Below, piece after piece: positions 1-64,000 of a DNA stretch of 64,000 nucleotides. The stretch spans positions 21,193 to 85,192 of the forward strand of contig CANRET010000003.1 in the NCBI GenBank assembly GCA_947629715.1, in the 5' to 3' direction. Below the pieces are notes generated by a model. That model saw only the letters and a program-made list of their open reading frames with translations. It was not told where the DNA came from and ran no database searches. Numbering within the stretch: position 1 is the first letter of the stretch; every line of letters begins with the position of its first letter. The position numbers and the translations under genes are program-made. The DNA comes from an uncultured Akkermansia sp. (lineage in GTDB: Bacteria; Verrucomicrobiota; Verrucomicrobiia; Verrucomicrobiales; Akkermansiaceae).

Positions 1-125
1 CCGGAAAAGATGACAAATTGCCGGATAAAGAATCCTTTTCTGAGGAGTTGGATGGGACAGACGCTCCTGATGCTGAGAGTGAGTCTTCTGACGAGGAAGC
101 AGACGATAACGACGAGGAAAAGTGA
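1..125 (+). CDS. 3' end of a hypothetical protein with an acidic C-terminal tail (partial, runs off window)
   Basis: Open frame from base 3 (GKDDKLPDKESFSEELDG...DNDEEK) ends TGA at 123-125, overlapping the ATG of the next gene (TGATG). Confidence 0.6.
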   Translation, partial: GKDDKLPDKESFSEELDGTDAPDAESESSDEEADDNDEEK

Positions 126-577
126 TGGACTTCCCGACCAGAACATCGCGATTGTGCGTGTTTGCGTACGGCTGCGTACTCATGTGTTTTTTAGTGATGG
201 CGGCTGTTTCCACGCCGCAGGCGTACGCACAGAGTGCGCCGGAAGGGATATCGGCTGTTTTCGAACGTTATATTTGCTTGGGGGAGGATTTGGGTAACGT
301 CTTGGCGAAGGTCAAGGACAAACAAAGCGCCGAGACTGCCGCGCCTGAATTGCAAGCGATGCTCGTGAGAGTGGGTGAATCTCGACGTGAGATAAACGAC
401 ATTTCCTCGCTGACTCCTGAACTTGAAAGCGAGGTAACGAGCAGATATGAGCGCCGGATGCGTGAGACATGGGGGCGTGTATTTGACTGCATATATCGGT
501 TGCAGCGAGTGCGGTGCTATGAGTGCGTTTCTTTTTTTCGTTCATTCAGTTTGTTATGTTCTCTACTCGATTCATGA
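125..577 (+). CDS. Hypothetical secreted alpha-helical protein
   Basis: Signal-peptide-like N-terminus (...PQAYAQ); LAKVKDKQSAETAAPEL motif shared with the next ORF; overlaps both neighbours at stop/start. Confidence 0.75.
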   Translation: MDFPTRTSRLCVFAYGCVLMCFLVMAAVSTPQAYAQSAPEGISAVFERYICLGEDLGNVLAKVKDKQSAETAAPELQAMLVRVGESRREINDISSLTPELESEVTSRYERRMRETWGRVFDCIYRLQRVRCYECVSFFRSFSLLCSLLDS

Positions 578-1026
578 TGCTTCAATTTGTGCTGCTCGGC
601 ATGACGGCGACACGCTGTGCCCTCGCTGCGGAGCAACAAGGTGCGCCTGCCCAGCCTTCGGTGCAGCGCGAGTCTGCCTCAACTTCTCTTCCCCCGGAGG
701 AGACCCACATCAGGGCGGGCATCGTCCTACTCGGAAAACTTTACAATATCTTAGCTCGGGTGAAGGATGCCCGGTCTGCGCAGGAGGCTGTGCCGAGCAT
801 CATGAGCTTATCCAACGAGCTGCATGCATGGGGGCAAAAGGTGCCTTCTCTTCCTCTTCGTAGCCCTGATGTTATGGGAGCCTACGAACGGCAATATTTG
901 CCTATTATTGAAAAGCTGAACGGATACTTACGTGTTCAGGGAGAACGATTGGCAGCTTCCAATTATTATGATACGCAGGATTTGGCAACGGTATTGTTGA
1001 CCCTCTACAGCTCAGTTCAACAATGA
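574..1026 (+). CDS. Hypothetical secreted alpha-helical protein, paralogue of the upstream gene
   Basis: ATGA overlap at 574-577; signal peptide (...RCALA); LARVKDARSAQEAVPSI motif. Confidence 0.8.
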   Translation: MMLQFVLLGMTATRCALAAEQQGAPAQPSVQRESASTSLPPEETHIRAGIVLLGKLYNILARVKDARSAQEAVPSIMSLSNELHAWGQKVPSLPLRSPDVMGAYERQYLPIIEKLNGYLRVQGERLAASNYYDTQDLATVLLTLYSSVQQ

Positions 1027-2720
1027 AAAATGTATTAAACCTTGTCGCGGGAGGCTGCGTCTTGTTTTGCGTTATGGGAGCGAGCGCCGAAAAGGTTGCG
1101 AAAGATGACGGGCTGAAACTCCGAGAGCAAATAAGAGCGATGGCCGATGGGGACGTTATTGTTTTGCCTAAACGGGTGTACCATTTTTATCCGGAGAGCG
1201 CCCCGAAAATGAACTTTTATGTATCTAATCACGATCAGCAGCGTGACATCCCGGTGGGGCTTCCGTTTGTAGAGAAAAAGAATGTGACGCTGGATGGAAA
1301 AGGAAGCACGCTGATTTTTCACGGGAAGATGCAGCCGGTTTTGGTGCAGGACAGCTCCGGTGTGACGCTGAGCAACTTCACCATCCGCTACGCTGCGCCC
1401 TTTTTCGTGGAGGGAAAGATATGTGAGATAGCGGATGGTAAGACGACGCTGGAGATATCTCCGACGATGTTTCGCTGGAAGGTGGAAAACGGGAAGTTCC
1501 GCATTTTGCGCGAGGATGGTGAAGAGGGTGTAGGTATGGCGCTGCCGTTTGAAGCGGATGGACCGATGGTGCCGATGTCCGGCGGCGGCGATTTGGGCTG
1601 GACAGATCAGGCTGAGCAGTTGAGTCATGATCGGGTGCGCTTCGCAAATGATGCCGGGCAGATGGGGCTGAAGGTCGGGCAGATTCTTGTCCTGCGCAAC
1701 GGTTTTCGCCCTCACCCGGCGATGATGCTTTATCGTGCCACAGACACCGTGCTGAACAAGGTTGTGTCTTCCGACAGTCAGGGCATGGGGTTGCTCGCAC
1801 AGCGCAGTACAAATATTACCATCAACGGAGGAGGGTGCATCCGTGCTAAGGGACGCATCTACACCGTGTCGGCGGATGCCACGCACTTCTCCAACTGCCG
1901 GGGAAAGATCCACGTGGAAAAAGCGCTCTACGAAGGGATGATGGACGATGCCATCAATGTGCACTCCACCTGCTTGGGGATTGTGAAAGTGGAGAGTCCG
2001 ACAAGTATCGTGGCGCAGTACATGCACGGGCAGTCTATTGGATTCGAGGTGTTTTTGGATGGGGAGCGTGTACAATTCATACGCGGGAAAACGCTCGAAA
2101 ACGTACCTGAATTGGGGAGTGTCAAGAAGGCGGAGATGCTCGATGAACGGCATGTGAGATTGACTTTTGAGGCGCCCATGCCCGAGGGAATAGGCGAGGG
2201 AGATGCCGTGGAAAACGCGGACTGGTATCCCTCCGTGGAGTTCGTCAACAATACCGTACGCCACAATCGCGCGCGCGGCGCTCTGTTTACCACGCCGAAG
2301 CCGGTGCTGGTGAAGGGCAACAAGTTTGTGCGCTCACACGGCAGTGCCATTCTGTTGGCAGGGGATGCGCAGGGTTGGTACGAGAGCGGTGCGTGCAGCG
2401 ATGTGAAGATTATCGACAATCTCTTCGATCATAATTTGACGGCCTCCTACCAGTTTACGGATGCCGTGATCGCCATTTGTCCGGAGGTGCGCGACCTCGG
2501 GAAGCAGAAGCAGCGATACCACCGCAATATCTTGATCAAGGGCAATACCTTTCGCACGCACCACGTTCCGTTGCTTTCCACACGCTCTGCAGAGAATGTC
2601 ACATTCGACAAGAATAAGGTGCAGTGGGATGACCTTTTTCAACCTCGGGGAAACGGGCGCATTTTTATTATCAATGAGCCCGCTTCCCAAAAAATAATCC
2701 TCCAAAACATTCACCCATAA
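1023..2720 (+). CDS. Alpha-1,3-galactosidase, GH110 family (parallel beta-helix)
   Basis: Signal peptide; YVSNHDQ, ADATHFSNCRGKI, GMMDDAINVH and N-RARG-LFTT motifs typical of GH110. Confidence 0.88.
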   Translation: MKNVLNLVAGGCVLFCVMGASAEKVAKDDGLKLREQIRAMADGDVIVLPKRVYHFYPESAPKMNFYVSNHDQQRDIPVGLPFVEKKNVTLDGKGSTLIFHGKMQPVLVQDSSGVTLSNFTIRYAAPFFVEGKICEIADGKTTLEISPTMFRWKVENGKFRILREDGEEGVGMALPFEADGPMVPMSGGGDLGWTDQAEQLSHDRVRFANDAGQMGLKVGQILVLRNGFRPHPAMMLYRATDTVLNKVVSSDSQGMGLLAQRSTNITINGGGCIRAKGRIYTVSADATHFSNCRGKIHVEKALYEGMMDDAINVHSTCLGIVKVESPTSIVAQYMHGQSIGFEVFLDGERVQFIRGKTLENVPELGSVKKAEMLDERHVRLTFEAPMPEGIGEGDAVENADWYPSVEFVNNTVRHNRARGALFTTPKPVLVKGNKFVRSHGSAILLAGDAQGWYESGACSDVKIIDNLFDHNLTASYQFTDAVIAICPEVRDLGKQKQRYHRNILIKGNTFRTHHVPLLSTRSAENVTFDKNKVQWDDLFQPRGNGRIFIINEPASQKIILQNIHP

Positions 2721-2736
2721 CCCCATTATTTCCTGT

Positions 2737-3981
2737 ATGTCCACAATTCGTCCATTTGCCGCCCTCCGTCCGCCCAAGCAGTATGCCGAGCAGGTCTCAA
2801 GTCTGCCGTACGATGTGATGAGTCACGAGGAAGCCTGTCGTATGGCGGCAGGCAATGTCTCTTCCTTCCTGCATATTTGCCGAGCGGATATAGATACCTC
2901 AGAAGAGGAAATCCATGATGAGATTACCTATGCCAAGAGCCGCGATAATTTGCAAGATTTCATACGCCGCGGCTTCCTGGTGCGCGATGCGGCGCCCTGC
3001 TATTACATCTACCGCCAGATCATGTGGGGACGCGTGCAGACGGGTATTGTGGGCTGCGCCAGTGTCGATGAATACCTGAACGGAACGATCAAAAAGCATG
3101 AGCTCACCCGCAAGGAGAAGGAGCTGGATCGTATCAACCATTTTGATGCTTGCAGCGCGCAGACAGAACCGGTATTTCTCGCATACCGCAAGCACGAAGG
3201 TATTTCCTCCGCCGTGCGCGAGTGGATCAAGTTCCACAAACCCGAATATGACTTTACGAGCGAGGATGGTGTGACCCACATTTTGTGGCCGGTGGATGAT
3301 CCTGCAGTGATTGATACGATCCGACGCGGGTTTGAGGAAGTTCCGGCTCTCTACATAGCGGACGGGCACCACCGCACGGCTTCTTCAGCGGCTGTTTCGG
3401 CGCGCCGTCGTGAGCAACATCCGGACTACACCGGGAACGAAGAGTTCAATTATCTGATGGCTGTGACCTTCTGTGATGAGGATTTGTTTATCATGGACTA
3501 CAATCGCGTGGTGGCGGATCTGAACGGTCACAGCTGTGAGGAATTCACCCGACTGATCGGTGAGAAGTTCGATGTAGTTCCCGCCGACAAAATGGGGCCG
3601 GTGTCTCCGCGTGCCAAGCACAGCTTTGGCATGTGCTTGTGCGGCAAGTGGTACACGATTACGGCCAAATCCGGGACTTTCGATGAGCAGCACCCCATCC
3701 ACAGCCTCGATTGTTCGATTCTGCAGGAGAATTTGCTGGCCCCCATCCTCGGTATTGATGACCCGCGCACCAGTCCGCGTATCGACTTTGTGGGGGGCAT
3801 TCGCGGGCTGCACGAGCTTGAAGCGCGCGCGGGCAAGGAAGGCGTGGCTTTTGCTCTGTACCCGGTCAGCATGGCAGACCTCTTCCGCGTGGCCGACAGC
3901 GGCGAAATCATGCCCCCCAAGTCCACATGGTTTGAGCCGAAGTTGCGCAGTGGCCTTTTTGTGCATGAAATAGAGCAATAG
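2737..3981 (+). CDS. DUF1015 family protein
   Basis: IRPFAALRP, LPYDV, IKKHELT, YIADGHHR and MPPKSTWFEPKLRSGLFVH motifs; usual serA neighbour. Confidence 0.9.
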   Translation: MSTIRPFAALRPPKQYAEQVSSLPYDVMSHEEACRMAAGNVSSFLHICRADIDTSEEEIHDEITYAKSRDNLQDFIRRGFLVRDAAPCYYIYRQIMWGRVQTGIVGCASVDEYLNGTIKKHELTRKEKELDRINHFDACSAQTEPVFLAYRKHEGISSAVREWIKFHKPEYDFTSEDGVTHILWPVDDPAVIDTIRRGFEEVPALYIADGHHRTASSAAVSARRREQHPDYTGNEEFNYLMAVTFCDEDLFIMDYNRVVADLNGHSCEEFTRLIGEKFDVVPADKMGPVSPRAKHSFGMCLCGKWYTITAKSGTFDEQHPIHSLDCSILQENLLAPILGIDDPRTSPRIDFVGGIRGLHELEARAGKEGVAFALYPVSMADLFRVADSGEIMPPKSTWFEPKLRSGLFVHEIEQ

Positions 3982-4020
3982 CGGTCATTTATTTTCCTGT
4001 TCAAAGCGCTGGTTTTGCCG

Positions 4021-4026
4021 TAGAAT
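4021..4026 (+). promoter_or_regulatory. Putative -10 element of a leaderless promoter for the methyltransferase
   Basis: TAGAAT followed 6 nt later by ATG at 4033; -35 is only weak (TTCAAA/GTTCAA). Confidence 0.45.
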
Positions 4027-4032
4027 GTGGAT

Positions 4033-5184
4033 ATGTGCAAGGGGCAGCCAAATGAAGGGGAAGCGACCTCTTTCTCCGCACCGCCGGAGGTGGAGGAGCC
4101 TGCCTACCTGTCCCGGCAAATCATCACATGCCTGGGCAACAAGCGCGCGTTGCTTGCTCCCATTTTGAAGACTGTCGAATATGTCAAGGAGCAATTGGGG
4201 AGGGATAAAATCAGCTGCTTGGATCTTTTTTCCGGCTCCGGCATTGTGTCGCGCGCGTTCAAGGCTTACGCAACGGACCTGTTCAGCAACGATTTGGAGT
4301 CTTATGCGCGTGTCATCAACGAATGCTATTTAGCGAATCCGTCGGATGTGGAGAGCAGTCGCATGCACGCTTTGCACAAGGAGCTGGAGAAACGTGTGGA
4401 AGAGGAGTTGAGTCCCGGTTTTATCACGCGTCTGTACGCTCCTCAGCATGATGACGAGATACAGCCCGGGGAACGCGTCTTTTACACGCGCCGCAACGCC
4501 ATGTATCTGGATACGGCGCGGAGGCTTATTGATGAGATTGTGCCGAGGCGCATGAAGCCTTTTTTTGTTGCTCCGTTACTCTATGAGGCGTCGGTGCACA
4601 CCAACACGTCCGGCGTGTTCAAGGGCTTCTACAAAAATAAGCGAGGGATAGGTCAATTTGGCGGAACGGGACGCAATGCGCTGGGGAGAATCATGGCAGA
4701 TATCAAGCTTCATCTGCCGGTGTTTTCGCGCTTTGAAACTCGGAATCACATCTACCGCCAAGATGCCCGGGAACTGCATACTCACCTGCCGATGCTTGAC
4801 TTTGCTTATTTGGATCCGCCGTACAATCAGCATCCCTACGGATCCAATTACTTTATGTTGAATTTGCTCACGGATTACTATGAGCCCCGGGAGATTTCGG
4901 CGGTGTCGGGCATCCCATACGATTGGAATCGCTCGGTGTTCAACAAGGCGCCCCTTGCGCGCGCGGCGATTCTTGAGACCATCGCCAATTGCCCTGCCAG
5001 GTTCATCTTGCTTTCCTACAATTCGGAGGGATTTGTGTCGCGGGAGGAACTGTGCGATTTCATGCAGGACCTGGGGGAGTTGTCTGTCATGGAAACATCC
5101 TACACCACCTTTCGCGCGTCGCGCAACCTGAGCAACCGCCCTCTGCATGTACGCGAGCGTTTCTTTTTACTGAAACGTCAATAA
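4033..5184 (+). CDS. N6-adenine DNA methyltransferase (D12 class; M.NlaIII/M.HpyI-like architecture), orphan
   Basis: LGNKRALL, DLFSGSGIVS (motif I), YLDPPYN (motif IV), LSYNSEG; no endonuclease ORF adjacent. Confidence 0.9.
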   Translation: MCKGQPNEGEATSFSAPPEVEEPAYLSRQIITCLGNKRALLAPILKTVEYVKEQLGRDKISCLDLFSGSGIVSRAFKAYATDLFSNDLESYARVINECYLANPSDVESSRMHALHKELEKRVEEELSPGFITRLYAPQHDDEIQPGERVFYTRRNAMYLDTARRLIDEIVPRRMKPFFVAPLLYEASVHTNTSGVFKGFYKNKRGIGQFGGTGRNALGRIMADIKLHLPVFSRFETRNHIYRQDARELHTHLPMLDFAYLDPPYNQHPYGSNYFMLNLLTDYYEPREISAVSGIPYDWNRSVFNKAPLARAAILETIANCPARFILLSYNSEGFVSREELCDFMQDLGELSVMETSYTTFRASRNLSNRPLHVRERFFLLKRQ

Positions 5185-5203
5185 AATCACACCAAGATCA
5201 CTT

Positions 5204-6772
5204 ATGAAAATACTCATACCAACCAAATTGGATAAAGCGGCCGCAGCTGCACTGAGCACTGCGGGTTATGAAGTCCTGCAGGATGATGCAACCCCGTTGG
5301 CCGAGCTCGTGAAGACTCATGCCGATGCCGTGGGACTCATCGTGCGCTCGGAGAAGGTGCCGCCGGAGATCATTGATGCCATGCCGGGACTCAAATGCAT
5401 CATACGCGCCGGGGCCGGGTACGACAACATCGATTACGTGTATGCCCGTACCAAGGGCATCGATGTGATGAACACTCCCGGGGCGAATGCTAATGCCGTG
5501 GCGGAGGAAGTGGTGGCGATGATTCTCGCGGCGTATCGCTACGTGGTGTCGGCCGATGTGACAACGCGCGCCGGTGAGTGGAATAAGAAGCAATACATGG
5601 GGCGTGAACTCACACGCAAAACGGTGGGTATTCTCGGCTTGGGCAATATCGGCCGTATGCTTGTGAAACGCCTGCAGGGCTTCGAATGCACGGTGCTCGG
5701 CTATGACCATTTCCTCTCCAAGCAGCGCGCGCTCAATATCGGCGCCACTCCCGCTGAGTTGGATGAAATTTTCTCCACGGCGGATATCATTTCCATCCAT
5801 GTGCCGGGGGGACCGGGAACCAAGAATATGGTGGATGCCCGTTTGCTGGAGCTCATGAAGGAGGGGGCTATGTTGGTCAACTGCGCACGTTACGGCGTGG
5901 TGGACGAGGATGCCCTGCGCGCTGTGAAGAAGAGCGGCAAGAAGCTCATCTACTGCACGGATGTGCATCCGAAGGATGTGGCGGCTATGCAGCCGAGCGC
6001 AGATGTGGCGGATGTCATGCTGCCGCACTTGGGGGCTAATACCAAGGAGGCTAATAAGGCCGCTGCCATGCGCGCCGCTTCTGAAATGCAGGCTTACTTT
6101 GCGGAAGGCGATACAAGCTGCGTGGTGAATGCGGAGATGCCGGCGGATCTGAACCCGATGCACCTGCGCATGGCGGCCATGCTGGGAAGCCTCTGCTACC
6201 ACGCGGCGGGTTGCAAGCCGATTCGCAGCATCGAGTGCACGTTCTACAACAACCTGCGCTCGTTCCGCAAGTGGTTCACGCCGTGGATTCTCCAGGGTGC
6301 CGTTCCGGGGGCGGAGCAGGGGCTTATGCCCGCAGCGGCAGAGGCCTCACTGCGCGAGCTCGGTATCGCTTTCAAGGCGCGTGAACCCATGGACGATAAG
6401 TTGTATGACGATTCGCTCACGCTGGATATTTTCACCGAGGAGGATGGCGGGCTGCACAAGGCGAGTGTGCGCGGCATGGTGGTAGATGGCGTGCCGGTCG
6501 TCTCCCGCATCGATGGGTTCTCTCAGCTGTACGCCGCACTGCCGGGAAACACCTTGGTGCTGCGCTACAAGGATCGCCCCGGCGTCATTGCTACCATCGG
6601 GCAAATCCTCTCTGACGGGGGCATCAATATCGACAATATCGTGGCGCCGCTTGACAAGACCAGCGGAGATGCTCTGGCGGTGATCAAGACGAATAAACCG
6701 GTGGAGGCAAAGCAGGTGTCGTCCATTGCAGAGCGGGTGAAGGCCAAGCTTGCTTTTGCTCTTTCCATGTGA
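5204..6772 (+). CDS. serA: D-3-phosphoglycerate dehydrogenase with C-terminal ACT domain
   Basis: RAGAGYDNID, NTPGANANAVAE, GILGLGNIG, LVNCARYGVVDE, PHLGANT; ACT motif YKDRPGVIATIG. Confidence 0.95.
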   Translation: MKILIPTKLDKAAAAALSTAGYEVLQDDATPLAELVKTHADAVGLIVRSEKVPPEIIDAMPGLKCIIRAGAGYDNIDYVYARTKGIDVMNTPGANANAVAEEVVAMILAAYRYVVSADVTTRAGEWNKKQYMGRELTRKTVGILGLGNIGRMLVKRLQGFECTVLGYDHFLSKQRALNIGATPAELDEIFSTADIISIHVPGGPGTKNMVDARLLELMKEGAMLVNCARYGVVDEDALRAVKKSGKKLIYCTDVHPKDVAAMQPSADVADVMLPHLGANTKEANKAAAMRAASEMQAYFAEGDTSCVVNAEMPADLNPMHLRMAAMLGSLCYHAAGCKPIRSIECTFYNNLRSFRKWFTPWILQGAVPGAEQGLMPAAAEASLRELGIAFKAREPMDDKLYDDSLTLDIFTEEDGGLHKASVRGMVVDGVPVVSRIDGFSQLYAALPGNTLVLRYKDRPGVIATIGQILSDGGINIDNIVAPLDKTSGDALAVIKTNKPVEAKQVSSIAERVKAKLAFALSM

Positions 6773-6775
6773 GAC

Positions 6776-7852
6776 ATGGGCGCGGCATCTTCCGATTATG
6801 TGCTGATACTGGCGGGCGGGAGCGGTACAAGGTTTTGGCCGCTCTCGCGCGCGGGTCGCCCGAAGCAGCTGCTCGACCTCTTTGGGAAGGGTAGCATGCT
6901 GGTGCAGGCTGTGCGGCGTGCGGCCGCTCTCGTGCCGACAGGGCGCATTTTTATCCTCACCAATGCCGAGCAGTTGGCGGAGGTGCAGAGGCAGGTGTCT
7001 GCGCTGATAGATCCTTCGCACGTCGTGGCGGAGCCGCTTCGGCGAGATACCGCGCCGGCTGTGGCGCTCGGGGTGGGGCTGATCGCAGCCCAAGATCCCC
7101 GGGCGCGTATGCTGGTTATGCCGAGTGATGCGCTCATCGGCAATGATGGCGCTTTTGTGGCTTTGGCGCGGGACGCGCTGGCTCTTGCGGGACGAGAGGC
7201 AGCGCTCGTGACTATCGGCATTCGCCCTACGTGGGCGTGCCCGAGCTACGGCTACATTGAGCGTGCGGAGGAATGGCACGATGCTGCCCTGAGCCACACC
7301 TGCTACAGCGTGGCGCGCTTCTGCGAAAAGCCGGATGCTGTTACCGCCGCGCGCTACGTGGAATCCGGCAGGTTTTGCTGGAATGCGGGCATGTTTGTGT
7401 GGAGTGTGCCGACGGTGCTGGCGCAGCTTGAGGCACATTGCCCGCAGCTCGCGGATTTCGCCGTCGCGCTGGCGAAAAGCTCGACCCCGCACGACTTCAT
7501 TGCGCACCATTTCCCGGGGCTCACGCCTATTTCGATCGATTATGCTCTCATGGAGAAAGCCGACCGCGTCCTCAATTTCGAGGCGACTTTCGAATGGGAT
7601 GACATCGGCTCGTGGATATCCCTTGGCAAGCGCTTGCCTGCGGATGCTCAGGGAAATGCAACCAACACGTCGCTTGCGGTTCAGGCTGCGGCGGGCAATA
7701 TCGTGTACGCGGCTCCGGGCAAGCAAGTGGCGCTGCTGGGGGTGAGCGATCTCATCGTCGTCGATACGCCGGATGCTTTGCTCGTGGCTCGTAAGGAGGA
7801 TGCCGACCGCATCAAGCAAATCGTCGCTCAGCTCCCACCGCAACTTACGTAA
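6776..7852 (+). CDS. manC: Mannose-1-phosphate guanylyltransferase (GMP domain only)
   Basis: LAGGSGTRFWPLSR, PKQLL, EPLRRDTAPA, FCEKPD, WNAGMF, SIDYALMEK, WDDIGSW. Confidence 0.92.
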   Translation: MGAASSDYVLILAGGSGTRFWPLSRAGRPKQLLDLFGKGSMLVQAVRRAAALVPTGRIFILTNAEQLAEVQRQVSALIDPSHVVAEPLRRDTAPAVALGVGLIAAQDPRARMLVMPSDALIGNDGAFVALARDALALAGREAALVTIGIRPTWACPSYGYIERAEEWHDAALSHTCYSVARFCEKPDAVTAARYVESGRFCWNAGMFVWSVPTVLAQLEAHCPQLADFAVALAKSSTPHDFIAHHFPGLTPISIDYALMEKADRVLNFEATFEWDDIGSWISLGKRLPADAQGNATNTSLAVQAAAGNIVYAAPGKQVALLGVSDLIVVDTPDALLVARKEDADRIKQIVAQLPPQLT

Positions 7853-7855
7853 ACT

Positions 7856-8320
7856 ATGGAAACGCATCCGGCGCTCGGCATTGATTACGGCACGGCCCGC
7901 ATCGGCATTGCCGCCACGGATGACTGCGGCATTCTCGCCCACCCGGTGGAGAGCATTGATGTGACTCGTACCGATCCCATCGCGCGTATCGTGCAGCTCG
8001 CGACACAGCTGCGCATTCGTACGCTTGTGCTGGGTCTTCCGTTGCTCCTGGACGGCACGGAGGGGAGCGCGTGCATCAAGGTGCGCACATTCGGGACGGC
8101 GTTGCAGACCGCCCTGCCGGAATTGCCACTGGTGTATGTGGATGAGTTTTTGACCACGGCAGATGCGCAGGAAAAACTGCACGCTGCAGGTCGCCATGCC
8201 CGGAAGTTCAAGGCCGTCATTGACCAGGTGGCCGCTGTGGAAATCCTCAATCGCTGGATGGGCGATGTAACGATTATTCCGGGTTTTGTGACAGATTTTA
8301 ATGAAAGAATTCGTACTTGA
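7856..8320 (+). CDS. yqgF: YqgF/RuvX RNase H-fold nuclease
   Basis: LGIDYGTARIGIA, LVLGLP, VDEFLTT, IDQVAAVEIL. Confidence 0.9.
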   Translation: METHPALGIDYGTARIGIAATDDCGILAHPVESIDVTRTDPIARIVQLATQLRIRTLVLGLPLLLDGTEGSACIKVRTFGTALQTALPELPLVYVDEFLTTADAQEKLHAAGRHARKFKAVIDQVAAVEILNRWMGDVTIIPGFVTDFNERIRT

Positions 8321-8350
8321 AACAATATGACTGGTCTTCGATGCTCTCGC

Positions 8351-10381
8351 ATGAAAAAATGCGTTTTACTCGTACTCTCCGTCCTTCTGACCGCAGCTCC
8401 GCTCCTGGCTCAGGAGTGGAAGTCACCGCATTCGCTGGATGAGGAGCAGAACGCGCCCGCTGTGCTTCTGCCGTATCCCAAGGAGGTCCAGTGGAAGAAA
8501 TCAAAGCTGCCTCTTGGAAAACAGGATGATTGGAAATTGGAGGGGAAAAAGGAAAAAATGATAAGCACGGCGTGGCGTGGCTTTCTATCGGCTTTGCCTG
8601 CGGGGAAATCCGGCAGTAGCATGCTTTGCCGTCTTGTCGAAGATGCCGCGACTCTTCCCAAGGAAGGGGAATCGGAGGGCTACACCCTGCAAGTCAGTAA
8701 GAAAGGGGTTGAGATACACGCGGCTCACGAAGCCGGGTTCTTCAATGCTCTGCAAACGCTGCGGCAGTTGGCGGCAGGAGGCAAGAGTCTCCCCTGCTGT
8801 AAAATCAAGGATTGGCCGGCTTTTTCGGTGCGCGGGTTTCACCACGACTGCGGACGTAATTTCCAGACGATTGAGAGCTTGAAGCGGCAGCTGGATCTCG
8901 CCTCGCAGCTCAAGGTGAATTACTTTCACTGGCACCTCACGGATCATCCCGGTTGGCATGTTCAGAGCAAGGCGTATCCGCAGCTCAATGATCCCAAAAA
9001 CCGCACGCGCGACGTGGATGACACGTATTCCTACGAGCAGATCCGTGAGCTGATCAAATATGCTCGAGCGCGCAATATCACGGTCATTCCGGAACTGGAC
9101 ATGCCCGGTCACAGTTCGTATTTTAACAAGACTTTCGGCTTCCCGATGCACAGCGAGGAAGGCATGAAGGTGCTTGAGAAGTTGATCCGCGAGTTCTGCA
9201 AGGAGGTGCCGACGAAGGATTGTCCCATCTTCCACATCGGGGCGGATGAGGTTCGCGTACCGAATGCGAAGGAGTTTGTGGCGCACATGAGCAAGCTGCT
9301 GATATCCCTAGGACGCACGCCGATGCAGTGGGGCGGACCACGGGATTTGCCAGTGGGCGAGCACTCCATATCTCAGCGCTGGGGCGAGGGAGACCGTGAT
9401 CCGAATTCGTCGATGGATCCGAAGAGCGTTCACTGCCGTACCATAGATTCCGGCATGGGCTACTCCAATCTCTTTGATCCTGCTATGCTGGTTCGCCGCT
9501 GGTTCTTCCTGCGTCCGTGCGGGGTGGGCAAGGGAGATGATCGGCGCATGGGCGCGCTCATCTGCAATTGGCCGGACATGCGCGTGGACGATAAGAGTAA
9601 GATTCCCCTGCACAGTGCGCAGTGGCCGGGGCTTTGCGCCATGGCGGAGCGCGCGTGGGAGGGCGGCGATGCCAACGGGGATGGTCTGGCATCGGATATG
9701 CCGGCGCCGGATACCGAGGCCGCGCGCGCTTTCAAGCTGTTTGAGAAGCGCCTTGCCTTCCTGCGCAAGACGCTCTTCAAGAAGGAATATTTCCCCTATT
9801 GGACTGAAAATGCGCAGAAGTGGACGCTGATCGGTCCGGTGCCGGAGGCGCAGAAGGAGCAGGTGCGTGCGAAGGTGTTGGCCGGCGATTACAGCGGGTT
9901 GAACACGTGCGATGCCTACGGCGCCAACCTCTACTTCCGGACGAAGCCGTCCACCGGTTTTGTCGGGATGTTCAGCGGCACGAAACCGGGTGCATGCGTG
10001 TGGGCGGTGTTGGAGTACGATAGCGCCGATGGGGGCGAGCAGCCTTTCATGGTGGGATTTGACGCGCCCGCCCGTTCCTCGCGGCGCTACTCGGGCGTGC
10101 CGAAAGCGGGGGATTGGTCGCAATGCGAGACGCGCGTGTGGGTCAATGGCAAGGAGTTCCGCAACCCGCAGGTGTACGAGCTTGCCGGCAAAAATCGCTA
10201 CATGTCCGATACATGGTTCCACCCGGCCAATGAGAATCCTTTGGCGGATGAAGAGGTGTGGTGGGCGCATAAGCCTACGATGGTGCCGCTTCAGAAAGGC
10301 AAAAACACCATCATCATCGAGCAGCCCTACAAAGGGGAGTTCCAGTCATGGGGCGTTTCGTTCATTCCTGTGAAGCCGTGA
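8351..10381 (+). CDS. Beta-N-acetylhexosaminidase, GH20 (copy 1)
   Basis: Signal peptide from MKKC; IKDWPAFSVRGFHHDCGRNF, FHWHLTD, IPELDMPGH, catalytic HIGADE. Confidence 0.92.
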   Translation: MKKCVLLVLSVLLTAAPLLAQEWKSPHSLDEEQNAPAVLLPYPKEVQWKKSKLPLGKQDDWKLEGKKEKMISTAWRGFLSALPAGKSGSSMLCRLVEDAATLPKEGESEGYTLQVSKKGVEIHAAHEAGFFNALQTLRQLAAGGKSLPCCKIKDWPAFSVRGFHHDCGRNFQTIESLKRQLDLASQLKVNYFHWHLTDHPGWHVQSKAYPQLNDPKNRTRDVDDTYSYEQIRELIKYARARNITVIPELDMPGHSSYFNKTFGFPMHSEEGMKVLEKLIREFCKEVPTKDCPIFHIGADEVRVPNAKEFVAHMSKLLISLGRTPMQWGGPRDLPVGEHSISQRWGEGDRDPNSSMDPKSVHCRTIDSGMGYSNLFDPAMLVRRWFFLRPCGVGKGDDRRMGALICNWPDMRVDDKSKIPLHSAQWPGLCAMAERAWEGGDANGDGLASDMPAPDTEAARAFKLFEKRLAFLRKTLFKKEYFPYWTENAQKWTLIGPVPEAQKEQVRAKVLAGDYSGLNTCDAYGANLYFRTKPSTGFVGMFSGTKPGACVWAVLEYDSADGGEQPFMVGFDAPARSSRRYSGVPKAGDWSQCETRVWVNGKEFRNPQVYELAGKNRYMSDTWFHPANENPLADEEVWWAHKPTMVPLQKGKNTIIIEQPYKGEFQSWGVSFIPVKP

Positions 10382-12432
10382 GAGCGTTTCTCCTGCTGAT
10401 CCTGAGCATAGGGGTAGCGATGGGTAGCGAATCATTGGTGCAATGGGTTTCTCCGCATTCCCTCCGGGCGGAATCTGAGGCCCCCGTTGCGCTGTTGCCC
10501 TTTCCGCGTGCTGTCAAATGGGGTAAGGAAGTGCGAGATTTGCCGCCGCCTCCGTGCTGGGAGCTTGTCGCGAACCCGGCGTGCGCCCAAGTCTTGCAAT
10601 CCGGCGAGGGGGCCATGCTCCTCACGGCCTACCACAGTTTCTTGCGTTCTCTTTACCACCATCGCCCTCTTGCAACGGATCGTCCCATCGCGCTCTCTCT
10701 TTTCCTCGAAAACGTGCCCAACCTCTCCGCCGGGGCAGAGCGGGAGGGATACCGCCTCGTGGTGGATGCCCGGGGAGTGCGCATCAGCGCGCCGCAACCT
10801 GGAGGCCTGTTCAATGCGCTGCAAACGCTCCGCCAGCTCGTCTTGCCGGGACGTCGTAAGTTGCCCTGTTGTGAGATCACGGATTGGCCGGCATTCTCGG
10901 TGCGTGGCTTCCACCACGACTGCGGGCGCAATTTCCAGACGATCGAGAGTCTGAAGCGGCAGCTGGATCTCGCCTCGCGGCTCAAGGTGAATTATTTTCA
11001 CTGGCACCTGGCGGATGATCCCGCGTGGCATGTGCAGTGCAAAGCCTATCCGCAGCTCAATGATCCCCGGTATCGCACGCGCGATAAGAACGACACCTAT
11101 TCCTACGACGAGATCCGCGACCTCCTCCGTTACGCTCGTGACCGCCACATCACCATCATCCCGGAGCTGGATATGCCGGGACACAGCGACTATTTTGTCC
11201 GCGCCTTCGGTTTCCCGATGCACAGTGAGCAGGGTACCCAGGTCCTGGAAAAACTCATCGACGAGTTTTGTTCAGAGGTGCCGGTGGAGCTGTGTCCCAC
11301 CCTGCATTTCGGGGCGGACGAGGTGAGCGTGCCCCATGCGAAGGAATTTGTGGAGCGCATCAGTCGCAAGATTGAGGCAAATGGGCGCAAGCCCATGCAG
11401 TGGGAGGGACCGTGGGATCTTCCGGTCGCCGGCGGTTCCATCGCTCAGCGCTGGGTGCAGGGGAAAAACGCGCAGGACGCGGCGAGTGTGAAGTCCCCTA
11501 CCATCGATTCTTCCATCGGCTACAGCAATCTCTTTGAGCCTGCGCTGCTCGTGCGTCGCTGGTTTTTCATGCGCCCTTGCGGAGCGGAGAAGGGAGATGC
11601 CCTGCATCTTGGCGCCATCTTCTGCACGTGGCCGGATATCCGGGTGGAGGATAAATCTCGCATTCCCTTGCACAGTCCGATGTGGCCGGGGCTTTGCGCC
11701 ATGGCAGAGCGTGCGTGGAACGGCGCCGCTGTGGAGGGCGACGCGCTCACTGTTGCGTTGCCCCCTCCGGACTCCGAGGCAGGGCGCGCTTTCCAGCTTT
11801 TTGAAAAACGTTTGGCGACTCTGGGACGGACGATGTTCAAAAATGAACATTTCCCGTACTGGGGGGAGAGCTGTTGTGTGTGGAAGGTCACTCATCCCAC
11901 ACCGGACGCAGACGCGGAGGCGACGCGCAAACTCGTGTTGGCCGGGAAAGCTCCGGGTGTGTTGCATGAGGTGTTTGGCAGCAGTCTCTACTTCCGCACG
12001 CGTTCTGCTACGTGGAATCTAGGCATGTTCCCGGAAGCCAGGCCGGGCGTGCGCGTGTGGGCTTGGACGGATGTCACGGTGGAAGAAGAGGGGGATTACC
12101 CGTTCATGATCGGTTTTGACGCGCCGACGCGTTCCAATCGCCAGTACACCGGCATTCCTCGTCCGGGAGAGTGGTCGCAATGCGGCACGCGCATTTGGGT
12201 GAATGGGGAGGAGATGCGCAACCCTCGCCGTTATGAGCATGCCGGTGAAAGCCGCATCGCTGAACCTACCTGGCATACGGTTGAGGAGGAACACCCCATT
12301 CGGGATGAAGAAATCTGGTGGGCTCAGCCGCCCACGCTCATCCATCTCAAGAAAGGGAGCAACCGCATCATCGTTGAGCAACCCTATACCGACGCGTTTC
12401 AGTCCTGGCAGATCTCGTTGATCAAGCTTTGA
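10378..12432 (+). CDS. Beta-N-acetylhexosaminidase, GH20 (copy 2, tandem paralogue)
   Basis: GTGA overlap with copy 1; same motifs, catalytic HFGADE; colinear with copy 1 over its whole length. Confidence 0.92.
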   Translation: MRAFLLLILSIGVAMGSESLVQWVSPHSLRAESEAPVALLPFPRAVKWGKEVRDLPPPPCWELVANPACAQVLQSGEGAMLLTAYHSFLRSLYHHRPLATDRPIALSLFLENVPNLSAGAEREGYRLVVDARGVRISAPQPGGLFNALQTLRQLVLPGRRKLPCCEITDWPAFSVRGFHHDCGRNFQTIESLKRQLDLASRLKVNYFHWHLADDPAWHVQCKAYPQLNDPRYRTRDKNDTYSYDEIRDLLRYARDRHITIIPELDMPGHSDYFVRAFGFPMHSEQGTQVLEKLIDEFCSEVPVELCPTLHFGADEVSVPHAKEFVERISRKIEANGRKPMQWEGPWDLPVAGGSIAQRWVQGKNAQDAASVKSPTIDSSIGYSNLFEPALLVRRWFFMRPCGAEKGDALHLGAIFCTWPDIRVEDKSRIPLHSPMWPGLCAMAERAWNGAAVEGDALTVALPPPDSEAGRAFQLFEKRLATLGRTMFKNEHFPYWGESCCVWKVTHPTPDADAEATRKLVLAGKAPGVLHEVFGSSLYFRTRSATWNLGMFPEARPGVRVWAWTDVTVEEEGDYPFMIGFDAPTRSNRQYTGIPRPGEWSQCGTRIWVNGEEMRNPRRYEHAGESRIAEPTWHTVEEEHPIRDEEIWWAQPPTLIHLKKGSNRIIVEQPYTDAFQSWQISLIKL

Positions 12433-12447
12433 CCATTCGTTCGTTTT

Positions 12448-13137
12448 CTATGTTGTGAAGTCGTAGGTTTTCCAAGGCCGGGAGTTGCTCAGCCGATAGT
12501 GCCACCATTCCTTGGAGTAATTTTCAAATCCCGCCCGTCGCATGGCGTTGCGCAGCAAGTGTCGGTTAGCTCGCTGTTCTTCCGTCACCTCCTCTGAGTC
12601 CGTGGCTGATGACGGATCCAGCAGGTCATGCCTGCCTCCCATGTCAACAAGCTTGCCATCGACGAGTCGATAAAGCGAGATGTCCACGGCAATGCCCCAG
12701 CAGTGCTCGGATTCATCACCAATGTATTTTCCTTCATAAATCCCTTTTTTAGTGATGCGCGGGTAGAAAGTGACTTTTGTACTGTCATCCGAGCTGTACG
12801 ACCATGCGCGGAAGTCACGCATGGCGCGCTGCGGTCGATAGGCATCCCAGATAATCAAGCCATATCCGTACGAGCGCAGGTAAACAGCAGCTCGGCATAA
12901 TGCTTGGGCTGCATCTTTTCGCAAGATTGCTCTCTTCCCCACATATCCCCGGATCGGGCGTCCTACGAAATTATCAGTCCCGGCGTACTTAAGTTCCGTA
13001 CGCAGATTCGGCACTACCTGGTCCACATAGCAAAATTCCGCCGGCAGATTGGGTTGGAGCGCAGGACACCCCCGCCGCAGGCATCCGCTGAGCGTAAACC
13101 CCGCTGCCACGATCCCTATGATTCTCCCAAGCTCCAT
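12448..13137 (-). CDS. ddpX: D-alanyl-D-alanine dipeptidase (VanX/DdpX, M15D), predicted lipoprotein
   Basis: YAGTDNFVG, WDAYRP, SEHCWGIAVD (Zn His/Asp), EWWHY; lipobox LSGC. Confidence 0.88.
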   Translation of the reverse strand: MELGRIIGIVAAGFTLSGCLRRGCPALQPNLPAEFCYVDQVVPNLRTELKYAGTDNFVGRPIRGYVGKRAILRKDAAQALCRAAVYLRSYGYGLIIWDAYRPQRAMRDFRAWSYSSDDSTKVTFYPRITKKGIYEGKYIGDESEHCWGIAVDISLYRLVDGKLVDMGGRHDLLDPSSATDSEEVTEEQRANRHLLRNAMRRAGFENYSKEWWHYRLSNSRPWKTYDFTT

Positions 13138-13211
13138 TCGCTCCTGTCCCCATGCGAAAGGGCACGCCCGAAGTACGGGAGCGCTCTATGAAGTCACACT
13201 GGCCCAATCCT

Positions 13212-13574
13212 TTACGCGTCCTCTTTTTTCGCGGTTGTTTTCTTTGCCGATGCTTTCTTGGCAGGAGCCTTTTTGGGCTTTTCTTCCTTGCTTTTTACGG
13301 CAGTCGATTTCTTGGCCGGTGCTTTCTTTGGTTTTTCGGTCGCAGTTTTCGCCGTTGTTTTCTTTGCGGCGGACTCTTTTTTGACCGGCTCTTTCACTGT
13401 CGTCTCAACCGCTGGCTTAACCGCTGCTTCTTCCTCCTTCTCAGCAGTTGAAACCGGCAGCACTTTCCTCGCCAGCGTCGGCGTTGTCCGGCTGTTCCTG
13501 CGGATTTCTTTCTGCCGTTTGAGGTAGGCGTGACGGCGGCGGCGCTTCGTAACTTTGCGATGTTGTTGACCCAT
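13212..13574 (-). CDS. Lys/Ala-rich histone-H1-like basic protein
   Basis: Very basic N-terminus (KRRRRHAYLKRQK) and repeated EKPKKAPAKK/AKK units. Confidence 0.8.
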   Translation of the reverse strand: MGQQHRKVTKRRRRHAYLKRQKEIRRNSRTTPTLARKVLPVSTAEKEEEAAVKPAVETTVKEPVKKESAAKKTTAKTATEKPKKAPAKKSTAVKSKEEKPKKAPAKKASAKKTTAKKEDA

Positions 13575-13830
13575 CTTTTTCGTTGTCTTTGTAGAGTCGA
13601 TTGACCATCGACTCGGAGTTGATGAACGATTTCCCCTATAACTGATTCATTCGAAAAACGCAAGGCAAAAGTGAAAGCTGACGCAAATTCAGTCCGGTTG
13701 CTCTTTTGTCTCGTGGAGGCAGTGAGGCTGCGCGAGAGACCGTCTTCAGGTGAGGTGCATGAGATTCATTTTACGAGAGAAATCAAGTCTGTTGTCGGCT
13801 CCCTTACCCGAATGTGTAAACGCGCGATGC

Positions 13831-13860
13831 TTGACACGATCAAGTCTTGTATGCTAGACT
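13831..13860 (+). promoter_or_regulatory. Sigma70-type promoter of the ABC exporter pair
   Basis: TTGACA-N18-TAGACT with extended TG; 13 nt before ATG 13874. Confidence 0.55.
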
Positions 13861-13873
13861 CGGGGCAGCTTAC

Positions 13874-15754
13874 ATGACAGAGGAGAAGGAAGAGAAAGAG
13901 GACGAGATGAAGGATTTGGATACGTGGGGGTTATTGCTCCCCGTGCTGAAGCGGTATTTGCGTCCGGAACTGCCGTTGGTGTTGGCTGCTACATTGGCGG
14001 GGATCGTGGCAGCGTCTGCGGCTTTTGGCATGCCGTTAATCATCAAGTACGTATTTCCTGTGGTTTTCGGGACGCAGGACATGCCGCCCGTTGTGGAAGA
14101 GTGGATGCTGCGCTGGGTTAAGCCGGAGGAGATGGAAGAGGCGAAGCTCTGGGTGGCGGTAGCGCTTATACCGCTCGTGATGTGTGTGCGAGGCGTTTGC
14201 ACCTACCTGAACAGTTATCTGTTGCCCAAGGGGGGACAGCGCATGTTGCGCAGGATGTGGGGGGAGATGTTCGCGCGTTTGCAGAGTCTTTCCTTTTCCT
14301 TCTTTGATCGTCACAAGCGAGGGGAGTTGCTCACTATCGTCATCCAGTTTACGCAAAGTTTACAGGGGCAGATGGTCACCGTGTTCAACGAACTCCTTAT
14401 TGAACCGCTTACCCTTCTTTTTGCTGCATCCTACTTGGTATATGAGGCGCTTACCAATAACGCAAGCGCCATTCTGTTGTCCAATTTGTTGGTGAGTGCG
14501 ATGATTGTGCCATTGGTGCGTTTCGTTGGGAAGAGGATGGTGGGCAAAATGCGCAAAATGCTCTTCAGTTCGAAACTCATCACCGCCACTGTGGAAGAGA
14601 CGTTGTCTGCACAGCGCGAAGTCCGTTCTTTCAATTTGGAGGACAGACAGGCGAAGATGCTTTACGGTCTCATTACGCAGTATAATGCCAAGCTTATGCA
14701 GATGACGGCATGGGGGTTGACGCTCACGCCTGCGGTGGAGATAACCAGCTCGCTTGCGCTGGCCTATTCGTTGTACCGCGGGTGTGGGGATGGTTTGACA
14801 CTGGAGCAATTTGCCGCCATAGCCACGGCTTTCTACTTCTGCTACGATCCATTCAAACGTCTGGCCGGGATTATGAACCAGATTCAGCTTATGGCCACCA
14901 CGGTGTATGCCATCAATAAGGTACGTTTGGCGGAGGACGAAACACCGGAACCCTTGCACCCCAAGAGCCTCCCCAAACCTGTGCGTGGGGCGGTAGATTT
15001 CGATCACGTGAACTTCGGCTACAACGAAGAGAAGCTGGTGTTGCGCGATGTGGATGTGCACGTGCCGTCCGGGCAGATTGTGGCGCTTGTGGGACCGAGC
15101 GGTTCGGGGAAGACGACGTTCATCAACCTGATCTGCCGGTTTTACGACGTGAACGCTGGGTCAGTGAAGATTGATGGGCTGGACGTGCGCGAGATTTCTC
15201 GCGAGGAACGCATGGGAACGATCGGGTTGGTGTCCCAGTTTTCCGCCCTCTTTCAAGATACGATCATGGAGAATATCCGCGTGGGGCGTCCGGACGCCTC
15301 GGACGAAGAAGTTCGAGCGGCCGGGGCGCGTGCGCGCGTTTCGGAGTTCGCTGAGCAGATGGATGGGGGGTATCATTATGAGTTGGGGGAAAGTGGCACT
15401 GGCCTTTCCGGCGGTCAGAGGCAACGCGTTTCCATTGCTCGTGCATTTCTGAAGAACGCTCCGATACTCATTTTGGATGAGGCGACTTCGGCCTTGGATA
15501 TGAAAAGTGAGGCTCTTATACAAAGTGCATTTGAAGAGTTGACCGTGGGGCATACTACCTTCATCATAGCGCATCGCTTCAGTACCATTCGTATGGCACA
15601 GCGAATCCTTGTGTTTGAGGAAGGGCGAATCGTAGCGGATGGCACGCATGCGGAACTTTACGAAAAATGCCTGCTCTACCGGAGTCTGTACGATGAGCAA
15701 GTGAATGCGGCTCGCAGAGAACAGGAGAGAATGGGAAAGGAGGCGCTGGCATGA
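13874..15754 (+). CDS. ABC exporter, fused TMD-NBD (MsbA-like) 1
   Basis: Transmembrane N-half; GPSGSGKT, LSGGQRQR, ILILDEAT, IIAHR. Confidence 0.93.
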   Translation: MTEEKEEKEDEMKDLDTWGLLLPVLKRYLRPELPLVLAATLAGIVAASAAFGMPLIIKYVFPVVFGTQDMPPVVEEWMLRWVKPEEMEEAKLWVAVALIPLVMCVRGVCTYLNSYLLPKGGQRMLRRMWGEMFARLQSLSFSFFDRHKRGELLTIVIQFTQSLQGQMVTVFNELLIEPLTLLFAASYLVYEALTNNASAILLSNLLVSAMIVPLVRFVGKRMVGKMRKMLFSSKLITATVEETLSAQREVRSFNLEDRQAKMLYGLITQYNAKLMQMTAWGLTLTPAVEITSSLALAYSLYRGCGDGLTLEQFAAIATAFYFCYDPFKRLAGIMNQIQLMATTVYAINKVRLAEDETPEPLHPKSLPKPVRGAVDFDHVNFGYNEEKLVLRDVDVHVPSGQIVALVGPSGSGKTTFINLICRFYDVNAGSVKIDGLDVREISREERMGTIGLVSQFSALFQDTIMENIRVGRPDASDEEVRAAGARARVSEFAEQMDGGYHYELGESGTGLSGGQRQRVSIARAFLKNAPILILDEATSALDMKSEALIQSAFEELTVGHTTFIIAHRFSTIRMAQRILVFEEGRIVADGTHAELYEKCLLYRSLYDEQVNAARREQERMGKEALA

Positions 15755-17589
15755 TCCGTCCCATTATTCGCCGCACGCTTTTCTTTGCGCGTCTCTTTCT
15801 GCTGCCGCACATACGGTTGTTCTTTGTAGCCGTGATCACGGGGTTAATCGTGGCCGGAAGCAGTGGATTGGGAATACCGATGATGGTCAAATACGTATTC
15901 CCGGTGGTGTTTTATACCGAGGGGAGCGGCGCGGAGCTGCCGGAGGTATTTCATCATGTGCCGTGGCTGTACGAGTTGCAGCTGGAGCAGCCCGCCATGG
16001 TACTGCTTATGGCGTGTGCCGCATTACCGCTGATTTTCCTGTTGAGGGGCGTGGCAATGTGGGCTAATGGCATGGTGGTGACCGCCTTGAGCATGCGCAT
16101 TTCGGCGACTTTGAGAATTGAGCTGTTTGCCAAAGTGATGTCGCTTCCCATTGCCTTTCTTGAAAAGAGTAAGAAGGGAGATATACTCAGCCGTATTTTG
16201 AGCGATACCGGAGCCGTACTCGGGGTGTTGACCGGTGTGGCGAATGATCTTTTCAAGCAGCCCATCACGTGCATTACGGCTCTTTGCACATTCCTGGCAA
16301 TGATGTTCAGCAGCGGTCAGGGTGGGCTTCTCACGTTGGATATAGCGCTCATTGCGCTGGCGGCCTGGCCGGTCATTCATTTCGGAAAGAGAATTTCCAA
16401 AAAAGCTTTCATGGCTTCCACGGAGTACGGTCGTCTCAACGCAGTCGTCCAACAGAATCTTGAGGCAATCCGGGAGGTGAGGGCCTACAGGATGGAGGAG
16501 CGGCAGATTGAGGAGTTTAACCGAGTTACGTTCAGTCTCTGCCGAAATTCGTTGAAAGTTGTTAAATACCAACGCGCTGTGATTCCTCTCATGGAGATTG
16601 TCACCTCTGTAGCGCTGTCGGTGCTTTTGGTGCATGGACGGGAGAGCAATATGAGCTTGGCAGACTTTTTAGCGCTCGCCGCAGTCTTGTTTTTCCTCTT
16701 TGACTCCATGAAGAAAGCAGGCAACACCTTCAATCGCCTCAACAGCGCTCAGGGACCGCTGCAGCGTGTGGAGGAAATTCTCGTGGAGCCGAATACCATG
16801 CCCGAACCTGAGCATCCGGTGAAACTTCCAAAACGCCTGCGTGGGGACATTGAGTTTCGTGACGTCAGTTTTGAATATGTCGAGGGAAAGCCCGTATTGC
16901 GGGGCATCAACGTGCACATACCTGCCGGTCAGGTTGTAGGATTGGTAGGCTCGAGCGGGGCTGGGAAAACCACTTTCGCCAGCCTCATTCCGCGCTTCTA
17001 CGATGTGAGTTCAGGAGCTGTGCTCATTGATGGCATAGACGTGCGCGACATGCACAGCAAGGATTTGCGAGACCAGCTGGCGCTCGTTGGTCAGCAGGCG
17101 TTGCTGTTTTCCGGCACCATTCGCGATAACATCAAGTTGGGCAACCCTGACGCCGATGAGAAGCGCATCCGGGCGGCAGCTGATGCGGCGGCGGTTACCT
17201 CATTCCTGAGTACACAGCATCAAGGACTTTCAACCAAGTTGGGAGAGGGCGGAAATGGTCTGTCCGGCGGACAGCGTCAGCGTGTGGCCATTGCGCGCGC
17301 ATTCGTGAAGGATGCCCCTATCCTCATATTGGATGAAGCTACAGCTTCGTTGGACGCAGAAAGCGAACATGAGATACAGAGCTCGCTTGAATCTCTTTCC
17401 CACGGGCGTACAACACTCATTGTGGCCCATCGGTTCAGCACATTACGCCATGCGCAGCGCATACTCCTTTTTGAACACGGGCGCATCATCGCTGATGGTA
17501 CACATGAGGAATTATATGCCTCCAGCCCTCTTTACAAAGAGCTTTACGACCGACAGGGGATTGAAGAAGGAGGGGCAGCAGATTCATGA
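15751..17589 (+). CDS. ABC exporter, fused TMD-NBD (MsbA-like) 2
   Basis: ATGA overlap; GSSGAGKT, LSGGQRQR, ILILDEAT, IVAHR. Confidence 0.93.
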   Translation: MIRPIIRRTLFFARLFLLPHIRLFFVAVITGLIVAGSSGLGIPMMVKYVFPVVFYTEGSGAELPEVFHHVPWLYELQLEQPAMVLLMACAALPLIFLLRGVAMWANGMVVTALSMRISATLRIELFAKVMSLPIAFLEKSKKGDILSRILSDTGAVLGVLTGVANDLFKQPITCITALCTFLAMMFSSGQGGLLTLDIALIALAAWPVIHFGKRISKKAFMASTEYGRLNAVVQQNLEAIREVRAYRMEERQIEEFNRVTFSLCRNSLKVVKYQRAVIPLMEIVTSVALSVLLVHGRESNMSLADFLALAAVLFFLFDSMKKAGNTFNRLNSAQGPLQRVEEILVEPNTMPEPEHPVKLPKRLRGDIEFRDVSFEYVEGKPVLRGINVHIPAGQVVGLVGSSGAGKTTFASLIPRFYDVSSGAVLIDGIDVRDMHSKDLRDQLALVGQQALLFSGTIRDNIKLGNPDADEKRIRAAADAAAVTSFLSTQHQGLSTKLGEGGNGLSGGQRQRVAIARAFVKDAPILILDEATASLDAESEHEIQSSLESLSHGRTTLIVAHRFSTLRHAQRILLFEHGRIIADGTHEELYASSPLYKELYDRQGIEEGGAADS

Positions 17590-17625
17590 ACAGTGATTTT
17601 TTTACTGCGGGGGTGTAAAATGAGC

Positions 17626-17653
17626 TTGACTTAGCTGAGGAATATCCTATACT
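17626..17653 (+). promoter_or_regulatory. Sigma70-type promoter
   Basis: TTGACT-N16-TATACT upstream of ATG 17671. Confidence 0.55.
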
Positions 17654-17670
17654 GCGAATAACCTACTGTC

Positions 17671-18009
17671 ATGAAAAAGCTTTTTCTACTCGCAAGTGTG
17701 ATCGTCCCGGCAACCCTATCGATGACGTTGGCGGCGCCTGTCGTAAAGCCTTCGGAGGTCTCGGAAGAGACGCTCAAGGGGATTGCAACAGAGCGACAGA
17801 AGGCCAGCATGGAGGCCCATGAAAAAGCTCAGGCAAAGGTCAAGGAGGAGCGCGAAAAGGCAATCAAAGAAGCGAAGGAGATCACCGAAAAGAACGATTC
17901 CGGGCTCAAGAAGACCATCCAGAAGCGGCATCTCAACAGCATGCTGCCTCCCTGTGAGCGTGAACCGGAGGCTCCAAGGGAACCCGGGGATTACCGGATT
18001 CGCTACTGA
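17671..18009 (+). CDS. Hypothetical secreted protein with charged coiled-coil
   Basis: MKKLFLLAS signal peptide; E/K/A-rich helix; own promoter. Confidence 0.75.
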   Translation: MKKLFLLASVIVPATLSMTLAAPVVKPSEVSEETLKGIATERQKASMEAHEKAQAKVKEEREKAIKEAKEITEKNDSGLKKTIQKRHLNSMLPPCEREPEAPREPGDYRIRY

Positions 18010-18082
18010 GCTTCGTCCTCTCGGAGCGGGGAAGATTGTGTTTTTGTTGGCGCTTGACCGGCGACGGATTGCGCGTTGGGTG

Positions 18083-18799
18083 TCATTCCGCGTGGGGCAT
18101 GCAGAGGATGCCCGCAGTGGCTCGCGGGGGGTGAGGGAGGTTGCTGACGAGAATCCAGGGGATGTGCTGAATTCCCGATTCAAGCCAGCAGAGAACGACG
18201 GAGCGGAGTTCCTGCCCCTGATTGCCGGAGTGAAGAGGACACAAACCGCAGCTGTCGGGCAACATGAGCTTGGAGTGACCGCAGTCGCGGATTTCCACCG
18301 TGATTGCCCAGATGCCGGGATGGGTAACGTGCAGCTCCAGGGATGAGGTGAAGACATGAGGGGTGTCTCCGGGAGTCCAAAGCCAAAGCAGTTCACGGGT
18401 ATCGCCCGGGGAAATTGGCTCTGCGCCGCGCGAGGGGAGAGGAGCGTCGGCAGGGCGCGGAGTGCGGCGTTTGCGCAGGCGTTTGCGTGCGGTGATCAGA
18501 GTGGAGCCTGCTACCACGAGGAGAGCCACGGCGCCAAACAGGAGCCAGCAAACCGCAGCCGCGTGTGCTAAGTCGTATTTTCCGGCAAGCATGCACACAA
18601 TCATGCCCCCGCAGAATCCTGCCATGACGGTCAGTCCGATGCGAAAACCGAAGACCATGCTTGGGAAAAGCACAAAGAGAAGCGCGTATCGCAGAAACAT
18701 GCGGAGATTGAGGGGCGTATCGCGCAGAAATTCGTCACGTGTCACCCGTACGTAGAGGGCGCGCAGCTCAGATTGACTGCTTGATGCGCTGAGCTTCAT
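18083..18799 (-). CDS. Hypothetical membrane protein
   Basis: Hydrophobic segments in the N-half, then a basic stop-transfer stretch; ATGA overlap with the mutarotase. Confidence 0.65.
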   Translation of the reverse strand: MKLSASSSQSELRALYVRVTRDEFLRDTPLNLRMFLRYALLFVLFPSMVFGFRIGLTVMAGFCGGMIVCMLAGKYDLAHAAAVCWLLFGAVALLVVAGSTLITARKRLRKRRTPRPADAPLPSRGAEPISPGDTRELLWLWTPGDTPHVFTSSLELHVTHPGIWAITVEIRDCGHSKLMLPDSCGLCPLHSGNQGQELRSVVLCWLESGIQHIPWILVSNLPHPPRATAGILCMPHAE

Positions 18800-19650
18800 G
18801 AATGGCTCGCGGGAAGAAGGTTAATGCGCATGGCGAGTTCATGGCTTTGTCCCCGGAGCAGGTTGAGACGCTCGGCAGGCACCGCCGCAGTTTCCACGGC
18901 CAGGAATTGGTCATCGGTGCCGGGTTCGATGTCGGTCATGGTCACGGCGGCTTCGTGTCCCGGGTTCCACACAACACAGGAATGCGAACCTCTGCGGGTG
19001 ATTTGCAGTGTGCGCTCATATCCGGGGTCTTGCAGCCGAAGCACGCTCTCTTCCGGCAGAGGATGATAAATGCGGTCGATGTGACCTGCAGGAATCAGGG
19101 GATTTTCGCTGTGGGGGACGGCATCTTCAGCAAACTCAGTGAAGGGAATGTTCTCCAGACCCGAGAGTTCCACTTGTCGGTAATTGCTTACGGCAAAATA
19201 ACTGTGCAGGGCGGCGGAGAAGGGCATGGGCTCCGGTGTATCCAGCGTTTGCAGTGATGCGCTGAAGAATAGCTCTCCCATTTGCATCGTGTAGCGTGCC
19301 ATCGGGAACCCCGGACGCTGCAGCTCGTAGATCAGACGCACCGAACCGTCCTCGGCCTCATCACTGCACACGAGTTGCCACGGAGAAATCCGCGCGATAC
19401 CGTGGGACGGATTGCTCTGCGCGTCGGCGGGGTGTTTGCCGAACCACGGCCAGCAGACAGGTATGCCTCCGCGAAGCGCCTTCCCGGGAGCGTACACCGC
19501 CGTGCCGCTCATGTAGAATACCGGCTTTTGACCGCGCGGCGTCCATCCCAGCACGTGCGCGCCGTAGCTGCAAACTTCCAGCGTGCCCAATTCGGTTTCG
19601 GCTCTCAGAATCGGGAAGAGATCGCCATGGGAATAGTCGGTCGTTATCAT
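18796..19650 (-). CDS. D-hexose-6-phosphate mutarotase (aldose 1-epimerase family, YeaD-like)
   Basis: GAHVLGW, ALRGGIPVCWPWFG, HGIAR, ALHSYF, IDRIY, VVWNPG, FLAVE; start placed at 19650 from the promoter position. Confidence 0.9.
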   Translation of the reverse strand: MITTDYSHGDLFPILRAETELGTLEVCSYGAHVLGWTPRGQKPVFYMSGTAVYAPGKALRGGIPVCWPWFGKHPADAQSNPSHGIARISPWQLVCSDEAEDGSVRLIYELQRPGFPMARYTMQMGELFFSASLQTLDTPEPMPFSAALHSYFAVSNYRQVELSGLENIPFTEFAEDAVPHSENPLIPAGHIDRIYHPLPEESVLRLQDPGYERTLQITRRGSHSCVVWNPGHEAAVTMTDIEPGTDDQFLAVETAAVPAERLNLLRGQSHELAMRINLLPASHS

Positions 19651-19656
19651 GAGGGC

Positions 19657-19685
19657 ATTGTAGCATTCCGAGTATCGTCTGACAA
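19657..19685 (-). promoter_or_regulatory. Leaderless-type sigma70 promoter of the mutarotase
   Basis: TTGTCA-N17-TACAAT, 6 nt before ATG. Confidence 0.65.
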
Positions 19686-19715
19686 GTCCCATGGCCGACG
19701 AAATACGTTGGCCTT

Positions 19716-19895
19716 TTGTTTGGCCGGGGCATTTGTCTTTCAAAAGAAAAGAATTCCCCTGTCCGGTACGTCATCTATTGGCTGCCCGCTCCGTCTTATG
19801 CAGCTTAAAACAATACGAACCGGAATGACTGTGATAGTAGTCATTTTTACCGGATCGGTTCAGGTGGCGAATGCGCTCGGATGGCGTAAACGCAC
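19716..19895 (+). ncRNA. ssrS: Probable 6S RNA (ends approximate)
   Basis: ~175 nt intergenic rod-like fold: 14-bp closing stem 19724-19737/19866-19880, A-rich central bubble, inner stems TCCGGTA/TACCGGA, TATTG/CAATA and GCTGC/GCAGC with a TTAAAA bulge. CCCCTG...CTTAAAAC...GAACC...GGTTCAGG occur in the same order as in E. coli 6S (recalled sequence). Candidate -10 TACGTT at 19704-19709. Confidence 0.58.
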
Positions 19896-19927
19896 CGCCA
19901 CTGCATCGTCGTCGTGGCGTTGTATTT

Positions 19928-21874
19928 TCAGGCTCGCGATGACTTGCTTCTCCTTTCGCAATCCTGCAACAGGCTCTTCCAGAGCGAATCGATGCCGGCG
20001 GCAACGCTCTCCTTGGCTGAGTCTTGATCTGTGCCGGGTAAACCGTGTGCGAAGAGATAAAACTTGATTTTCGGTTCCGTGCCGCTGGGACGCACTGCAA
20101 AGCTGCGACCGTCCGCCAAGTCCAGGATGAGCAGATTCTCGGCCGGCACAGGGTCTCCCTCGGCATCTTTCATGATGCCGAGGGAAAAGTCTCGCACATT
20201 CACCACCGGCGAGCCATCCATTTCAGTAGGGGGCGCGGAGATGAAGCTCTCGGTAAGCGCGGCGATCTTCGCAGCTCCGTCGGCGCCTTCCATGACGAGG
20301 CTCTTCCCAACTTCCAGATGGTAGCCGAATTGAGCGTACAGAGAGTTGAGGAGCTCGAGCAGACCGATGCTGCGCGATGACAGGTAGGCGTTCAACTCCG
20401 CAAGGCAGAGGGCCGCAGCATTGGCGTCCTTGTCGCGTACGAAATCCTGAGCCAGATAGCCGTAGCTTTCCTCGCCGCCGAAAACGAAGTACTTGCTGTG
20501 CTGCAGACGGAGCGAGCGAGAAGTCGCTTCATCCAAATTGCGGTAGTCGGCGCGGAGATGTTCCGGGATGCGATGCTCGTACTTCCCGAGCTTGGCGGCT
20601 ATGTACTTGAAGCCCGTGAGGACATTGACCGTGGCGATGCCGAAACTCGCTGCGATGGCATCCTGCAGAGGGCTCGTCACATACGTCTTCACCATCACGG
20701 CGTGCGCTTCATTTTCAGGTGTCACAATGCCCAGTTCGCGCATGCTCATGCAGCGGTACCACGCCAGCAAGCAGCCCGTCTGATTCCCGGTGAGCAATTG
20801 CATTTTCCCAGTCGCCTTGTCACGAACTGCGATGCCCATGCGATCGCTGTCCGGATCCGTGGCAATCACCAGATCCGCCTGCTCGGCGTCAGCTTGGGCA
20901 ATCGCCATATCCAGCGCAGGCGCGTTTTCGGGGTTGGGACTCTGAACTGTCGGGAAACGTCCGTCCTGCACATCCTGTGCGGCTACCGTACTCACCCGAC
21001 AACCGATTTCACGCAACAACGGCACAATGCAACGCTTGCCCGTGCCGTGCAGATTGGTGTAAACAACCTTTGCAGAACTCCTCTGAAAGACCTCCGGTCG
21101 CAAAATGATGCTCTTGAGCTTTGCCATGAAGCGTGCGTCCATATCGCTGCCCAGCTCGAACAGTTTCCCGCGTTCGCTTTCCGGCAAGGGTTCGTACGTA
21201 TCGCTCTCCAGTGCATTGACCTCGGCAATCACTCCTTCATCGTGCGGTGGCACGAGTTGGGCGCCGTCGTTGAAATAAGCCTTAAACCCATTGTCGTGGG
21301 CAGGATTGTGGGAGGCGGTAATGACCACGCCCGTGTCGGCGTTGAGTTCGCGGATGGCGAAGGAAACCTCCGGCGTGGAGCAGGGACCGTCAAAGAGCGC
21401 GCAATCACAGCCCAAATCCGTGGCGATTTTTGCACACTGCTCTGCAAAGGAGCGAGAGAAATGGCGAGTATCATGTCCCACCACAATGAGCGGTTTCCTC
21501 TCGCCGACGAACTTGCGCACGTACGTGATAAGACCTCGCATCGCGCGCCCCACGTTAAAAAAGTTCATGCAAGCCGTGCCGATGCAGGGGAACTCCGGAC
21601 GTCCGTTTTCGCCGCCTTTCCCTTGTTCTGCTCGGGTGACCGCAGCACCGATGGTGCGACCTCGAAGTCCGCCGGTCCCGAATGCAAGCGACTTGAAAAA
21701 TCTGTTGTTGAGTTCCGCCCAATTATTGGCATCGATGAGCTCGCCCACGGCTGCGGGAGCAACAGGATCCTTCGTCCCTTTCAGCAGGTGTTTTATATTC
21801 CGCAGTGATGATTCCTGAAGGCATCCGTTTGCCACTGCTTGCTCCATGACTTTGATTTCTTGTTCACTCAACAT
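19928..21874 (-). CDS. pgm: Phosphoglucomutase/phosphomannomutase
   Basis: FGTGGLRG, ITASHNP (phosphoserine), DPDSDR, GFKYI, GGEESYG, RPSGTEPKIKFY. Confidence 0.93.
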   Translation of the reverse strand: MLSEQEIKVMEQAVANGCLQESSLRNIKHLLKGTKDPVAPAAVGELIDANNWAELNNRFFKSLAFGTGGLRGRTIGAAVTRAEQGKGGENGRPEFPCIGTACMNFFNVGRAMRGLITYVRKFVGERKPLIVVGHDTRHFSRSFAEQCAKIATDLGCDCALFDGPCSTPEVSFAIRELNADTGVVITASHNPAHDNGFKAYFNDGAQLVPPHDEGVIAEVNALESDTYEPLPESERGKLFELGSDMDARFMAKLKSIILRPEVFQRSSAKVVYTNLHGTGKRCIVPLLREIGCRVSTVAAQDVQDGRFPTVQSPNPENAPALDMAIAQADAEQADLVIATDPDSDRMGIAVRDKATGKMQLLTGNQTGCLLAWYRCMSMRELGIVTPENEAHAVMVKTYVTSPLQDAIAASFGIATVNVLTGFKYIAAKLGKYEHRIPEHLRADYRNLDEATSRSLRLQHSKYFVFGGEESYGYLAQDFVRDKDANAAALCLAELNAYLSSRSIGLLELLNSLYAQFGYHLEVGKSLVMEGADGAAKIAALTESFISAPPTEMDGSPVVNVRDFSLGIMKDAEGDPVPAENLLILDLADGRSFAVRPSGTEPKIKFYLFAHGLPGTDQDSAKESVAAGIDSLWKSLLQDCERRSKSSRA

Positions 21875-21884
21875 GACGCCACGC

Positions 21885-21913
21885 ATTGTAGCACTTTTCC
21901 CCTCTCTTAGCAA
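21885..21913 (-). promoter_or_regulatory. Sigma70 promoter of pgm (near-leaderless)
   Basis: TTGCTA-N17-TACAAT with extended TG, 10 nt before ATG 21874. Confidence 0.6.
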
Positions 21914-22046
21914 GCGAGACAGCATGGATGCATTCCCCATGTATGCGTTGCTCGCGATTGACGACATGCGTTCGGAAGCCAAGTCAAGCCCAACCTGAGC
22001 AGTGTCCCTTTCTTTCTCTCGTCGCTTTTGTTATCCCCGGGGTGTG

Positions 22047-22215
22047 CGTATTTGGAATACGTATGTCAAGCCCATATTTGATAATTTTTCTTTTTCTTTC
22101 CAATGACTTATCGGAAGCAGGGATCGCATTACGCACAAAAAATTCCCTTGAAACGGTTTCATATATTCATCATTATCAATATCTTAGATATGCTCAGGTA
22201 CGTATTCCAAATACG
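22047..22215. promoter_or_regulatory. Candidate invertible promoter (inverton): 17-bp perfect inverted repeats flanking 135 bp
   Basis: CGTATTTGGAATACGTA (22047-22063) is the exact reverse complement of TACGTATTCCAAATACG (22199-22215). The interior is AT-rich with promoter elements and lies upstream of an autotransporter. Confidence 0.7.
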
Positions 22216-22292
22216 TACCCTTTCCGCAGAGCAGTGGTGACGAAGATTTCGATTCGCCGTTGCTTTCTCACAAACTAATTTCACCACATACT

Positions 22293-25200
22293 ATGAAACT
22301 ACATTTACCGATTGCGTTGTTCACGGCTCTTATGGCGGTGATGACTGCGTTACCTTCTTTCGCCGATGTCACTGTGAAGAAGGGAGAAGAATCCGTGGAA
22401 CTGACAGAATACGAGGAATCCGAAAGAGGCGCCAAGGGGTATTCTTATGATTTCGGAACGGTGACGGACGGTGTCACCATCACCATCACCGGGGAGGGGG
22501 AATACAGCGAATTCAAGCTGGGGGAAGGGACAACTCAACTCGGGGGCAATACGGTTATCGATGTCACGGGGAAATGCTACTGGGAAGGGAAGGGGAGCTC
22601 CTATGCTGTTCTTGCCTATAACGGTGGCAGCGCCACCATCGATGTGCATGACGGAGGCCTGTTTGTCAACAACGGATATATAGCTTGGCACAATGATGGC
22701 AAGTCCCAAACTACAGCGACCATCAACATCTATGATGGGGGGAGACTTCAAGATGGCAAAAACGGATCTTATGCCCACAACAAGGGCGATCAGGTGACGA
22801 TCAATGTGAAGGAAGGGGGGACTCTGAGCAGTAGCTGTACCTATGCCAACAACGGAGAAGTTACAATTAATGTCGAGGGCGGTAGTGTTGAGACAGGCCG
22901 TAGTGACACTAGATATGCCTATAGTTCCGATGGGCATATTATCGTCAACGTGAGCGGTGTGGGTGAGACTGAAGGAGTTGTTGATTTTCGTGATATAGGA
23001 AGTATGGCGTGCAATGGAAAGGCGACGATAGCCGTAAACGATGGCGGTGTTCTCAAGATAGGGGAAGCCACCATGGGGCGTAATTCCGGGAGTTATGTTT
23101 CCCTCACGGTAAACAAGGGAGGAAGAGTAGAAATAAGTCATGAGTCTCCGCGCAATGGATGTCGATTTACGTACGAGACGGGTTCAACTGCTGACATAAT
23201 CATCAATGGGGGCGAATTTATTGGACAAAATGTAAACTACGGCGATGCTGGTCATAAGACCAGAGCAGGTTCTTCGCACATTATCGTCAAAAATGGAGGA
23301 TTCTATCGTGAGGCGGGAGATGATGCCAGTTTCGTCAATGTAACCATCGATGTGCAAGGCAGTGACAGTGTCTTTGAGTTGCATGATTCAGGTTACAGCA
23401 ATAGCGCCTATGCAAATTTTACAAATTGCGAGATCAATGTCGATGGCGGTACGTTCAAGTTCACGAGTGAGGACGCGGATGAGCATCCGAGGGCAGAAAT
23501 TAAGGATTCAAATCGGTTTGTGCTGAGCAATGGAGGAACCATCGAGATTGGTCAAGCGTTTGTTGATGCTTCCTATAGCTACGATTGGATGATTAACCCG
23601 AATCTGACGATCAAGGGCGGGAACTTGGTCAATGCACAAAAAATGTCAGGGGATTGCACGATCAACATCGACAGTGGTTACACCGGCGTCAATAGTCTCG
23701 GAGGACTGCTTCCTGAGCATATCACAGAATTCAAGGTGAACGGTGCGAACACGTGGTTTGATGAGATTGGCGATGGCACGATCACCCTGCAGGGAGGCGA
23801 CAGCATCACGCTGGGAGCGTCGAGTGTGTGGGTAAAAGGATCTGAAGAAGGAGCAGATTCGAGGCACGCTGCTTTTCAATTCGTGACTCCCGGCAAAGGA
23901 AAGGTGAATGTTGACGGTCAATTTGTGCTTAATCTTGATGGAAGAGCAATATCCTTCACAGAAGACGGCGAATTCACGATCGAGGTCTTCCTCACGAACG
24001 GCAATTTAGCGGGACAGGGAGAGGACTGGGCGAAGGAGCATTTTGCGGTCGGAACAGGTTGGGGACTGACCGTGAGTAGATATAATGCAGAGAAGGGTAC
24101 ACTTACTTTGACCGGCCAGTTCAATGTGTGGGATGCTGTGCAGGATGGTGATTCCGATCATACTGGTCATGCATCTGCCAATGCCAGTGATCTTGTCCAT
24201 TACGACAAAGTAATCATCGATGAGGAAACCGCGCTCACAGCTGATGGGAATGCAACCCTCAAGCAGCTTCAGGGGGACGGGGAGGATTCTGAACTCACCA
24301 TTACCAATAACACTCCCGAGAGTCCAAAGGAGCTCACTCTGCACAACGAGGACACAGCTTCGGTGAATGGCTCCGGAGATACGCGCTTTGCCGGTGACAT
24401 CACGGTCAATGAGGGAGTGGATCTGAAGAAAACGGGCGATGCGGAATTTGCGATAGAAGGCGACCTGAGCACCAGAGGTGGCGTCACCGTGGATGAAGGG
24501 ACGCTCGCATTCGGGAAGAAGAGCAAGAGCTCTATCGATGGCGGGCTTTCCATTAGCGATGGCGCTGAGCTGCAGGTGGATGGAAGCCTCACGCTCAAGG
24601 GTGAAAGTGATCTTTCCGAAAGCGAAGGACAGCTCTCCGGGGAAGGCGATATCACCGTAGGCAATGGCGGCAGCCTGACGCTGGGAGGAAATACCCTTGC
24701 AGGTGATCATGACCTGAGCTTCGATGTCGAGAAAGGAGGCACGCTCAGTTTCAAGGGAGAAAACTCCAACTTCTCCGGCAACATCACGGGCGAGGGTACG
24801 GTCTCCACGGAGGGAACGATCAAACTCACGGAAGATGGTTCGCTCACAGGAGACGACAGCTCGGGCAAGTTCCTGGCAAGTGGTTCGGAACGCACCTTCG
24901 GGGGGGACAATGGAGAAGCTGACATCGGTGCGACGGATGGCGCTAAGGTCACTCTCCAAGCCGGTTCGACTTTCAAGTCTCTGGATGCCGAGGTGGGCGG
25001 TGACAAGGGCGGCAACACCTACACCTTTACCGGCAAAGATGCTGAGGGGAGCACGACCAGACATTTCTCCGGCGACATCGTGCTGCGCAGCGGCAACGAG
25101 TACGACATGGAGCTGGATCTGAGCAACCCGGCGCTTTGGGAGGGGAGTGGCCAGCATAAGGAAACTCTCATACTGGATACCCAGAGGAACATCATTATCG

Positions 25201-26723
25201 AAGATGGAGCCACCATCGTCTTGAACAGCATCGATAATTTGGTTGCGAAGCAAGGAGATCTTACGGGAGTTGTGCTGATGCAGGGCAAAGGCATTTTCCA
25301 TGAGAGCTATTTACGGTACAAAGGCGAAGGGGATGAGCATGAGAAAACCTTGGGGCCCGTGAATGGAGTCAACGTCAAGTTGGGAGGCATCTTGGATCTG
25401 CTCTACGAAAGAGCCGAGTTGCAGATTGTAGAAGCAGACGGTGGAGCGAGTGCGGCGAACGAACTCATCGCACTCGCTGAAGTTGAGCCCAGGGATGGTG
25501 CGACCTACGATACCATCGTCAATTTCTATCACCGCACACAGAGCAAGTTTGCTCCATACGCAACAAGCGCCAACTCCATTGCCGGTTCCAACCTGCTGTG
25601 GTTTGAGGCCGACCAGAAGGGCGTCACTATGGACGAAAGTGTGCTAGCCGTGATGAGCAGTTTGCAGCAGATGGCGGATGCAGGCGACGCGGCAGGCGTG
25701 CGCAAGGCGCTCGCGGCCGTGGCGGGCAGCACGCTGACCTCGCTCTCCGCCGCTCAGAGCGCGGCCCTGCGCAACCAGGAGAGCCGTGTGCGCGACCACG
25801 CTCTGCAGGCCGCACGTTTGCGCTGCCAGGGCAACGACGAGACAACGCAGCAGCAGCGTCCCTGCAAGACCACCCACGTTTGGGTGGAAGGCACGAGCTT
25901 CTTCTCTGAGCAGCACAGCCGTGGCGACGAGAGCGGCTATCGCCTCAACAGCTGGGGAGGGGCCGTGGGTCTCGATGCGCAGGTGGACGCGCACTGGAGC
26001 GTTGGACTGAGCCTAGCCGCCAACTACGGCGATCTCGAAGCGCGCGCCGCCGACTACGCCAAGGGCGACCTGGACAGCTTCTACGTGAGCGCATGGAGTC
26101 AGGCGAAGAACGCTCGTTGGGGCAACACGCTGCTCTTCACCCTGGGCACGAATGAGGCCAATCTCAGGCGCACGGTAAACTATGGAAGCGGCAGCTACAC
26201 GGCCACGAGCAGCACGAGCGGCAGCAGTCTGGGAGCGATGTGGGAACTCACCTACGACTTCTATCCGGTGAAGGAGAACAGGAGCAACGTCATCCAGCCG
26301 CTCTTCAACGTGATCGTGCAGCACACGAGCATGGACGGCTTCAGTGAGAAGAATGCGGGAGGCGTGGGTCTTACCACGGAGAAGCAGACGCGCGACACGA
26401 TGACGCTGGCGCTGGGCTTGCGTTGGCTGGCGGCGATTGAGAGCGGCAAGGCAGCCAATCGCACGGTGACGACCGAGCTGCACGCGAATGTGGCGCAGGA
26501 CATGGGCGACCGCCGGAGTGAGGCGAACGTGGCGCTGCTGGCCAACCCGAACTACACGCAGAGCGTGTACGGGGCGCGCGCAGGCAGCACGGCGTTCCAG
26601 TTCGGAGCGGGAGTGAACGTGCCGGTGACGGCGAACTCGCAGCTTTATGTGAACGCGGGCGGCGAACTGCGCAGCCACGCGAACGCATGGAACGCCGCAC
26701 TGGGCGTTCGGATGGGCTTCTGA
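22293..26723 (+). CDS. Type Va autotransporter (beta-helical passenger plus beta-barrel)
   Basis: MKLHLPIALF signal peptide; repeated xxIxVxxGG rungs; one PATR-like repeat (LKKTGDAEF...VDEGTL); C-terminal barrel ending GVRMGF. Confidence 0.93.
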   Translation: MKLHLPIALFTALMAVMTALPSFADVTVKKGEESVELTEYEESERGAKGYSYDFGTVTDGVTITITGEGEYSEFKLGEGTTQLGGNTVIDVTGKCYWEGKGSSYAVLAYNGGSATIDVHDGGLFVNNGYIAWHNDGKSQTTATINIYDGGRLQDGKNGSYAHNKGDQVTINVKEGGTLSSSCTYANNGEVTINVEGGSVETGRSDTRYAYSSDGHIIVNVSGVGETEGVVDFRDIGSMACNGKATIAVNDGGVLKIGEATMGRNSGSYVSLTVNKGGRVEISHESPRNGCRFTYETGSTADIIINGGEFIGQNVNYGDAGHKTRAGSSHIIVKNGGFYREAGDDASFVNVTIDVQGSDSVFELHDSGYSNSAYANFTNCEINVDGGTFKFTSEDADEHPRAEIKDSNRFVLSNGGTIEIGQAFVDASYSYDWMINPNLTIKGGNLVNAQKMSGDCTINIDSGYTGVNSLGGLLPEHITEFKVNGANTWFDEIGDGTITLQGGDSITLGASSVWVKGSEEGADSRHAAFQFVTPGKGKVNVDGQFVLNLDGRAISFTEDGEFTIEVFLTNGNLAGQGEDWAKEHFAVGTGWGLTVSRYNAEKGTLTLTGQFNVWDAVQDGDSDHTGHASANASDLVHYDKVIIDEETALTADGNATLKQLQGDGEDSELTITNNTPESPKELTLHNEDTASVNGSGDTRFAGDITVNEGVDLKKTGDAEFAIEGDLSTRGGVTVDEGTLAFGKKSKSSIDGGLSISDGAELQVDGSLTLKGESDLSESEGQLSGEGDITVGNGGSLTLGGNTLAGDHDLSFDVEKGGTLSFKGENSNFSGNITGEGTVSTEGTIKLTEDGSLTGDDSSGKFLASGSERTFGGDNGEADIGATDGAKVTLQAGSTFKSLDAEVGGDKGGNTYTFTGKDAEGSTTRHFSGDIVLRSGNEYDMELDLSNPALWEGSGQHKETLILDTQRNIIIEDGATIVLNSIDNLVAKQGDLTGVVLMQGKGIFHESYLRYKGEGDEHEKTLGPVNGVNVKLGGILDLLYERAELQIVEADGGASAANELIALAEVEPRDGATYDTIVNFYHRTQSKFAPYATSANSIAGSNLLWFEADQKGVTMDESVLAVMSSLQQMADAGDAAGVRKALAAVAGSTLTSLSAAQSAALRNQESRVRDHALQAARLRCQGNDETTQQQRPCKTTHVWVEGTSFFSEQHSRGDESGYRLNSWGGAVGLDAQVDAHWSVGLSLAANYGDLEARAADYAKGDLDSFYVSAWSQAKNARWGNTLLFTLGTNEANLRRTVNYGSGSYTATSSTSGSSLGAMWELTYDFYPVKENRSNVIQPLFNVIVQHTSMDGFSEKNAGGVGLTTEKQTRDTMTLALGLRWLAAIESGKAANRTVTTELHANVAQDMGDRRSEANVALLANPNYTQSVYGARAGSTAFQFGAGVNVPVTANSQLYVNAGGELRSHANAWNAALGVRMGF

Positions 26724-26775
26724 GGAGAATCAACGCGTTCTTCTCAAAAGGAACAAAACAACAGGTAAATGAAGT

Positions 26776-26806
26776 GCCGTCCATTGCCGTATTGGCAGTG
26801 GGCGGC
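26776..26806 (+). terminator. 13-bp GC-rich hairpin after the autotransporter
   Basis: GCCGTCCATTGCC-gtatt-GGCAGTGGGCGGC; no strong U-tract. Confidence 0.5.
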
Positions 26807-26858
26807 AAATCAAGGGCGCATTTGAAATGCAATTGCTTTGCATTCGTTCACTCAGCGC

Positions 26859-26887
26859 TTGACAGCTCCACGCGTCTGTGGCAAAAT
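26859..26887 (+). promoter_or_regulatory. Promoter of tRNA-Arg
   Basis: TTGACA-N17-CAAAAT with extended TG. Confidence 0.6.
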
Positions 26888-26900
26888 GCGCCCGCTCCTC

Positions 26901-26972
26901 GGCCCCGTCGTTCAATGGATAGGACGAAGGTTTCCGGTACCTTAGATGAGGGTTCGATTCCCCCCGGGGCTA
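26901..26972 (+). tRNA. tRNA-Arg(CCG), CCA not encoded
   Basis: Cloverleaf: GGCCCCG/CGGGGCT acceptor, GTTC/GGAC D-stem, AAGGT-TTCCGGT-ACCTT anticodon arm, TTCGATT T-loop. Confidence 0.93.
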
Positions 26973-26976
26973 GTGC

Positions 26977-27013
26977 AAGCCCGACTGCATGAAAGCGGTC
27001 GGGTTTAATTTTT
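26977..27013 (+). terminator. Intrinsic terminator after tRNA-Arg
   Basis: GCCCGACTGC-atgaaa-GCGGTCGGGT followed by a T-rich tract. Confidence 0.75.
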
Positions 27014-27056
27014 CTGGTCTTTGCACTATCTCGCTCTCGCAGACAGGAGCCAATGA

Positions 27057-27118
27057 TTTACGAGAAATTTACGACGCGACTTTACGACCTACGAATACGA
27101 ACGTGTCTCCGCGTACGA
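27057..27118 (+). repeat. Cluster of six short TACGA direct repeats
   Basis: TTTACGA at 27057, 27068 and 27081; CTACGA 27089; ATACGA 27095; GTACGA 27113. Confidence 0.65.
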
Positions 27119-27259
27119 GGGAGTTGCCGAGCGATGCACCCACGAGAACATGAAGGAGCGGGTTTATGATTGCCTGCACTCTGCAAGGAGCTTTCGATCC
27201 TTGAATGGGAAGAGCGATGTCGAATAGAGCGCGACCCCGCAAAGCGGGCAGGGAAAGGC

Positions 27260-28534
27260 TCAGTGGGGTACGGAAAGAGTTTGGGAGCGATCGGGTCCGA
27301 CACCGACGGAACCGATGGGGCAGCCGATGATTTCACCGAAGCGCTTGAGGTAGGCTTGACAGTTCGTCGGGAGTTGCTTCCAGGAGGTGCACTTGGTCGT
27401 GTCCTGCATCCAACCGGGCAGGATCTCGTAGATGGGCGTGCATTTTTCCCACTCGCTGATGAGAGCCGGTGGGAACTCCAGCGTGCGGTCACCGAGCTTG
27501 TAGGCCGTGCAGATTTTGATCTCCTCGCAGGCGTCCAGACCATCGAGATTGGTCATTGCCATTTCGTCAAAGCCGTTGAACATGGCGGAGAAACGCAGCA
27601 CGACCCCATCCGCCCATCCGCAACGGCGCGGACGCCCCGTCGTGGCTCCGAACTCGCGTCCCAGTCCGTGCAGGTAGTCTGCAAGATCAGCATCTTCGGA
27701 GACGAAAGGACCCGCCCCAACTCGGGTTGTGTAAGCTTTGCACACGCCGATGATCTTGTCGATACCGGTGGGGGGAACGCCTGAGCCGGTGCAGCAGCCG
27801 CCGGCGCTGGTGTTCGATGAGGTGACGTAGGGGTAGGTGCCGAAGTCCACATCCAGCATGGCGCCTTGAGCTCCTTCGAAGAGGATGCTCTTGCCCGTCT
27901 TTGTCGCACGGTTCAGCACGGGGATCGTATCCGTGATATGCGGGCGCAGCTCTCCTGCCGCTTCCATGACGGCACGCAGCGTTTCCTGCGGGTCGGCGGC
28001 AGGATGTCCGAGACGCACAAGTTCTTCGTTGGCCGTGGCGATGCGTGCCTTGAGGACGATTTCCAGATGGGCAGGGTCGATGAAATCGGCCATGCGGATG
28101 CCGATGCGGCGCACTTTGTCGGCATAGGTGGGGCCGATGCCCTGCTTGGTTGTGCCGATCTTGTGGTCGCCGAGAGCTTCCTCCTGCGCGGCATCAATCT
28201 CCTTGTGGATGGGCAGCACCACGTGAGCACGGTCGGAGAGCAGCAGATTCTGCGGCGTGATGTCCACACCGAGGTTACGCAGGTAAGCCATCTCCTCCAC
28301 AAGCGATGTAGGATTGATGACCACGCCGTTGCCGATGACATTCAGCTTGCCCGGCCAAAGGATGCCGGAGGGTACGAGGTGCAGCACGTATTTCTTGCCG
28401 TGGGCGATCACCGTGTGACCGGCGTTGCTGCCGCCCTGACTGCGCACCACGATGTCCGCGTCTTCGGTGAGAAAGTCGATGACCTTGCCCTTGCCCTCAT
28501 CTCCCCACTGGGAGCCTATCACGAGTGTGTTCAT
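27260..28534 (-). CDS. purA: Adenylosuccinate synthetase
   Basis: GSQWGDEGKGK, QGGSNAGHT, IGTTKQGIGPTY, EGAQG, GTYPYVTSS, GATTGRPRRCGW. Confidence 0.97.
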   Translation of the reverse strand: MNTLVIGSQWGDEGKGKVIDFLTEDADIVVRSQGGSNAGHTVIAHGKKYVLHLVPSGILWPGKLNVIGNGVVINPTSLVEEMAYLRNLGVDITPQNLLLSDRAHVVLPIHKEIDAAQEEALGDHKIGTTKQGIGPTYADKVRRIGIRMADFIDPAHLEIVLKARIATANEELVRLGHPAADPQETLRAVMEAAGELRPHITDTIPVLNRATKTGKSILFEGAQGAMLDVDFGTYPYVTSSNTSAGGCCTGSGVPPTGIDKIIGVCKAYTTRVGAGPFVSEDADLADYLHGLGREFGATTGRPRRCGWADGVVLRFSAMFNGFDEMAMTNLDGLDACEEIKICTAYKLGDRTLEFPPALISEWEKCTPIYEILPGWMQDTTKCTSWKQLPTNCQAYLKRFGEIIGCPIGSVGVGPDRSQTLSVPH

Positions 28535-28540
28535 AACGTA

Positions 28541-29698
28541 TTAAGCTTGGTATTTGCCGGCTTTGAAAGCCTCGATGAGTTCGATGAACTCGCCGAAAAA
28601 GTAGGTGGCATCTTTCGGTCCCGGCGCTGCTTCCGGGTGGTACTGCACGCAGAAAATGGGCAGGGTCTTGTGGCGCAAGCCTTCCACCGTACCGTCGTTC
28701 AGGTTAATGTGAGTCACCTCCACGTCATTCGGCAGGGAATTGTCATCCACTGCAAATCCGTGGTTCTGAGAAGTGATCGCTACCTTGCCGGAGCGCAGGT
28801 CCTTGACAGGCTGATTGCCGCCGCGATGACCGAACTTCAGCTTGAAGGTTTTTCCGCCGAAGGCGAGCCCGAGCAGCTGATGCCCCAGACAAATGCCGAA
28901 GATGGGCAGTTTCCCGAGCAGCTTTTGCAATTCCGCGTAAATGTCCGGCAAGGCGGAAGGATCGCCCGGTCCGTTGGAGAGGAACACGCCGTCCGGTTGC
29001 AGCGCGAACACATCCTCAGCCTTCGTGTGCGCCGGTACGACTGTCACGTCGAATCCCTCGCGGCGCAGGCAACGCAGGATGTTACGCTTGACCCCGAAGT
29101 CAAATGCCACGATGCGGTAGCGCACCGGCGGGAGTTCTGTGTAATTGGAAAGGTCGCCCGTCGTTTTGTTCGGCAGCTTCCAGTCGCGCGATTCATCCGT
29201 CCAGTGGTAGGCGTTCTCCGTGGTCACTTCGGTCACAAAATCGCTGCCGGCCATAGGCGGGGCCGCCTTTGCCGCCTCCACGGCCTGCTGCGCTGAGAGC
29301 TCGGTCGTCAGGCAGGCCCGTTGAGCTCCCTTTGTGCGCAGGAGTTTGGTAAGCTTGCGCGTGTCGATCCCCTCAATGCCCGGGATGCCATGCCGGGATA
29401 ACCAATGAGGGAGAGACTCGTTCGCGCGCCAGTTGGAATGCAGCCTCGCCACCTCCGCCACAACAAAACCACGCACTTGAGGCCCCTCACTCTCGACATC
29501 CTCTTCGCATACGCCGTAGTTGCCGATGAGCGGATAGGTCATGGCTACAATTTGTCCGCGGTAGGAAGGATCAGTGAGCACTTCCTGGTAACCCGTCATG
29601 GAGGTATTGAAACACGCCTCACCGGTCACGGTGCCAGTTGCTCCAAAGGAGGTACCCTCAAAAATTGTCCCATCTTCTAGCGCGAGTATTGCTTTCAT
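28541..29698 (-). CDS. carA: Carbamoyl-phosphate synthase small subunit
   Basis: [46 protein letters not shown]. Confidence 0.97.
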
Positions 29699-29820
29699 CC
29701 TGATATGTGCAGCCGGGGGACTTTAGCAAATCGCTCATCAAAAAGCAAGACAAATCCGCTCGCGGGAATCAGCAGATTTTACTCGGGAGGAAAAAACTTC
29801 GTCATTTTGATTTAGTTAGC

Positions 29821-29850
29821 TTGCAAAAACTTGAGAATCGTGCTTATAAT
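29821..29850 (+). promoter_or_regulatory. Sigma70 promoter of the yqjD/E/K-like operon
   Basis: TTGCAA-N18-TATAAT. Confidence 0.55.
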
Positions 29851-29919
29851 GGGCGCGTGGGCAAGTGGTTCTCCGCAGAGGGGAGGCTTGCCCGCATGAC
29901 GGCAACTCGTATATCCGAC

Positions 29920-30258
29920 ATGAGCAACGAAGAAAATGATCAAAATGTCGTGCCGGCTCCCACTCCGGAGCCAGCCCCATCCAGTGACACGCAAAACCGC
30001 TTGAGCGCTGCGCGTGAGTTCGCTTCCGAGCAGTACGAAAAGCTGCGCCGGGTCACGGCGGATCAGCTGGAGAATGTGCGCCGCTACACGCAAGACGCTC
30101 GTCGTCAGCTGAACGAAGGCTGGGACGTCACGCGCACGAAAGCCAAGGATTTGCACCGTGCCGGTGAGGAATACGTGAAAGCAAATCCGACTACCAGCGT
30201 GCTGGGTGCACTGGGCGTGGGCCTGCTGCTGGGCCTGCTGCTGGGCAGTCGTCGCTAA
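29920..30258 (+). CDS. DUF883/ElaB/YqjD family membrane-anchored protein
   Basis: Helical body plus C-terminal YVKANP...ALGVGLLLGLLLGSRR anchor; alternative ATG at 29896. Confidence 0.85.
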   Translation: MSNEENDQNVVPAPTPEPAPSSDTQNRLSAAREFASEQYEKLRRVTADQLENVRRYTQDARRQLNEGWDVTRTKAKDLHRAGEEYVKANPTTSVLGALGVGLLLGLLLGSRR

Positions 30259-30303
30259 GTTCCTCGCTTTCCTTTTGTCCTTCCGACTTCCAACGTTCGT
30301 CCC

Positions 30304-30741
30304 ATGGCTGATAGTCACTTGCCCGAGAAGTCAGCTTCCTTGCGTGCGCAGGGGAGCGCTGTGCTTGGCGGTGTGCGCGGGACCGTGCTGCACGCGATGC
30401 GGCATGTGGAGGCAATAGCGGAGTTGCTGCAGGTTGAACTCAATGAATACGGACGGAGGCAAGCGAGACGGTTAGCGGCGGTTATGGTCGGGGTGGTGCT
30501 GCTGCTCTGTGCTTACCTGATGCTGTGCATATTCGGGGTGTTGATGCTGCAAGCATTTCTTATCAAACCCATGTGGGCGGCGGTGCTGGCTATGGCAATT
30601 TTCAACGCGCTTGCGGGTCTCGTAGCTCTTCTTGTGAGCAAACGTGCCAAGTCGGAGGGGGTTGCTCCCGAAACTGTCAAGGAACTTAAAAACGATCTCG
30701 AATGCGTCAAGCTTTATCTGAGAGGAAAAGAGAAATCCTGA
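30304..30741 (+). CDS. YqjE-like membrane protein (phage holin family 3.6 annotation)
   Basis: ELLQVEL.E motif, two TM helices, PETVKELKND; synteny with the YqjD-like gene. Confidence 0.8.
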   Translation: MADSHLPEKSASLRAQGSAVLGGVRGTVLHAMRHVEAIAELLQVELNEYGRRQARRLAAVMVGVVLLLCAYLMLCIFGVLMLQAFLIKPMWAAVLAMAIFNALAGLVALLVSKRAKSEGVAPETVKELKNDLECVKLYLRGKEKS

Positions 30742-31121
30742 TGCGCTCTGCTGAATCGCGTGTGTCGGTTGTGGAAAACATAGATGCCGCAGTCGATGCC
30801 GCGCGGAATGTGTATGGGCGTTTCCGGACGCCGCGTCCCTGTGTTAAGGTGGCCTTGGCAGTCGGTGCCGGGCTGGCAGGCGTGTGGGTACTCAGACGGG
30901 CATTTGCTGCGGGTGGTCGTCGGGTTAATGAGGCGGTGAATGTCGGTGGCGGGCGGACAAGGAGCCTCGGGGGTGCAGCGTTGTGGCTTTTGGTTCAGGG
31001 TGCATCAGCCATGTTGTTGCCGGTGCTGCGTGACCATTTTCGAGGTATTGAGCTGGGGGAAGCTTTGAAGCGTATGCATCCGTCACACATATTCTTTCGT
31101 TGGTTGGGGTTGGAGAAATAG
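30702..31121 (+). CDS. YqjK-like hypothetical membrane protein
   Basis: LSERKREILMRSAESR start, TM segment; third gene of the trio; start uncertain. Confidence 0.65.
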   Translation: MRQALSERKREILMRSAESRVSVVENIDAAVDAARNVYGRFRTPRPCVKVALAVGAGLAGVWVLRRAFAAGGRRVNEAVNVGGGRTRSLGGAALWLLVQGASAMLLPVLRDHFRGIELGEALKRMHPSHIFFRWLGLEK

Positions 31122-31124
31122 GGC

Positions 31125-31493
31125 ATGATTCCCACATCTTACAAAGTCGGAGATAAAGACACCCGTCCGTGGGGGCGTTGGATCGTTCTGGACATGACCC
31201 CGCAGCTTGTCGTGAAAAAATTGATTGTGGAACCCGGTAAGCGCATTTCTCTGCAGTGCCATCGTCATCGCTCCGAGCGCTGGATTATGATGCAGGGGGA
31301 GGCTGTGGTGCAGAGGGGAGAAGAGCAAATGAGATTGAGAGCCGGGGACGGTGTACTCATCCCCGGCAATGTTCGTCACAGACTCGCCAATGAGAGTGCG
31401 CAGGAGATCATGTTGCTTGAAATCCAATTCGGAGAATTGCTCAGTGAGGATGATATTGAACGGTTTGATGATGATTACGGCCGAAAGGAGTGA
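31125..31493 (+). CDS. Stand-alone mannose-6-phosphate isomerase type II cupin domain
   Basis: RPWG, KKLIVEPGKRISLQCHRHRSERW, HRLAN, LEIQFGELLSEDDIERFDDDYGR. Confidence 0.88.
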   Translation: MIPTSYKVGDKDTRPWGRWIVLDMTPQLVVKKLIVEPGKRISLQCHRHRSERWIMMQGEAVVQRGEEQMRLRAGDGVLIPGNVRHRLANESAQEIMLLEIQFGELLSEDDIERFDDDYGRKE

Positions 31494-31496
31494 GGC

Positions 31497-32375
31497 GTGG
31501 CTGAAGAAGCGAAAAAAGAGTCATGTTGGGATGCGGTGGATGCCGTGGTTTGCATCAATTTAGACCATCGCAAAGATCGCTGGGAATCTTTCGGTCGCGC
31601 CGTGTACGGCGTGATTCCAGAGGGAAAATTGCACAGGGAGAGAGCTGTGCTCGGTACGACTATCGCGGGCTACGGCCAACCGCCGTGGTTCACGGAGCGC
31701 ACGGTTGATCGCAATGCTCACTGGGCAGGCACGGCGGGCTGCCTCCTTTCGCACCGCAATGTTATCAGGCGAGCTGTGCGAGAGGGATGGAGAAATGTCC
31801 TCATCTTTGAGGATGACGTTGTGTCGTATGCGACTGCCGAGGGCCTAGAGCTTTTAGGCGAGACAATACGCAAGATGGGGCAGGATGGAGCGTACTTGTT
31901 ATACTTGGGCTATACCGGGCGTGCGGTATGCGGACGGCTTGTGGCGCAGCGGGGGGAGAGCAGTGTGCTGCAGGTCGATGGCGTGGGTTCAACTCATGCC
32001 TACCTTATCGGAGGAGGGATGTATGGGCGGTTGCTGACGGCGTTGCCACAGGAAGATGCCGATGCGTGGGAATGGCTGGCCAGTCATCGCGCCATAGACG
32101 CATTTTACTGCAATGAACTGGGGTGGCAGAGAGGGGTACGTTTTTACGCCATGCGGCCGCAGCTCTATCGACAGAGCGGTTCTCCGAGCGATATTTTGCT
32201 GGGTAAGAAATACACACTTGGTGAAACGGAGGTGCATGTACTCAACCGCAGTCTCTATAGTCTTTGTCGCATGATGCGTTACCCCTACGCGCGATTGAAA
32301 GCGACGCTTAACTCGTGCCGCACGTACAGGCGCGCATTGAGGGGAGGATTCCCCGGTTATCGGAAGAAGAAGTGA
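31497..32375 (+). CDS. Glycosyltransferase family 25
   Basis: INLDHRKDRW, GCLLSH, LIFEDD, STHAY, AID motifs. Confidence 0.82.
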   Translation: MAEEAKKESCWDAVDAVVCINLDHRKDRWESFGRAVYGVIPEGKLHRERAVLGTTIAGYGQPPWFTERTVDRNAHWAGTAGCLLSHRNVIRRAVREGWRNVLIFEDDVVSYATAEGLELLGETIRKMGQDGAYLLYLGYTGRAVCGRLVAQRGESSVLQVDGVGSTHAYLIGGGMYGRLLTALPQEDADAWEWLASHRAIDAFYCNELGWQRGVRFYAMRPQLYRQSGSPSDILLGKKYTLGETEVHVLNRSLYSLCRMMRYPYARLKATLNSCRTYRRALRGGFPGYRKKK

Positions 32376-32403
32376 GCAAGTTGGAAAAGATGATTGATTT
32401 AGC

Positions 32404-32432
32404 TTGCCAACAAAACAATTTCACGTCATATT
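32404..32432 (+). promoter_or_regulatory. Putative thrS promoter
   Basis: TTGCCA-N17-CATATT. Confidence 0.4.
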
Positions 32433-32452
32433 AACTGTACCGACAAAAGAGC

Positions 32453-34375
32453 ATGTCCGAACAAAAAGAACGCAAAACGTTGGAGGAACGCAACCAAGCC
32501 ACGGAGCTTGAGAGATTGCGCCACTCTTGCGCTCACGTGTGTGCCACGGCCATCTGCCGGATATGGCCGCAGGCACAACTTGCGGCCGGTCCCGCCGTGG
32601 AGAATGGTTTTTACTACGACATAGAACTTGATCATAACATATCGTCCGATGAGTTTCCCCTCATCGAGGAGGAGATGAAAAAAGTGGTGAAGGAAAATGT
32701 TCCTTTTGAGAAGACCATCGTGAGTCGCGAGGAAGCGCTGCGCATGGCAAAGACGGGGGAATTGGGAAGCGTGGGACCGCGCAGCGTACCTTCCAAGTTT
32801 AAGATGGATTTGCTCTCTCGGATTCCGGAGGATGAACCGATCTCTATCTATCGCAACGGTGATTTCACCGATCTGTGCGCCGGGCCGCACGTGCCGCGAA
32901 CCGGCAATTGCAAAGCCTTCAAGATTATGAGCGTGGCATCGGCCTATTACCAGGGAGACGCCAGAGGCCCTCGTTTGCAGCGTGTGTACGGCACGTGCTT
33001 TCCGAATCGCACGCAGCTTGATGAACATTTGTCTCGCTTGGAGGAAGCCAAAAAGAGAGACCACCGTAAATTAGGGCGTGAGTTGGGGCTTTTTGCCATC
33101 GATGAGATGGTGGGGCAGGGACTGATTCTTTGGAAACCGAAGGGAGCCATTGTACGCCGGGAACTGCAAAAGTTTATCAGTGAAGAGCTGGATCGCATCG
33201 GTTATTCCCAAGTATTTACCCCGCACATAGGCAAGCTGGATTTGTACATGACCAGCGGGCACTGGGAACATTACAAGGACAGCCAATTTCCGCCCATTCC
33301 TGATCCGGACGACTTCAGGAAACTGCGCGATGAGCGCGCCTCTTGCGCTGATCTTTTCAATGTGCTGGATACGCGTACTGTGGCCGGTTTCATGCTTAAA
33401 CCCATGAATTGTCCGCACCACATTCGCATTTACGCGAATGAGCCACATTCGTATCGTGACTTGCCCGTGCGCCTGGCCGAGTTCGGCACAGTGTATCGCT
33501 GGGAGCAGAGCGGCGAACTGGGTGGCATGACGCGAGTGAGGGGCTTTACCCAGGATGATGCGCACATTTTCTGCCGTCCCGACCAGATTAAGCAGGAGGT
33601 GCAGCAGTGTATCGGGATCGTTAAGCTGATACTCGGTACGCTGCAGATGACGGATTTTCGTGTGCGTCTTTCACTGCGTGACAAGGAATACAGGGATTCC
33701 AAGTACGTGGGGAGCGTAGAGAATTGGCGTTTGGCAGAGGATGCCTTGCGTGCGGTGTTGCAGGAGGAAGAATTCGATTTTACCGAGGCTGAGAATGAGG
33801 CGGCGTTTTACGGACCGAAGATTGACTTCATCGTACGCGACGTGATTGGGCGTGATTGGCAGCTCGGGACGGTGCAGGTGGATTACAATTTACCGGAGCG
33901 TTTTGAGCTGACCTACACAGGAGCTGACAACAAACCGCACCGCCCGGTCATGATTCATCGCGCGCCCTTTGGTTCCATGGAACGTTTCACCGGGTTGCTC
34001 ATCGAGCATTTTGCTGGTAAGTTCCCCACGTGGCTTGCACCTGAGCAGGTACGCGTGCTGCCCATCTCCGAAAAAGTGCAAGACTTCGCAGAGCATGTGC
34101 GCGCCCGACTGGCGGATGACGGCATTCGCGTGCGCATCGATGACGCACCGGACAAGATAGGAGCCAAGATACGCAACGCTCGTATGGATCGCGTACCTTA
34201 CATGCTTGTGGTTGGCCAACGCGAGGCTGAGCAGGGTCTCGTCTCCGTGCGTCACAGAGATATGGAGATCATTGGCACTATGCCTCTGAATGATTTTTGC
34301 GAGACGTTGCGCAGAGAGATTGAACAGCGTCTTGTAGCTCCCTCTTTCCATCCTTTTTCTCCCCAAGCTGAGTAA
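32453..34375 (+). CDS. thrS: Threonine--tRNA ligase
   Basis: RHSCAHV, DLCAGPHV, RDHRKLG, KPMNCPHH, QDDAHIF, FYGPKID, MIHRAPFGSMERF. Confidence 0.98.
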   Translation: MSEQKERKTLEERNQATELERLRHSCAHVCATAICRIWPQAQLAAGPAVENGFYYDIELDHNISSDEFPLIEEEMKKVVKENVPFEKTIVSREEALRMAKTGELGSVGPRSVPSKFKMDLLSRIPEDEPISIYRNGDFTDLCAGPHVPRTGNCKAFKIMSVASAYYQGDARGPRLQRVYGTCFPNRTQLDEHLSRLEEAKKRDHRKLGRELGLFAIDEMVGQGLILWKPKGAIVRRELQKFISEELDRIGYSQVFTPHIGKLDLYMTSGHWEHYKDSQFPPIPDPDDFRKLRDERASCADLFNVLDTRTVAGFMLKPMNCPHHIRIYANEPHSYRDLPVRLAEFGTVYRWEQSGELGGMTRVRGFTQDDAHIFCRPDQIKQEVQQCIGIVKLILGTLQMTDFRVRLSLRDKEYRDSKYVGSVENWRLAEDALRAVLQEEEFDFTEAENEAAFYGPKIDFIVRDVIGRDWQLGTVQVDYNLPERFELTYTGADNKPHRPVMIHRAPFGSMERFTGLLIEHFAGKFPTWLAPEQVRVLPISEKVQDFAEHVRARLADDGIRVRIDDAPDKIGAKIRNARMDRVPYMLVVGQREAEQGLVSVRHRDMEIIGTMPLNDFCETLRREIEQRLVAPSFHPFSPQAE

Positions 34376-34410
34376 GACTCAATTTTCCATTAACCAATAC
34401 CACGCTACAC

Positions 34411-35064
34411 GTGCCACTCCCACCCAAAAAAACGACGACGCCCGCGCGTAATACCCGACGCGACCAATTCAATAAAACACCTCAAATACGCGTTAATGAA
34501 CGCATCCGATCACCAAGAGTTCGAGTAGTGACCGCCGATGGGGGACAACTCGGCGTGGTTGCCACACGCGATGCTCTTGCCAAGGCCAAAGAGCTGGGGT
34601 TGGATTTGGTTGAAGTCGCACCCAATGCCGATCCTCCGGTATGCCGCCTGATCGACTACGGTAAGTTCAAATACATGCAGGCAAAACAGCAAAAAAACAG
34701 CAAGTCAAAAGTTACCCGCATGAAAGAGGTGAAGCTGCGCATCGGCACGGATGTAAACGATTACAATGTGAAAATGGGGCGTACGGAACAGTTCCTTGAT
34801 CATGGCCATAAGGTGCGTTTCCAACTGCGCTTCAAAGGGCGTGAAAACGCGCACCAGCAGATGGGCCTGGATGTGATGGCCAAGGTGGCTGAGGACATGA
34901 AAACCATGGGACGCGTTGATCAGCCCGCCAAACTTGTGGGCAATTCGGTGAGCATGGTTCTCTCTCCCCTTCCAAACGGTCAGCGCATCAAAAAATTTAA
35001 GAAGTACGAGGACGAGAGCTTTGATACTGAATCTGAGGAGTTCGACGTTAAGGAAGAAAGTTGA
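34411..35064 (+). CDS. infC: Translation initiation factor IF-3 (GTG start)
   Basis: RVNERIR, LDLVEVAPNADPPVCRLIDYGKFKY, KEVKLR, FKGRE. Confidence 0.95.
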   Translation: MPLPPKKTTTPARNTRRDQFNKTPQIRVNERIRSPRVRVVTADGGQLGVVATRDALAKAKELGLDLVEVAPNADPPVCRLIDYGKFKYMQAKQQKNSKSKVTRMKEVKLRIGTDVNDYNVKMGRTEQFLDHGHKVRFQLRFKGRENAHQQMGLDVMAKVAEDMKTMGRVDQPAKLVGNSVSMVLSPLPNGQRIKKFKKYEDESFDTESEEFDVKEES

Positions 35065-35188
35065 GACTTCCGTTGACAATAGCTCACGCACAGTACCAAG
35101 TGTTTTCTCTTCGAGGAGAAGCTTGTTGGACCATGCGCACATTTTACTTGAAAAATGGGCAAGGGCATGGTAGAGAGATTCCGAACGC

Positions 35189-37396
35189 ATGGATCCGATA
35201 TACTACGTTATTTACGGGACGCTTCTGCTTTTGTCCGTATTCGGGTTAAAGGTAGGTGTGAGCAATGATGCGGCGAACTTTTTAAACTCATCGCTTGGAT
35301 GTCGCGCCGGATCATTTTACGCTGTTGCAGCGGTGGCGGCGCTCGGTGTGTTGCTGGGCGCCAGCTTTTCCAGCGGGATGATGGAAGTTGCACGCAGTGG
35401 TGTGTTCAACCCGCGCATGTTCAATTTTCATGAGGTAATGCTCTTATTTTTGGCGGTGATGATTTCCAACGTCATCCTGCTTGATGTGTACAATACACTC
35501 GGCTTGCCCACATCGACTACGATATCGCTCGTGTTTGCGTTGCTGGGATCCTCTATCGGCATGGCAGTGTACAGCAAGGATATGGCCACGGATGATGCGC
35601 CATTGGCTGTTTATATTAACACGAGCAATGCATTCGCTATCGTTGTGGCTATCTTTGTTTCGGTGGTTATCGCCTTCACGCTCGGTTCCGCCATCATGTG
35701 GTTTGCGCGTTTGCTTTTCAGCTTCCACTACACTCGTGCCTACAGGTACATTGGTCCTCTGTGGAGTGGATCAGCGCTCACCGCCATTACCTATTTTGCC
35801 GTTTTCAAGGGTCTTAAAGACAGCTCCATGCTTTCTTCGGAGATGAAGGAAGCGTTGAATGCTGACGTAGGAGCAACGATGACATGGTGTTGGGTGGCAT
35901 GGTTAGCGATCATGGCGTTTTTGCAATATGTGTGCCGCGTAAATACACTGAGAATAGCGGTGCTGAGCGGAACAGGCGCTTTGGCGCTGGCGTTTGCCGG
36001 CAATGATCTGGTGAACTTCATAGGCGTGTTTATGGCGGCGCAGACGAGCATGGATATTGCTGCCAATCACGTGGGTGATGTGTCGGGGATGATGATGAGC
36101 GAGTTGGCAGATACGGCTATTCAAGCCAATCCACTTTATTTACTTACAGCCGGGCTTATCATGGTAGCGTCGCTCTTTCTCTCCAAGAATGCGCGCAAGG
36201 TGACGGAAACGGAGCTCAAACTCTCCTCTGCCAACACAGGCAAGGAACGGTTCGGTTCCAGTTTGGCGGCTCGTGTGATGGTTCGCTATGCGCTCAATAC
36301 TGCCCGCTTCATTGAACGCATTACGCCCGAACCCATCGCTCGCTTTGTAGGAAATCGCTTTGCGCCGCTCTCGCCGGAGGAGGAAACGGGCGCCAACTAC
36401 GACTTGGTGCGTGGTTCGGTAAACTTGACGACAGCCGCGCTTCTCATTTCCATTGCCACGTCCATGAAGATGCCGCTCTCTACGACTTACGTCACCTTTA
36501 TGGTGGCCATGGGGTCTTCGTTGGCGGATCGAGCATGGGGACGCGATAGCGCGGTGTACCGCATTACCGGTGTGCTCACGGTGACAGGAGGCTGGTTTTT
36601 GACTGCCATCGGTGCGTGCTTGGCGTCTTTTTTGGTGGCGTTGGCATTGTCGTACGGCGGTGTATGGACGCAGTATGGCATGATTGTTTTGGCGCTTGCC
36701 CTCTTGGCGCGCTCCACCTTCCTGGCGCACAGCGACAAGCAGGAGTACAAACTGCTGGATGTGCGTAAGGATTCCCAAGTGTACGAGTATGGCGCTGCCG
36801 CCGCGGGGCGTCTCGGGCGTATGGTCGGCATCTACAATGCCATGGTCAAGGCGTTGTTGGTGGAGGATCGAGATTCGCTGAAAAGGCTGCGCAAGAAGGC
36901 TCGCTCCATTAAGCAAGATCTCAAGCTTGTCAAGGAGAATGAGGTCTTGCCCACACTCGCTTCTATCCCGAAAGATCAGGCGGATCGAGGACAGCTCATT
37001 TTCCGCATTGTCGAGATATCCATTTCCACTTGTGATTGTTTGGTCACGCTTGTGAAGGCTGCTTACAACCACATTGACAATAATCACACCGGATTGAACG
37101 ATGACCAGGCGAAAGATCTGCTGGCTCTCACCGGCAAAATCGGACGCTTCTACCCGAATATTTTGGATATGCTCAAGGCAGGTGATTACGTTGGCATTGA
37201 TAAATTGCTCACCGGAAGTGAGGAGTTGGGACAAGAGTTTGCGGATTTCATTACGCGGCATCTTATGCAAAACGCCTCGGATGAAAGCGGCATGCGCACG
37301 GGTATTCTTTACCTAACGCTTCTCAATGAAACGCGTGCCATGGTGAGCCACGCTTTCGCCCTTATCCGCTGCATTGAGGAACTCTACAAGGGGTGA
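35189..37396 (+). CDS. PiT-family inorganic phosphate transporter with C-terminal helical (PhoU-like) domain
   Basis: GVSNDAANF, LPTSTT, FAGNDLVNF, PLSTTYV repeated PiT motifs. Confidence 0.88.
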   Translation: MDPIYYVIYGTLLLLSVFGLKVGVSNDAANFLNSSLGCRAGSFYAVAAVAALGVLLGASFSSGMMEVARSGVFNPRMFNFHEVMLLFLAVMISNVILLDVYNTLGLPTSTTISLVFALLGSSIGMAVYSKDMATDDAPLAVYINTSNAFAIVVAIFVSVVIAFTLGSAIMWFARLLFSFHYTRAYRYIGPLWSGSALTAITYFAVFKGLKDSSMLSSEMKEALNADVGATMTWCWVAWLAIMAFLQYVCRVNTLRIAVLSGTGALALAFAGNDLVNFIGVFMAAQTSMDIAANHVGDVSGMMMSELADTAIQANPLYLLTAGLIMVASLFLSKNARKVTETELKLSSANTGKERFGSSLAARVMVRYALNTARFIERITPEPIARFVGNRFAPLSPEEETGANYDLVRGSVNLTTAALLISIATSMKMPLSTTYVTFMVAMGSSLADRAWGRDSAVYRITGVLTVTGGWFLTAIGACLASFLVALALSYGGVWTQYGMIVLALALLARSTFLAHSDKQEYKLLDVRKDSQVYEYGAAAAGRLGRMVGIYNAMVKALLVEDRDSLKRLRKKARSIKQDLKLVKENEVLPTLASIPKDQADRGQLIFRIVEISISTCDCLVTLVKAAYNHIDNNHTGLNDDQAKDLLALTGKIGRFYPNILDMLKAGDYVGIDKLLTGSEELGQEFADFITRHLMQNASDESGMRTGILYLTLLNETRAMVSHAFALIRCIEELYKG

Positions 37397-38181
37397 TTGC
37401 CGACAGAAGAAAGGTCACCGGTAACGATGCGACGGAAGAAAGCATCGGCCTCTGCGCTATCCGGAGGGGAGGGGAAGGGAAGAGCCTCTATTTGTCGGCG
37501 CAGTGTGGCCATCTCGCGTTGAATGTAGGAGAGAGCTTCAGGGATGGGAGCGCCGTACGCTTTCTCCACATTCCCAGTGCGGAGGGTGAGCAATTCATTC
37601 ACCGTACCTTGCATGTCGCGAGGAAGCATTGCTGCACATAGATCGGAAAAAAGCATGGGCGCAGGAGTATGCTCTTTTAATACCCAGCGAGCTGCCAGCA
37701 GCGGGCGAATAGCATAGAAATATTCTTTGTATATGGGCTTTGCAACAGTCAGGTAACGTTTGTAGGAGCTGTCGGCCATGCCCAGGTAGCGCGAGGCCAG
37801 TCGCACGGGCTGCATGAGGCGACGGGTTACTGCACGAAACTCCTCCAGCCACGGAGATGTGCGGTAAACGATGGGAGAGTCGGCCCATTCGAAGACGCTG
37901 ATATTGGAGCGCAACGCGAGAAGGAGAGTCTTGCGTAAGTCCCAACCTTTGATGTCGTACACCTCGTTGAGTTCCCACTCGATCGTATCCCGAAGAGGAA
38001 GAATGCCCAGGTATTTCTCCCGCGGGTGCACGTAGATGCAGCGAACATCATAGTCACTTGTTTCGGAGGGAAAGCCCCAGGCACGACTGCCGGATTCAGC
38101 GGCGAAGATGATCTGACAGGCGTGTGTCGCTTCCAGCGAGGAGAGTTTGGCGAGTATTTGATCAGTGATGCTCAGATTCAT
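37384..38181 (-). CDS. Pol-beta superfamily nucleotidyltransferase (PF10127 RlaP/YcgL-like)
   Basis: ESGSRAWGFPSETSDYDVRCIY, GWDLRK, EWADSPIVY, KEYFYAIRP. Confidence 0.88.
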   Translation of the reverse strand: MNLSITDQILAKLSSLEATHACQIIFAAESGSRAWGFPSETSDYDVRCIYVHPREKYLGILPLRDTIEWELNEVYDIKGWDLRKTLLLALRSNISVFEWADSPIVYRTSPWLEEFRAVTRRLMQPVRLASRYLGMADSSYKRYLTVAKPIYKEYFYAIRPLLAARWVLKEHTPAPMLFSDLCAAMLPRDMQGTVNELLTLRTGNVEKAYGAPIPEALSYIQREMATLRRQIEALPFPSPPDSAEADAFFRRIVTGDLSSVGNHPL

Positions 38182-39268
38182 TGTGACGAAGAATGCGAAG
38201 TTGGGCGAGATCACGCTTCCAATCACCAAGTTGAGGGGTATCCGGGAGCGTTGATTTTTCAAAGAGGGATTTCATGTCGGCAATTTCGCATTGTACAAGC
38301 TGCAATGCCTCAGAGAAGGGTATTCGCCCGGCGCGAATATCGCGCAGCAGTGCATTATCGTACGTGCGCTGCACATGGATACGACCTTCGGTGGCAATTT
38401 CACGAGCTGTGTGGAGAAGGCGCAGCACGTGCATCATGTGCTTGGTGTCGTAGTTCCCTTCATCGGCAGGAAGTTTTTTATCCGTTTGCAGACGTGTTTT
38501 ATTACGTTTTTCCTGCCACTCGTGGTACTGAGCGATTGTGCGGCAGTGAGCGGCGTATGCCATAGTGTCCACCTGCATGCAGGCAAGGAAGGTCGATGCT
38601 GCATTGATGGCGGGGCATGCCACATTCGTGCCATCTCGTCCGAATAAACCGACAGGGTTGGTTTGGCGGTAGAGCGCCCACACATTCTGCTCCATCGGTC
38701 TGGCAGCAATATCTTTCCAGGTGAGTCCCGCCGTTCCCATCCACTTGATTAGCGGTTCCGTATTTTCGCGGTTGAGCACCCGAGCAAAATCTGCCAATGT
38801 TGCAGGGGCAGGGGGAGTCATGGTTGCCTTGTTATGCGTAGCGTGTATTCGCTTCAGCTGCGCAAGCGCATTGCCGACATAGGTCTTCGCACATACTTTT
38901 GAGAGGGGGTGACGACCGACAAAAAAGCGCGTGAGCCACTCGGCGCAATAGAGCTGTTGGCGTTGCCCCATGCAGGCCCAGAGCTCCAAAGCGCCGCTAT
39001 TATTGAGCTCAAGTTGACGGAGAAACTCGCCGAGCTCGGTGTATTGCCTATCGTGCGTGGAATCCTGCACAACCTTAGGAGCACAACCGGAGAGGACATC
39101 CTCTAGGCGTGCCATGTAAACCCCTTTGAAATCGTCATCGCTTGTTGGTGTATCCAAGCCGTATGCCCTGCTGCCGGCTACGCAGGAGAGACATATCAGG
39201 GGACGAATGTTGTGGACGTCATACTGCACGCAGTTCCCGATTTCAATCGTCTTTCCAGTCCACTTCAA
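38162..39268 (-). CDS. Pol-beta superfamily nucleotidyltransferase (PF10127 RlaP-like, long form)
   Basis: AGSRAYGLDTPTSDDDFKGVY, ELGEF, YDTKHMMHVLRLL; exact start uncertain. Confidence 0.88.
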   Translation of the reverse strand: MKWTGKTIEIGNCVQYDVHNIRPLICLSCVAGSRAYGLDTPTSDDDFKGVYMARLEDVLSGCAPKVVQDSTHDRQYTELGEFLRQLELNNSGALELWACMGQRQQLYCAEWLTRFFVGRHPLSKVCAKTYVGNALAQLKRIHATHNKATMTPPAPATLADFARVLNRENTEPLIKWMGTAGLTWKDIAARPMEQNVWALYRQTNPVGLFGRDGTNVACPAINAASTFLACMQVDTMAYAAHCRTIAQYHEWQEKRNKTRLQTDKKLPADEGNYDTKHMMHVLRLLHTAREIATEGRIHVQRTYDNALLRDIRAGRIPFSEALQLVQCEIADMKSLFEKSTLPDTPQLGDWKRDLAQLRILRHNESEHH

Positions 39269-39812
39269 TTTTTATTTCTCTCCCATTTTTATTCTCGTAG
39301 AGCACGTAGCCGTTCCGCACGCCAAATTGGTGCACAGCCATGGTTACTTTCACATCGTAGCAGCAGTATTTGGCTATATCGAGCAGGCATTGCACGTCTT
39401 TTGTCTTTTCGTATTGAGCCCACCACTTGAGAGCATCGGTGCCGTCTGCGGTTTTACTATGTCCGCCTAAGGTAGGGCGTGCTACAGAATCAAGTTTGAG
39501 ACGGTGGCCGAGGCGATCGGAGAGGTAGAGGCAGAGGTCGAGGTTGTGAGTGATTTCAGAGATCGTCCAGAAAGTGAAAGGCTGCAGCACGCCGTAATCA
39601 AAGCCGAGATGGTTATAACCGACTACCAAGTCGGCAAGTTTCAACTGCTCTATGAGTTGTTCCGCTTGATCTTCCGTGTAGATAGAATAGGCACTGGCGG
39701 CGGTGGAAAAGGTGACTCCCACGGACATGCCCATTTGGGCGGTTTCATGCCAACCACCAACTTCAGAGGCAGAGCGGCGTGTTTCAAGATCAAAGTACAC
39801 GATGTTTTTCAT
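39243..39812 (-). CDS. RNase H-like DEDD 3'-5' exonuclease domain protein
   Basis: YFDLET (ExoI), GYNHLGFD (ExoII), YCCYDV (ExoIII). Confidence 0.85.
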   Translation of the reverse strand: MKNIVYFDLETRRSASEVGGWHETAQMGMSVGVTFSTAASAYSIYTEDQAEQLIEQLKLADLVVGYNHLGFDYGVLQPFTFWTISEITHNLDLCLYLSDRLGHRLKLDSVARPTLGGHSKTADGTDALKWWAQYEKTKDVQCLLDIAKYCCYDVKVTMAVHQFGVRNGYVLYENKNGREIKIEVDWKDD

Positions 39813-40276
39813 GATTGAGAAGAGATGTTGTGTAGCGCTTCGTAGATGACAATGCCAACGGCGGTAGATAAATTGAGCGAGCGTGCGTGCTCTCCCGGCA
39901 TCGGAATGCGCAACGTTGTCTGCGCATGCTTTTGGAGCAGACTTTCCGGCAGGCCACGTGTTTCGGATCCGAAAACGAAATAATCGCCGTCACTCAATGG
40001 AATCAAGGGATTCCAAATGCTTCGCGTGGCCTTGGTGGAGAGCAGATGGAAATGTGCAGCGGGCGCTGCAGCAGCCCTCAGTTCATCCAGAGAATCCCAA
40101 AGTCGCAAATCGACGTGTTTCCAATAATCCAGTCCGGTGCGGCGCAGGTGTTTTTCATCCAAACTGAAGCCCAGCGGGCGGATGAGGTGGAGTCTCGAAC
40201 CCGTAGCCACGGCTAGACGCCCTGCCGCGCCGGCGTTGTGCGGAATTTCCGGATGGTGGAGGACAATGTGAAGCAT
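39809..40276 (-). CDS. trmL: tRNA (cytidine/uridine-34-2'-O)-methyltransferase
   Basis: LHHPEIPHNAG, LHLIRPLGF, RRTGLDYW, FGSETRGLP, RSLNLS. Confidence 0.93.
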   Translation of the reverse strand: MLHIVLHHPEIPHNAGAAGRLAVATGSRLHLIRPLGFSLDEKHLRRTGLDYWKHVDLRLWDSLDELRAAAAPAAHFHLLSTKATRSIWNPLIPLSDGDYFVFGSETRGLPESLLQKHAQTTLRIPMPGEHARSLNLSTAVGIVIYEALHNISSQS

Positions 40277-40291
40277 GGTTGTGTCTGAGAA

Positions 40292-40540
40292 TTACAGAGG
40301 GGCGAAGTCAGTAATGCGCGCCGTTTCCAAGTCAGCTGGGGAGAGAACGAGACTCACGACCTGTCCGGGCTGGAGGGCTCCGAGACGTTCTGCTGTGCGT
40401 CGTTGCATGTATGCAATCGTTGTCTTCCCATTTGGCAGGGTGGCGCGGAAGGCGGTGGACGCGATACGCTCCGTCAACGTACCGGTTGCATGGATTGCTT
40501 GGGCAGGGTAGCAACCTGCTGCTTTTTTGCGTGAACTCAT
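40292..40540 (-). CDS. Divergent translation initiation factor IF-1-like S1/OB protein
   Basis: GTLTE..AFRATLPNGK..IAY..LQPGQVVSLVLSPADLETARI aligns with IF-1 (GTV.E..MFRV.L.NG..ILPGD.V.VELSPYDL.RGRI). Confidence 0.75.
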   Translation of the reverse strand: MSSRKKAAGCYPAQAIHATGTLTERIASTAFRATLPNGKTTIAYMQRRTAERLGALQPGQVVSLVLSPADLETARITDFAPL

Positions 40541-40578
40541 AGCCGGGGGAGAAGAGGAGAGCCGGATGACGGCTCTTT

Positions 40579-42183
40579 TCAGAGCAGTATGTCTAAGCCG
40601 GAGCCGATGATATCTTTGACTTTTTGCACAGGCGGCTGCACAGGAGCTGGCGAGGGTGGGGCGCTGCTTTTTGTCTTATCGTCATCCTCATGATGTGGCA
40701 ATGAGGATGTGGCGTTAACAGGCAACCAATCGCCAAAGACATTGTTGAGAGATTGGACGGCCGTGTCAGAAAGAGAGGACATAAGTTGAGGCAGGATTGT
40801 GGCGAAACGCACGGAGAAGTCCTCATGGGGATCATCCAATGTGCCACTCAGATTGACATGCACCCAGATGTAGCCCGGAAGTTCTCCGGCTTTCTGAAAC
40901 AGTTGGTTAGCAACGGGGATGTTTTCGAGACCAAGCTGCACCGCTAATTGCTGAGGCACGGCGATTTTGAGTGTGCCGGAAAGCGAGCCGTCCGTGCCGG
41001 TAATCACGCGCCCGCGCACGATGAATTTTCCGTCCTCAGAACGAGCATCAATACGATCCCACAGCCAAGCATTGTGTATATTATGCTGCTCGTCCGAGTA
41101 AGGAAAACTGATATTACATGCGGCTTTCTCGAATTTGATGGAGCGGTATGGAGTTGTGTCGTTGACTCGGATTTTCGAGAGTATGGGTAAATCTTCCAGC
41201 ACCCCATCCTCCAAGCGTATTTTGCCACTCGCCTCCCAAGCGGCGCCAATTTGCCCTTTAAAATCCAGGTATCCTGCCAGAGAGCCCGACAGTTTTTTGC
41301 GCCAATCAGCCTTGAGCAAACGTGCTACGTTGGCGCGCTGTATATCGGCTCGAACTTTCCAGATTCCGGTACCGGGGGAGTACGTGGCTTTGGCTCGGAT
41401 GCTTCCCGGAGACAAAAGAATGTGGCATGAAGTAAGCTTGATGTCGTCGCGCGTGATTTTAACGGTAGCTGATTTTACGCCGCTTTCTGCCAGCCATGCG
41501 TACGGAGACACAATGTGTCCGTTTTCAAGATTGAGCGTCCACGTGCTATCACCCTCCTCGGGGGAGGGGAGGGCAGTCATTCGGTAACCTTTCAGCCCGA
41601 ATTCTCGGTTGTTGGCGAGCAACAAAGAGTCCGCGTAGTGCACCTCGAGGGTGCGTGCCTGTACGGCGCGGAAGAATCCGAAATTGCTATTTTTCGTCCT
41701 CTCCTCTCCTTGCGAGCGATCCATTACTGGTTTTTCTCGCTCTTTTTTTACTCCGTCTGTTGTTGATGTCCCGGCTTGAAAAACTAGGCGCAACTCCTCC
41801 GCCGAAAGTTGATTCATGCGCAAAATACGACTCAAAAGAGCTTTTCGATCAATGCTTACGTGGAGCCTGTGAATGCTCAGTTCCTTGAATGCTCCCGCCC
41901 GGAGCGCTGTGAACTGCGGTACGGTAATTTTATTCCCACTTACTTCCAAGTTCTCCGGGATGGACACTTGCTGCGCGTGCGTTGCTTGCTGCAGCAGGTC
42001 TTCAAGCTTGGCACGACAGCTTTCCCCTTGCAGCCACGATACAAAGAAAAAATACGCGATGATCATGAGAAGCCCCACCACGCTCATGATGGAGATAAAA
42101 ATCAAGGGGAGGCGATGAGCGACGCCAGTGTCAGGTGCGTTGGATTGTTTGGTCAGGAAGTCTCCTCGTTTTCGGCGTGCCAT
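40579..42183 (-). CDS. Hypothetical envelope protein, AsmA-like
   Basis: N-terminal TM anchor, beta-rich body, C-terminal VNLSGTLDDP motif. Confidence 0.7.
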   Translation of the reverse strand: MARRKRGDFLTKQSNAPDTGVAHRLPLIFISIMSVVGLLMIIAYFFFVSWLQGESCRAKLEDLLQQATHAQQVSIPENLEVSGNKITVPQFTALRAGAFKELSIHRLHVSIDRKALLSRILRMNQLSAEELRLVFQAGTSTTDGVKKEREKPVMDRSQGEERTKNSNFGFFRAVQARTLEVHYADSLLLANNREFGLKGYRMTALPSPEEGDSTWTLNLENGHIVSPYAWLAESGVKSATVKITRDDIKLTSCHILLSPGSIRAKATYSPGTGIWKVRADIQRANVARLLKADWRKKLSGSLAGYLDFKGQIGAAWEASGKIRLEDGVLEDLPILSKIRVNDTTPYRSIKFEKAACNISFPYSDEQHNIHNAWLWDRIDARSEDGKFIVRGRVITGTDGSLSGTLKIAVPQQLAVQLGLENIPVANQLFQKAGELPGYIWVHVNLSGTLDDPHEDFSVRFATILPQLMSSLSDTAVQSLNNVFGDWLPVNATSSLPHHEDDDKTKSSAPPSPAPVQPPVQKVKDIIGSGLDILL

Positions 42184-42385
42184 GATGCGTCCTATTTACC
42201 ATATATGTTGCGCTTTAATCAAGTCCAATCTCGCACTTTGTCGATTTCTTTTCCCAAGGCGCCTGGCTGCGATATTTTCCGGCTGCCTTGAACGATCCAC
42301 GATAAAAAAATTAAAAAACGTGCATTTCCGGATTGACTCTTGGTCGGTAGTGTGGTTGAATACATCCGAAGAACATCTTGACACC

Positions 42386-42559
42386 ATGAAAGCAGTTACT
42401 CTCATTACTATGCTTGTGGGTTCTGTGGCGCTGTCTTCGTGCTGCTGCCAGTCGCAGCCTGCGCCGCCGCTGCGCCCGATGCCCAAGGATTTGGTGAAGG
42501 ATACGCCTCAGGCGCCCTATGTGGAGCCGGTGAAGGTGTTCACCCAAAAAGGCAAGTAA
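42386..42559 (+). CDS. Small (57 aa) Pro-rich lipoprotein
   Basis: MKAVTLITMLVGSVALSS-CCC lipobox; followed by a terminator. Confidence 0.75.
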   Translation: MKAVTLITMLVGSVALSSCCCQSQPAPPLRPMPKDLVKDTPQAPYVEPVKVFTQKGK

Positions 42560-42628
42560 TCGTCTGCCCCGCACGGGTCGAGCGATGTGGCAGCTTCGCT
42601 TGCCACCGCCTTTGTCGTCTTTCTTTCG

Positions 42629-42662
42629 GAACCGTTGCCCTTTCGGCGGCGGTTCTTTTTTT
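42629..42662 (+). terminator. Intrinsic terminator
   Basis: GAACCGTTGCC-ctttc-GGCGGCGGTTC plus T7. Confidence 0.8.
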
Positions 42663-42760
42663 CATAAAAATGCGTCTGACTTGTAAATCTTTCTTGCATT
42701 CTCGCCATTTTTCGGTTAAATAGAGGCTTGTCAATTCTGCACAGAATGAGTTTCACTACT

Positions 42761-43576
42761 ATGAAAACGATTATTACTCGCATTGGTCTCCGTGCCCTTT
42801 CCTTCGGGATGGCTGCCCTGTTCATGATGCCCTCTGTCTTCGCCCAAGAGGCCGAAGGAGGTGCCGTCACTCAGAAGTCCGCGTTGGACAAATGGGTGAT
42901 TGACGGTGGATGGACGATGATTCCCCTCGTGGTGCTCCTTGCTGCCACGATTTTCCTGATTGTCTTCTGCATGATGGCCCTTACCAAGGAGAAGTTTTGC
43001 CCGGAGGAGTTGCGTTCGCAGATGCTTGCTCTCATGTCTGAGTGCCGTGTTCAGTCCGCTATCCAGCTTTCTACGACCAGCCCCACCTTCTTGGGACGTT
43101 TGGTTGCTTACGCCCTTCCCAACATTGATGCAAACCGTCCGGAGGATTTGGGCAAGGATGGCATTGAAGATGCCATTGCGGACTTCACGGCCAATGAGCG
43201 TCCACAGACGATGAAGTACGTGGACATGCTTGCGCTGATCGGCTCCTTGGCTCCGTCCATCGGACTGTTCGGTACGGTGCAAGGCATGGTGGGAGCATTC
43301 GCAATCTTGGCTGAATCTGGTCAGGCCGATCCGACTCAGCTGGCGAGTTCCATCTCTGTGGCTCTGCTCACCACGTTCTGGGGATTGATCGTATCCATTA
43401 TCGCCATTCCCGCTTTCTTCTTCCTGAAGAAGCACGCCCAGGCTCTTGAGGCTGACTGCGTGAATACCATTGAAGAGATGGTCAACACCTCTATCAACGT
43501 CATCAACGCCGAGGCTCAGCTTGCTCGTATTCCGGAGGGGCTTGACACAGGCGATGAGGCGGTTGCTGAGGCATAA
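42761..43576 (+). CDS. MotA/TolQ/ExbB proton channel protein
   Basis: GGWTMIPL, LAPSIGLFGTVQGMVGAF, ISVALLTTFWGLIVSI. Confidence 0.92.
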   Translation: MKTIITRIGLRALSFGMAALFMMPSVFAQEAEGGAVTQKSALDKWVIDGGWTMIPLVVLLAATIFLIVFCMMALTKEKFCPEELRSQMLALMSECRVQSAIQLSTTSPTFLGRLVAYALPNIDANRPEDLGKDGIEDAIADFTANERPQTMKYVDMLALIGSLAPSIGLFGTVQGMVGAFAILAESGQADPTQLASSISVALLTTFWGLIVSIIAIPAFFFLKKHAQALEADCVNTIEEMVNTSINVINAEAQLARIPEGLDTGDEAVAEA

Positions 43577-43678
43577 CCGCCGTGTCGTTTTCCCACGCGA
43601 GGGGAGTCAAATCTCTTGGCAAGTCCTTTCTGCGTGGTGTGGTGAGCACCTATTATTCTTTCGCAAATTTCAGATACT

Positions 43679-44200
43679 ATGGCAAAAAAGAATGCAAGAG
43701 GCAATGATGAGGTGAACGGCAACGTGAACCTCTCACCCATGATTGACTGCTGCTTCCTGCTGCTGATTTTCTTCGTGGTGAATGCCACGCAGATTACGGT
43801 GGCAAAGGATCCGAGTGTGAAGATGCCCAGTGCGGTTTCCTGCTCAGAACTCAAGGATGCCAACGGGTGCATCGTCGTGAACGTTTTTTCGGACGTGGAC
43901 AAGATGGCACCCAAAGCTCTTGAGAAATACAACAAAGCCTACCCAGCCAATACCCTGTGGGGCGTTGCTGATGCTAATGGAAATACAATTGGTTATAACT
44001 CCGGGCAGACGCAAGAACTCACCGACTTCATCAAGAAGCAGAAAGAAAATCTCAAGGGAAAGGGGTTGGAGGATTCTAAAGTGCGCCTCTATCTGCGTGG
44101 TGACATGGCTGCTCCGTGGGAGCGCTCCTCTACCGCTATTCGCTGCGCTGCCGCAGCCGGTGTTACCAATATCGTGTTCGGAACGTTGCCTTCTAAATAA
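43679..44200 (+). CDS. ExbD/TolR family protein 1
   Basis: VNLSPMIDCCFLLLIFF; LYLRGD. Confidence 0.9.
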   Translation: MAKKNARGNDEVNGNVNLSPMIDCCFLLLIFFVVNATQITVAKDPSVKMPSAVSCSELKDANGCIVVNVFSDVDKMAPKALEKYNKAYPANTLWGVADANGNTIGYNSGQTQELTDFIKKQKENLKGKGLEDSKVRLYLRGDMAAPWERSSTAIRCAAAAGVTNIVFGTLPSK

Positions 44201-44223
44201 AACTTCACGCACTTTAAAACGTC

Positions 44224-44724
44224 ATGGCCAGACATAAACAGATCAAGACAGAGGAGCAGGAGGATCCGGAGATGAATATCTCTTCGATGATCGACTGTTG
44301 CTTTCTCCTACTCATATACTTCCTGGTGGCAACCTCGTTGGTGAGTGAGAAGAAGCTCGACATCTCCATTCCTGCTTCTACACAATCATCCTCATCGCAG
44401 AAGCCCCCGGTTGATCCGGGGCGCATTGTCCTGCGAGCGGATGGCAGCGTCACGTGGAACGGTGACCTCACCGTGGGTGACGCCTACGATCCCGAGGCGC
44501 AACCCGGCACCAGCGAGTACCGCAGTCAGCGTGAATTGGATCAGCTCGTCGAGCAGCTTAAAAACTATAAGGATTTGGCAACATCTGTGCAGGCTGAACC
44601 CATAGTTATGCTCACCGGAGCCCCGTCTGCACCGCATCAGCGGATTGTCGATATCATGGCTGCCTTGGCGGAGGCCGGTATTAAGTCCGTCGGCATCAGT
44701 ACAGCTGATCCGGATGCGCAGTGA
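44224..44724 (+). CDS. ExbD/TolR family protein 2
   Basis: MNISSMIDCCFLLLIYF; RIVDIMAALAEAGIKSV. Confidence 0.9.
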   Translation: MARHKQIKTEEQEDPEMNISSMIDCCFLLLIYFLVATSLVSEKKLDISIPASTQSSSSQKPPVDPGRIVLRADGSVTWNGDLTVGDAYDPEAQPGTSEYRSQRELDQLVEQLKNYKDLATSVQAEPIVMLTGAPSAPHQRIVDIMAALAEAGIKSVGISTADPDAQ

Positions 44725-44763
44725 TTACGATGGCCACAGTAGAACGCAGTCTCGTATGAGTAG

Positions 44764-44808
44764 GAGGGAGTTGGGTATCGACCGCGTGCTGCAGCTCCCT
44801 CGCTTTTT
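44764..44808 (+). terminator. Intra-operon hairpin with short U-tract
   Basis: GAGGGAGTTG...CAGCTCCCTC-gcTTTTT between exbD2 and the TPR gene. Confidence 0.45.
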
Positions 44809-44861
44809 CCCGCTACGGCTTCACTCCTTCATCTTCCAACTTTTAATTTGAAAAATCCTTT

Positions 44862-47800
44862 ATGAAAATATCAACCCCATTCTCCATGATACTTGCCTTG
44901 GCAGTGCTTGGGTCTCCGCTTGTGAGCCAAGCTCAGGATCCGGCCGCCGAGTTCAAGGTTGTGCAGCAACTGCGCGCCGAGAAAAAGTCGGCGGAGGCAC
45001 TTAAGCGCATTGATCAAGTACTGGCGGTGTATGGCAACCCGCAATCCCGCGTTGGCAAGCAATTTTCCTATTTTACTCCTTTCTTCTTGTGGCAGAAAGC
45101 AAGTGTACTTACCGATATGGGGGAGTATGACAAGGCGTGCGAGGTGTACAAGGATTTGAGTTCTAACGCAGCGTACAAGGATCGCGCACGCATTGACAAT
45201 TCCAAAGTACTCCCCGGCTGGAATGATGAAGGCTATGCGCCACTGCTCACCATGGCTCTTTTCCAGGAAGGATTGGCGCGTTATCAACAGGCCGTTGGCG
45301 CCAGTGGCAAAGAAGCGGTGCCTGAGATGTTCGACAAGTGCATCCCCCAGCTGGAAAATTACCTGAAGCTCTACGACGGCAATAAAGTATCCAGACGGGA
45401 AAAGTCAATGAAGATTGATGGACAGGTTTGCGTGCTGCTCTTGCAGTCGTACCTGCTCAGGAAAGATCCGGACTTTTCGAAAGCGGGTCTGTACATGGAA
45501 CGCGTGGGCAAGGCCAAGGCTGTTTTGCCGGACGAAATGGTGATGAGCGCTCTGAGTACGGTCATGCGTGTTGCTTCTGATAACCCGCAGTACATTGAAT
45601 GGGGAGCCAAGATGGTAGAAGCTAATCCCGCCAGTTTCCATGTGGCACCGCATCGTCTTGCCCCTTACACGGCGAATTTATACAATTTTGGTGTGCGGTC
45701 CGTGCGTCTCATGGAAGAGGGGCTTGCTTCCGGTGATATGGAACAAGCGCTTGCTTCCCTCCGTACGGCTAATGTCCTGTTGGGCATCATGCCCGACACC
45801 GCCGAGGCACGTGATTCACTTATGGGTGTCGTGAAGCTTGTGGGAGCTTCACCCCGGGCTGTTATGGATAGAAATTTGGGAACCACTTACGTGGGCGAGC
45901 GCAGTAAGAGCTACGCAGAACGCTTGGATTCCATCATTAAGGATCATACGGAGCTGGAGGCGTACGCTACCCTTAGTTTGGCCAATGCAGCAGTGCGTCT
46001 TGGTTCCAGTCGTTTGGCCAAGGCCGGCGTTAAGTTGGTGCTGGATCGCTACCCACACCTGCGCCAGCAGGGCGGTGAGAAAAAGGAGCTGCGAGATCTC
46101 AACTACCTTCAGTATTCCCAGCTCTGTCGTGCTACCGGCGATGAAGAGACGGCGCTTAAGTACGAAGATAAGCTGAATCCTGAAAACGTCGGAGATGGCA
46201 ATAAGAATGTGGTGGCGATTAACAAAATGATCCGCCTGACCAAGGAGAAGCAATGGGAGCGGGTTATACCCGCTGCAGATGAAGTCCTCTCCGGGCTCAC
46301 AAAGGAGAGAGATCCGCTCAACTACGTGAGCGCATGTTTCACCAAAGTGGCAGCTAACTACAATTTGCATCGCATGGAGCAAGTCGTTAAGGACGGTACG
46401 GCACTGATGGAGTCCGGCTTCTTCACTCCGAAGGAAGGAGGGTTGACCCCGGAGCAAGTGCTCAATTATGAGCCGCAGACTATGTATTTCGTCATGGATG
46501 CGTATAAGGAGCTGGGCGCGAAGGATCCTAAGAATTACGACAAAGCCATGGCCATGGCTGACAGTTTCATGCAAAAGTATCCCTCGATTAACCTGGAGGA
46601 GAACAGCATGGCCCCCAACGTGTACTTTGATGCTATCACAGTGCTGCTCAAGCGTCGCGGACACGGGGATGAAACTGCCGACAAGGCAGATATGCAGAAA
46701 GCGTTGCGCTATTGCGATGTCATCGCTAAGAATTGGAAGGCGCACGAACTCTACCCAACATCGAGACTTCTTGCAGGCAGCATCCTCATCAATGGTGATG
46801 ACGACGCCGTGAAACCCGAGGGCATTGCGGCTCTCGAGGAATGCGTACAGGCAGCCTTGCAGTTGGAGGAAGGGAAGGGTAAGCCCGTCGCTTCTAATGC
46901 TCTCTTCTGGCTGGTTTCTTTTGCTCCGGAATACCCGCGTGAGGGAGAGGACCAAGCTGCGTTGGCCGCGCGCGTAAGAGGATACTTCGATACTTACTGG
47001 AAAGATGTGGACAGCGAGGGCGACGCCTATGCGTTGCAGATGGCATCGCTGCAACTTTCCCGCTCGTTGGAGTCCAAAGATGTCGCCGCCTACGAGTCGG
47101 CTCTTGCAAACGCCCAGAAGATTATTGCCCGCGAAGCTTCCTACGCCTTTAGCAATAACATGCATAATCCCGAATTGGAACGCACCGTCAACTCCTATGT
47201 TGACTCGTACGTTGACGGGGAAAAGGATATTCATGGCAAGGTTCTCACTTTGGAAGAAAAGACGCAACACCTCACTGCTTTCCCGGGTATTGACCCGCAG
47301 GACAAGTACACCAACGCCATTTTCCGCATGGCGCTGTTGAATTCCATGAATGAGGCCCTGACCTCCGCCAAACGCGCAGGCAAGTCACAGGAAGCTGCCG
47401 AACTTGAGCGTGATATTGCTCGCTCTTTCCGCCAGATGCGCGATGCATTTAAACCGGAGGATCTCACCAACTTTATTTGTGTGCAGGTGGGCAACTTTGA
47501 AGTGGAATACGCTCGTCGCTTCCGTGCAGGCAGTCCGGAACGCAAGCAGGAGGTGCAGGTGGCTCTTTCCTACTTCGACCAGGTGCTTAACCGGGGAACG
47601 GATTATCAGAATGAGGCTATGCTCGGCAAGGCGCAGTCATTGGCGCTTTCGGATGATGACGCAGCTCGACAGGAAGCCTTTGGTTTGTACTCCAAGCTCA
47701 GCAGTGCGCAGGATCCGGCCGTGGTTGCCCCGGCACTCATCGGCTTGACCGACTTGAATATGAGTACCGGCAACTACCGTGGTGCGGTGGAAAGCGCCGG

Positions 47801-48245
47801 CAAGTTCATGAATATTCGAGGAGGCAGTACGCCACGCGCTCGTTTGGAGATGATGCTGAAATATGCTGAGGCTTTCTGTGCATCCGGGGAGGTTCAGAAG
47901 GGTATCCAAACCTACGTGAACCTCTACAGCCAGAATCGTGGCAACATTACTTTCTCCGCTCCGGCGGTAAAGGGTATTATGACTCAGCTCTGGAAGCGCA
48001 ACACTCCCAGTAGCGGCGATCGGTTGCAAAATACCTTTAAGCAGTCTGACCACTGGCGTGCGTGGAATACCGGGCGCGACTACGTAACCCAGATTCGTCG
48101 CGCGGGTATTGACCAGAAGATGACGCCGGCTGAGCGAGACTTGTTCAATGAGGTGGTTCTTCTTGTCGAGGAGTATGGCAAGGATGCAGCCGTGCAGCGC
48201 GAAGAGAAGGAAAAGAACGATTTCCAATCCAAGCTCAGCAAGTGA
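44862..48245 (+). CDS. Large secreted TPR-like alpha-solenoid protein (Mul1A-like)
   Basis: Signal peptide; repeated helix pairs (e.g. LGKAQSLALS..EAFGLYSKL); position after ExbBDD. Confidence 0.8.
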   Translation: MKISTPFSMILALAVLGSPLVSQAQDPAAEFKVVQQLRAEKKSAEALKRIDQVLAVYGNPQSRVGKQFSYFTPFFLWQKASVLTDMGEYDKACEVYKDLSSNAAYKDRARIDNSKVLPGWNDEGYAPLLTMALFQEGLARYQQAVGASGKEAVPEMFDKCIPQLENYLKLYDGNKVSRREKSMKIDGQVCVLLLQSYLLRKDPDFSKAGLYMERVGKAKAVLPDEMVMSALSTVMRVASDNPQYIEWGAKMVEANPASFHVAPHRLAPYTANLYNFGVRSVRLMEEGLASGDMEQALASLRTANVLLGIMPDTAEARDSLMGVVKLVGASPRAVMDRNLGTTYVGERSKSYAERLDSIIKDHTELEAYATLSLANAAVRLGSSRLAKAGVKLVLDRYPHLRQQGGEKKELRDLNYLQYSQLCRATGDEETALKYEDKLNPENVGDGNKNVVAINKMIRLTKEKQWERVIPAADEVLSGLTKERDPLNYVSACFTKVAANYNLHRMEQVVKDGTALMESGFFTPKEGGLTPEQVLNYEPQTMYFVMDAYKELGAKDPKNYDKAMAMADSFMQKYPSINLEENSMAPNVYFDAITVLLKRRGHGDETADKADMQKALRYCDVIAKNWKAHELYPTSRLLAGSILINGDDDAVKPEGIAALEECVQAALQLEEGKGKPVASNALFWLVSFAPEYPREGEDQAALAARVRGYFDTYWKDVDSEGDAYALQMASLQLSRSLESKDVAAYESALANAQKIIAREASYAFSNNMHNPELERTVNSYVDSYVDGEKDIHGKVLTLEEKTQHLTAFPGIDPQDKYTNAIFRMALLNSMNEALTSAKRAGKSQEAAELERDIARSFRQMRDAFKPEDLTNFICVQVGNFEVEYARRFRAGSPERKQEVQVALSYFDQVLNRGTDYQNEAMLGKAQSLALSDDDAARQEAFGLYSKLSSAQDPAVVAPALIGLTDLNMSTGNYRGAVESAGKFMNIRGGSTPRARLEMMLKYAEAFCASGEVQKGIQTYVNLYSQNRGNITFSAPAVKGIMTQLWKRNTPSSGDRLQNTFKQSDHWRAWNTGRDYVTQIRRAGIDQKMTPAERDLFNEVVLLVEEYGKDAAVQREEKEKNDFQSKLSK

Positions 48246-48284
48246 TCACCTAAGACAGACAACAAAAGCACATGATTTACCGAT

Positions 48285-49322
48285 ATGAAAACTAAGCACG
48301 TCCTCATTCTACTACTTTCCGGATTGCTTATGCTGCAGTCTCATCTGTCGGCTCAGCAGCAGGGTGCTGCTCCGCTCACACTCACGGTTCAACTGCAGCC
48401 CAATAAGAGCAATAAGGTGCGCCGCATCCCGATTATGGCCCCTCCGGGCGCTCCCAAGGGAACGTTTCTTTATCAAGCCTCCCGAGACGAGCCTCCTGTG
48501 AGTGATCAGGTGAAGAATTACAAGCTTTTCTTCATAGAGACCCCGGCGGATCTTGCTAACGCTATTCGCACGTACTCAGCGGATGATCTCAACGCCGCGA
48601 AGAGGCAGTTGGCACGTGTGCGCTCCATATATGCGCCCTTCAACGGGCTTCCCAATAATCCTTCCACGGCAGCCGCTCTGTTGGAACTGAGCTGCAATGC
48701 GCGGGCTATGGATTGGGCGGGCTTGGGCAAGGCTGTGGCGGAGTTTCCAGCGCCTCGCGGGCTGGAGCCGACAGATCGTATGAAGCTGGATGCTGCCCGT
48801 ATTCTCAGCCTTGTGAGCGATGATCCGACCACAGCCGAAGATCGTCGCAAGAAGGCCGAGGAGGCCATTGCTGCCGCTCAGAAGTCTTCTTCTGTCACCT
48901 CTGAAACTTACACTTGGCTTAAATATGCTTTGGCGCGTGCATTGGCCAGCAATATCCCCGCAGCCGAGCTGCAGAAGGGTATCAGTGAGGAAAATGTCAA
49001 AGTAGCGAGCCAAGCTGTGGATGCGTACTGTGAGGCGGCAGCGTCTGCTCACGGTCGCTACATGGAACTCCCCGTAGATGCCATGCATCGAGCCTTTCGT
49101 ATCCTGTGGGCTATGCCGGGAGTGAAGGCGTACATGCCTAAGTCCAGAAAGATGGATAAAAAGACGTGGGACGCTGCGCCGTGCAATTTTAAGGATGCTG
49201 TAGCTATGGCATACTTGCTGCGCAATGTATATGCGCCGAAGCTCAAGGACGAGGCGATTTCCACGGCTGTCGGCCTGTACTATAGTGAGCAGCTGAATAC
49301 AAAAAAGACTCCCAAAAAGTAG
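48285..49322 (+). CDS. Secreted helical protein (Mul1B-like)
   Basis: Signal peptide; Ala-rich helices; last gene before a terminator. Confidence 0.75.
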   Translation: MKTKHVLILLLSGLLMLQSHLSAQQQGAAPLTLTVQLQPNKSNKVRRIPIMAPPGAPKGTFLYQASRDEPPVSDQVKNYKLFFIETPADLANAIRTYSADDLNAAKRQLARVRSIYAPFNGLPNNPSTAAALLELSCNARAMDWAGLGKAVAEFPAPRGLEPTDRMKLDAARILSLVSDDPTTAEDRRKKAEEAIAAAQKSSSVTSETYTWLKYALARALASNIPAAELQKGISEENVKVASQAVDAYCEAAASAHGRYMELPVDAMHRAFRILWAMPGVKAYMPKSRKMDKKTWDAAPCNFKDAVAMAYLLRNVYAPKLKDEAISTAVGLYYSEQLNTKKTPKK

Positions 49323-49340
49323 AGCCTTTCAACATTCTGC

Positions 49341-49378
49341 GGCAGGTGAAGAAGTTTTGCTCCTTCATCTGCCTTTTT
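49341..49378 (+). terminator. Intrinsic terminator closing the ExbBDD-TPR operon
   Basis: GGCAGGTGAAG...CTTCATCTGCC-TTTTT. Confidence 0.8.
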
Positions 49379-49407
49379 CCTCTCTCCCCTTGCGCTTCTT
49401 GACGATT

Positions 49408-49893
49408 ATGCACGATATGCTTGTTCGCCTGTACGCCCTGCCGGAACTTGCTCCACTCGTGCGATGTGTGGCTGAGCAGGGGATCAATATTCGCCGCTGC
49501 AGACCCTTTGAGTTACACTTGCTGCAACATTGGGTGGCTGCGCATTTCAGCCCAAAATGGGTAAGCGAGGCAACCATCGCTATGAGTCGTCAACCGCCTG
49601 GTTGCTTCATTGCTACGCACGATGGGCAGATCTTGGGCTTTGTATGTGTGGATGTCACTATGCGTGGATTTATAGGTCCCATGGGGCTTGCGCCGACTTC
49701 ACGCGGCAAGGGGATTGGTCGTGTTTTATTGCTCAGAGGTCTGCATGAGATGAGAGCACTTGGCTATGCCTATGCTGTCATCGGTGGCGTGGGTCCGGCA
49801 GAGTTCTATCGTCATGTGGTTGGAGCCATCGATATCCCGGATTCTACCCCTGGCATCTATGGAGATTTGTTGCCCGACACGCCGCAGACATGA
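49408..49893 (+). CDS. GNAT family N-acetyltransferase
   Basis: IGPMGLAPTSRGKGIGRVLL acetyl-CoA motif; GPAEFY. Confidence 0.88.
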   Translation: MHDMLVRLYALPELAPLVRCVAEQGINIRRCRPFELHLLQHWVAAHFSPKWVSEATIAMSRQPPGCFIATHDGQILGFVCVDVTMRGFIGPMGLAPTSRGKGIGRVLLLRGLHEMRALGYAYAVIGGVGPAEFYRHVVGAIDIPDSTPGIYGDLLPDTPQT

Positions 49894-49964
49894 GTTAGGC
49901 TTGCATTTTTTTCGTAGGTTTGCAGCATTTTTTTGCTGCGCGCAATTTTTTCTTCCCCTTTACC

Positions 49965-49993
49965 TTGACACGTCGCTCATTTCTTGCTAAAGT
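49965..49993 (+). promoter_or_regulatory. Sigma70 promoter
   Basis: TTGACA-N17-TAAAGT with extended TG. Confidence 0.65.
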
Positions 49994-50021
49994 GCAGGGA
50001 AGGTACTACCTCACCCTATCC

Positions 50022-50720
50022 ATGAAACGAACCATCTTCGCTGCTTCCTGTGCTGTCTTGGCTGCTCTCGTGCTCGGCTCCTGCCAAAAAGAGAACAAGA
50101 GCGTTGTTGAACTTGCTCGCGAACTCACCACCGAATTGCAGGCAATTACGGATGCTGCTTCGGCCGATTCTCATGCTGCACGCGTTGCCGTCCTCAACAA
50201 GCGCTTTGAAAATGCCAGAGTGCGTGTGCTTGCTTTGAACGATACTGCCCTTCAGCGCAGTGCCGAGAGCGATTTTGACAGCATTGGCACTGATTATGCT
50301 GCGGCCACCAAAGCGCTCGCTCGCGAGATCGGTCGTGTGCGCGCCTCGTTCCCGACCTCTGCCAGCGATGGCGATGTGGATCAAGACCGTTTACTTATCG
50401 CGATTGCCGAAGCTCAAGGCGCCAAAGGAACGCCTGATGAACTTAAAGAGGCGGGCAGGCGGTACATGCAGGACACTGATAACCCTCACGAAACTCCGGG
50501 AACTTTCCCCGAGTATTATGGCTCCGAAAAGCTCCGCGAGGCCCTTTCCTACCATGCTTCTGTGACTCAGGTAAACAACATGAAATTTGATGGCGCAGAG
50601 GACGTACCCGCCGTACCCGCCGTCAGCCGGGAACCACAGGATGCTCCCACTGGCACGACTTCCACTGATGAGGAAGGAGAGGGTTCTTCTTCTGGTGATG
50701 AGGACGGCGAGGAACTCTGA
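50022..50720 (+). CDS. Hypothetical lipoprotein with acidic tail
   Basis: Lipobox LGSC; LQAITDAASADSHAARV motif resembling the proteins at 125-1026. Confidence 0.8.
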   Translation: MKRTIFAASCAVLAALVLGSCQKENKSVVELARELTTELQAITDAASADSHAARVAVLNKRFENARVRVLALNDTALQRSAESDFDSIGTDYAAATKALAREIGRVRASFPTSASDGDVDQDRLLIAIAEAQGAKGTPDELKEAGRRYMQDTDNPHETPGTFPEYYGSEKLREALSYHASVTQVNNMKFDGAEDVPAVPAVSREPQDAPTGTTSTDEEGEGSSSGDEDGEEL

Positions 50721-50828
50721 GAATTCCTCGCATCTCACTGCGCAGGTTTCGAAAGCTGACCACGCGTTCAAAAAAAGCAAGGTGGCTCCGCGGTCCGCGA
50801 CGCCGCCTTTGTTTTGTCTCCTCAGATC

Positions 50829-51599
50829 ATGTCGCGTTTCCTTTTTTCCTGTGCGTACGATGGTGCTCCGTGGCTTGGTTGGCAGAGCCAGGTCGGTGGA
50901 AATACCGTGCAAGATTGCATAGAGAGTTGCTTTGCGCGAATTCTTCATGAGCCTTTACGGATTCATGCCGCCGGTCGCACGGATGCCGGAGTACACGCAT
51001 TGGCGCAGTATTTTCACGCTGACGTGCCGGAGTCAAGCCGCATGGATGCGGCGGCGTGGCAGGCTGCGCTGAATGCATATCTTCCTGCTTCCATTCGTAT
51101 CATGAGTGTGCAATTGGCACCCCCGGATTTCCACGCTCGTTTTAGTGCTACGGGTAAGGAGTACGAATATCGTATCTTCTGCGGCTCAGTGTTGCCACCT
51201 CATTTGGCCGGGCGTGCTTGGCATTGTCGCCGCAAGCTGCATTTGCCCACACTTCGCCGTGTCCTGAAACTCTACGTTGGCGAACATGATTTCCGGCATT
51301 TTGCCGTACGTCGGGGCAATGAACCCAATCCTATACCGTTGAACTTTTTTTTCCGCATTATTTTTTCCGCAACCCTCACTTGTCGCGGGGAAATGCTCAC
51401 TTTGCGATTTTGCGGCTCCGGCTTTCTCTACCGTATGGTGCGTATGCTTGTCGGAGCAGCCGTTCAAGCGGCGGCTGGGACTATATCGCCGAGTGATATC
51501 GACGTGGCGCTCAGGCAGTCGCACGGCGCTTCACCATGCTTTTGCGCCCCGCCGGACGGTCTTTACCTCCTGCGCGTTCTATATGAACCCATTGACTAA
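50829..51599 (+). CDS. truA: tRNA pseudouridine(38-40) synthase
   Basis: AYDG..W.GWQ, AGRTDAGVHA (catalytic Asp), FHARFSA, G.HDF, GFLYRMVR, APPDGLYL. Confidence 0.95.
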   Translation: MSRFLFSCAYDGAPWLGWQSQVGGNTVQDCIESCFARILHEPLRIHAAGRTDAGVHALAQYFHADVPESSRMDAAAWQAALNAYLPASIRIMSVQLAPPDFHARFSATGKEYEYRIFCGSVLPPHLAGRAWHCRRKLHLPTLRRVLKLYVGEHDFRHFAVRRGNEPNPIPLNFFFRIIFSATLTCRGEMLTLRFCGSGFLYRMVRMLVGAAVQAAAGTISPSDIDVALRQSHGASPCFCAPPDGLYLLRVLYEPID

Positions 51600-51619
51600 G
51601 CGATAGATCGAGGAAACAC

Positions 51620-51650
51620 AAAAAGCGCGCGACCTCTCGGCCGCGCGCTT
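51620..51650 (-). terminator. Terminator between convergent truA and the Sel1 gene
   Basis: AAGCGCGCG/CGCGCGCTT stem with a T-tract on the minus strand. Confidence 0.7.
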
Positions 51651-51670
51651 CGTTACAGCGATTTTTGGCT

Positions 51671-52159
51671 TTACATATCTTTGCTCTTTGAGTCATCAGT
51701 GTCGGATTGTTTCTTTTCACTATGCTCTTTGCACTTTTCCATAAACTCCTTTGCTTTTTCCATGTCTTTCTCCAACCCTCCTTTTCCATGTTCATACAAG
51801 TGGGCCAGAGCACGGCATGCCGTTGGGTTTCCATTTTTGGACGCATTCAGAAGACCGGGCAAGGCGTGTGCGTACAATGCTTTTGCTTTCTCCGGATCCT
51901 TCTTCGTGCCGTTCACGCCGTTTTCTGTGATGTAGGCTATTGCGTATTGGGCTATTGGATCTCCATTCGCTGCGGCCAGTGTCATGGTATCTACGTTGAT
52001 CCAATAAGTCTCATCGCACGATGCTCCTGTGCCATCTGCGTTGCATACGATCGACGGTTTTGTCTCATCTTGCCCACTTGGTGTGCCAGTGGTGTCCGTG
52101 GCGCCCATAGCCAGGAAACTGCTCAGCGCCGTCATTGTCATGAATGCTGTTGTTTTCAT
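51671..52159 (-). CDS. Secreted Sel1-repeat protein
   Basis: Signal peptide; AAANGDPIAQYAIA and NGNPTACRALAHLYEHGKGGLEKDMEKA Sel1 repeats. Confidence 0.85.
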   Translation of the reverse strand: MKTTAFMTMTALSSFLAMGATDTTGTPSGQDETKPSIVCNADGTGASCDETYWINVDTMTLAAANGDPIAQYAIAYITENGVNGTKKDPEKAKALYAHALPGLLNASKNGNPTACRALAHLYEHGKGGLEKDMEKAKEFMEKCKEHSEKKQSDTDDSKSKDM

Positions 52160-52271
52160 AGAGCTTGAGCATGTATCTACCTTGCCGATTCTGCAATCTA
52201 TTTTTACCAACCTTTAGCTCTTTCCATTTTCTCTTATTCAGAAAAAATTATGTCTTTTCGCGAAATTGTGA

Positions 52272-52300
52272 TTGACGTGACGTGAAATGTCGTGTATATT
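52272..52300 (+). promoter_or_regulatory. Promoter of the tRNA-Thr-tuf operon
   Basis: TTGACG-N17-TATATT. Confidence 0.7.
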
Positions 52301-52347
52301 CTCCCCGCTTTTCCGTCCCCCCCGTGGGATGGCTCTGGAGCGTGATC

Positions 52348-52419
<72 letters not shown>

Positions 52420-52465
52420 TTGATGCTCTGCAAGAATAAGCAGCTCAAACTAATTCAAAAACATT

Positions 52466-53647
52466 ATGGCTAAAGAAGCATTCCAGAGAACCAAACCCCA
52501 TGTGAACGTGGGGACGATCGGTCACGTTGACCATGGTAAGACTTCCCTCACGGCTGCAATTACTAAGGTTCTTGCAGACCAGGGCAAGGCTGAATACAAG
52601 GCGTATGATCAGATTGACGGCGCTCCTGAGGAGCGCGAGCGTGGCATCACTATTTCCACTGCTCACGTCGAGTATCAGACCGACAAGCGCCACTATGCTC
52701 ACGTTGACTGCCCCGGGCACGCCGACTATGTGAAGAACATGATCACAGGCGCAGCTCAAATGGATGGCGCCATTCTCGTGGTGTCCGCCGCCGATGGCCC
52801 GATGCCGCAGACTCGTGAGCACATCCTGCTTGCTCGTCAGGTAGGTGTGCCTTACATCGTGGTGTACATGAACAAGATGGATCTTGCAGATCCTGAACTC
52901 GCCGAGCTCGTGGAGATGGAAATTCGTGAGCTCCTTTCCTCCTACGACTTCCCGGGAGATGAAATCCCCATCATCAAGGGGTCTGCCGTGAAGGCTCTGG
53001 AGGGCGATCCTGATGCTGTCAAATCCATTTTGGACCTCATGGAAGCGGTGGATACCTACATTCCGACTCCGGAGCGCCCGATTGATAAGCCCTTCCTGAT
53101 GCCGGTGGAGGACGTGTTCTCTATCTCCGGTCGCGGTACGGTAGCAACCGGTCGTATCGAGCGTGGAGTTATCAACAAGATGGAGGAAGTGGAAATTGTG
53201 GGCATCAAGCCGACGGTGAAGACGGCAGTGACGGACATTGAGATGTTCCGCAAGCTGCTCGACAAGGGCGAGGCTGGCGACAATGTGGGCGTACTGCTGC
53301 GCGGCATCAAGAAGGAGGATATCGTGCGCGGTCAGGTGATCGCTAAGCCGGGGTCTGTGACTCCTCACACGGTATTTGAGGCGGCTGTGTACGTGCTCAC
53401 CAAGGAGGAGGGCGGTCGTCACACTCCGTTCTTCGCCAACTATCGTCCGCAGTTCTACTTCCGCACTACGGATGTGACCGGTACTGTCACCTTGCCTGAG
53501 GGCACGGAAATGGTGATGCCTGGCGATAATGTGACCATCGGTGTGGAACTCATTACCCCCATCGCTATGGAAGAGGGTATGCGTTTCGCCATCCGCGAAG
53601 GCGGCCGTACTGTTGGTGCCGGCAAGGTGGCCAAGATCAAAGGCTGA
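52466..53647 (+). CDS. tuf: Elongation factor Tu
   Basis: [52 protein letters not shown]. Confidence 0.99.
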
Positions 53648-53796
53648 CTCCCCCGTATCGCTTTATTAACTTAACCCCTCGGCAACGCCTCAATCCCCCA
53701 TTTGGGGAATAGGGCGTGCCGGTACGGATGGCGGGGGATGCCTCATCAATCGATGGCATCCCCTGACCGTTCGGGCAAAATCTCATCCAAAAGCAT

Positions 53797-53869
53797 AGGG
53801 TACTAGCTCAATTGGTAGAGCGGCGGTCTCCAAAACCGCATGTTGGGAGTTCGAGTCTCTCGTACCCTG
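53797..53869 (+). tRNA. tRNA-Trp(CCA), CCA end not encoded
   Basis: AGGGTAC/GTACCCT acceptor; GCGGT-CTCCAAA-ACCGC anticodon arm; canonical position before secE. Confidence 0.96.
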
Positions 53870-53925
53870 TACAAGGAAGACCAAGCAAGGTTTTCACGAA
53901 TCATCACCTCACCATAGACGCACTC

Positions 53926-54153
53926 ATGTTTCGAAAGATATCACAGTTCATCTCCGCTATCAAGAGTGAGCTTAAGAAATGCTCATGGCCGTGGGAGAGT
54001 GATCCGAAGATTAAAGGATTCAGGAAGTTTCGGGAGCTGTGGAGTTCCACTCTGGTGGTGCTTATCGCAATGGTGCTACTGGGAGCCTATGTGGCGTTCT
54101 TTGATTTCGTTATGGCTCGTGTGGTAACTTGGGCTGTGGAACAACTTTCCTGA
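53926..54153 (+). CDS. secE: Preprotein translocase subunit SecE
   Basis: ELKKCSWP motif, single C-terminal TM, synteny. Confidence 0.92.
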   Translation: MFRKISQFISAIKSELKKCSWPWESDPKIKGFRKFRELWSSTLVVLIAMVLLGAYVAFFDFVMARVVTWAVEQLS

Positions 54154-54206
54154 GATAACCTGCTACTTTCCAAAACTTTTTCCATTCTTCATCACACTTC
54201 CTCTCT

Positions 54207-54854
54207 ATGTCACGTCCCTACGAACGCAAATCCGGTACGCGCCACGCCATACCTGCTGCACAGGATCAGTGGTATGTGTTGCATGTGCTTTCCAATAAAG
54301 AGCGCCGCGCCGTGGAAAATCTCAAGCGACTTTTCAAGGAAGATGAGGAGCTTGGCGCACTTTTGCAGAGTGACCCCCTTGTCCCCACCGAGAGAGTGGA
54401 GGAGGTGCGTAACGGCAAGAAAGTCGTCCAGGAGCGCAAGCTTTATCCCGGTTATGTTTACCTTAATTTCGCCTTGCGTGATCCTGCCACCGGCACTCTT
54501 AACAACGATGCCTGGTATAAAATTCAAGCCGTTGATGGCGTCATCAGCTTTGCATGTGGACGCAACAAGGAACCTCTCCCGATGTCCGCCAAAGATGTAG
54601 CCGACTTTAAGCGTGAAGTTGAGCGGCGCAGCGAGGGCACGCGTCAGAAAATCGTCATCAATGTGCAGGACGAAGTGGTGGTGTTGGAGGGAGCTTTCCA
54701 AGGTGAACGAGGTATTGTGGAAGAAGTCGATGCTGAACATGGCCGCCTTCGTGTGGGGGTGACGATGTTCGGGCGTTCCAACCCGCTTGATTTGGACTTT
54801 ACTCAGGTGCAGGTTGTGCCGGAGGATGAACGCAATATTCCACGGAACGAATAG
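54207..54854 (+). CDS. nusG: Transcription termination/antitermination factor NusG
   Basis: [41 protein letters not shown]. Confidence 0.96.
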
Positions 54855-54916
54855 ACCCCTTAATTCTGCGCTGCTGCTCTACGTCGGCGGCGTGGATATT
54901 ACAAACACATAAAACC

Positions 54917-55345
54917 ATGGCAAAAGAAGTAGTTAAAACCATTAAACTGCAGATTCCTGCGGGAGCGGCCAATCCGTCGCCTCCGGTGGGTCCTGCTCTT
55001 GGTCAGGCGGGTGTCAATATCATGGCCTTTTGCAAAGAGTTCAATGCAAAAACTCAAAAGCAGGCTGGAGATGTTCTCCCCGTTGTGATCACTGTTTACA
55101 AGGATAAGTCTTTCGACTTCATCACGAAGATGCCTCCGGCTGCCAATCTTCTCAAGAAGGCTGCCGGTCTCTCCTCCGGTTCCGGTGAACCTAATAAAAA
55201 CAAGGTTGCCAAAATCTCCAAGGAGAAACTCATGGAGGTGGTCAATACGAAGATGCCTGACCTGAATACCAAGAATCCCGAAGCTGCGGCCCGCATCATT
55301 GCCGGGCAGGCTCGTCAAATGGGTATTGAGGTGGAAGGTCTGTAA
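54917..55345 (+). CDS. rplK: 50S ribosomal protein L11
   Basis: [30 protein letters not shown]. Confidence 0.99.
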
Positions 55346-55366
55346 GGAGAATCCCTTTCTCACCGC

Positions 55367-55410
55367 GCAGGAGGGTCCTATCCGGTAACTCATAACCCCG
55401 CACGTACTGC
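55367..55410 (+). promoter_or_regulatory. Possible L1-binding leader structure upstream of rplA
   Basis: GCAG-GAG-GG...CC-CCGCACGTA-CTGC helix/asymmetric loop resembling L1 operators; not verified. Confidence 0.3.
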
Positions 55411-55420
55411 AATTATCATT

Positions 55421-56122
55421 ATGTCAACAAAGCATTCAAAACGTTATACTCAAGCTGCAGGTTTGGTGGACTCCACCAAGTCCTACACCGTCGAGGAGGC
55501 TGTGGAACTCATGAAGAGTTTTCCTGCCCCTAAGTTCGATCCTACCGTTACCATCTCTTTTCACCTTACCGTTGATCCGCGTAAGTCCGACCAAATGGTT
55601 CGCAGCTCTGTCGCTCTTCCGCACGGTACCGGGAAAAATGTCCGTGTCATTGTCTTTGCACAGGGAGAGGCCGCACAGGCTGCCATTGATGCCGGGGCTG
55701 AAAAGGTAGGCTTGGAGGACCTTATCAAAGAGGTACAATCGGGTTTCCTCGCATTTGATAGCGCAATCGCCACCCCGGACGCCATGGCCCAGGTGCGTAA
55801 GATTGCTCGAGTCCTTGGTCCCCGAGGTCTTATGCCTAATCCCAAGACGGGTACCGTCACTGACGACACGGCCAAGGCTGTGCGTGAAGTAAAGGCTGGA
55901 CGCGTGGATTACAAAGTGGATAAAAACGCCAACATATCTGCGGCCGTCGGCAAGCTCTCTTTCAGCTCCGAGCAGCTTGCGGAGAACCTCCGCGCACTCA
56001 TTGCCTCTGTTGTCAAGGCGCGGCCTGCCGGGGCCAAAGGCGCCTATATTGCCGCCGCTACAGTGTCCTGTTCCATGAGTCCGGGCATCACACTCAACGC
56101 CACTGAATACGCGAAGCTCTGA
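55421..56122 (+). CDS. rplA: 50S ribosomal protein L1
   Basis: LPHGTGK, LGPRGLMPNPKTGTVT, GKLSF. Confidence 0.99.
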   Translation: MSTKHSKRYTQAAGLVDSTKSYTVEEAVELMKSFPAPKFDPTVTISFHLTVDPRKSDQMVRSSVALPHGTGKNVRVIVFAQGEAAQAAIDAGAEKVGLEDLIKEVQSGFLAFDSAIATPDAMAQVRKIARVLGPRGLMPNPKTGTVTDDTAKAVREVKAGRVDYKVDKNANISAAVGKLSFSSEQLAENLRALIASVVKARPAGAKGAYIAAATVSCSMSPGITLNATEYAKL

Positions 56123-56145
56123 GAACCCTAACATCTGAAACGACT

Positions 56146-56655
56146 ATGAGTACAGAAAAAAAAGTGAACGCAGACAAGGAGACTATTATCTCCCAGCTGC
56201 TTGAGAAGGTGAATGGCTCGCCGTTCCTGATTGTCATTGACTACGCCGGGGTGAGTGTGCCGGAGTTCACAGCTCTGCGCGCTTCGTTAGCGGCCAATGG
56301 AGCTTCCTGCACTGTTGCTAAAAACTCGTACATGGCCAAAGCTCTCGCCCAGGCGGGGCTTCCGGACATTTCTTCAGACCTCAAGGGACAGACTGCCTAT
56401 GTCACCGGACAGAGCGATATCTGCGCTGCCGCCAAGGTGATTAATGCTTTCGCCAAGGTCTCCAAAAAGGCCGAATATAAGACTGGCATTCTCGACGGAG
56501 CTCAACTGACGCCCGACAAAATCCGGGCGCTGGGAGATCTGCCCAGTCGTGAGGTGCTTTTGGCGACCTTGCTTGGTACTATCAACGGTGCCGGCGCGGC
56601 TCTCGCTCGCGTTATTCAGGCACATGTCGATCAACAAAACGGCACGGCTGAATGA
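56146..56655 (+). CDS. rplJ: 50S ribosomal protein L10
   Basis: DYAG, VAKN, LPSREVLLATL; synteny. Confidence 0.95.
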   Translation: MSTEKKVNADKETIISQLLEKVNGSPFLIVIDYAGVSVPEFTALRASLAANGASCTVAKNSYMAKALAQAGLPDISSDLKGQTAYVTGQSDICAAAKVINAFAKVSKKAEYKTGILDGAQLTPDKIRALGDLPSREVLLATLLGTINGAGAALARVIQAHVDQQNGTAE

Positions 56656-56818
56656 TCTGTGTCATCACAAAAAAAAGACTTGAACAGATAGCGTCGTTGT
56701 GGTATCACCTCCCGACGCCTGAAAATTAGGTTCTCTGTCGGCTCTCCGGCCGGTGAGAACTGAAATGGATGGGGAGCCCTCATCCGCGACAAGAACCAAT
56801 TAATTAACATACAAAACA

Positions 56819-57199
56819 ATGGCTGATATTAATACAATCGCTGAGGAACTCGGCAAGCTCACTATTCTGGAAGCCGCCGAGCTGGTTAAACTACTCGAAG
56901 AAAAATGGGGTGTTTCTGCTGCTGCACCTGTTGCCGCCGCCGCCCCGGGTGCTGCTGCCGCCCCCGCTGAAGCGGCAGAGGAAAAGACCGACTTCAATGT
57001 CGAGCTTACTGATGCCGGTGCCAACAAGATTGCCGTCATTAAGGCGGTGCGTACCGTCAAGCCCGGTCTGGGTCTGGCTGACGCCAAGAAGCTTGTGGAA
57101 AGCGCTCCTGCCGTCATTCTTGAAGGCGCCTCGAAGGAGGATGCTGACAAGGCTAAGGCTGAGCTCGAGAAGGCCGGTGCCAAAGTTACCATCAAGTAA
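56819..57199 (+). CDS. rplL: 50S ribosomal protein L7/L12
   Basis: [43 protein letters not shown]. Confidence 0.99.
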
Positions 57200-57431
57200 C
57201 CCGTCGCCTTTTGCGAAGGCAGGGGAGGACCGTGTCCTCCCCTGCGTTTCGTGTCCTCGTTGTCGTGAGGCTTTGCCTCTTCCCTCCCTCTCACTTAATA
57301 ATTTTTAACCCTCTGAAATCGACTCGGCGCGCACTCTCTGCGTACGCATTTCGCGCTCTGGGTCGGTTTTAGCCCATAAAATCGACCTGCATCCGGGATC
57401 CGAATGCAAAACTCAATCTCCCGCGCACTCC

Positions 57432-60400
57432 ATGTCCAAGCCCAAGCAAGAGCGAATTAGTTTCGGCAAGATCACTGAGGTTATTCAGCCGCCTAACCTC
57501 ATCGAGACACAGACCAAATCCTACGAAGAGTTTCTTCAACGCTTCACGGCTCCCTCAAAGCGCCTCAAAATGGGGTTGCAGGCTGTTTTGGCGGAACATT
57601 TCCCCATTGAGAGCTATGACTCTCAGATTCGTTTGGAGTTCATCTCTTATGAGGTTTCTCCGCCCAAAATTACAGATTTTGCCGCTATTCGCGCCGGGGA
57701 GACTTACAGCTCTTCTCTTTACATCCGTTTCCGTTTGAAGTGCAATGATTATAGTGCCGAGGAGGATGTTTACATGGGTGAAATTCCCATGATTACTGAC
57801 CGCGGAACTTTTGTCATCAATGGAGCAGAACGTGTTATCGTTGCTCAGTTGCATCGCTCTCCGGGCATCTGCTATGAGAAGACACGCCATGCCAATGGTA
57901 AGGAACTCTTCTCTTTCCGCATCATTCCCGACCGGGGATCTTGGTTGGAAGTTCAGTTCGATACGAACGACCTGATGTACGTGTACTTGGATCGCCGCCG
58001 CCGCCGCCGCAAATTCTTGGCTACTACGTTTCTTCGCTACTTGGGATATGAGAGCGACCGATCCATCGTTGAGCAGTTCTACACGATTCAGAAGCTGTGC
58101 ATTTCTGACGTGAGCGGCGATGAACTCGAATATCTCCTGCCGTTTGAGGACGTCAAGTACAGCGAGAAAAATTCCACTCGGCCGGCTTCTATTATCGCCA
58201 AAGCGTACGAGCCTCTCAGCTTTGCCACCATCCGAAGGATGCAAGAATTGGGCATTAAGACGGTCGAGGTTATTGACCAGCGTGAGGATGAGTTGCTCGT
58301 GAAAACTCTTAAGAAGGATCTCTCTTTTGATCGCGACAGCGCCCTCAAAGAGATATTCCGCAAGTTCCGCCCCGGAGATCCTACTTCGGTGCAGCAGGCA
58401 GCTGCCGCTCTGGATCGCCTTTTCCGCGAGGAGAGACGCTACGATCTCACCCGCGTGGGACGCTACAAGATTAACCAGAAGCTCGGCTTGGACGTGCCGG
58501 AGGATGTCCGGCTCATCCAGCCCATAGATTTCCTGACGGCTGTCAAATACTTGCTACGGTTGCGTCATGGCGAAGGTTCCGTGGACGACATTGATCACCT
58601 CGGTAACCGCCGGGTTCGAGCTGTGGGAGAACTCATTGCCAACCAGTGCCGCGTGGGTTTTGCTCGTACGGAGCGTTTGGTCAAAGAGCGCATGACTCTC
58701 TGCGATACCACTCGCAATGATCTCACGCCAAGCAAGCTCATTAACCCCAAGGCTCTCAGCGCCGTCATTCGCGATTTCTTCGGGCGCAGTCAGCTCTCCC
58801 AGTTCATGGATCAGATTAATCCGCTGGCGGAACTCACGCACAAGCGTCGTCTCTCTGCCCTCGGCCCGGGAGGTTTGAACCGTGACCGCGCCGGCTTTGA
58901 GGTGCGTGACGTGCATCCTTCACACTACGGACGCATCTGCCCGATTGAGACGCCGGAAGGACCCAACATCGGTCTTATCAACTCTCTTTGCACCTACGCT
59001 CGCATTGATGAGTACGGCTTCATCGAAACCCCTTTCCGCAAGGTTAAAACGATCCAGAAAAAGAACAAGAAAGGCGGAGTGGATACAGAGGTAATCATCA
59101 CCAACGAGGTTGAGTACCTCTCGGCTGACAAGGAGGAGTACCACCTCATTGCTCAGGCCAACAATCCCATTGACAACGACAATGGGCACGGGCATTTTGT
59201 CAAGCCTCGCGTTACTGCGCGCGAACACGGTGAATTCATTGAGGTGGATCCCCGTCGCGTGGAGTACATGGATGTGTCTCCAAAGCAGATCATTTCTATC
59301 GCCGCTGGCCTTATTCCCTTTTTGGAACACGATGACGCCAACCGCGCTCTCATGGGAGCCAACATGCAGCGCCAGGGTGTACCGCTCATGGTTAATCAAG
59401 CTCCGCTTGTGGGTACTGGCATTGAAGCCAAATGCGCTCGCGACAGCGGCGCGGTGGTGGTTGCCGAAGGCCCGGGCATCGTTGCCTCGGCCACAGCCGA
59501 ATACATTGTCACTACCAAAAATGGCGAATTGCCGGTAGCCCCTCAGCGTTGGCTGAGTGACCCTGACAGCATCAAAACAAATCCTGATGAGGGGATCTAT
59601 GTATACCAGCTGCGCAAGTTCATGCGTTCCAATGCCTCCACCTGCATCAATCAACGTCCTATTGTGGCGCGTGGCGCAAAGGTGAAAGCCGGAGACGTGC
59701 TGGCCGATGGGCCCTGCACAGACGGTGGGGAGCTCGCTCTGGGGCGGAATGTGCTTGTGGCTTACATGTCTTGGTACGGCTACAACTTCGAGGACGCCAT
59801 CATCATCTCGGAACGACTGGTGCAGGAGGATGCTTACACTTCCATCCACATTGAGGAGTTTGAGGAGAAAGCTCGTGATACCAAGCTCGGACCGGAAGAG
59901 ATTACGCGCGATATTCCCAATGTGGGTGACGAAGCCCTTAAGAATTTGGGGAGCGATGGTGTTGTACGCATCGGAGCGGAGGTGAAACCCGGAGATATTT
60001 TGGTGGGTAAGATTAGTCCGAAGAGCGAGACTGACCTCGCCCCGGAAGAGCGTTTGCTGCGAGCCATTTTTGGCGAGAAAGCGGCGGATGTAAAAGATAC
60101 GTCCCTGCGTGTGCCTCCCGGCACTACCGGTGTGGTTATGGATGTGCGCATCGTTCGTTCCGTTGCTCCCGGTGCTCCGGAGATGGATTCCGAGAAAGAA
60201 GCTCAAAAACAGCGCAAAAAGGTGGATGAGGAATATGTGCGCGATAAGAAAAATCTCATCGATTTGCTCACCAGTCGCCTCTCTGATCGTTTGCTTGGGG
60301 AGAAGATTCCCTTGGAGGTTACCCGCGCGGGAACCGGAGAGGTCCTTATTCCTGCCAACCGCAAGATTACCAAGACTCTTCTCCATAATCTGGCCGAACA

Positions 60401-61508
60401 TCACGACCAGATTGATATGAACGAGAGTCCCGTACGCAATCAAATCTTTGAGATCGTTAACGCCTACGAGTCGCGTTTCCGCGATTTGGATGAGGAACGC
60501 GATCGCAAGCTCGATCAAATTGAGGCCGGCGCTGAGATGGAGCCTGGTGTTGTCACTGAAGTGAAGGTGTACATTGCTACCAAGCGTAAGCTCGGCGTGG
60601 GTGATAAGATGGCCGGTCGCCATGGCAACAAGGGCGTTTGCTCTCGCGTCCTTCCCGTCGAAGATATGCCTTATTTGGAGGATGGTACTCCGGTGGATAT
60701 CATTCTCAATCCCCTCGGTGTGCCTTCGCGCATGAATGTGGGACAGGTGCTTGAAGCGCACTTGGGCGTGGCTGCCAAGGCTCTGGGATTCAAAGTGGCC
60801 ACGCCTGTGTTCGATGGCATCGATGAGGCCAAGATTTGGGATTACATGAGCCAGGCCAAGAAGGTACCAGGCTTCACATGGGTTGGCGATGGCAAGGATG
60901 GCTCTGTGGCCGGCAAGAGTCGTCTTATTGATGGTCTCACCGGTGAATATTTCCATTACCCTGTAGTGGTAGGATATACCTACATGCTTAAGTTGAACCA
61001 TCTTGTTGCCGACAAGGTGCATGCGCGCGCCGTAGGCACTTACTCGCTTGTCACTCAGCAACCATTGGGAGGCAAGGCTCAGCATGGTGGTCAGCGTTTT
61101 GGCGAAATGGAGGTGTGGGCTATGGAAGCTTATGGCGCAGCCTACACGCTGCAGGAGCTGCTCACCGTTAAGTCTGATGATGTACAGGGACGCACGCGCA
61201 TCTATGAGAATATAGTGCGCGGTGACAACTCCTTGGAAGCCGGAACTCCGGAATCCTTCAATGTGCTTATCAAGGAGATGCAGGCTCTTTGTTTGAATGT
61301 ACAACCCCTTGAGAAGCGCTACCAGGATGGAGCGAACTCTCAAGAAGTGGATGTCTTCCAAGTGTTGGCGGACGTGGCTGACGAGGAAGAGATTCAGAAA
61401 GATGTGCAGGATTACGAAGATATGATCGAAATCCGCTTGGATGGTTCAGAATCAGAACTCAATACTCCCATTGAACTCCATGCTGACGAGGAAGAGTCTG
61501 ATCGTTAA
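57432..61508 (+). CDS. rpoB: RNA polymerase beta subunit
   Basis: QLSQFMDQ, HYGRICPIETPEGPNIGLI, GDKMAGRHGNKG, GGKAQHGGQRFGEMEVWA. Confidence 0.99.
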   Translation: MSKPKQERISFGKITEVIQPPNLIETQTKSYEEFLQRFTAPSKRLKMGLQAVLAEHFPIESYDSQIRLEFISYEVSPPKITDFAAIRAGETYSSSLYIRFRLKCNDYSAEEDVYMGEIPMITDRGTFVINGAERVIVAQLHRSPGICYEKTRHANGKELFSFRIIPDRGSWLEVQFDTNDLMYVYLDRRRRRRKFLATTFLRYLGYESDRSIVEQFYTIQKLCISDVSGDELEYLLPFEDVKYSEKNSTRPASIIAKAYEPLSFATIRRMQELGIKTVEVIDQREDELLVKTLKKDLSFDRDSALKEIFRKFRPGDPTSVQQAAAALDRLFREERRYDLTRVGRYKINQKLGLDVPEDVRLIQPIDFLTAVKYLLRLRHGEGSVDDIDHLGNRRVRAVGELIANQCRVGFARTERLVKERMTLCDTTRNDLTPSKLINPKALSAVIRDFFGRSQLSQFMDQINPLAELTHKRRLSALGPGGLNRDRAGFEVRDVHPSHYGRICPIETPEGPNIGLINSLCTYARIDEYGFIETPFRKVKTIQKKNKKGGVDTEVIITNEVEYLSADKEEYHLIAQANNPIDNDNGHGHFVKPRVTAREHGEFIEVDPRRVEYMDVSPKQIISIAAGLIPFLEHDDANRALMGANMQRQGVPLMVNQAPLVGTGIEAKCARDSGAVVVAEGPGIVASATAEYIVTTKNGELPVAPQRWLSDPDSIKTNPDEGIYVYQLRKFMRSNASTCINQRPIVARGAKVKAGDVLADGPCTDGGELALGRNVLVAYMSWYGYNFEDAIIISERLVQEDAYTSIHIEEFEEKARDTKLGPEEITRDIPNVGDEALKNLGSDGVVRIGAEVKPGDILVGKISPKSETDLAPEERLLRAIFGEKAADVKDTSLRVPPGTTGVVMDVRIVRSVAPGAPEMDSEKEAQKQRKKVDEEYVRDKKNLIDLLTSRLSDRLLGEKIPLEVTRAGTGEVLIPANRKITKTLLHNLAEHHDQIDMNESPVRNQIFEIVNAYESRFRDLDEERDRKLDQIEAGAEMEPGVVTEVKVYIATKRKLGVGDKMAGRHGNKGVCSRVLPVEDMPYLEDGTPVDIILNPLGVPSRMNVGQVLEAHLGVAAKALGFKVATPVFDGIDEAKIWDYMSQAKKVPGFTWVGDGKDGSVAGKSRLIDGLTGEYFHYPVVVGYTYMLKLNHLVADKVHARAVGTYSLVTQQPLGGKAQHGGQRFGEMEVWAMEAYGAAYTLQELLTVKSDDVQGRTRIYENIVRGDNSLEAGTPESFNVLIKEMQALCLNVQPLEKRYQDGANSQEVDVFQVLADVADEEEIQKDVQDYEDMIEIRLDGSESELNTPIELHADEEESDR

Positions 61509-61543
61509 TTCCATGATACTGCAATCTTCAACCCTTTACCTAT

Positions 61544-64000
61544 ATGTCTCAAGCCGATATTAACACCGAGAAGCCAAAAAACTTCGATCAGGTTTGCATC
61601 ACTGTTGCCAGCCCGGACGACATTCGCAAGTGGTCCAGCGGCGAGGTGAAAAACCCCGAGACGATTAATTATCGAACCTTCAAACCCGAGAGAGGAGGCC
61701 TTTTTTGCGAGCGCATATTTGGCCCCACTCGCGACATGGAGTGCTCCTGCGGACGGTACAAGCGTGCCAAAAACAAGGGTATGATCTGTGATCGCTGTGG
61801 TGTGGAGGTTACTTCATCCCGTGTGCGCCGTGAGCGCATGGGGCATATCAACTTGGCTGTCCCCGTCACTCACATTTGGTTCTACAAATGTATGCCCAGT
61901 CGCATCGGTCTTATCCTCGACCTTACCGCTAAGGATCTCGAACGTATCATCTATTACGAGGATTACATTGTCATTGATCCACGTGGCGTGAACGGCATTG
62001 AGCGTGGCATGATTCTCAGTGAGGAGCAGTATGAGGAAATTGTAGAGGATTACGGTGATGACGCTCCTGAGGCTGCCATGGGTGCAGTGGCTATTCAGCG
62101 TTTGTTGGAAACCATCGATTTGGACGCTCTTATTGATCAGCTGCGACATGAAATGGATAAGACCAATTCCAAACAAAGCAAGCGTAAGATCGCCAAGCGG
62201 CTTCAACTCGCTCAAGGCTTCCGCAATAGCGGTTGCCACCCGGAGTGGATGGTCCTCACGGTTCTTCCGGTTATCCCGCCGGATCTTCGTCCTCTCGTGC
62301 CCTTGCCCGGAGGTCGCTTTGCGACCAGTGATTTGAATGATTTGTACCGTCGTGTCATCAACCGCAACAATCGCCTCACGGAGCTTGCCTCCCTGCAAAC
62401 TCCCGAGGTGATTCGCCGCAATGAGATGCGCATGCTCCAAGAAGCGGTGGACGCTCTCTTTGACAATGGTCGCCATGGTCGTCATGTCACCGGTGCCGGC
62501 AATCGTCCTCTTAAGTCGCTTTCCGATATGCTTAAAGGCAAGAGCGGACGTTTCCGCCAAAACCTGCTGGGCAAGCGTGTGGACTACTCGGGACGTTCGG
62601 TGATTGTGATTGGTCCGAACCTCAAGATGAATCAGTGCGGTCTTCCCAAAAAGATGGCGCTCACGCTCTTTGAGCCTTTCATCATTCACCGTCTTAAAGA
62701 GCTTGGCTACGTGCATACTGTGCGCTCGGCCAAGAAAATGATCGATCGTAAGGAGACCGTGGTGTGGGATATCTTGGAAGAGGTCACCAAGGGGCACCCT
62801 GTTTTCCTGAACCGTGCCCCGACGCTGCACCGCCTCTCAATTCAGGCCTTCGAGCCTGTGCTTATCGAGGGTTCTGCTATTCGTCTGCATCCTCTGGTGT
62901 GCACCGGGTACAACGCAGACTTCGATGGCGACCAGATGGCTGTCCATGTGCCGCTTTCCGTAGAGGCTCAGTTGGAGGCTCGCTTACTCATGCTTGCGCC
63001 CAACAACATCTTTTCTCCGGCCTCCGGCAAACCTATCTCTACTCCGACGCAAGATATCATTCTGGGCGCGTATTACCTCACTCACACTCGGGCGAAAATT
63101 GTAAAGGAGAATCAGGATAATCAGCATCTGTTGCCTCTCTTTGAGTCCATTTCTGAGGTGGAGTTTGCTATCGCTTCTCGCAAGATTGGATACCACGACT
63201 GGATCCGCCTCAAGAACCCCGACTACGGCAAGTCCGGTAAGGAATTTGACCGCCTCTCCTTCAACCAGGAGAATGTCGATAAGAAGACGATTGTTACGAC
63301 TGCTGGTCGCGTCCGTTTCAACGAGATTTGGCCCAATGAGATTGGCTATATCAACCGCAACGTCGGTAAAAAGCAGCTTGGAGAAATCATCTGGCGTTGC
63401 TACCAAACTTGCGGTCAGAAACGCACGGTGGAGACGCTCGATGCCCTGAAGGCGCTCGGCTATAAGGAGGCTACGCGCTCCGGCTGCTCCATCGGTATCG
63501 TGGATATGGTGGAGCCGGAGAGCAAGGATGCTCTCATCGCTGAGGCATACAATGAGGTGACCAAAGTGACCGAGCAGTACGAGGAGGGTCTCATTACGAA
63601 CGGTGAGCGCTACGAAAAGGTCGTGAACATCTGGTCTTCTACAACCGATGCCATTCAGAAGGAACTTTATACCAAGTTGGAGTACAACGATGGCTCCGCC
63701 GTGGCCAATCCGCTCTTCATGATGGTGGACTCCGGCGCGCGTGGTAACAAGGCTCAGATCAAGCAGCTCTCCGGTATGCGAGGCCTCATGGCTAAGCCCT
63801 CCGGCGAGATTATTGAGCGTCCCATTACCTCCAACTTCCGCGAGGGGCTCTCTGTGTTGGAGTACTTCATCTCTACCCACGGTGCTCGTAAGGGACTGGC
63901 TGATACCGCATTGAAGACGGCTGACTCCGGTTACATGACCCGCAAGCTTGTGGACGTGGCTCAGGATGTCATTGTGCGCGATGAGGATTGCGGTACAGAC
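61544..64000 (+). CDS. rpoC: RNA polymerase beta' subunit (partial, runs off window)
   Basis: [16 protein letters not shown] start; [33 protein letters not shown], catalytic [23 protein letters not shown]. Not in the supplied ORF track because it has no stop in the window. Confidence 0.98.

What the first reader, a model, noticed from the sequence alone, without database searches (positions are those of the whole stretch)
22047..22215. Candidate phase-variation inverton controlling a surface autotransporter
Seen: perfect 17-bp inverted repeats 135 bp apart in the only long AT-rich intergenic region, ending 77 nt before the autotransporter ATG. Each repeat is itself a dyad with an asymmetric 3-nt centre (CGTATT-tgg-AATACG; GGTACGTATT-cca-AATACGTACC), the layout of recombinase sites in inverted orientation. 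Established: intergenic invertons switch surface structures in gut bacteria. No recombinase is encoded in this window, so it would act in trans. Alternative: two operators for a dimeric repressor.
Basis: partly seen in the sequence, partly recalled or inferred. Interest (0 to 1): 0.88.

Follow-up and report, generated by a model that had tools for sequence, protein, structure and literature searches.

The report
Akkermansia promoter inverton, OFF state
This is very probably a real flip-switch of a kind already known in the gut bacterium Akkermansia: a 135-bp DNA segment, here from a rabbit-gut species, that carries half of a promoter and is parked in the orientation predicted to keep a large surface autotransporter gene off.

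Summary
Perfect 17-nt inverted repeats lie at 22047-22063 and 22199-22215. Each is a dyad around an asymmetric 3-nt centre (TGG / CCA). The second repeat ends 77 nt before the autotransporter ATG, and this is the only such repeat in the window.

The window comes from an uncultured rabbit-gut Akkermansia. At least 17 complete copies of the same ~170-bp element occur in related genomes, nearly all in front of 'MKLHLP...' autotransporter-like genes.

The element appears to be a split promoter. A -35 box (TTGACA) with an A/T tract sits just inside one repeat. A -10 box (TAnnnT; here TACCCT, 22216-22221) sits just outside the gene-proximal repeat. The 17-bp recombination site is the promoter spacer. 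In the window the -35 sits at the far end and points away from the gene, which I read as OFF.

One family member (L012) is found in both orientations in public rabbit-gut assemblies, with 100% identical sequence. The window's own locus shows only one orientation in the contigs of 12 runs.

Human A. muciniphila invertons (motif CGGATT..AATCCG) have the same anatomy; here the arms are CGTATT/AATACG.

No recombinase is encoded in the window. An Akkermansiaceae tyrosine-recombinase family has an inverton of this class directly before its gene in all nine loci examined, so it is the candidate invertase.

Verdict: a new member of a known kind.

The parts
22047..22063 (.). Gene-distal recombination site (IRL), CGTATT-TGG-AATACG plus TA. 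Dyad arms around the asymmetric centre TGG (22053-22055).
   Evidence: The same 15-nt core occurs in all family copies.
22064..22198 (.). Invertible inner segment, 135 bp. It is 70-80% identical between family copies, while the two sites are almost invariant.
   Evidence: The homologous segment of copy L012 is found in both orientations.
22064..22069 (-). -35 hexamer TTGACA, read on the minus strand. It lies just inside the distal site and at present points away from the autotransporter, towards a non-promoter hexamer (CACACC, 22046-22041).
   Evidence: GGCTTGACATA is conserved next to one site in 16 of 17 copies. In the flipped copy L012 it forms TTGACG-17-TAAACT, the only promoter-like hit there.
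22070..22101 (-). A/T-rich tract upstream of the -35 on the minus strand. It looks like an UP element and is conserved as tTGaAaA..AAAAAtTTTCAAAT in the family.
   Evidence: Alignment. The functional reading is inference.
22174..22186 (+). TATCAATATCTTA, a 9/9 match to the IHF-type consensus WATCARNNNNTTR. It ends 12 nt before the gene-proximal 17-mer and is a putative DNA-bending site for synapsis of a 135-bp loop.
   Evidence: a match of at least 8/9 at exactly this position and strand in 13 of 17 copies, with the N positions varying; 3% in shuffles. Binding is not tested.
22199..22215 (.). Gene-proximal recombination site (IRR), TA plus CGTATT-CCA-AATACG, centre CCA (22207-22209). In the ON state it would be the 17-bp promoter spacer.
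22216..22221 (+). Fixed -10 hexamer TACCCT (TAnnnT), immediately outside the proximal site.
   Evidence: TAnnnT directly follows the core on the gene-proximal side in 15 of 17 copies, plus 2 copies offset by 1 nt. It follows 0 of 15 flanks beyond the -35 end of OFF copies.
22222..22292 (+). Predicted 5' leader of the autotransporter mRNA. The transcription start is expected near 22228-22230 in the ON state.
   Evidence: Inference from promoter geometry. No RNA run was available.
22293..26723 (+). Regulated gene: a 1476-aa autotransporter. It has the signal peptide MKLHLPIALFTALMAVMTALPSFA, an uncharacterised passenger domain, and a C-terminal beta-barrel at residues 1196-1455.
   Evidence: PF03797, E=1.9e-37. 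NCBIfam matches only the barrel. Paralogues with the same N-terminus follow the other copies.

Best explanation
The element is a promoter inverton of the Akkermansia type, caught in its OFF orientation.

Proposed mechanism:
- A site-specific tyrosine recombinase encoded elsewhere in the genome binds the two dyad-symmetric 15-19-bp sites (arms CGTATT / AATACG).
- The asymmetric 3-bp centres (TGG / CCA) give the sites opposite polarity and must match between partners. Recombination therefore inverts the 135-bp segment between them.
- The segment carries only the upstream half of a sigma-70-type promoter: an A/T tract plus the -35 TTGACA, abutting one site. The -10 (TACCCT, 22216-22221) is fixed outside the gene-proximal site.
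- After inversion the -35 lands exactly 17 bp from the -10, with the recombination site itself as spacer. The 1476-aa autotransporter is then transcribed.
- In the orientation present in the window the -35 faces the PGM gene across a hexamer (CACACC) that is not a -10, so the autotransporter is predicted to be silent.
- An IHF-like site inside the segment probably helps bend the short loop.

Shown: the repeats; the multi-copy family; the conserved placement of the promoter halves; inversion of a sister copy; the same anatomy in A. muciniphila invertons; and linkage of a tyrosine-recombinase family to invertons of this class.

Inferred: inversion of this particular copy; the ON/OFF assignment; the identity of the invertase; and the role of IHF.
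For: - Repeats and uniqueness.
- Organism and family: 22 of 45 exact 17-mer hits in 185,579 species genomes are rabbit-gut Akkermansia MAGs, and nearly all are pairs 152-157 nt apart.
- Downstream genes: mostly MKLHLP autotransporter-like proteins starting 38-105 nt after the site.
- Split promoter: GGCTTGACATA inside one site. TAnnnT lies outside the gene-proximal site in 15 of 17 copies (+2 offset by 1 nt) against 0 of 15 at the other flank.
- ON copies: in L012 the inner segment is flipped relative to its gene, giving TTGACG-17-TAAACT, the only promoter-like hit there. L004 faces an OMP beta-barrel gene with TTGACA-17-TATCAT.
- Direct inversion at L012: run X19 keeps the MAG orientation at both junctions. 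Run X23 has a 224-nt contig joining the gene-side flank to the other end of the inner segment with 0 mismatches. Run X25 has a 989-nt contig with both flanks on one strand and the inner segment on the other; the joints are 'opposite strands' and share 21 letters.
- Centre covariation: TGG/CCA, TAC/GTA (L023b), TAT/ATA (L046, an allele of this very locus), TCA/TGA (L182).
- Known class: A. muciniphila has about 32 invertons of one IR group, with 17-nt IRs, near autotransporter and PEP-CTERM genes, and the motif CGGATT..AATCCG (PMC11892184 and PMC13343947).
- My scan of that motif found the same geometry (TTGACn-n-15mer-n-TAnnnn, spacer 17), locus-specific centres that are reverse complements within a pair, and the same inner segment with swapped flanks in different samples (L066/L083, L099+L104/L111, L096/L098).
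- Candidate invertase: a PF00589 protein abuts the L001 inverton. It has 1417 homologues. All nine fetched loci carry an inverton-class IR pair ending 0-27 nt before the recombinase ATG. R204, K231, R286, H309 and Y319 are invariant.
Against: - The window locus shows only the assembled orientation in Logan contigs of 12 rabbit-gut runs, some at 140-310x depth. A sister locus, L023a, behaves the same way in 4 runs. Contigs discard minority variants and no raw reads or RNA were available, so this is weak evidence, but it allows a copy that rarely or never flips.
- The -10 TACCCT matches TATAAT only at the three key positions.
- A weak promoter-like match inside the segment (TTGAAA-17-CATTAT, 22148-22176) faces the gene in the present orientation, so OFF may be leaky, or my ON/OFF labels could be too simple.
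- The arms differ from the published A. muciniphila motif at one base pair per half-site.
- The recombinase allele linked to CGTATT-type sites (P0001 clade) is at 5x in run X11, where the window's strain is at 314x. The window strain's own enzyme has therefore not been identified.
Confidence: 0.8

Rival explanations
1. Locked or decaying inverton. The element descends from the inverton family, but this copy no longer inverts at a meaningful rate, and the autotransporter is constitutively silent or driven by another promoter.
For: Only one orientation appears in the contigs of 12 runs. In assemblies 15 of 17 family copies sit in the same OFF-like state. A weak internal promoter-like match faces the gene.
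Against: Both sites are perfect, and their centres remain exact reverse complements. An allele of this same locus (L046) has changed both centres together to TAT/ATA, which argues for ongoing selection for recombination competence. The -35, the -10 and the 17-bp spacing are intact. Contigs cannot exclude minority orientations.
Confidence: 0.1
2. Two operators for a dimeric transcription factor, which loops or represses the autotransporter promoter without any DNA rearrangement.
For: Each site is a dyad of the size a dimeric regulator would bind, and two sites about 150 bp apart could support looping.
Against: It does not explain why the asymmetric centres always covary as reverse complements. 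It does not explain why the inner segment of L012, and of the A. muciniphila relatives, is found in both orientations between fixed flanks. It also does not explain why the -35 sits at the wrong end in most copies.
Confidence: 0.03
3. A miniature transposable element (MITE) or a REPIN-like repeat pair, whose terminal inverted repeats happen to lie before the gene.
For: It is a multi-copy element of about 170 bp with terminal inverted repeats. Depth over the element is many-fold above the flanks in metagenomes.
Against: No target-site duplication flanks it (CCGGGG... against ...CCTTTC). Copies always sit at a fixed distance and polarity in front of genes, with a conserved -10 outside the element. 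The ends are invariant while the interior has diverged to 70-80% identity, the reverse of young MITE copies. No transposase signature was found, and flipping occurs in place.
Confidence: 0.03
4. A structured RNA or DNA hairpin. The two repeats pair with each other in a transcript, as a long-range 17-bp stem, to control termination or stability.
For: Covariation of the centres would also preserve a stem between the two sites.
Against: A long-range stem would not require each site to be self-palindromic. No terminator-like feature was found. It does not explain the flipped copies or the recombinase linkage.
Confidence: 0.02

Closest known systems
Akkermansia muciniphila intergenic invertons (IR motif of Jiang et al. 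2019; 'inverton group 138' of PMC11892184; the cps1 inverton of PMC13343947)
   Same: - 17-nt IRs built on a 15-nt dyad with a 3-nt asymmetric centre.
- An inner segment of 130-160 bp.
- A -35 just inside one IR and a -10 just outside the other, with the spacer kept at 17 bp.
- Centres that are reverse complements within a pair.
- Targets are surface proteins, including autotransporters.
- The recombinase is not adjacent to most copies.

   Different: - The arms are CGTATT/AATACG instead of CGGATT/AATCCG, one symmetric base-pair change per half-site.
- The promoter boxes sit 1 nt differently relative to the core (TTGACA-TA-core-TAnnnT against TTGACn-n-core-n-TAnnnn).
- The host is an uncultured rabbit-gut Akkermansia.
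- A conserved IHF-like motif is present in the rabbit copies but not in the A. muciniphila-type copies.
Bacteroides fragilis promoter invertons controlled globally by the Mpi recombinase
   Same: One genome holds many promoter invertons with a shared IR motif in front of surface-structure genes, and they are flipped in trans by a recombinase encoded elsewhere. It works like this system.
   Different: Mpi is a serine recombinase, and the Bacteroides promoter lies wholly inside the invertible DNA. Here the linked candidate is a tyrosine recombinase. The site has an odd 3-bp centre, and the promoter is split across the recombination site.
E. coli fimS switch (FimB/FimE tyrosine recombinases, IHF-dependent)
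   Same: A short invertible promoter element, tyrosine recombinases encoded next to a switch, and a likely need for DNA bending (IHF-like motif).
   Different: fimS is 314 bp with 9-bp IRs and carries a complete promoter. It is a single local switch. Here the system is multi-copy, acts in trans, and the -10 is outside the invertible DNA.

Membership tests
Akkermansia-type promoter inverton | Two short inverted repeats (about 17 nt) flanking an intergenic segment of about 130-160 bp | tested here: met
   17-nt perfect IRs with a 135-bp inner segment. The published example has 17-nt IRs 174 nt apart start to start.
Akkermansia-type promoter inverton | IR motif CGGATT..AATCCG, as published for A. 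muciniphila | tested here: inconclusive
   Here the arms are CGTATT-NNN-AATACG. The layout is the same, with one symmetric substitution per arm. Sites next to the linked recombinase genes carry G, A or T at that position (CGGATT, CGAATT, CGTATT), so the class motif looks degenerate there. No CGGATT-type site occurs in 244 kb of rabbit loci (the sample is biased).
Akkermansia-type promoter inverton | The 3-nt centres of the two sites are reverse complements of each other and differ between loci | tested here: met
   TGG/CCA here. TAT/ATA in the L046 allele, TAC/GTA in L023b, TCA/TGA in L182. There are many centres in the A. muciniphila-type set, always reverse complements within a pair.
Akkermansia-type promoter inverton | Both orientations are present in sequence data of one locus | tested here: inconclusive
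   Window locus: one orientation only, in the contigs of 12 runs; no raw reads were available. Sister copy L012: both orientations, including a junction with 0 mismatches.
Akkermansia-type promoter inverton | A promoter element on the invertible DNA drives the adjacent gene in one orientation only | tested here: met
   At sequence level only. The -35 TTGACA lies inside, the -10 TACCCT outside, and the spacing would be 17 bp after inversion. The pattern is conserved across 17 copies and realised in L012 and L004. Transcription is not tested.
Akkermansia-type promoter inverton | Controls a cell-surface product | tested here: met
   Autotransporter with PF03797. Published neighbours are autotransporter and PEP-CTERM proteins.
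Akkermansia-type promoter inverton | A cognate site-specific recombinase is present in the genome | not testable with these tools
   None in the 64-kb window. The rest of this genome is not available. The candidate family was found in related genomes. Conserved catalytic segments of it reach depths similar to the window strain in run X11.
Serine-invertase switch (Hin/Gin/Mpi type) | A crossover site symmetric about a central 2-bp overlap, with a serine recombinase | tested here: not met
   The dyad axis runs through the middle base of an odd 3-nt centre. The only recombinase family linked to this class of site is PF00589, tyrosine type. No resolvase was found in any locus by phmmer with a Hin sequence recalled from memory (a weak test).
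MITE / REPIN | Target-site duplication, near-identical whole copies, and insertion sites unrelated to gene starts | tested here: not met
   No duplication at the ends. The interior is 70-80% identical while the ends are invariant. Copies are always in front of a gene with a fixed -10 outside.

The most novel reading that the evidence does not exclude
Akkermansia-type invertons are split promoters: the -35 is mobile, the -10 is fixed, and the recombination site is the 17-bp spacer. Their locus-specific 3-bp centres act as addresses that keep dozens of same-armed sites from recombining with one another. Their so far unnamed invertase is a dedicated Akkermansiaceae tyrosine-recombinase family (~333 aa; R204-K231-R286-H309-Y319) in which each gene sits directly behind its own 'home' inverton. 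The rabbit-gut lineage has a paralogue (P0001 clade) whose home sites, like the autotransporter switches including this one, carry T-variant arms (CGTATT), which suggests that enzyme and site set switched specificity together.
Probability: 0.45. Interest if true: 0.6.

Novelty: new member of a known kind. Interest (0 to 1): 0.42.

Why it matters
Akkermansia is being developed as a probiotic, and its strains differ in how well they colonise. Phase-variable surface proteins are a likely reason.

This locus shows that the inverton system known from human A. muciniphila extends to rabbit-gut species, with an altered site sequence, and there governs a whole family of giant autotransporters.

The comparative work done here also gives three testable handles on the system as a whole:
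- A simple rule for reading ON or OFF from an assembly: which flank the TTGACA end touches.
- The suggestion that the 3-bp centre insulates the switches from one another.
- A concrete candidate for the invertase. The papers I could read on these invertons name no enzyme.

For the window itself the practical message is that the autotransporter is probably silent in the sequenced population.

Tried and rejected
- Exact-protein look-ups of the autotransporter and of two PGM start variants found nothing. Orthologous loci had to be reached through purA and by DNA pattern.
- The first metagenome scan, with the -35 plus the rabbit-type site, gave 0 hits; JGI metagenomes seem to lack these rabbit Akkermansia.
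- No RNA runs hold the gene, and all DNA runs are kept only as contigs. A PhaseFinder-type read count was therefore impossible.
- Same-strand 'skips' joints over the inner segment at first looked like short deletion forms. They are flagged 'between: not known' and fit paralogous copies that align only at the conserved ends. I rejected them as evidence of excision.
- phmmer with XerD and Hin sequences recalled from memory was only a lead. It gave one weak hit, which Pfam then confirmed.
- L182 could not be sent to read laying; L001 was used instead.
- The depth comparison did not tie the P0001-type recombinase allele to the window strain.
- The 64-aa Cys-rich ORF in the L001 insertion has no Pfam match, so I dropped my guess that it is an ISL3 remnant.
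- The IHF-like motif is not conserved in A. muciniphila-type copies, so I do not claim it for the whole class.
- The MITE, operator and RNA-stem readings were considered and rejected; see the rival explanations.

Full report
**1.
- The window carries CGTATTTGGAATACGTA at 22047-22063 and its exact reverse complement at 22199-22215. The match extends to 20 nt at 95%, and 135 nt lie between the arms.
- Each arm is a dyad around a 3-nt asymmetric centre: TGG at 22053-22055 and CCA at 22207-22209.
- The downstream ORF starts at ATG 22293, 77 nt after the repeat. It encodes a 1476-aa protein with a C-terminal autotransporter beta-domain (PF03797, E=1.9e-37).
- Upstream, on the other strand, lies a phosphoglucomutase/phosphomannomutase-family gene (19928-21874 or longer).
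- This is the only spaced perfect inverted repeat of 14 nt or more within 300 nt in the 64 kb; 19 of 20 shuffles had none.
- It lies in the lowest-G+C stretch of the window (0.37 against a mean of 0.546).
- No ORF of the window matches a tyrosine or serine recombinase.

**2. Organism and copy number.**
- Sequencing runs that hold the region are rabbit-gut metagenomes.
- An exact scan of 185,579 species genomes for the 17-mer returned 45 loci. Of these, 22 are uncultured Akkermansia MAGs from rabbit gut, covering seven species-level genomes. The rest are single hits in unrelated taxa, as chance predicts.
- In Akkermansia the hits are almost always pairs: a TGG site followed 152-157 nt later by a CCA site.
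- I collected 17 complete copies. Their inner segments are only 70-80% identical, while the sites are nearly invariant.
- In metagenome contigs, depth over the conserved ends is many times that of the flanks. Many contigs enter the element from different contexts exactly at 22045-22047.
- My scan fixed the centre as TGG, so the count is a lower bound. Other centres (TAC, TAT, TCA, GGC, GAC) turned up incidentally.

**3. Anatomy: a promoter split by the recombination site.**
- With all copies oriented alike, GGCTTGACATA abuts the inside of one site and is preceded by an A/T-rich tract.
- Outside the other, gene-proximal site the first six bases are TAnnnT in 15 of 17 copies, and in 2 more with a 1-nt offset. 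Examples are TACCCT in the window, TATAAT in L002 and TAAACT in L023a.
- The flank beyond the TTGACA end fits TAnnnT in 0 of 15 OFF copies (CACACC in the window).
- The gene that follows the -10 side is nearly always a giant protein beginning MKLHLP..., starting 38-105 nt further on.
- After inversion the -35 would lie exactly 17 bp from the -10, with the 17-bp site as the spacer.
- Two assemblies show this joined state:
  - L012 has TTGACG-17-TAAACT, then the ATG 38 nt on. It is the only promoter-like match in that region.
  - L004 has TTGACA-17-TATCAT in front of an outer-membrane beta-barrel gene.
- In the window the -35 (22069-22064, minus strand) sits at the far site and points towards PGM. 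PGM has its own promoter-like site, TTGCTA-17-TACAAT with a TG extension, at 21913-21885.
- I therefore read the window copy as OFF. This is an inference from sequence. A weak internal match (TTGAAA-17-CATTAT, 22148-22176) faces the gene, so OFF may be leaky.

**4. Does it flip?**
- For the sister copy L012 the answer is yes:
  - Run X19 has contigs with the MAG's orientation at both junctions.
  - Run X23 has a 224-nt contig that joins the gene-side flank to the opposite end of the inner segment with 0 mismatches.
  - Run X25 has a 989-nt contig, about 4% diverged, with both flanks on one strand and the inner 2706-2829 on the other. The joints are 'opposite strands' and share the 21 letters of the repeat.
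- For the window's own locus I found only the assembled orientation in the contigs of 12 runs, at depths up to about 310x. The sister locus L023a gave the same result in 4 runs.
- These are assembler contigs, which drop minority paths. No raw reads or RNA runs were available. The result limits the ON fraction to a minority but does not exclude flipping.
- A strain with the identical purA protein (L046) carries the same inner sequence with both centres changed together to TAT/ATA, and with a second autotransporter upstream instead of PGM.
- Concerted change of both centres is what a crossover region that must match between partners predicts.

**5. Comparison with what is known.**
- The literature describes many invertons in Akkermansia. 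PhaVa found the highest number of intergenic invertons per genome in Verrucomicrobia, which in that dataset were all Akkermansia (PMC10028968).
- A defined-community study found 32 A. muciniphila invertons in one IR group, with 17-nt IRs. One lies beside two autotransporter genes, and its orientation drifted across mouse generations (PMC11892184).
- The cps1 capsule inverton was verified experimentally. That paper quotes the IR motif of Jiang et al. as CGGATT..AATCCG (PMC13343947).
- I scanned metagenome contigs for CGGATTNNNAATCCG pairs 130-160 nt apart.
  - I set aside hits that look like tRNA or REP-type repeats.
  - The remaining 24 elements (18 distinct) show the same design: TTGACn, 1 nt, the 15-nt core, 1 nt, TAnnnn, again a 17-bp spacer.
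  - Centres differ from locus to locus but are always reverse complements within a pair.
  - Several loci appear in both orientations in different samples (L066/L083, L099+L104/L111, L096/L098).
- The window's element is thus the same kind of device with one symmetric base-pair change per arm (G to T, C to A).
- I saw no CGGATT-type site in 244 kb of rabbit loci and no CGTATT-type site in 891 kb of the other set. Both samples are ascertainment-biased.

**6. The enzyme.**
- While checking the other loci I found a 335-aa ORF that starts 25 nt beyond the TTGACA-side site of the L001 inverton. It is a Phage_integrase-family tyrosine recombinase (PF00589, 51 bits).
- It has 1417 homologues at E of 1e-10 or better. 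Most are about 333 aa and 53-65% identical, and one is labelled Akkermansiaceae.
- In every locus I fetched (L001, L182, L176-178, L179, L180-181, L130, L183, L184, L185), an inverton-class repeat pair with reverse-complementary centres ends 0-27 nt before the recombinase ATG.
- What lies on the other side of these 'home' invertons:
  - L182: an MKLHLP autotransporter, with CGTATT-type arms.
  - L180: a sugar-nucleotide/polysaccharide operon behind a perfect TATAAT.
- Both orientations occur among these home invertons. In L185 the element reads TTGACA-17-TATGAT away from the recombinase.
- R204, K231, R286, H309 and Y319 are invariant. An Asp replaces the usual first His of the HxxR motif.
- The nearest solved structure is an archaeal XerA, at only E=2e-5.
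- The odd 3-bp centre also fits a tyrosine enzyme with an odd-length overlap better than a serine invertase with a 2-bp overlap. That is my inference.
- This family is my candidate invertase. None of the papers I could read names one.
- I could not show which paralogue serves the window strain. The CGTATT-linked allele is at 5x in a run where the window strain is at 314x, although conserved catalytic segments reach 300-580x.

**7. A further conserved feature.** TATCAATATCTTA (22174-22186) matches the IHF-type consensus WATCARNNNNTTR at 9 of 9 positions. A match of at least 8/9 occurs at the same place and strand in 13 of 17 rabbit copies, with the N positions varying (3% in shuffles). A 135-bp loop needs bending to bring its ends together, so a bending-protein site is plausible. 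It is untested and is not conserved in the A. muciniphila-type copies.

**8. Verdict.**
- The repeat is real and non-random.
- The inverton reading is supported at family level by direct evidence, and at this locus by complete conservation of every functional part.
- The operator, MITE and RNA-stem readings fail to explain the flipped copies, the covarying centres or the gene-relative placement.
- The element is a new member of a known kind, not a new kind.
- My confidence in each step:
  - An Akkermansia-type inverton: about 0.88.
  - The split-promoter model and the OFF assignment: about 0.7.
  - This tyrosine-recombinase family as the invertase: about 0.65.
- Interest is moderate. It comes from the altered arm sequence, the split-promoter geometry, the centre 'addresses' and the invertase candidate.

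Noticed in passing
L001:5883-6890; also L176-L185 and L130:14197-14552: A tyrosine-recombinase family (PF00589, ~333 aa, 1417 homologues) has an inverton-class repeat pair 0-27 nt before its gene in all nine loci examined. It is the candidate invertase for Akkermansia-type invertons.
   Followed up: partly
L001:5420-5800: The inverton in L001 has a 600-nt inner segment because of an insertion. The inserted DNA reaches 400-1800x depth in runs where the flanks are 5-40x, so it is a high-copy repeat. It holds a 64-aa Cys-rich ORF with no Pfam match.
   Followed up: partly
window 22293-26723; L046:9811-17275; L023: The autotransporter genes are mosaic and sometimes tandem. A strain with the identical purA has a second autotransporter where the window has PGM. 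Many assemblies break in the 3' barrel region. Contigs switch to alternative N-terminal cassettes at about 22343 and 22688.
   Followed up: partly
L004:4719-5572: One family copy is assembled with its -35 end facing an outer-membrane beta-barrel protein gene (PF13505) across TTGACA-17-TATCAT. The switch family is therefore not restricted to autotransporters.
   Followed up: partly
window 21885-21913 (minus strand): The PGM-family gene has its own promoter-like site, TTGCTA-17-TACAAT with a TG extension, only about 10 nt before a possible ATG at 21874. This suggests a very short leader. The true start codon is uncertain; the ORF extends to 21982.
   Followed up: no
window 22148-22176: A weak promoter-like match, TTGAAA-17-CATTAT, lies inside the invertible segment and faces the autotransporter in the present orientation. 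It may be chance (0.8 such hits expected per region) or a basal promoter.
   Followed up: no
L056, L061-L063, L080, L087, L092, L094, L103, L105, L108, L109, L126, L156: Human-gut metagenome contigs carry a different repeat built on CGGATT-TGC/GCA-AATCCG inside TAGGCGTCCCGG...CCGTTAAAAAA blocks. It looks like a REP-type or tRNA-anticodon-arm-type repeat and is unrelated to the invertons. The organism is unknown.
   Followed up: no
window 4027-5181 and 37387-39268: A D12-class N6-adenine DNA methyltransferase (PF02086) and two adjacent RlaP-family (RNA-repair nucleotidyltransferase) ORFs.
   Followed up: no
L009:4949 and 5625: Two CGCATT-NNN-AATGCG dyads lie 676 nt apart, and their centres do not match. 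They may be chance or a third arm variant.
   Followed up: no
window about 22097-22109, and equivalent positions in L014, L023a, L041, L043, L044, L046: A second, weaker WTTCAAnnnnTTA motif recurs about 35 nt from the -35-side core in several copies. It may be a second bending site.
   Followed up: no

What the first reader, a model, noticed from the sequence alone, without database searches (positions are those of the whole stretch)
22047..22221. The recombination site itself is the promoter spacer: inversion would assemble a split -35/-10 promoter
Seen: a consensus TTGACA on the - strand (22069-22064) abuts the left repeat, which is exactly 17 bp, and is followed outside by non-consensus CACACC. 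Outside the right repeat lies TACCCT (22216-22221, TAnnnT), now preceded by non-consensus CTCAGG. After inversion the junction reads TTGACA-tacgtattccaaatacg-TACCCT pointing at the autotransporter. Inference: the window shows the OFF or low state, and flipping builds the promoter from two halves rather than re-aiming an intact one. Caveat: an internal TTGAAA-N17-CATTAT (22148-22176) points at the gene now, so it could be a two-level switch.
Basis: partly seen in the sequence, partly recalled or inferred. Interest (0 to 1): 0.85.

Follow-up and report, generated by a model that had tools for sequence, protein, structure and literature searches.

The report
Invertible switch that splits a promoter
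Upstream of a giant surface-protein gene in a rabbit-gut Akkermansia, a 135-bp flippable DNA segment carries only the -35 half of a promoter, the -10 half sits fixed beside the gene, and the 17-bp recombination site is the spacer between them, so flipping builds or dismantles the promoter; this family of switches is known, but I found no held paper that describes this split layout.

Summary
The element belongs to a multi-copy inverton family in rabbit-gut Akkermansia, a dialect of the published A. muciniphila invertons. I compared 23 family members. TTGACA, preceded by an A-rich UP-like tract, always abuts one repeat on the inside. The flank facing a secreted-protein gene always carries TAnnnT 17 nt (three cases 18) from that -35 once the segment is flipped. 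At the fixed position this holds for 18/20 gene flanks and 0/17 other flanks, p=1e-8. One member shifts both hexamers by 1 nt and keeps the spacer at 17. Five members are assembled in the ON state (for example TTGACA-N17-TATCAT). One sibling locus occurs in both orientations in public data. The window is OFF, as are all other assemblies of this locus. The likely invertase is a tyrosine recombinase encoded elsewhere, next to sibling invertons. No transcript data exist, and flipping of this particular locus was not seen. Verdict: interpretation supported by comparison; a new variant of a known kind; moderately high interest.

The parts
22047..22063 (+). Left inverted repeat (IRL), CGTATTTGGAATACGTA. 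The 15-bp core 22047-22061 has two 6-bp arms, CGTATT and AATACG, around an asymmetric centre TGG.
   Evidence: the same core is found at about 19 Akkermansia loci
22199..22215 (+). Right inverted repeat (IRR), TACGTATTCCAAATACG. After inversion these 17 nt become the spacer between the -35 and the -10.
22064..22198 (.). Invertible segment, 135 bp, non-coding.
   Evidence: Bounded by the repeats. Homologous segments of 135-140 bp occur in 16 siblings. The sibling L012 is seen in both orientations.
22064..22069 (-). -35 hexamer TTGACA, now pointing away from the autotransporter gene towards the phosphoglucomutase-like gene, with CACACC where a -10 would be.
   Evidence: GGCTTGACA is conserved at this position in the family
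22073..22100 (-). A/T-rich tract upstream of the -35 (GAAAGAAAAAGAAAAATTATCAAATATG on the minus strand), a candidate UP element.
   Evidence: Conserved block AAggatAAAAa.ttTcaAAt in the alignment; the function is inferred.
22174..22186 (+). TATCAATATCTTA, an exact match to the IHF consensus WATCARNNNNTTR, 14 nt from the IRR core. Candidate DNA-bending site for synapsis of a very short loop.
   Evidence: 13 of 17 family members have at most 1 mismatch at the same aligned position; binding is not tested.
22148..22176 (+). Internal promoter-like TTGAAA-N17-CATTAT pointing at the gene in the present state. Probably weak or not functional.
   Evidence: it reads TCGAAA-N18 in conspecific contigs L048-L050; a weak positional recurrence is seen in about 8 of 16 siblings.
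22216..22221 (+). Fixed -10 hexamer TACCCT (TAnnnT) outside the invertible segment.
   Evidence: the gene-side flank is TAnnnT in 18/20 siblings against 0/17 on the other flank; the strain variant 22218 C>T gives TATCCT.
22228..22228 (+). Predicted transcription start of the assembled promoter (A, 7 nt after the -10); the 5' UTR would be about 65 nt.
   Evidence: Inference from sigma-70 geometry; not measured.
22293..26723 (+). Regulated gene: a 1476-aa autotransporter with signal peptide MKLHLPIALFTALMAVMTALPSFA and a C-terminal beta-barrel.
   Evidence: PF03797 at residues 1196-1455, E=1.9e-37; siblings control paralogous MKLHLP proteins.
19928..21874 (-). Neighbour on the non-target side: a phospho-sugar mutase. 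It has its own promoter-like site at 21913-21885 and is probably not controlled by the switch.
   Evidence: Pfam PGM_PMM I-IV; promoter scan; homologues are 646-648 aa.

Best explanation
This is a phase-variation switch (inverton) of the Akkermansia family in which the promoter is split by the recombination site. The invertible 135-bp segment carries an UP-like A-tract and a consensus -35 (TTGACA) flush against one inverted repeat. The -10 (TACCCT) is fixed outside the other repeat, next to the autotransporter gene. A tyrosine recombinase encoded elsewhere probably inverts the segment by exchange within the 15-bp core CGTATT-TGG-AATACG, helped by an IHF-like bend at 22174-22186. Inversion puts TTGACA exactly 17 nt from TACCCT, with the repeat itself as the spacer. 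That creates a sigma-70-type promoter with a start near 22228 and turns the autotransporter ON. In the orientation seen in the window the -35 faces CACACC and the -10 faces CTCAGG, so neither direction has a promoter and the gene is OFF. Shown: the anatomy, its conservation, and inversion of a sibling locus. Inferred: the identity of the recombinase, IHF involvement, promoter activity and the start site.
For: (1) The anatomy is verified at the stated coordinates.
(2) It is a family. The same core occurs at about 19 loci in rabbit-gut Akkermansia MAGs, several per genome, and contigs often break at it.
(3) GGCTTGACA abuts one repeat on the inside in all members, preceded by a conserved A-rich block.
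(4) The flank towards a signal-peptide gene is TAnnnT immediately after the core in 18/20 members and shifted by 1 nt in 2. The other flank scores 0/17. Fisher p=1.2e-8, against a background TAnnnT frequency of 0.0068. Ten different TAnnnT hexamers are involved, including at unrelated target genes.
(5) Spacing is preserved. L055 has its -35 one nt closer to the core and its -10 one nt further out, which keeps 17.
(6) Five members are assembled ON: TAGACA-N17-TATAAT (L002), TTGACA-N17-TATCAT (L004), TTGACG-N17-TAAACT (L012), TTGACA-N17-TATATT (L062, in the CGGATT dialect) and TTGACA-N17-TAAACT (L071).
(7) In every simulated ON state the junction promoter is the best sigma-70 match, 9-11 of 12.
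(8) This genome uses such promoters: TTGACG-N17-TATATT before tRNA-Thr/tuf and TTGACA-N17-CAAAAT before tRNA-Arg. A relative without an inverton has a contiguous TTGACT-N16-TATCCT before its MKLHLP autotransporter.
(9) Inversion is real in the family. A 2131-nt contig in run X4 has both L012 flanks collinear and positions 2706-2829 on the opposite strand.
(10) A tyrosine recombinase (PF00589) lies 7-25 nt from sibling invertons. The central trinucleotides of the two repeats always match within an inverton even when they differ between invertons: TGG, TAC, TAG, AAG.
Against: No transcript or start-site data could be obtained, because no RNA run holds this organism. This locus was never seen flipped. 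Three ENA contigs of the same species and the contigs of 16 metagenome runs all have the window's orientation, although contigs hide minority states. TACCCT matches only 3 of 6 and is the weakest -10 in the family. The TA of TAnnnT also belongs to the extended palindrome. Many target genes are paralogues, so the 23 cases are not fully independent. A weak complete promoter-like signal recurs at a fixed position facing the gene in the OFF state in about half of the members. The recombinase is not in the window and its activity is untested.
Confidence: 0.75

Rival explanations
1. It is a conventional inverton, or a two-level switch. A complete promoter inside the segment (TTGAAA-N17-CATTAT, 22148-22176) drives the autotransporter in the present orientation, so the window is ON or low rather than OFF. 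The TTGACA/TACCCT junction would add a second level or be irrelevant.
For: The site scores 9 of 12. A weak TTGnnn-N17/18-CAtnAT recurs at the same relative position in about 8 of 16 siblings.
Against: In three conspecific contigs the -35 reads TCGAAA and the spacer is 18. The strongly conserved letters are ATCAr-N4-TTA, the IHF consensus, not the -10 positions, and no -35 is conserved above TTG. A transcript from this site would have to read through the 10-bp perfect hairpin formed by the repeat (I10). This reading does not explain why TAnnnT is on the gene flank in all members.
Confidence: 0.15
2. The conserved GGCTTGACA and the flank TA...T are determinants for the recombinase or an accessory or directionality protein, not promoter elements. 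Transcription of the gene would be controlled some other way, for example by a terminator or read-through.
For: TA is part of the extended palindrome TACGTATT...AATACGTA. Asymmetric accessory sites are common in tyrosine-recombinase systems such as fimS and lambda att (established knowledge).
Against: The non-target flank lacks TA in 13 of 17 members, yet those elements are intact and at least one inverts, so the outer TA is not needed for recombination. The match to both sigma-70 hexamers at the optimal 17-nt distance would be coincidence, as would the compensating shift in L055 and the better -10 hexamers at unrelated target genes. No terminator-like structure was found between the switch and the ATG.
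Confidence: 0.07
3. This copy is a locked or fossil switch. It has the split-promoter anatomy but no longer inverts, leaving the autotransporter permanently silent or expressed by other means.
For: Only one orientation is seen in 3 contigs and 16 runs. Degenerate solo sites exist elsewhere in the family (L058-L061). Some co-occurring strain variants change the centre of IRR (22207-22208 CC>AT) with no listed change in IRL.
Against: The two repeats in the window are perfect 17-mers with matching centres, and all internal conserved blocks are intact. Consensus contigs cannot show a minority orientation. The gene is a full-length open frame of 1476 aa.
Confidence: 0.12

Closest known systems
Akkermansia muciniphila inverton family (IR motif CGGATT..AATCCG of Jiang et al. 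2019; 'group 138' in PMC11892184; cps1 inverton in PMC13343947)
   Same: 17-bp inverted repeats about 155 bp apart, intergenic, many copies per genome, next to autotransporter, PEP-CTERM or capsule genes. Those papers report a shared internal 'Akkermansia promoter motif' and experimentally observed flipping.
   Different: The arms here are CGTATT/AATACG, one base different per arm, and the host is a rabbit-gut species. None of the held papers says that the -10 lies outside the element or that the repeat is the spacer. Jiang et al. could not be read, so prior description cannot be excluded.
E. coli fimS type-1 fimbriae switch (FimB/FimE tyrosine recombinases, IHF, Lrp)
   Same: A short invertible element upstream of a surface-structure gene. 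The recombinase is of the tyrosine type (inferred here), and there are IHF-type sites inside the element (established knowledge; motif).
   Different: fimS is 314 bp with 9-bp repeats and carries the whole fimA promoter inside. Here the element is 135 bp and the promoter is divided across the recombination site.
Bacteroides capsule and surface-protein invertible promoters (Mpi serine invertase, Tsr-type tyrosine invertases)
   Same: Many invertons per genome share repeat motifs, are served in trans by a few invertases, and control surface architecture in a gut symbiont (PMC11892184).
   Different: The Bacteroides promoter motif (the TAnnTTTG type) lies wholly within the invertible DNA, and the repeats and recombinases differ.
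Junction promoters of IS circles (IS911 pjunc, IS2, IS30, IS256; established knowledge)
   Same: A strong promoter exists only after recombination brings a -35 at one end next to a -10 at the other end, with the recombination joint as the spacer.
   Different: Those arise through transposase-made circles and serve transposition. Here reversible site-specific inversion serves phase variation of a host gene.
Phase variation through the promoter spacer by repeat slippage (Haemophilus hif TA repeats, Neisseria poly-C/G tracts; established knowledge)
   Same: The -35/-10 spacer is the variable part of the promoter.
   Different: In those systems slipped-strand mispairing changes the spacer length. 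Here the whole -35 half is removed or delivered by recombination.

Membership tests
Akkermansia inverton family (Jiang 2019 motif / group 138) | Pair of about 17-bp inverted repeats, about 150-175 bp start to start, intergenic | tested here: met
   Perfect 17-bp repeats, 152 bp start to start, between two genes. The published example 2092093-2092109 / 2092267-2092283 has the same layout.
Akkermansia inverton family (Jiang 2019 motif / group 138) | Repeat motif CGGATT..AATCCG | tested here: inconclusive
   The arms here are CGTATT/AATACG, one substitution per arm. Hybrid dialects (CGAATTTAGAATCCG, CGGATTAAGAATCCG) with the same internal anatomy link the two.
Akkermansia inverton family (Jiang 2019 motif / group 138) | Placed next to genes for surface proteins (autotransporter, PEP-CTERM, capsule) | tested here: met
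   An autotransporter (PF03797) starts 77 nt downstream.
Akkermansia inverton family (Jiang 2019 motif / group 138) | Both orientations observed in sequencing data | tested here: inconclusive
   Not seen for this locus. Seen for the sibling L012 in run X4. Only contigs were available, not raw reads.
Sigma-70-type promoter (assembled state) | -35 close to TTGACA, spacer 17 +/- 1, -10 with A at position 2 and T at position 6 | tested here: met
   TTGACA-N17-TACCCT in the simulated flip. The same rule holds in all 23 family members.
Sigma-70-type promoter (assembled state) | Transcription start about 7 nt after the -10, dependent on both hexamers | not testable with these tools
   No RNA data for this organism.
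Tyrosine-recombinase inversion system (fimS-like) | A tyrosine recombinase that acts on the repeats | tested here: inconclusive
   None was found among the window ORFs tested. A PF00589 protein lies 7-25 nt from sibling invertons L001 and L055, and there are 1402 homologues. Catalysis was not tested.
Tyrosine-recombinase inversion system (fimS-like) | Core of two inverted arms around a short asymmetric overlap that must be identical in both partner sites | tested here: met
   The arms CGTATT/AATACG flank the centre TGG. The centres differ between invertons (TGG, TAC, TAG, AAG) but always match within a pair.
Tyrosine-recombinase inversion system (fimS-like) | Whole promoter carried inside the invertible element | tested here: not met
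   Only the -35 and the UP-like tract are inside; the -10 is outside.
Serine invertase systems (Hin/Gin/Mpi) | Serine recombinase gene nearby, a 2-bp crossover centre in an even-length site, a Fis-bound enhancer | tested here: not met
   No resolvase-type gene is among the neighbours tested. The site is symmetric about a single base with a 3-nt asymmetric centre. The associated recombinase is of the tyrosine type.
IHF-assisted recombination site | WATCARNNNNTTR motif at a fixed distance from the core | tested here: met
   TATCAATATCTTA at 22174-22186. 13 of 17 members have at most 1 mismatch at the aligned position. Binding and the presence of an IHF/HU gene in this genome were not tested.

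The most novel reading that the evidence does not exclude
The whole Akkermansia inverton family, probably including the experimentally studied invertons of human A. muciniphila, may work by promoter assembly rather than promoter re-aiming. On this reading the recombination core plus two bases is held at 17 bp because it doubles as the sigma-70 spacer. OFF is then a true null with no outward transcription into the neighbouring gene. The mobile half (UP tract, -35, IHF site) would be a portable cassette that can capture any gene carrying a bare TAnnnT next to a core site. That would explain unrelated targets (lipoproteins, an ankyrin operon), cassette swapping between orthologous genes (L012 against L031), and one inverton with reversed core polarity (L040).
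Probability: 0.6. Interest if true: 0.72.

Novelty: new variant of a known kind. Interest (0 to 1): 0.62.

Why it matters
Invertons are usually read as intact promoters that get turned around, and detection and annotation tools look for a promoter inside the element. Here half of the promoter lies outside. Motif searches restricted to the invertible DNA would therefore find only a '-35-like' motif. That fits the report that the Akkermansia motif did not behave as a genome-wide promoter motif (PMC11892184). The layout gives a clean prediction for any member: which flank is regulated, which state is ON, and where the transcript starts. It gives a mechanistic reason for the fixed repeat length. 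It also offers a compact natural template for leak-free recombinase switches. Akkermansia is being developed as a probiotic, so knowing which surface adhesins are ON or OFF from DNA reads alone has practical value.

Tried and rejected
- RNA evidence: no RNA run holds this organism. The listed RNA runs are host-labelled. The CGGATT-dialect locus L062 is not in any useful run.
- Flipped state at this locus: contigs of 16 metagenome runs and 3 ENA contigs show only the window's orientation, with no strand-change joints. The sibling L034 likewise showed only one orientation.
- Metagenome-collection scan for TTGAC-N3-core: 2 hits. The one inspected was a chance match inside a coding region; the other could not be read.
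- The exact autotransporter protein is not in the public gene index. Its homologues are few and divergent.
- Reaching A. muciniphila through the neighbouring mutase gene failed. The abundant homologue P0092 comes from a 64% G+C relative with no inverton there.
- Virus-collection scans for the CGGATT dialect gave one useful locus (L062). The rest were unrelated.
- Recombinase in the window: none among 26 ORFs screened by Pfam.
- Jiang et al. 2019 could not be opened. Literature searches for split, hybrid or reconstituted promoters in invertons found nothing relevant.
- A second rightward promoter TTGAAA-N17-TCAAAT just upstream of the -35 was rejected. Its -10 lacks the A at position 2, and the block reads better as an UP-like A-tract.

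Full report
OBSERVATION.
- IRL is 22047-22063 (CGTATTTGGAATACGTA) and IRR is 22199-22215 (its exact reverse complement). The pair extends to 20 nt with one mismatch (I1), and 135 bp lie between the arms.
- TGTCAA at 22064-22069 is TTGACA on the minus strand and is flush with IRL. Beyond IRL it faces CACACC.
- TACCCT at 22216-22221 is flush with IRR and currently has CTCAGG 17 nt upstream.
- Flipping 22064-22198 in silico gives ...aaaaattatcaaatatgggcTTGACA-tacgtattccaaatacg-TACCCTttccgcA....
- The internal TTGAAA-N17-CATTAT (22148-22176) is also there.
- The repeat is not chance: 0.05 matches were expected in the window.

CONTEXT.
- On the right is a 1476-aa autotransporter (22293-26723). It has the signal peptide MKLHLPIALFTALMAVMTALPSFA and a PF03797 beta-barrel at residues 1196-1455.
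- On the left, on the minus strand, is a phospho-sugar mutase (PGM_PMM domains I-IV). Its homologues are 646-648 aa, which puts its start at 21874. It has its own promoter-like site, TTGCTA-N17-TACAAT, at 21913-21885.
- No recombinase was found among 26 window ORFs screened.
- The window comes from an Akkermansia of the rabbit gut. The 17-mer hits MAGs named 'uncultured Akkermansia sp. ... Lapin', and the runs holding the locus are rabbit gut metagenomes.

A FAMILY, NOT A SINGLE ELEMENT.
- The exact 17-mer occurs at about 19 loci in seven Akkermansia MAGs, up to seven per genome. It usually occurs as inverted pairs 152-155 bp apart, and several contigs end at the repeat.
- The internal segments are homologous. 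From the target-gene side of the element inwards, the order is: core; about 14 nt; a block ATCAr-N4-TTA; A/T-rich DNA; a block TTGaAaa...AAggatAAAAa.ttTcaAAt; GGCTTGACA; TA; core.
- More members in other repeat 'dialects' were reached through proteins. L055 has CGAATTTAGAATCCG / CGGATTCTAAATACG. L062 has CGAATTCTTAATCCG / CGGATTAAGAATCCG. L071 has centre TAG.
- The last two link this family to the published A. muciniphila motif CGGATT..AATCCG.

THE TEST OF THE SPLIT-PROMOTER IDEA. If the repeat is a promoter spacer, three things should hold across the family.
1. The -35 must always touch a repeat on the inside. It does.
2. A -10 must sit immediately outside one repeat, on the side of a gene that reads away from the element.
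 - In 18 of 20 cases the six bases after the core on that side are TAnnnT: TACCCT, TATCCT, TATAAT, TATCAT, TAAACT, TACATT, TAGACT, TATGCT, TACACT or TATACT. In two cases the flank is cTATACT, which gives an 18-nt spacer.
 - On the opposite flank the count is 0 of 17. Fisher p = 1.2e-8, and the background frequency of TAnnnT is 0.0068.
 - Every TAnnnT flank is followed 27-104 nt later by an ORF with a signal peptide. Most are giant MKLHLP autotransporters, but unrelated lipoproteins (L003, L004, L040) and an ankyrin-repeat operon (L055) also occur.
 - The outer TA is missing on the non-target flank in 13 of 17 elements, so recombination does not require it.
3. The spacing should be constrained.
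 - It is 17 in 20 members and 18 in 3 (L003, L033, L001-type variants aside).
 - In L055 the -35 (TTGCAC) lies one base closer to the core and the -10 (g-TAAACT) one base further out, which restores 17.
In every simulated ON state the junction promoter is the best sigma-70 match in the region, 9-11 of 12.

ON STATES AND REAL INVERSION.
- Five members are assembled with the halves joined: L002 TAGACA-N17-TATAAT, L004 TTGACA-N17-TATCAT, L012 TTGACG-N17-TAAACT, L062 TTGACA-N17-TATATT and L071 TTGACA-N17-TAAACT.
- For L012 there is direct evidence of both states. A 2131-nt contig of run X4 aligns to both flanks on one strand and to 2706-2829 on the other, with the joints at the repeats.
- For the window's own locus only the present (OFF) orientation was found: three ENA contigs of the same species and contigs of 16 runs.
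- Contigs are consensus-level, so a minority ON population cannot be excluded.
- A co-occurring strain variant has 22218 C>T, which makes the -10 TATCCT.

DOES THIS GENOME USE SUCH PROMOTERS?
- Upstream of tRNA-Thr/tuf lies TTGACG-N17-TATATT (52272-52300).
- Upstream of tRNA-Arg lies TTGACA-N17-CAAAAT (26859-26887).
- In a high-G+C relative with no inverton, an MKLHLP autotransporter is preceded by a contiguous TTGACT-N16-TATCCT (L073). That is the same -10 that several invertons supply from outside.

THE INTERNAL PROMOTER CAVEAT.
- A weak TTGnnn-N17/18-CAtnAT recurs at a fixed position in about half of the members, facing the gene in the OFF state.
- In three conspecific contigs the window's TTGAAA is TCGAAA and a 1-nt insertion makes the spacer 18.
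- The bases that are truly conserved there are ATCA(A/G)-N4-TTA. This is the IHF consensus WATCARNNNNTTR, exact in the window (TATCAATATCTTA, 22174-22186). It has at most one mismatch in 13 of 17 members at the same aligned position.
- A bend-inducing site makes sense for synapsis of two sites only 152 bp apart, as in fimS or lambda att (established knowledge).
- I therefore rate a functional second promoter as possible but unlikely.

RECOMBINATION MACHINERY (inferred).
- A 335-aa tyrosine recombinase (PF00589, E=1.3e-13; distant Xer-like by NCBIfam) starts 25 nt from inverton L001.
- A 65%-identical homologue starts 7 nt from inverton L055. Another homologue has a degenerate solo site upstream. 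There are more than 1400 homologues, many on very short contigs.
- The core is two 6-bp arms around a 3-nt asymmetric centre.
- The centre differs among invertons (TGG, TAC, TAG, AAG) but is always the same in the two repeats of one inverton. This is expected if the centre lies in the strand-exchange overlap of a tyrosine recombinase.

COMPARISON WITH WHAT IS KNOWN.
- Akkermansia invertons are published. They have a shared repeat motif and a 'promoter motif' (Jiang et al. 2019, cited in PMC13343947 and PMC11892184).
- 32 such invertons in strain ATCC BAA-835 have 17-bp repeats, some beside autotransporter genes, and flipping has been measured in mice.
- The motif did not pass a genome-wide promoter test there. 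That is what one would expect if it is only the -35/UP half.
- No held paper states that the -10 is outside or that the repeat is the spacer. Jiang et al. itself could not be read, so prior description cannot be ruled out.
- Mechanistically the nearest analogue is the junction promoter of IS circles: -35 in one end, -10 in the other, joined by recombination.
- In function and enzymology it resembles fimS and the Bacteroides invertible promoters, from which it differs in that the promoter is not carried whole.

VERDICT.
- The window shows the OFF state.
- It is a new member of the Akkermansia inverton family, with an architecture best called a new variant of the invertible-promoter kind.

Noticed in passing
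L040:1076-1245: One sibling inverton has both cores with the central trinucleotide in the opposite polarity relative to inside and outside (CCA on the left, TGG on the right, with TTGACA next to the TGG copy). This would be expected after recombination between sites of different invertons, that is, large chromosomal inversions or cassette exchange.
   Followed up: partly
L012:2687-2930 versus L031:4000-4356: Orthologous autotransporter genes (90% identical over 675 nt) in two MAGs from the same rabbit sample carry different inverton cassettes and different 5' leaders. One is ON and the other OFF. This suggests that the regulatory cassette is exchanged between loci.
   Followed up: partly
L001:5241-5857: An inverton with an unusually long invertible segment (617 bp instead of about 135) lies directly beside the candidate tyrosine recombinase gene. 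Its -35 currently faces the recombinase, which has no -10-like hexamer (CAGAGC). What the extra about 480 bp encode was not examined.
   Followed up: no
L058:5900-6000 (also L059-L061): A homologous recombinase gene is preceded by a degenerate half-inverton. It has the conserved A-rich block, CCTGATA instead of GGCTTGACA, and a 14-nt decayed core, with no partner repeat. It looks like a fossil switch.
   Followed up: partly
window 21874-21913 (minus strand): The phospho-sugar mutase seems to start at the ATG at 21874, only about 3-4 nt after the start predicted from TTGCTA-N17(TG)-TACAAT. That would make it a leaderless or nearly leaderless mRNA. Public gene calls use a longer 670-aa frame that would swallow this promoter.
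   Followed up: partly
window 22207-22208 and 22218: Co-occurring strain variants in several rabbit runs change the centre of the right repeat (CC>AT), with no listed matching change in the left repeat. Separately, they change the -10 to TATCCT. A mismatch confined to the centre would lock the switch.
   Followed up: no
window 22197-22219: The right repeat with its neighbours is itself a perfect 10-bp hairpin with a 3-nt loop (GGTACGTATT cca AATACGTACC). Any transcript reading out of the segment in the OFF state would contain it.
   Followed up: no
window 4027-5184: There is a D12-class N6-adenine DNA methyltransferase gene (PF02086) with no obvious restriction partner among the ORFs screened.
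   Followed up: no
window 22001-24000: G+C drops to 0.478 over the switch and the 5' part of the autotransporter gene, against 0.53-0.60 around it. The passenger domain has no Pfam match. This is consistent with a fast-evolving or exchanged variable surface region.
   Followed up: no
L073:1400-1500 and L072:1380-1500: High-G+C Akkermansiaceae relatives have MKLHLP autotransporters with ordinary contiguous promoters (TTGACT-N16-TATCCT; TTGCGC-N18-TATAAT) and no inverton. The switch therefore appears to be an add-on in the gut Akkermansia lineage.
   Followed up: partly

Follow-up and report, generated by a model that had tools for sequence, protein, structure and literature searches.

Five closely packed minus-strand genes of an Akkermansia genome, two of them encoding nucleotidyltransferases of the RlaP family (PF10127), had been interpreted from their sequence as a single RNA-repair operon. 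According to our analysis, this apparent operon is a chance neighborhood, and the locus likely consists of two independent units, namely a housekeeping unit and an accessory, exchanged RlaP cassette. Of the earlier interpretation, a role in RNA-end repair is retained as the best reading that our analysis affords of the two nucleotidyltransferases, whereas the five-gene module is not.

Gene organization of the locus

The window, i.e. the whole 64,000-nt stretch of DNA that was analyzed, stems from a rabbit-gut Akkermansia. ORF inspection recovered all five genes of the cluster on the minus strand, with the tight packing and overlaps described before, and added a sixth same-strand gene, which precedes the IF-1-like gene by 38 nt:

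37384–38181, minus strand: short RlaP nucleotidyltransferase, canonical PF10127 type (265 aa)
38162–39229, minus strand: long RlaP nucleotidyltransferase (355 aa from GTG 39229)
39243–39812, minus strand: stand-alone DEDDy 3′–5′ exonuclease, exo (189 aa; core gene of the order)
39809–40276, minus strand: TrmL-like SpoU-class tRNA 2′-O-methyltransferase (155 aa)
40292–40540, minus strand: IF-1-like S1/OB-fold small protein (82 aa)
40579–42183, minus strand: membrane-anchored protein, unknown family (534 aa)
36500–39380, strand not applicable: putative recombination tract with the RlaP pair (nucleotide identity between this genome and L068)

The IF-1-like gene is separated from trmL by 15 nt, the trmL stop and exo start overlap by 4 nt (ATGA), 13 nt lie between exo and the long RlaP gene, and the stop of the latter is overlapped by the ATG of the short RlaP gene (20 nt). 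No terminator-like sites were found between genes of the cluster. Judged from the sequence, this spacing is tight enough for co-transcription, and the packing suggests that trmL, exo and the pair are probably expressed together in this genome; because of this probable co-expression, a local functional link between them might exist.

The 534-aa gene, near which a promoter-like site is found (42734–42707), probably opens the transcription unit. Its product had no match in Pfam, NCBIfam or PADLOC. The IF-1-like protein (47–55% identity) occurs together with it in some Akkermansia only, and the synteny of the two genes is kept in G014, G001, L068 and L072. The IF-1-like gene was rejected as the housekeeping IF-1, as its product scored below the cut-off of the infA model (28.3 vs. 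61.15 bits) and a canonical infA, whose product shares 58% identity with E. coli InfA, resides on contig C20 of the same genome. The score against the eIF-1a model likewise fell short (20.7 bits; cut-off, 30.2).

Two RlaP subtypes with intact catalytic motifs

Profile matches and alignments bear out the assignment of the two nucleotidyltransferases to differing RlaP-family subtypes with intact catalytic motifs. Both exceed the PF10127 gathering cut-off of 23 bits, the short protein over nearly the entire profile (positions 2–249 of 249; E = 1.3e-72, 244.9 bits) and the long one with its N-terminus only (E = 1e-9, 38.9 bits). The GS, DxD and third-carboxylate motifs of the Pol-beta type are intact in either protein. 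In the short RlaP, the motifs ESGSRAWG...SDYDV...YDIKGWD are kept across 21 aligned orthologues; in the long RlaP, G19, S20, D31 and D33 are invariant, and at position 65 (E65) 22 of the 23 aligned sequences have E or D. The two proteins are recognizably similar to each other over a 40-residue motif region only.

The size given previously for the short protein, 265 aa, holds, whereas that of the long one (368 aa, from an upstream TTG at 39268) required revision: its homologues measure 353–356 aa and begin with MQYD or MEYN, and since these lengths and N-termini fit a start at GTG 39229, we prefer the latter, yielding 355 aa. The AF2 model of the long RlaP (pLDDT 91) features an extra beta-rich insert at approximately residues 149–220, and a PDB fold search with it returned nothing better than E = 5e-3.

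The exonuclease and the TrmL-like enzyme form a conserved core

The exonuclease matches PF13482 (E = 2.2e-10, 41.2 bits; cut-off, 22), and its motifs FDLET, NHxxFD and YCCYD are invariant, including residues D8, E10, D72, Y149 and D153 of the alignment. With an AF2 model of pLDDT 92, the closest PDB folds (E ~4e-6) were those of proofreading domains in DNA polymerases of the family-B and T7 types, and Foldseek assigned a probability of 1.00 to polymerase exonuclease domains. The RNase H-like fold and all three Exo motifs, including Y-x3-D, are shared with these DEDDy, DnaQ-like domains; yet the Akkermansia protein is a stand-alone enzyme of 189 aa that lacks a polymerase domain, whereas proofreading domains belong to polymerases. 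This kinship speaks against the previously suggested trimming of RNA ends by the DEDD nuclease.

The TrmL-like protein scored above the cut-off for PF00588 (SpoU_methylase; E = 6.4e-29, 101 bits), and its best NCBIfam match was TIGR00185 (E = 5.6e-46, 156 bits), under the cut-off of 190.6. Of 41 genomes of the order, 40 carry exo as a single copy, and trmL adjoins exo in each of the 24 Akkermansia species sampled, whether or not RlaP is present, while the DNA 3′ of exo varies between species. One functional module, as claimed for the five genes, is at odds with such an order-wide exo core, a trmL–exo adjacency independent of RlaP, and a nucleotidyltransferase pair that is accessory and mostly located elsewhere.

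The RlaP pair is accessory and apparently exchanged between lineages

The long RlaP was present in nine of the 24 Akkermansia species, and in each of the nine a short RlaP or its remnant adjoined it. These pairs occupy at least 8 distinct sites: most commonly they follow hisH–hisA–hisF, but also clpX–tsaD–unk296, or they lie in a tadA-like neighborhood or in one of four singleton contexts. Neither exo nor trmL was ever found within 8 kb of the pair in pair-carrying species representatives (n = 9). The present genome possesses both clpX–tsaD–unk296 and hisHAF, with no pair nearby.

Besides this genome, the exo context of the pair is common to L068 and L072 only, i.e. to three related lineages, which differ by 15–20% in TrmL and Exo protein sequence. 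Comparison with L068 revealed 67–78% nucleotide identity over trmL and most of exo, 87–100% identity from ~39380 across both RlaP genes and into the 3′ part of a PHO4 transporter gene, and a drop to 71–84% past ~36500. On the strength of these identities, this recombination tract appears to move the RlaP pair between Akkermansia lineages, without trmL or most of exo.

These data bear on the original proposal of a dedicated, ligase-independent operon in which the exonuclease would trim tRNA or rRNA 3′ ends, the nucleotidyltransferases re-extend them and TrmL re-modify them, a scenario that we regard as improbable. It is in line with the tight packing, the overlaps and the missing internal terminator, with the retention of the arrangement in three lineages despite their divergent TrmL and Exo proteins, and with 3′-OH ends being acted on by DEDD exonucleases and RlaP alike. 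Yet exo and trmL are core genes that adjoin each other regardless of the pair, the exchanged tract spares trmL and most of exo, and the Exo fold is nearest to domains of DNA polymerases. Furthermore, the pair lay behind exo in one of 80 loci of a survey spanning Bacteroidota and Verrucomicrobiota, and in 0/8 other pair-carrying Akkermansia representatives. The neighborhood survey suggested earlier, once run, thus rendered the exo linkage close to, albeit not fully, unique to this genome. We take the proximity of trmL and exo to follow from the position of the cassette and not from a dedicated pathway, and the locus offers no new pathway joining exonuclease, TrmL and nucleotidyltransferases.

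Short and long RlaPs recur as pairs and fusions

Across the same 80 loci, short and long RlaP genes were adjacent in 60, split by inserted cargo in 4 further loci, and the long RlaP occurred solo in ~14. RlaP fusions of 600–660 aa, arranged short-N/long-C, make up a family of at least 120 clusters, to which cultured Luteolibacter and Haloferula contribute. The latter fusions (~610 aa, annotated as ‘nucleotidyltransferase domain-containing protein’) comprise the same two subtypes with intact motifs and stem from the same bacterial order; they differ from the Akkermansia locus in being a single polypeptide that begins with the short type, instead of two genes in opposite order.

Both types also have phage counterparts, related to phage T4 NrdC.11 and PHROGs 388 and 14344: the long type matches phrog_388 (E = 4e-34) and the short type phrog_14344 (E = 4e-56). 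Phages carry a single RlaP type, the two being found in different phage groups, whereas the Akkermansia locus carries both. In Salmonella phage PVP-SE1, the long-type RlaP and the gene for a CCA-adding enzyme lie ~1.8 kb apart. Adjacency, translational coupling and fusions suggest that the pair probably works as one two-part enzyme; because solo long RlaP loci and single-type phages exist, heteromer formation is not obligatory.

Distant pairs adjoin genes for RtcB, a PF09414 RNA ligase, Band_7, WYL or AAA proteins. Orthologous pairs of this kind in Bacteroidota, beside RtcB or a PF09414 RNA ligase with Band_7, WYL and AAA genes, resemble the RlaP RNA-repair neighborhoods of Burroughs and Aravind (2016), whereas the Akkermansia pair has no adjoining partners of the types given there, and its order is long–short rather than short–long.

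Such neighbors raise the question of whether the pair might serve in conflict or defense, as an abortive-infection or toxin–antitoxin-like nucleotidyltransferase pair or as a defense-island counter-measure. Its accessory, patchy and horizontally exchanged nature would fit, as would the WYL, Band_7 and AAA genes near distant pairs, the frequency of both RlaP types in large phages, and the cargo splitting pairs in other taxa, which includes IetA/IetS and a RhuM (PDC-S05) gene. Nevertheless, we deem this reading, which had already been raised for the locus, unlikely: no gene of the locus matched the defense library (the best PADLOC result being a CARF model against the long RlaP, at E = 0.0023 and 15.5 bits, with none for the other genes), Akkermansia pairs are flanked by his, clpX–tsaD or trmL–exo and not by effector, toxin or sensor genes, and characterized RlaPs act on RNA ends, not proteins. 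RNA repair after ribotoxin action is itself conflict-related, and in this respect the defense reading overlaps with that of RNA-end repair.

A model for RNA-end rebuilding by the RlaP cassette

RlaP proteins had been referred to as largely uncharacterized, which is outdated: two Pseudomonas representatives, PfRlaP and PaRlaP, were recently described to add 1–2 NMP to RNA 3′-OH ends, with DNA, proteins and 3′-phosphate ends being non-substrates (Carruthers, Fatma and Huang, bioRxiv 10.64898/2025.12.29.696909). The same preprint points out that the 3′-OH product mismatches the 3′-phosphate requirement of RtcB. The Akkermansia proteins belong to the same Pfam family and have the Pol-beta GS, DxD and third-carboxylate motifs in common with PfRlaP and PaRlaP. 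These, however, are encoded by single genes that are flanked by rtcB and rtcA and controlled by RtcR, while the Akkermansia pair consists of two divergent, translationally coupled paralogues that lack a ligase, RtcA or RtcR in their vicinity, and its long member is predicted to carry an extra inserted domain.

Although the window indeed contains no rtcB, nor any other RNA ligase gene, the genome is not ligase-less. The genome-wide ligase search that had been called for located RtcB on contig C10, within the trp operon; a 5′-P ligase of the PF09414 family was not found in this genome. As noted before, the three tRNA genes of the window encode no CCA; a canonical CCA-adding enzyme is encoded on contig C29. 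This RtcB elsewhere in the genome is a further point against the dedicated operon, as are the lack of an end-healing phosphoesterase in the cluster and the nature of ribotoxin-generated ends, which carry a 2′,3′-cyclic phosphate or 3′-phosphate not accepted by RlaP.

Under the two-unit interpretation, a housekeeping transcription unit would encode the 534-aa membrane protein, the IF-1-like OB protein, the TrmL-like enzyme and the exonuclease, with its trmL–exo core kept across the genus. At its 3′ end would reside the accessory, horizontally exchanged cassette of long and short RlaP, whose transcription, as judged from the spacing, would most likely proceed from the promoter upstream. The two proteins would most likely assemble into a single heteromeric enzyme having two active sites of the Pol-beta type, which, by homology with PfRlaP and PaRlaP, may add one or two nucleotides, template-free, to the 3′-OH of broken RNAs. 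A tRNA short of nucleotides after anticodon nuclease cleavage might be an example substrate, and resealing would fall to an RNA ligase encoded elsewhere, here presumably RtcB.

Going further, and more tentatively, for we hold the proposal as a whole to be slightly less likely than not, long and short RlaP could each supply one half of a hitherto undescribed heteromeric (pseudo-dimeric) enzyme that rebuilds RNA ends, whose two distinct active sites would act sequentially or with different specificities. Luteolibacter and Haloferula would encode it as a single fused protein, Bacteroidota and Akkermansia as two coupled genes, which in Akkermansia would spread as a cassette at the 3′ ends of housekeeping operons (his, clpX–tsaD, trmL–exo).

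The identity of some of these operons invites a link to the anticodon loop, whereby the pair would restore tRNA positions 34–37 beside TrmL (Nm34), TsaD (t6A37) or a TadA-like enzyme (I34). Three of the ~8 Akkermansia contexts do harbor one of these within two genes, and refilling of wobble nucleotides removed by RloC-type nucleases has been proposed for RlaP. Still, the pattern is post hoc and the idea very improbable, given that the pair is most commonly found at the histidine operon, four further contexts lack any tRNA gene link, none of the 66 non-Akkermansia loci showed one (TrmL query), and the TadA-like gene is divergently oriented, with another gene lying between it and the pair.

Returning to the two-unit interpretation, the locus appears to capture an RNA-repair cassette spreading by recombination among gut Akkermansia lineages. 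For the family at large, RlaP, just characterized as single proteins, often forms a conserved two-paralogue unit that is fused in one clade, and biochemistry on single Pseudomonas RlaPs may miss this two-active-site form.

A packed cluster of five minus-strand genes

The sequence-only reading placed a putative five-gene, ligase-less RNA-repair operon at 37384–40540. Five ORFs do lie there, all on the minus strand, and their positions and spacing bear out the close packing.

Genes of the cluster and its upstream neighbour, from the upstream end
38 nt upstream of the IF-1-like gene, minus strand: sixth gene, 534 aa, without family
Upstream of trmL, minus strand: IF-1-like protein, 82 aa, similarity to IF-1 under threshold
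Upstream of the exonuclease gene, minus strand: TrmL-like methylase, 155 aa, SpoU-class; best NCBIfam match TrmL, under the equivalog cut-off
Upstream of long RlaP, minus strand: exonuclease, 189 aa, PF13482
Start GTG at 39229, minus strand: long RlaP nucleotidyltransferase (NTase), 355 aa; PF10127 matched in the N-terminal motif region only (E = 1e-9)
37384–38181, minus strand: short RlaP NTase, 265 aa; PF10127/RlaP matched over the whole profile (E = 1.3e-72)

Counted from the IF-1-like end, successive genes are separated by 15 nt, overlap by 4 nt, are separated by 13 nt and overlap by 20 nt, and a consensus scan detected no terminator-like sites between them. Based on this spacing and scan, the cluster is predicted to form an operon. 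At its distal end, the 3′ ends of short RlaP and of the convergent gene for a 735-aa PHO4-family transporter share 13 nt (37384–37396), leaving no intergenic room for a terminator. The long RlaP, previously read as a 368-aa protein initiating at TTG, was reassigned to the GTG at 39229, as its homologues measure 353–356 aa and begin with MQYD or MEYN; over its full length, it matches the phage family phrog_388 (E = 4e-34).

The segment harboring the 534-aa and IF-1-like genes (40292–42183) shows a protein identity between lineages of just 47–55%, as compared to 91–97% for the flanking ExbB and PHO4 proteins. It is a fast-evolving or recombining segment and encodes a membrane-anchored protein without known family. 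The IF-1-like gene co-occurs with the 534-aa gene and is confined to some Akkermansia species; the canonical infA of this genome resides on another contig (C20).

Exonuclease and trmL belong to the core gene set

Of 41 genomes of the order, 40 had a single copy of the exonuclease gene (48–78% identity), whose product belongs to a family of ~6,000 clusters with no annotation beyond 'ribonuclease H-like domain-containing protein'. Each of the 24 other sampled species of Akkermansia has trmL right next to this gene, be RlaP present or absent, an adjacency not seen in other families of the order. Downstream of the exonuclease gene, content varies by species (e.g. genes for a BipA-like GTPase, a 1949-aa protein or a 290-aa protein), marking this gene as a synteny break. 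A PDB sequence search returned no match for the exonuclease, and its AF2 model (pLDDT 92) most closely resembles the domains that proofread in family-B and T7 DNA polymerases (E about 4e-6). Together with the invariant residues D8, E10, D72, Y149 and D153, this fold identifies it as a DEDDy enzyme; none of its sequence or model features appears specific to RNA as substrate.

RlaP genes form an accessory, mobile pair

The genome (2.2 Mb in 116 contigs, 97.6% complete) carries exactly two PF10127 genes, both inside the window. Within the genus, long RlaP was found in just 9 of 24 species, comprising seven intact long-then-short pairs, the present genome and one species (G009) with a remnant only. 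In those species representatives, neither the exonuclease gene nor trmL nor the PHO4 gene occurs within 8 kb of the pair. The largest group of Akkermansia loci fetched has the pair after hisH-hisA-hisF; in others it comes after clpX-tsaD-unk296 or has a tadA-like gene in its vicinity, and four contexts occur only once each. Both the clpX-tsaD-unk296 and the hisHAF sites exist in our genome, each without an adjoining pair. When the flanks of the pair in the different Akkermansia contexts were compared by eye, neither conserved motifs nor att-like sites were seen. The 296-aa protein encoded after tsaD is itself conserved in Akkermansia (L004:5059–5949, and C67:4313–5194 in our genome), lacks a Pfam or PADLOC match, and is encoded immediately upstream of the pair in several species.

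Three of about eight contexts would fit a link between the pair and anticodon-loop modification enzymes (TrmL, TsaD, TadA), but this pattern was noticed post hoc and the commonest context is the his operon, so that we deem such a link highly improbable.

The order of exonuclease, pair and PHO4 recurs in only two further lineages, L068 and L072. Relative to L068, DNA identity amounts to 67–78% over trmL and most of the exonuclease gene. From about 39380 it rises to 87–100%, a level kept throughout the RlaP pair and on into the 3′ end of PHO4, and it drops again to 71–84% beyond. This tract demonstrates a recent recombination of a segment that contained the pair, without trmL or most of the exonuclease gene. 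As the trmL–exonuclease core exists genus-wide with or without RlaP, and the pair is accessory and mostly located elsewhere, the five genes do not constitute one module, and a dedicated RNA-repair operon is an unlikely description of them. Instead, the locus is probably a chance juxtaposition of a core trmL–exonuclease unit and a mobile RlaP pair, limited to one Akkermansia subclade.

Short and long RlaP are paired and fused beyond Akkermansia

For a neighborhood survey of the NTase pair, one genome per species was scanned and the best 80 loci, mostly of Bacteroidota and Verrucomicrobiota, were retained. The pair proved conserved: a short-type RlaP lay ≤300 nt from the long type in 60 of these 80 loci, 45 in short-then-long and 15 in long-then-short order, the latter almost exclusively from Akkermansia (14 of 15). 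In four loci the pair was split by 1.6–5.8 kb, about 14 had a solo long RlaP, and in two the contig edge truncated the short partner or the contig was too short to judge. Genes nearby included RtcB and WYL (eight loci each) and Band_7 (five loci), and distant pairs also adjoin PF09414 ligase and AAA genes.

Cargo separates short from long RlaP in a Flavobacterium (L122:1178–6880; IetA/IetS plus Kinase-PolyVal and DUF418) and in a member of the Lentisphaeraceae (L110:5291–6343; a RhuM (PDC-S05) gene). In a Bacteroidetes MAG that has RtcB next to the pair, the space between them holds a small ORF (L133:5806–6100), in frame with and upstream of short RlaP, which was judged GIY-YIG-like by eye on the basis of MNGYMYILECSDGSYYTGST.... 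In Salmonella phage PVP-SE1 (L071:1923–6065), one gene block encodes both a CCA-adding tRNA nucleotidyltransferase (gp159) and, ~1.8 kb further downstream, a long-type RlaP (gp166).

Alignments revealed the full catalytic signature to be retained in both types, with recognizable similarity between them confined to the surroundings of the catalytic motif. The 613-aa protein P0047 is a fusion of the two: short RlaP aligns to its residues 2–238 (E = 2e-40), long RlaP to residues 270–609 (E = 2e-43). Used as a query, it matched at least 120 clusters of 600–660 aa at full coverage, among them cultured species of Luteolibacter and Haloferula, which belong to the same order. The fusion family and the start/stop overlap, as the main evidence, suggest that short and long RlaP act as one enzyme.

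PDB sequence searches with short and long RlaP gave no match. At the level of folds, the model of long RlaP reached E values of 5e-3 or worse only: weak matches to NTase cores (ANT(4′), HalB, MNT), and matches to RRF that were dismissed as spurious. The PDB copy searched gave no match to the Pseudomonas enzyme PfRlaP.

A putative two-site enzyme for RNA 3′ ends

PF10127 proteins had been considered largely uncharacterised, yet activity has now been demonstrated for the RlaPs of P. fluorescens and P. aeruginosa, which add 1–2 NMPs to RNA 3′-OH ends with a preference for Mn2+. When offered a mimic of cleaved tRNA they favor its 5′ half; DNA, protein and 3′-phosphate ends are not accepted, and aminoacylation improves for a repaired tRNA that had lost one anticodon-loop nucleotide (Carruthers, Fatma and Huang, bioRxiv 10.64898/2025.12.29.696909). 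In the authors' proposal, RlaP acts against ribotoxins that cut and then remove nucleotides; they caution that the 3′-OH product is mismatched with RtcB, which needs a 3′-phosphate (bioRxiv 10.64898/2025.12.29.696909); a 2021 review states the same role for phage RlaPs. Neither this December 2025 preprint nor the review mentions RlaP pairs, dimers or fusions. The family and its activity are known, the two-paralogue or fused form being a variant absent from both sources. That the pair is a defence or conflict system we regard as improbable, although this reading overlaps with repair, ribotoxin repair itself being a conflict function.

The presumed lack of a ligase did not withstand a genome search: a single RtcB gene is located on contig C10 (17438–18622; L003:1426–2613), whereas no PF09414 RNA ligase was found in this genome. 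This RtcB gene sits inside the tryptophan operon, with homologues of trpE/trpG (Chorismate_bind, GATase) on one side and of trpD (Glycos_transf_3) on the other. In most other Akkermansia species, the Pfam model matched RtcB in two pieces, suggesting a different RtcB subtype. With nearly every Akkermansia species carrying RtcB (20 of 24), a phylogenetic profile of the RlaP pair against it is uninformative. All three tRNA genes in the window indeed lack an encoded CCA, an unremarkable feature given the class-II CCA-adding enzyme on contig C29.

Two-metal DEDD exonucleases leave a 3′-OH and would not make the 3′-phosphate required by RtcB; the exonuclease thus does not solve the end mismatch between RlaP and RtcB. 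Alongside the observed gene content, motifs, distribution, fusion and recombination tract, we propose that the RlaP pair would be transcribed by read-through from the trmL–exonuclease unit and that its products may assemble into a heteromer with two active sites. This heteromer would lengthen RNA 3′-OH ends by one or two nucleotides ahead of religation, a step that may fall to RtcB, once the ends have been converted, or to a ligase that escaped recognition.
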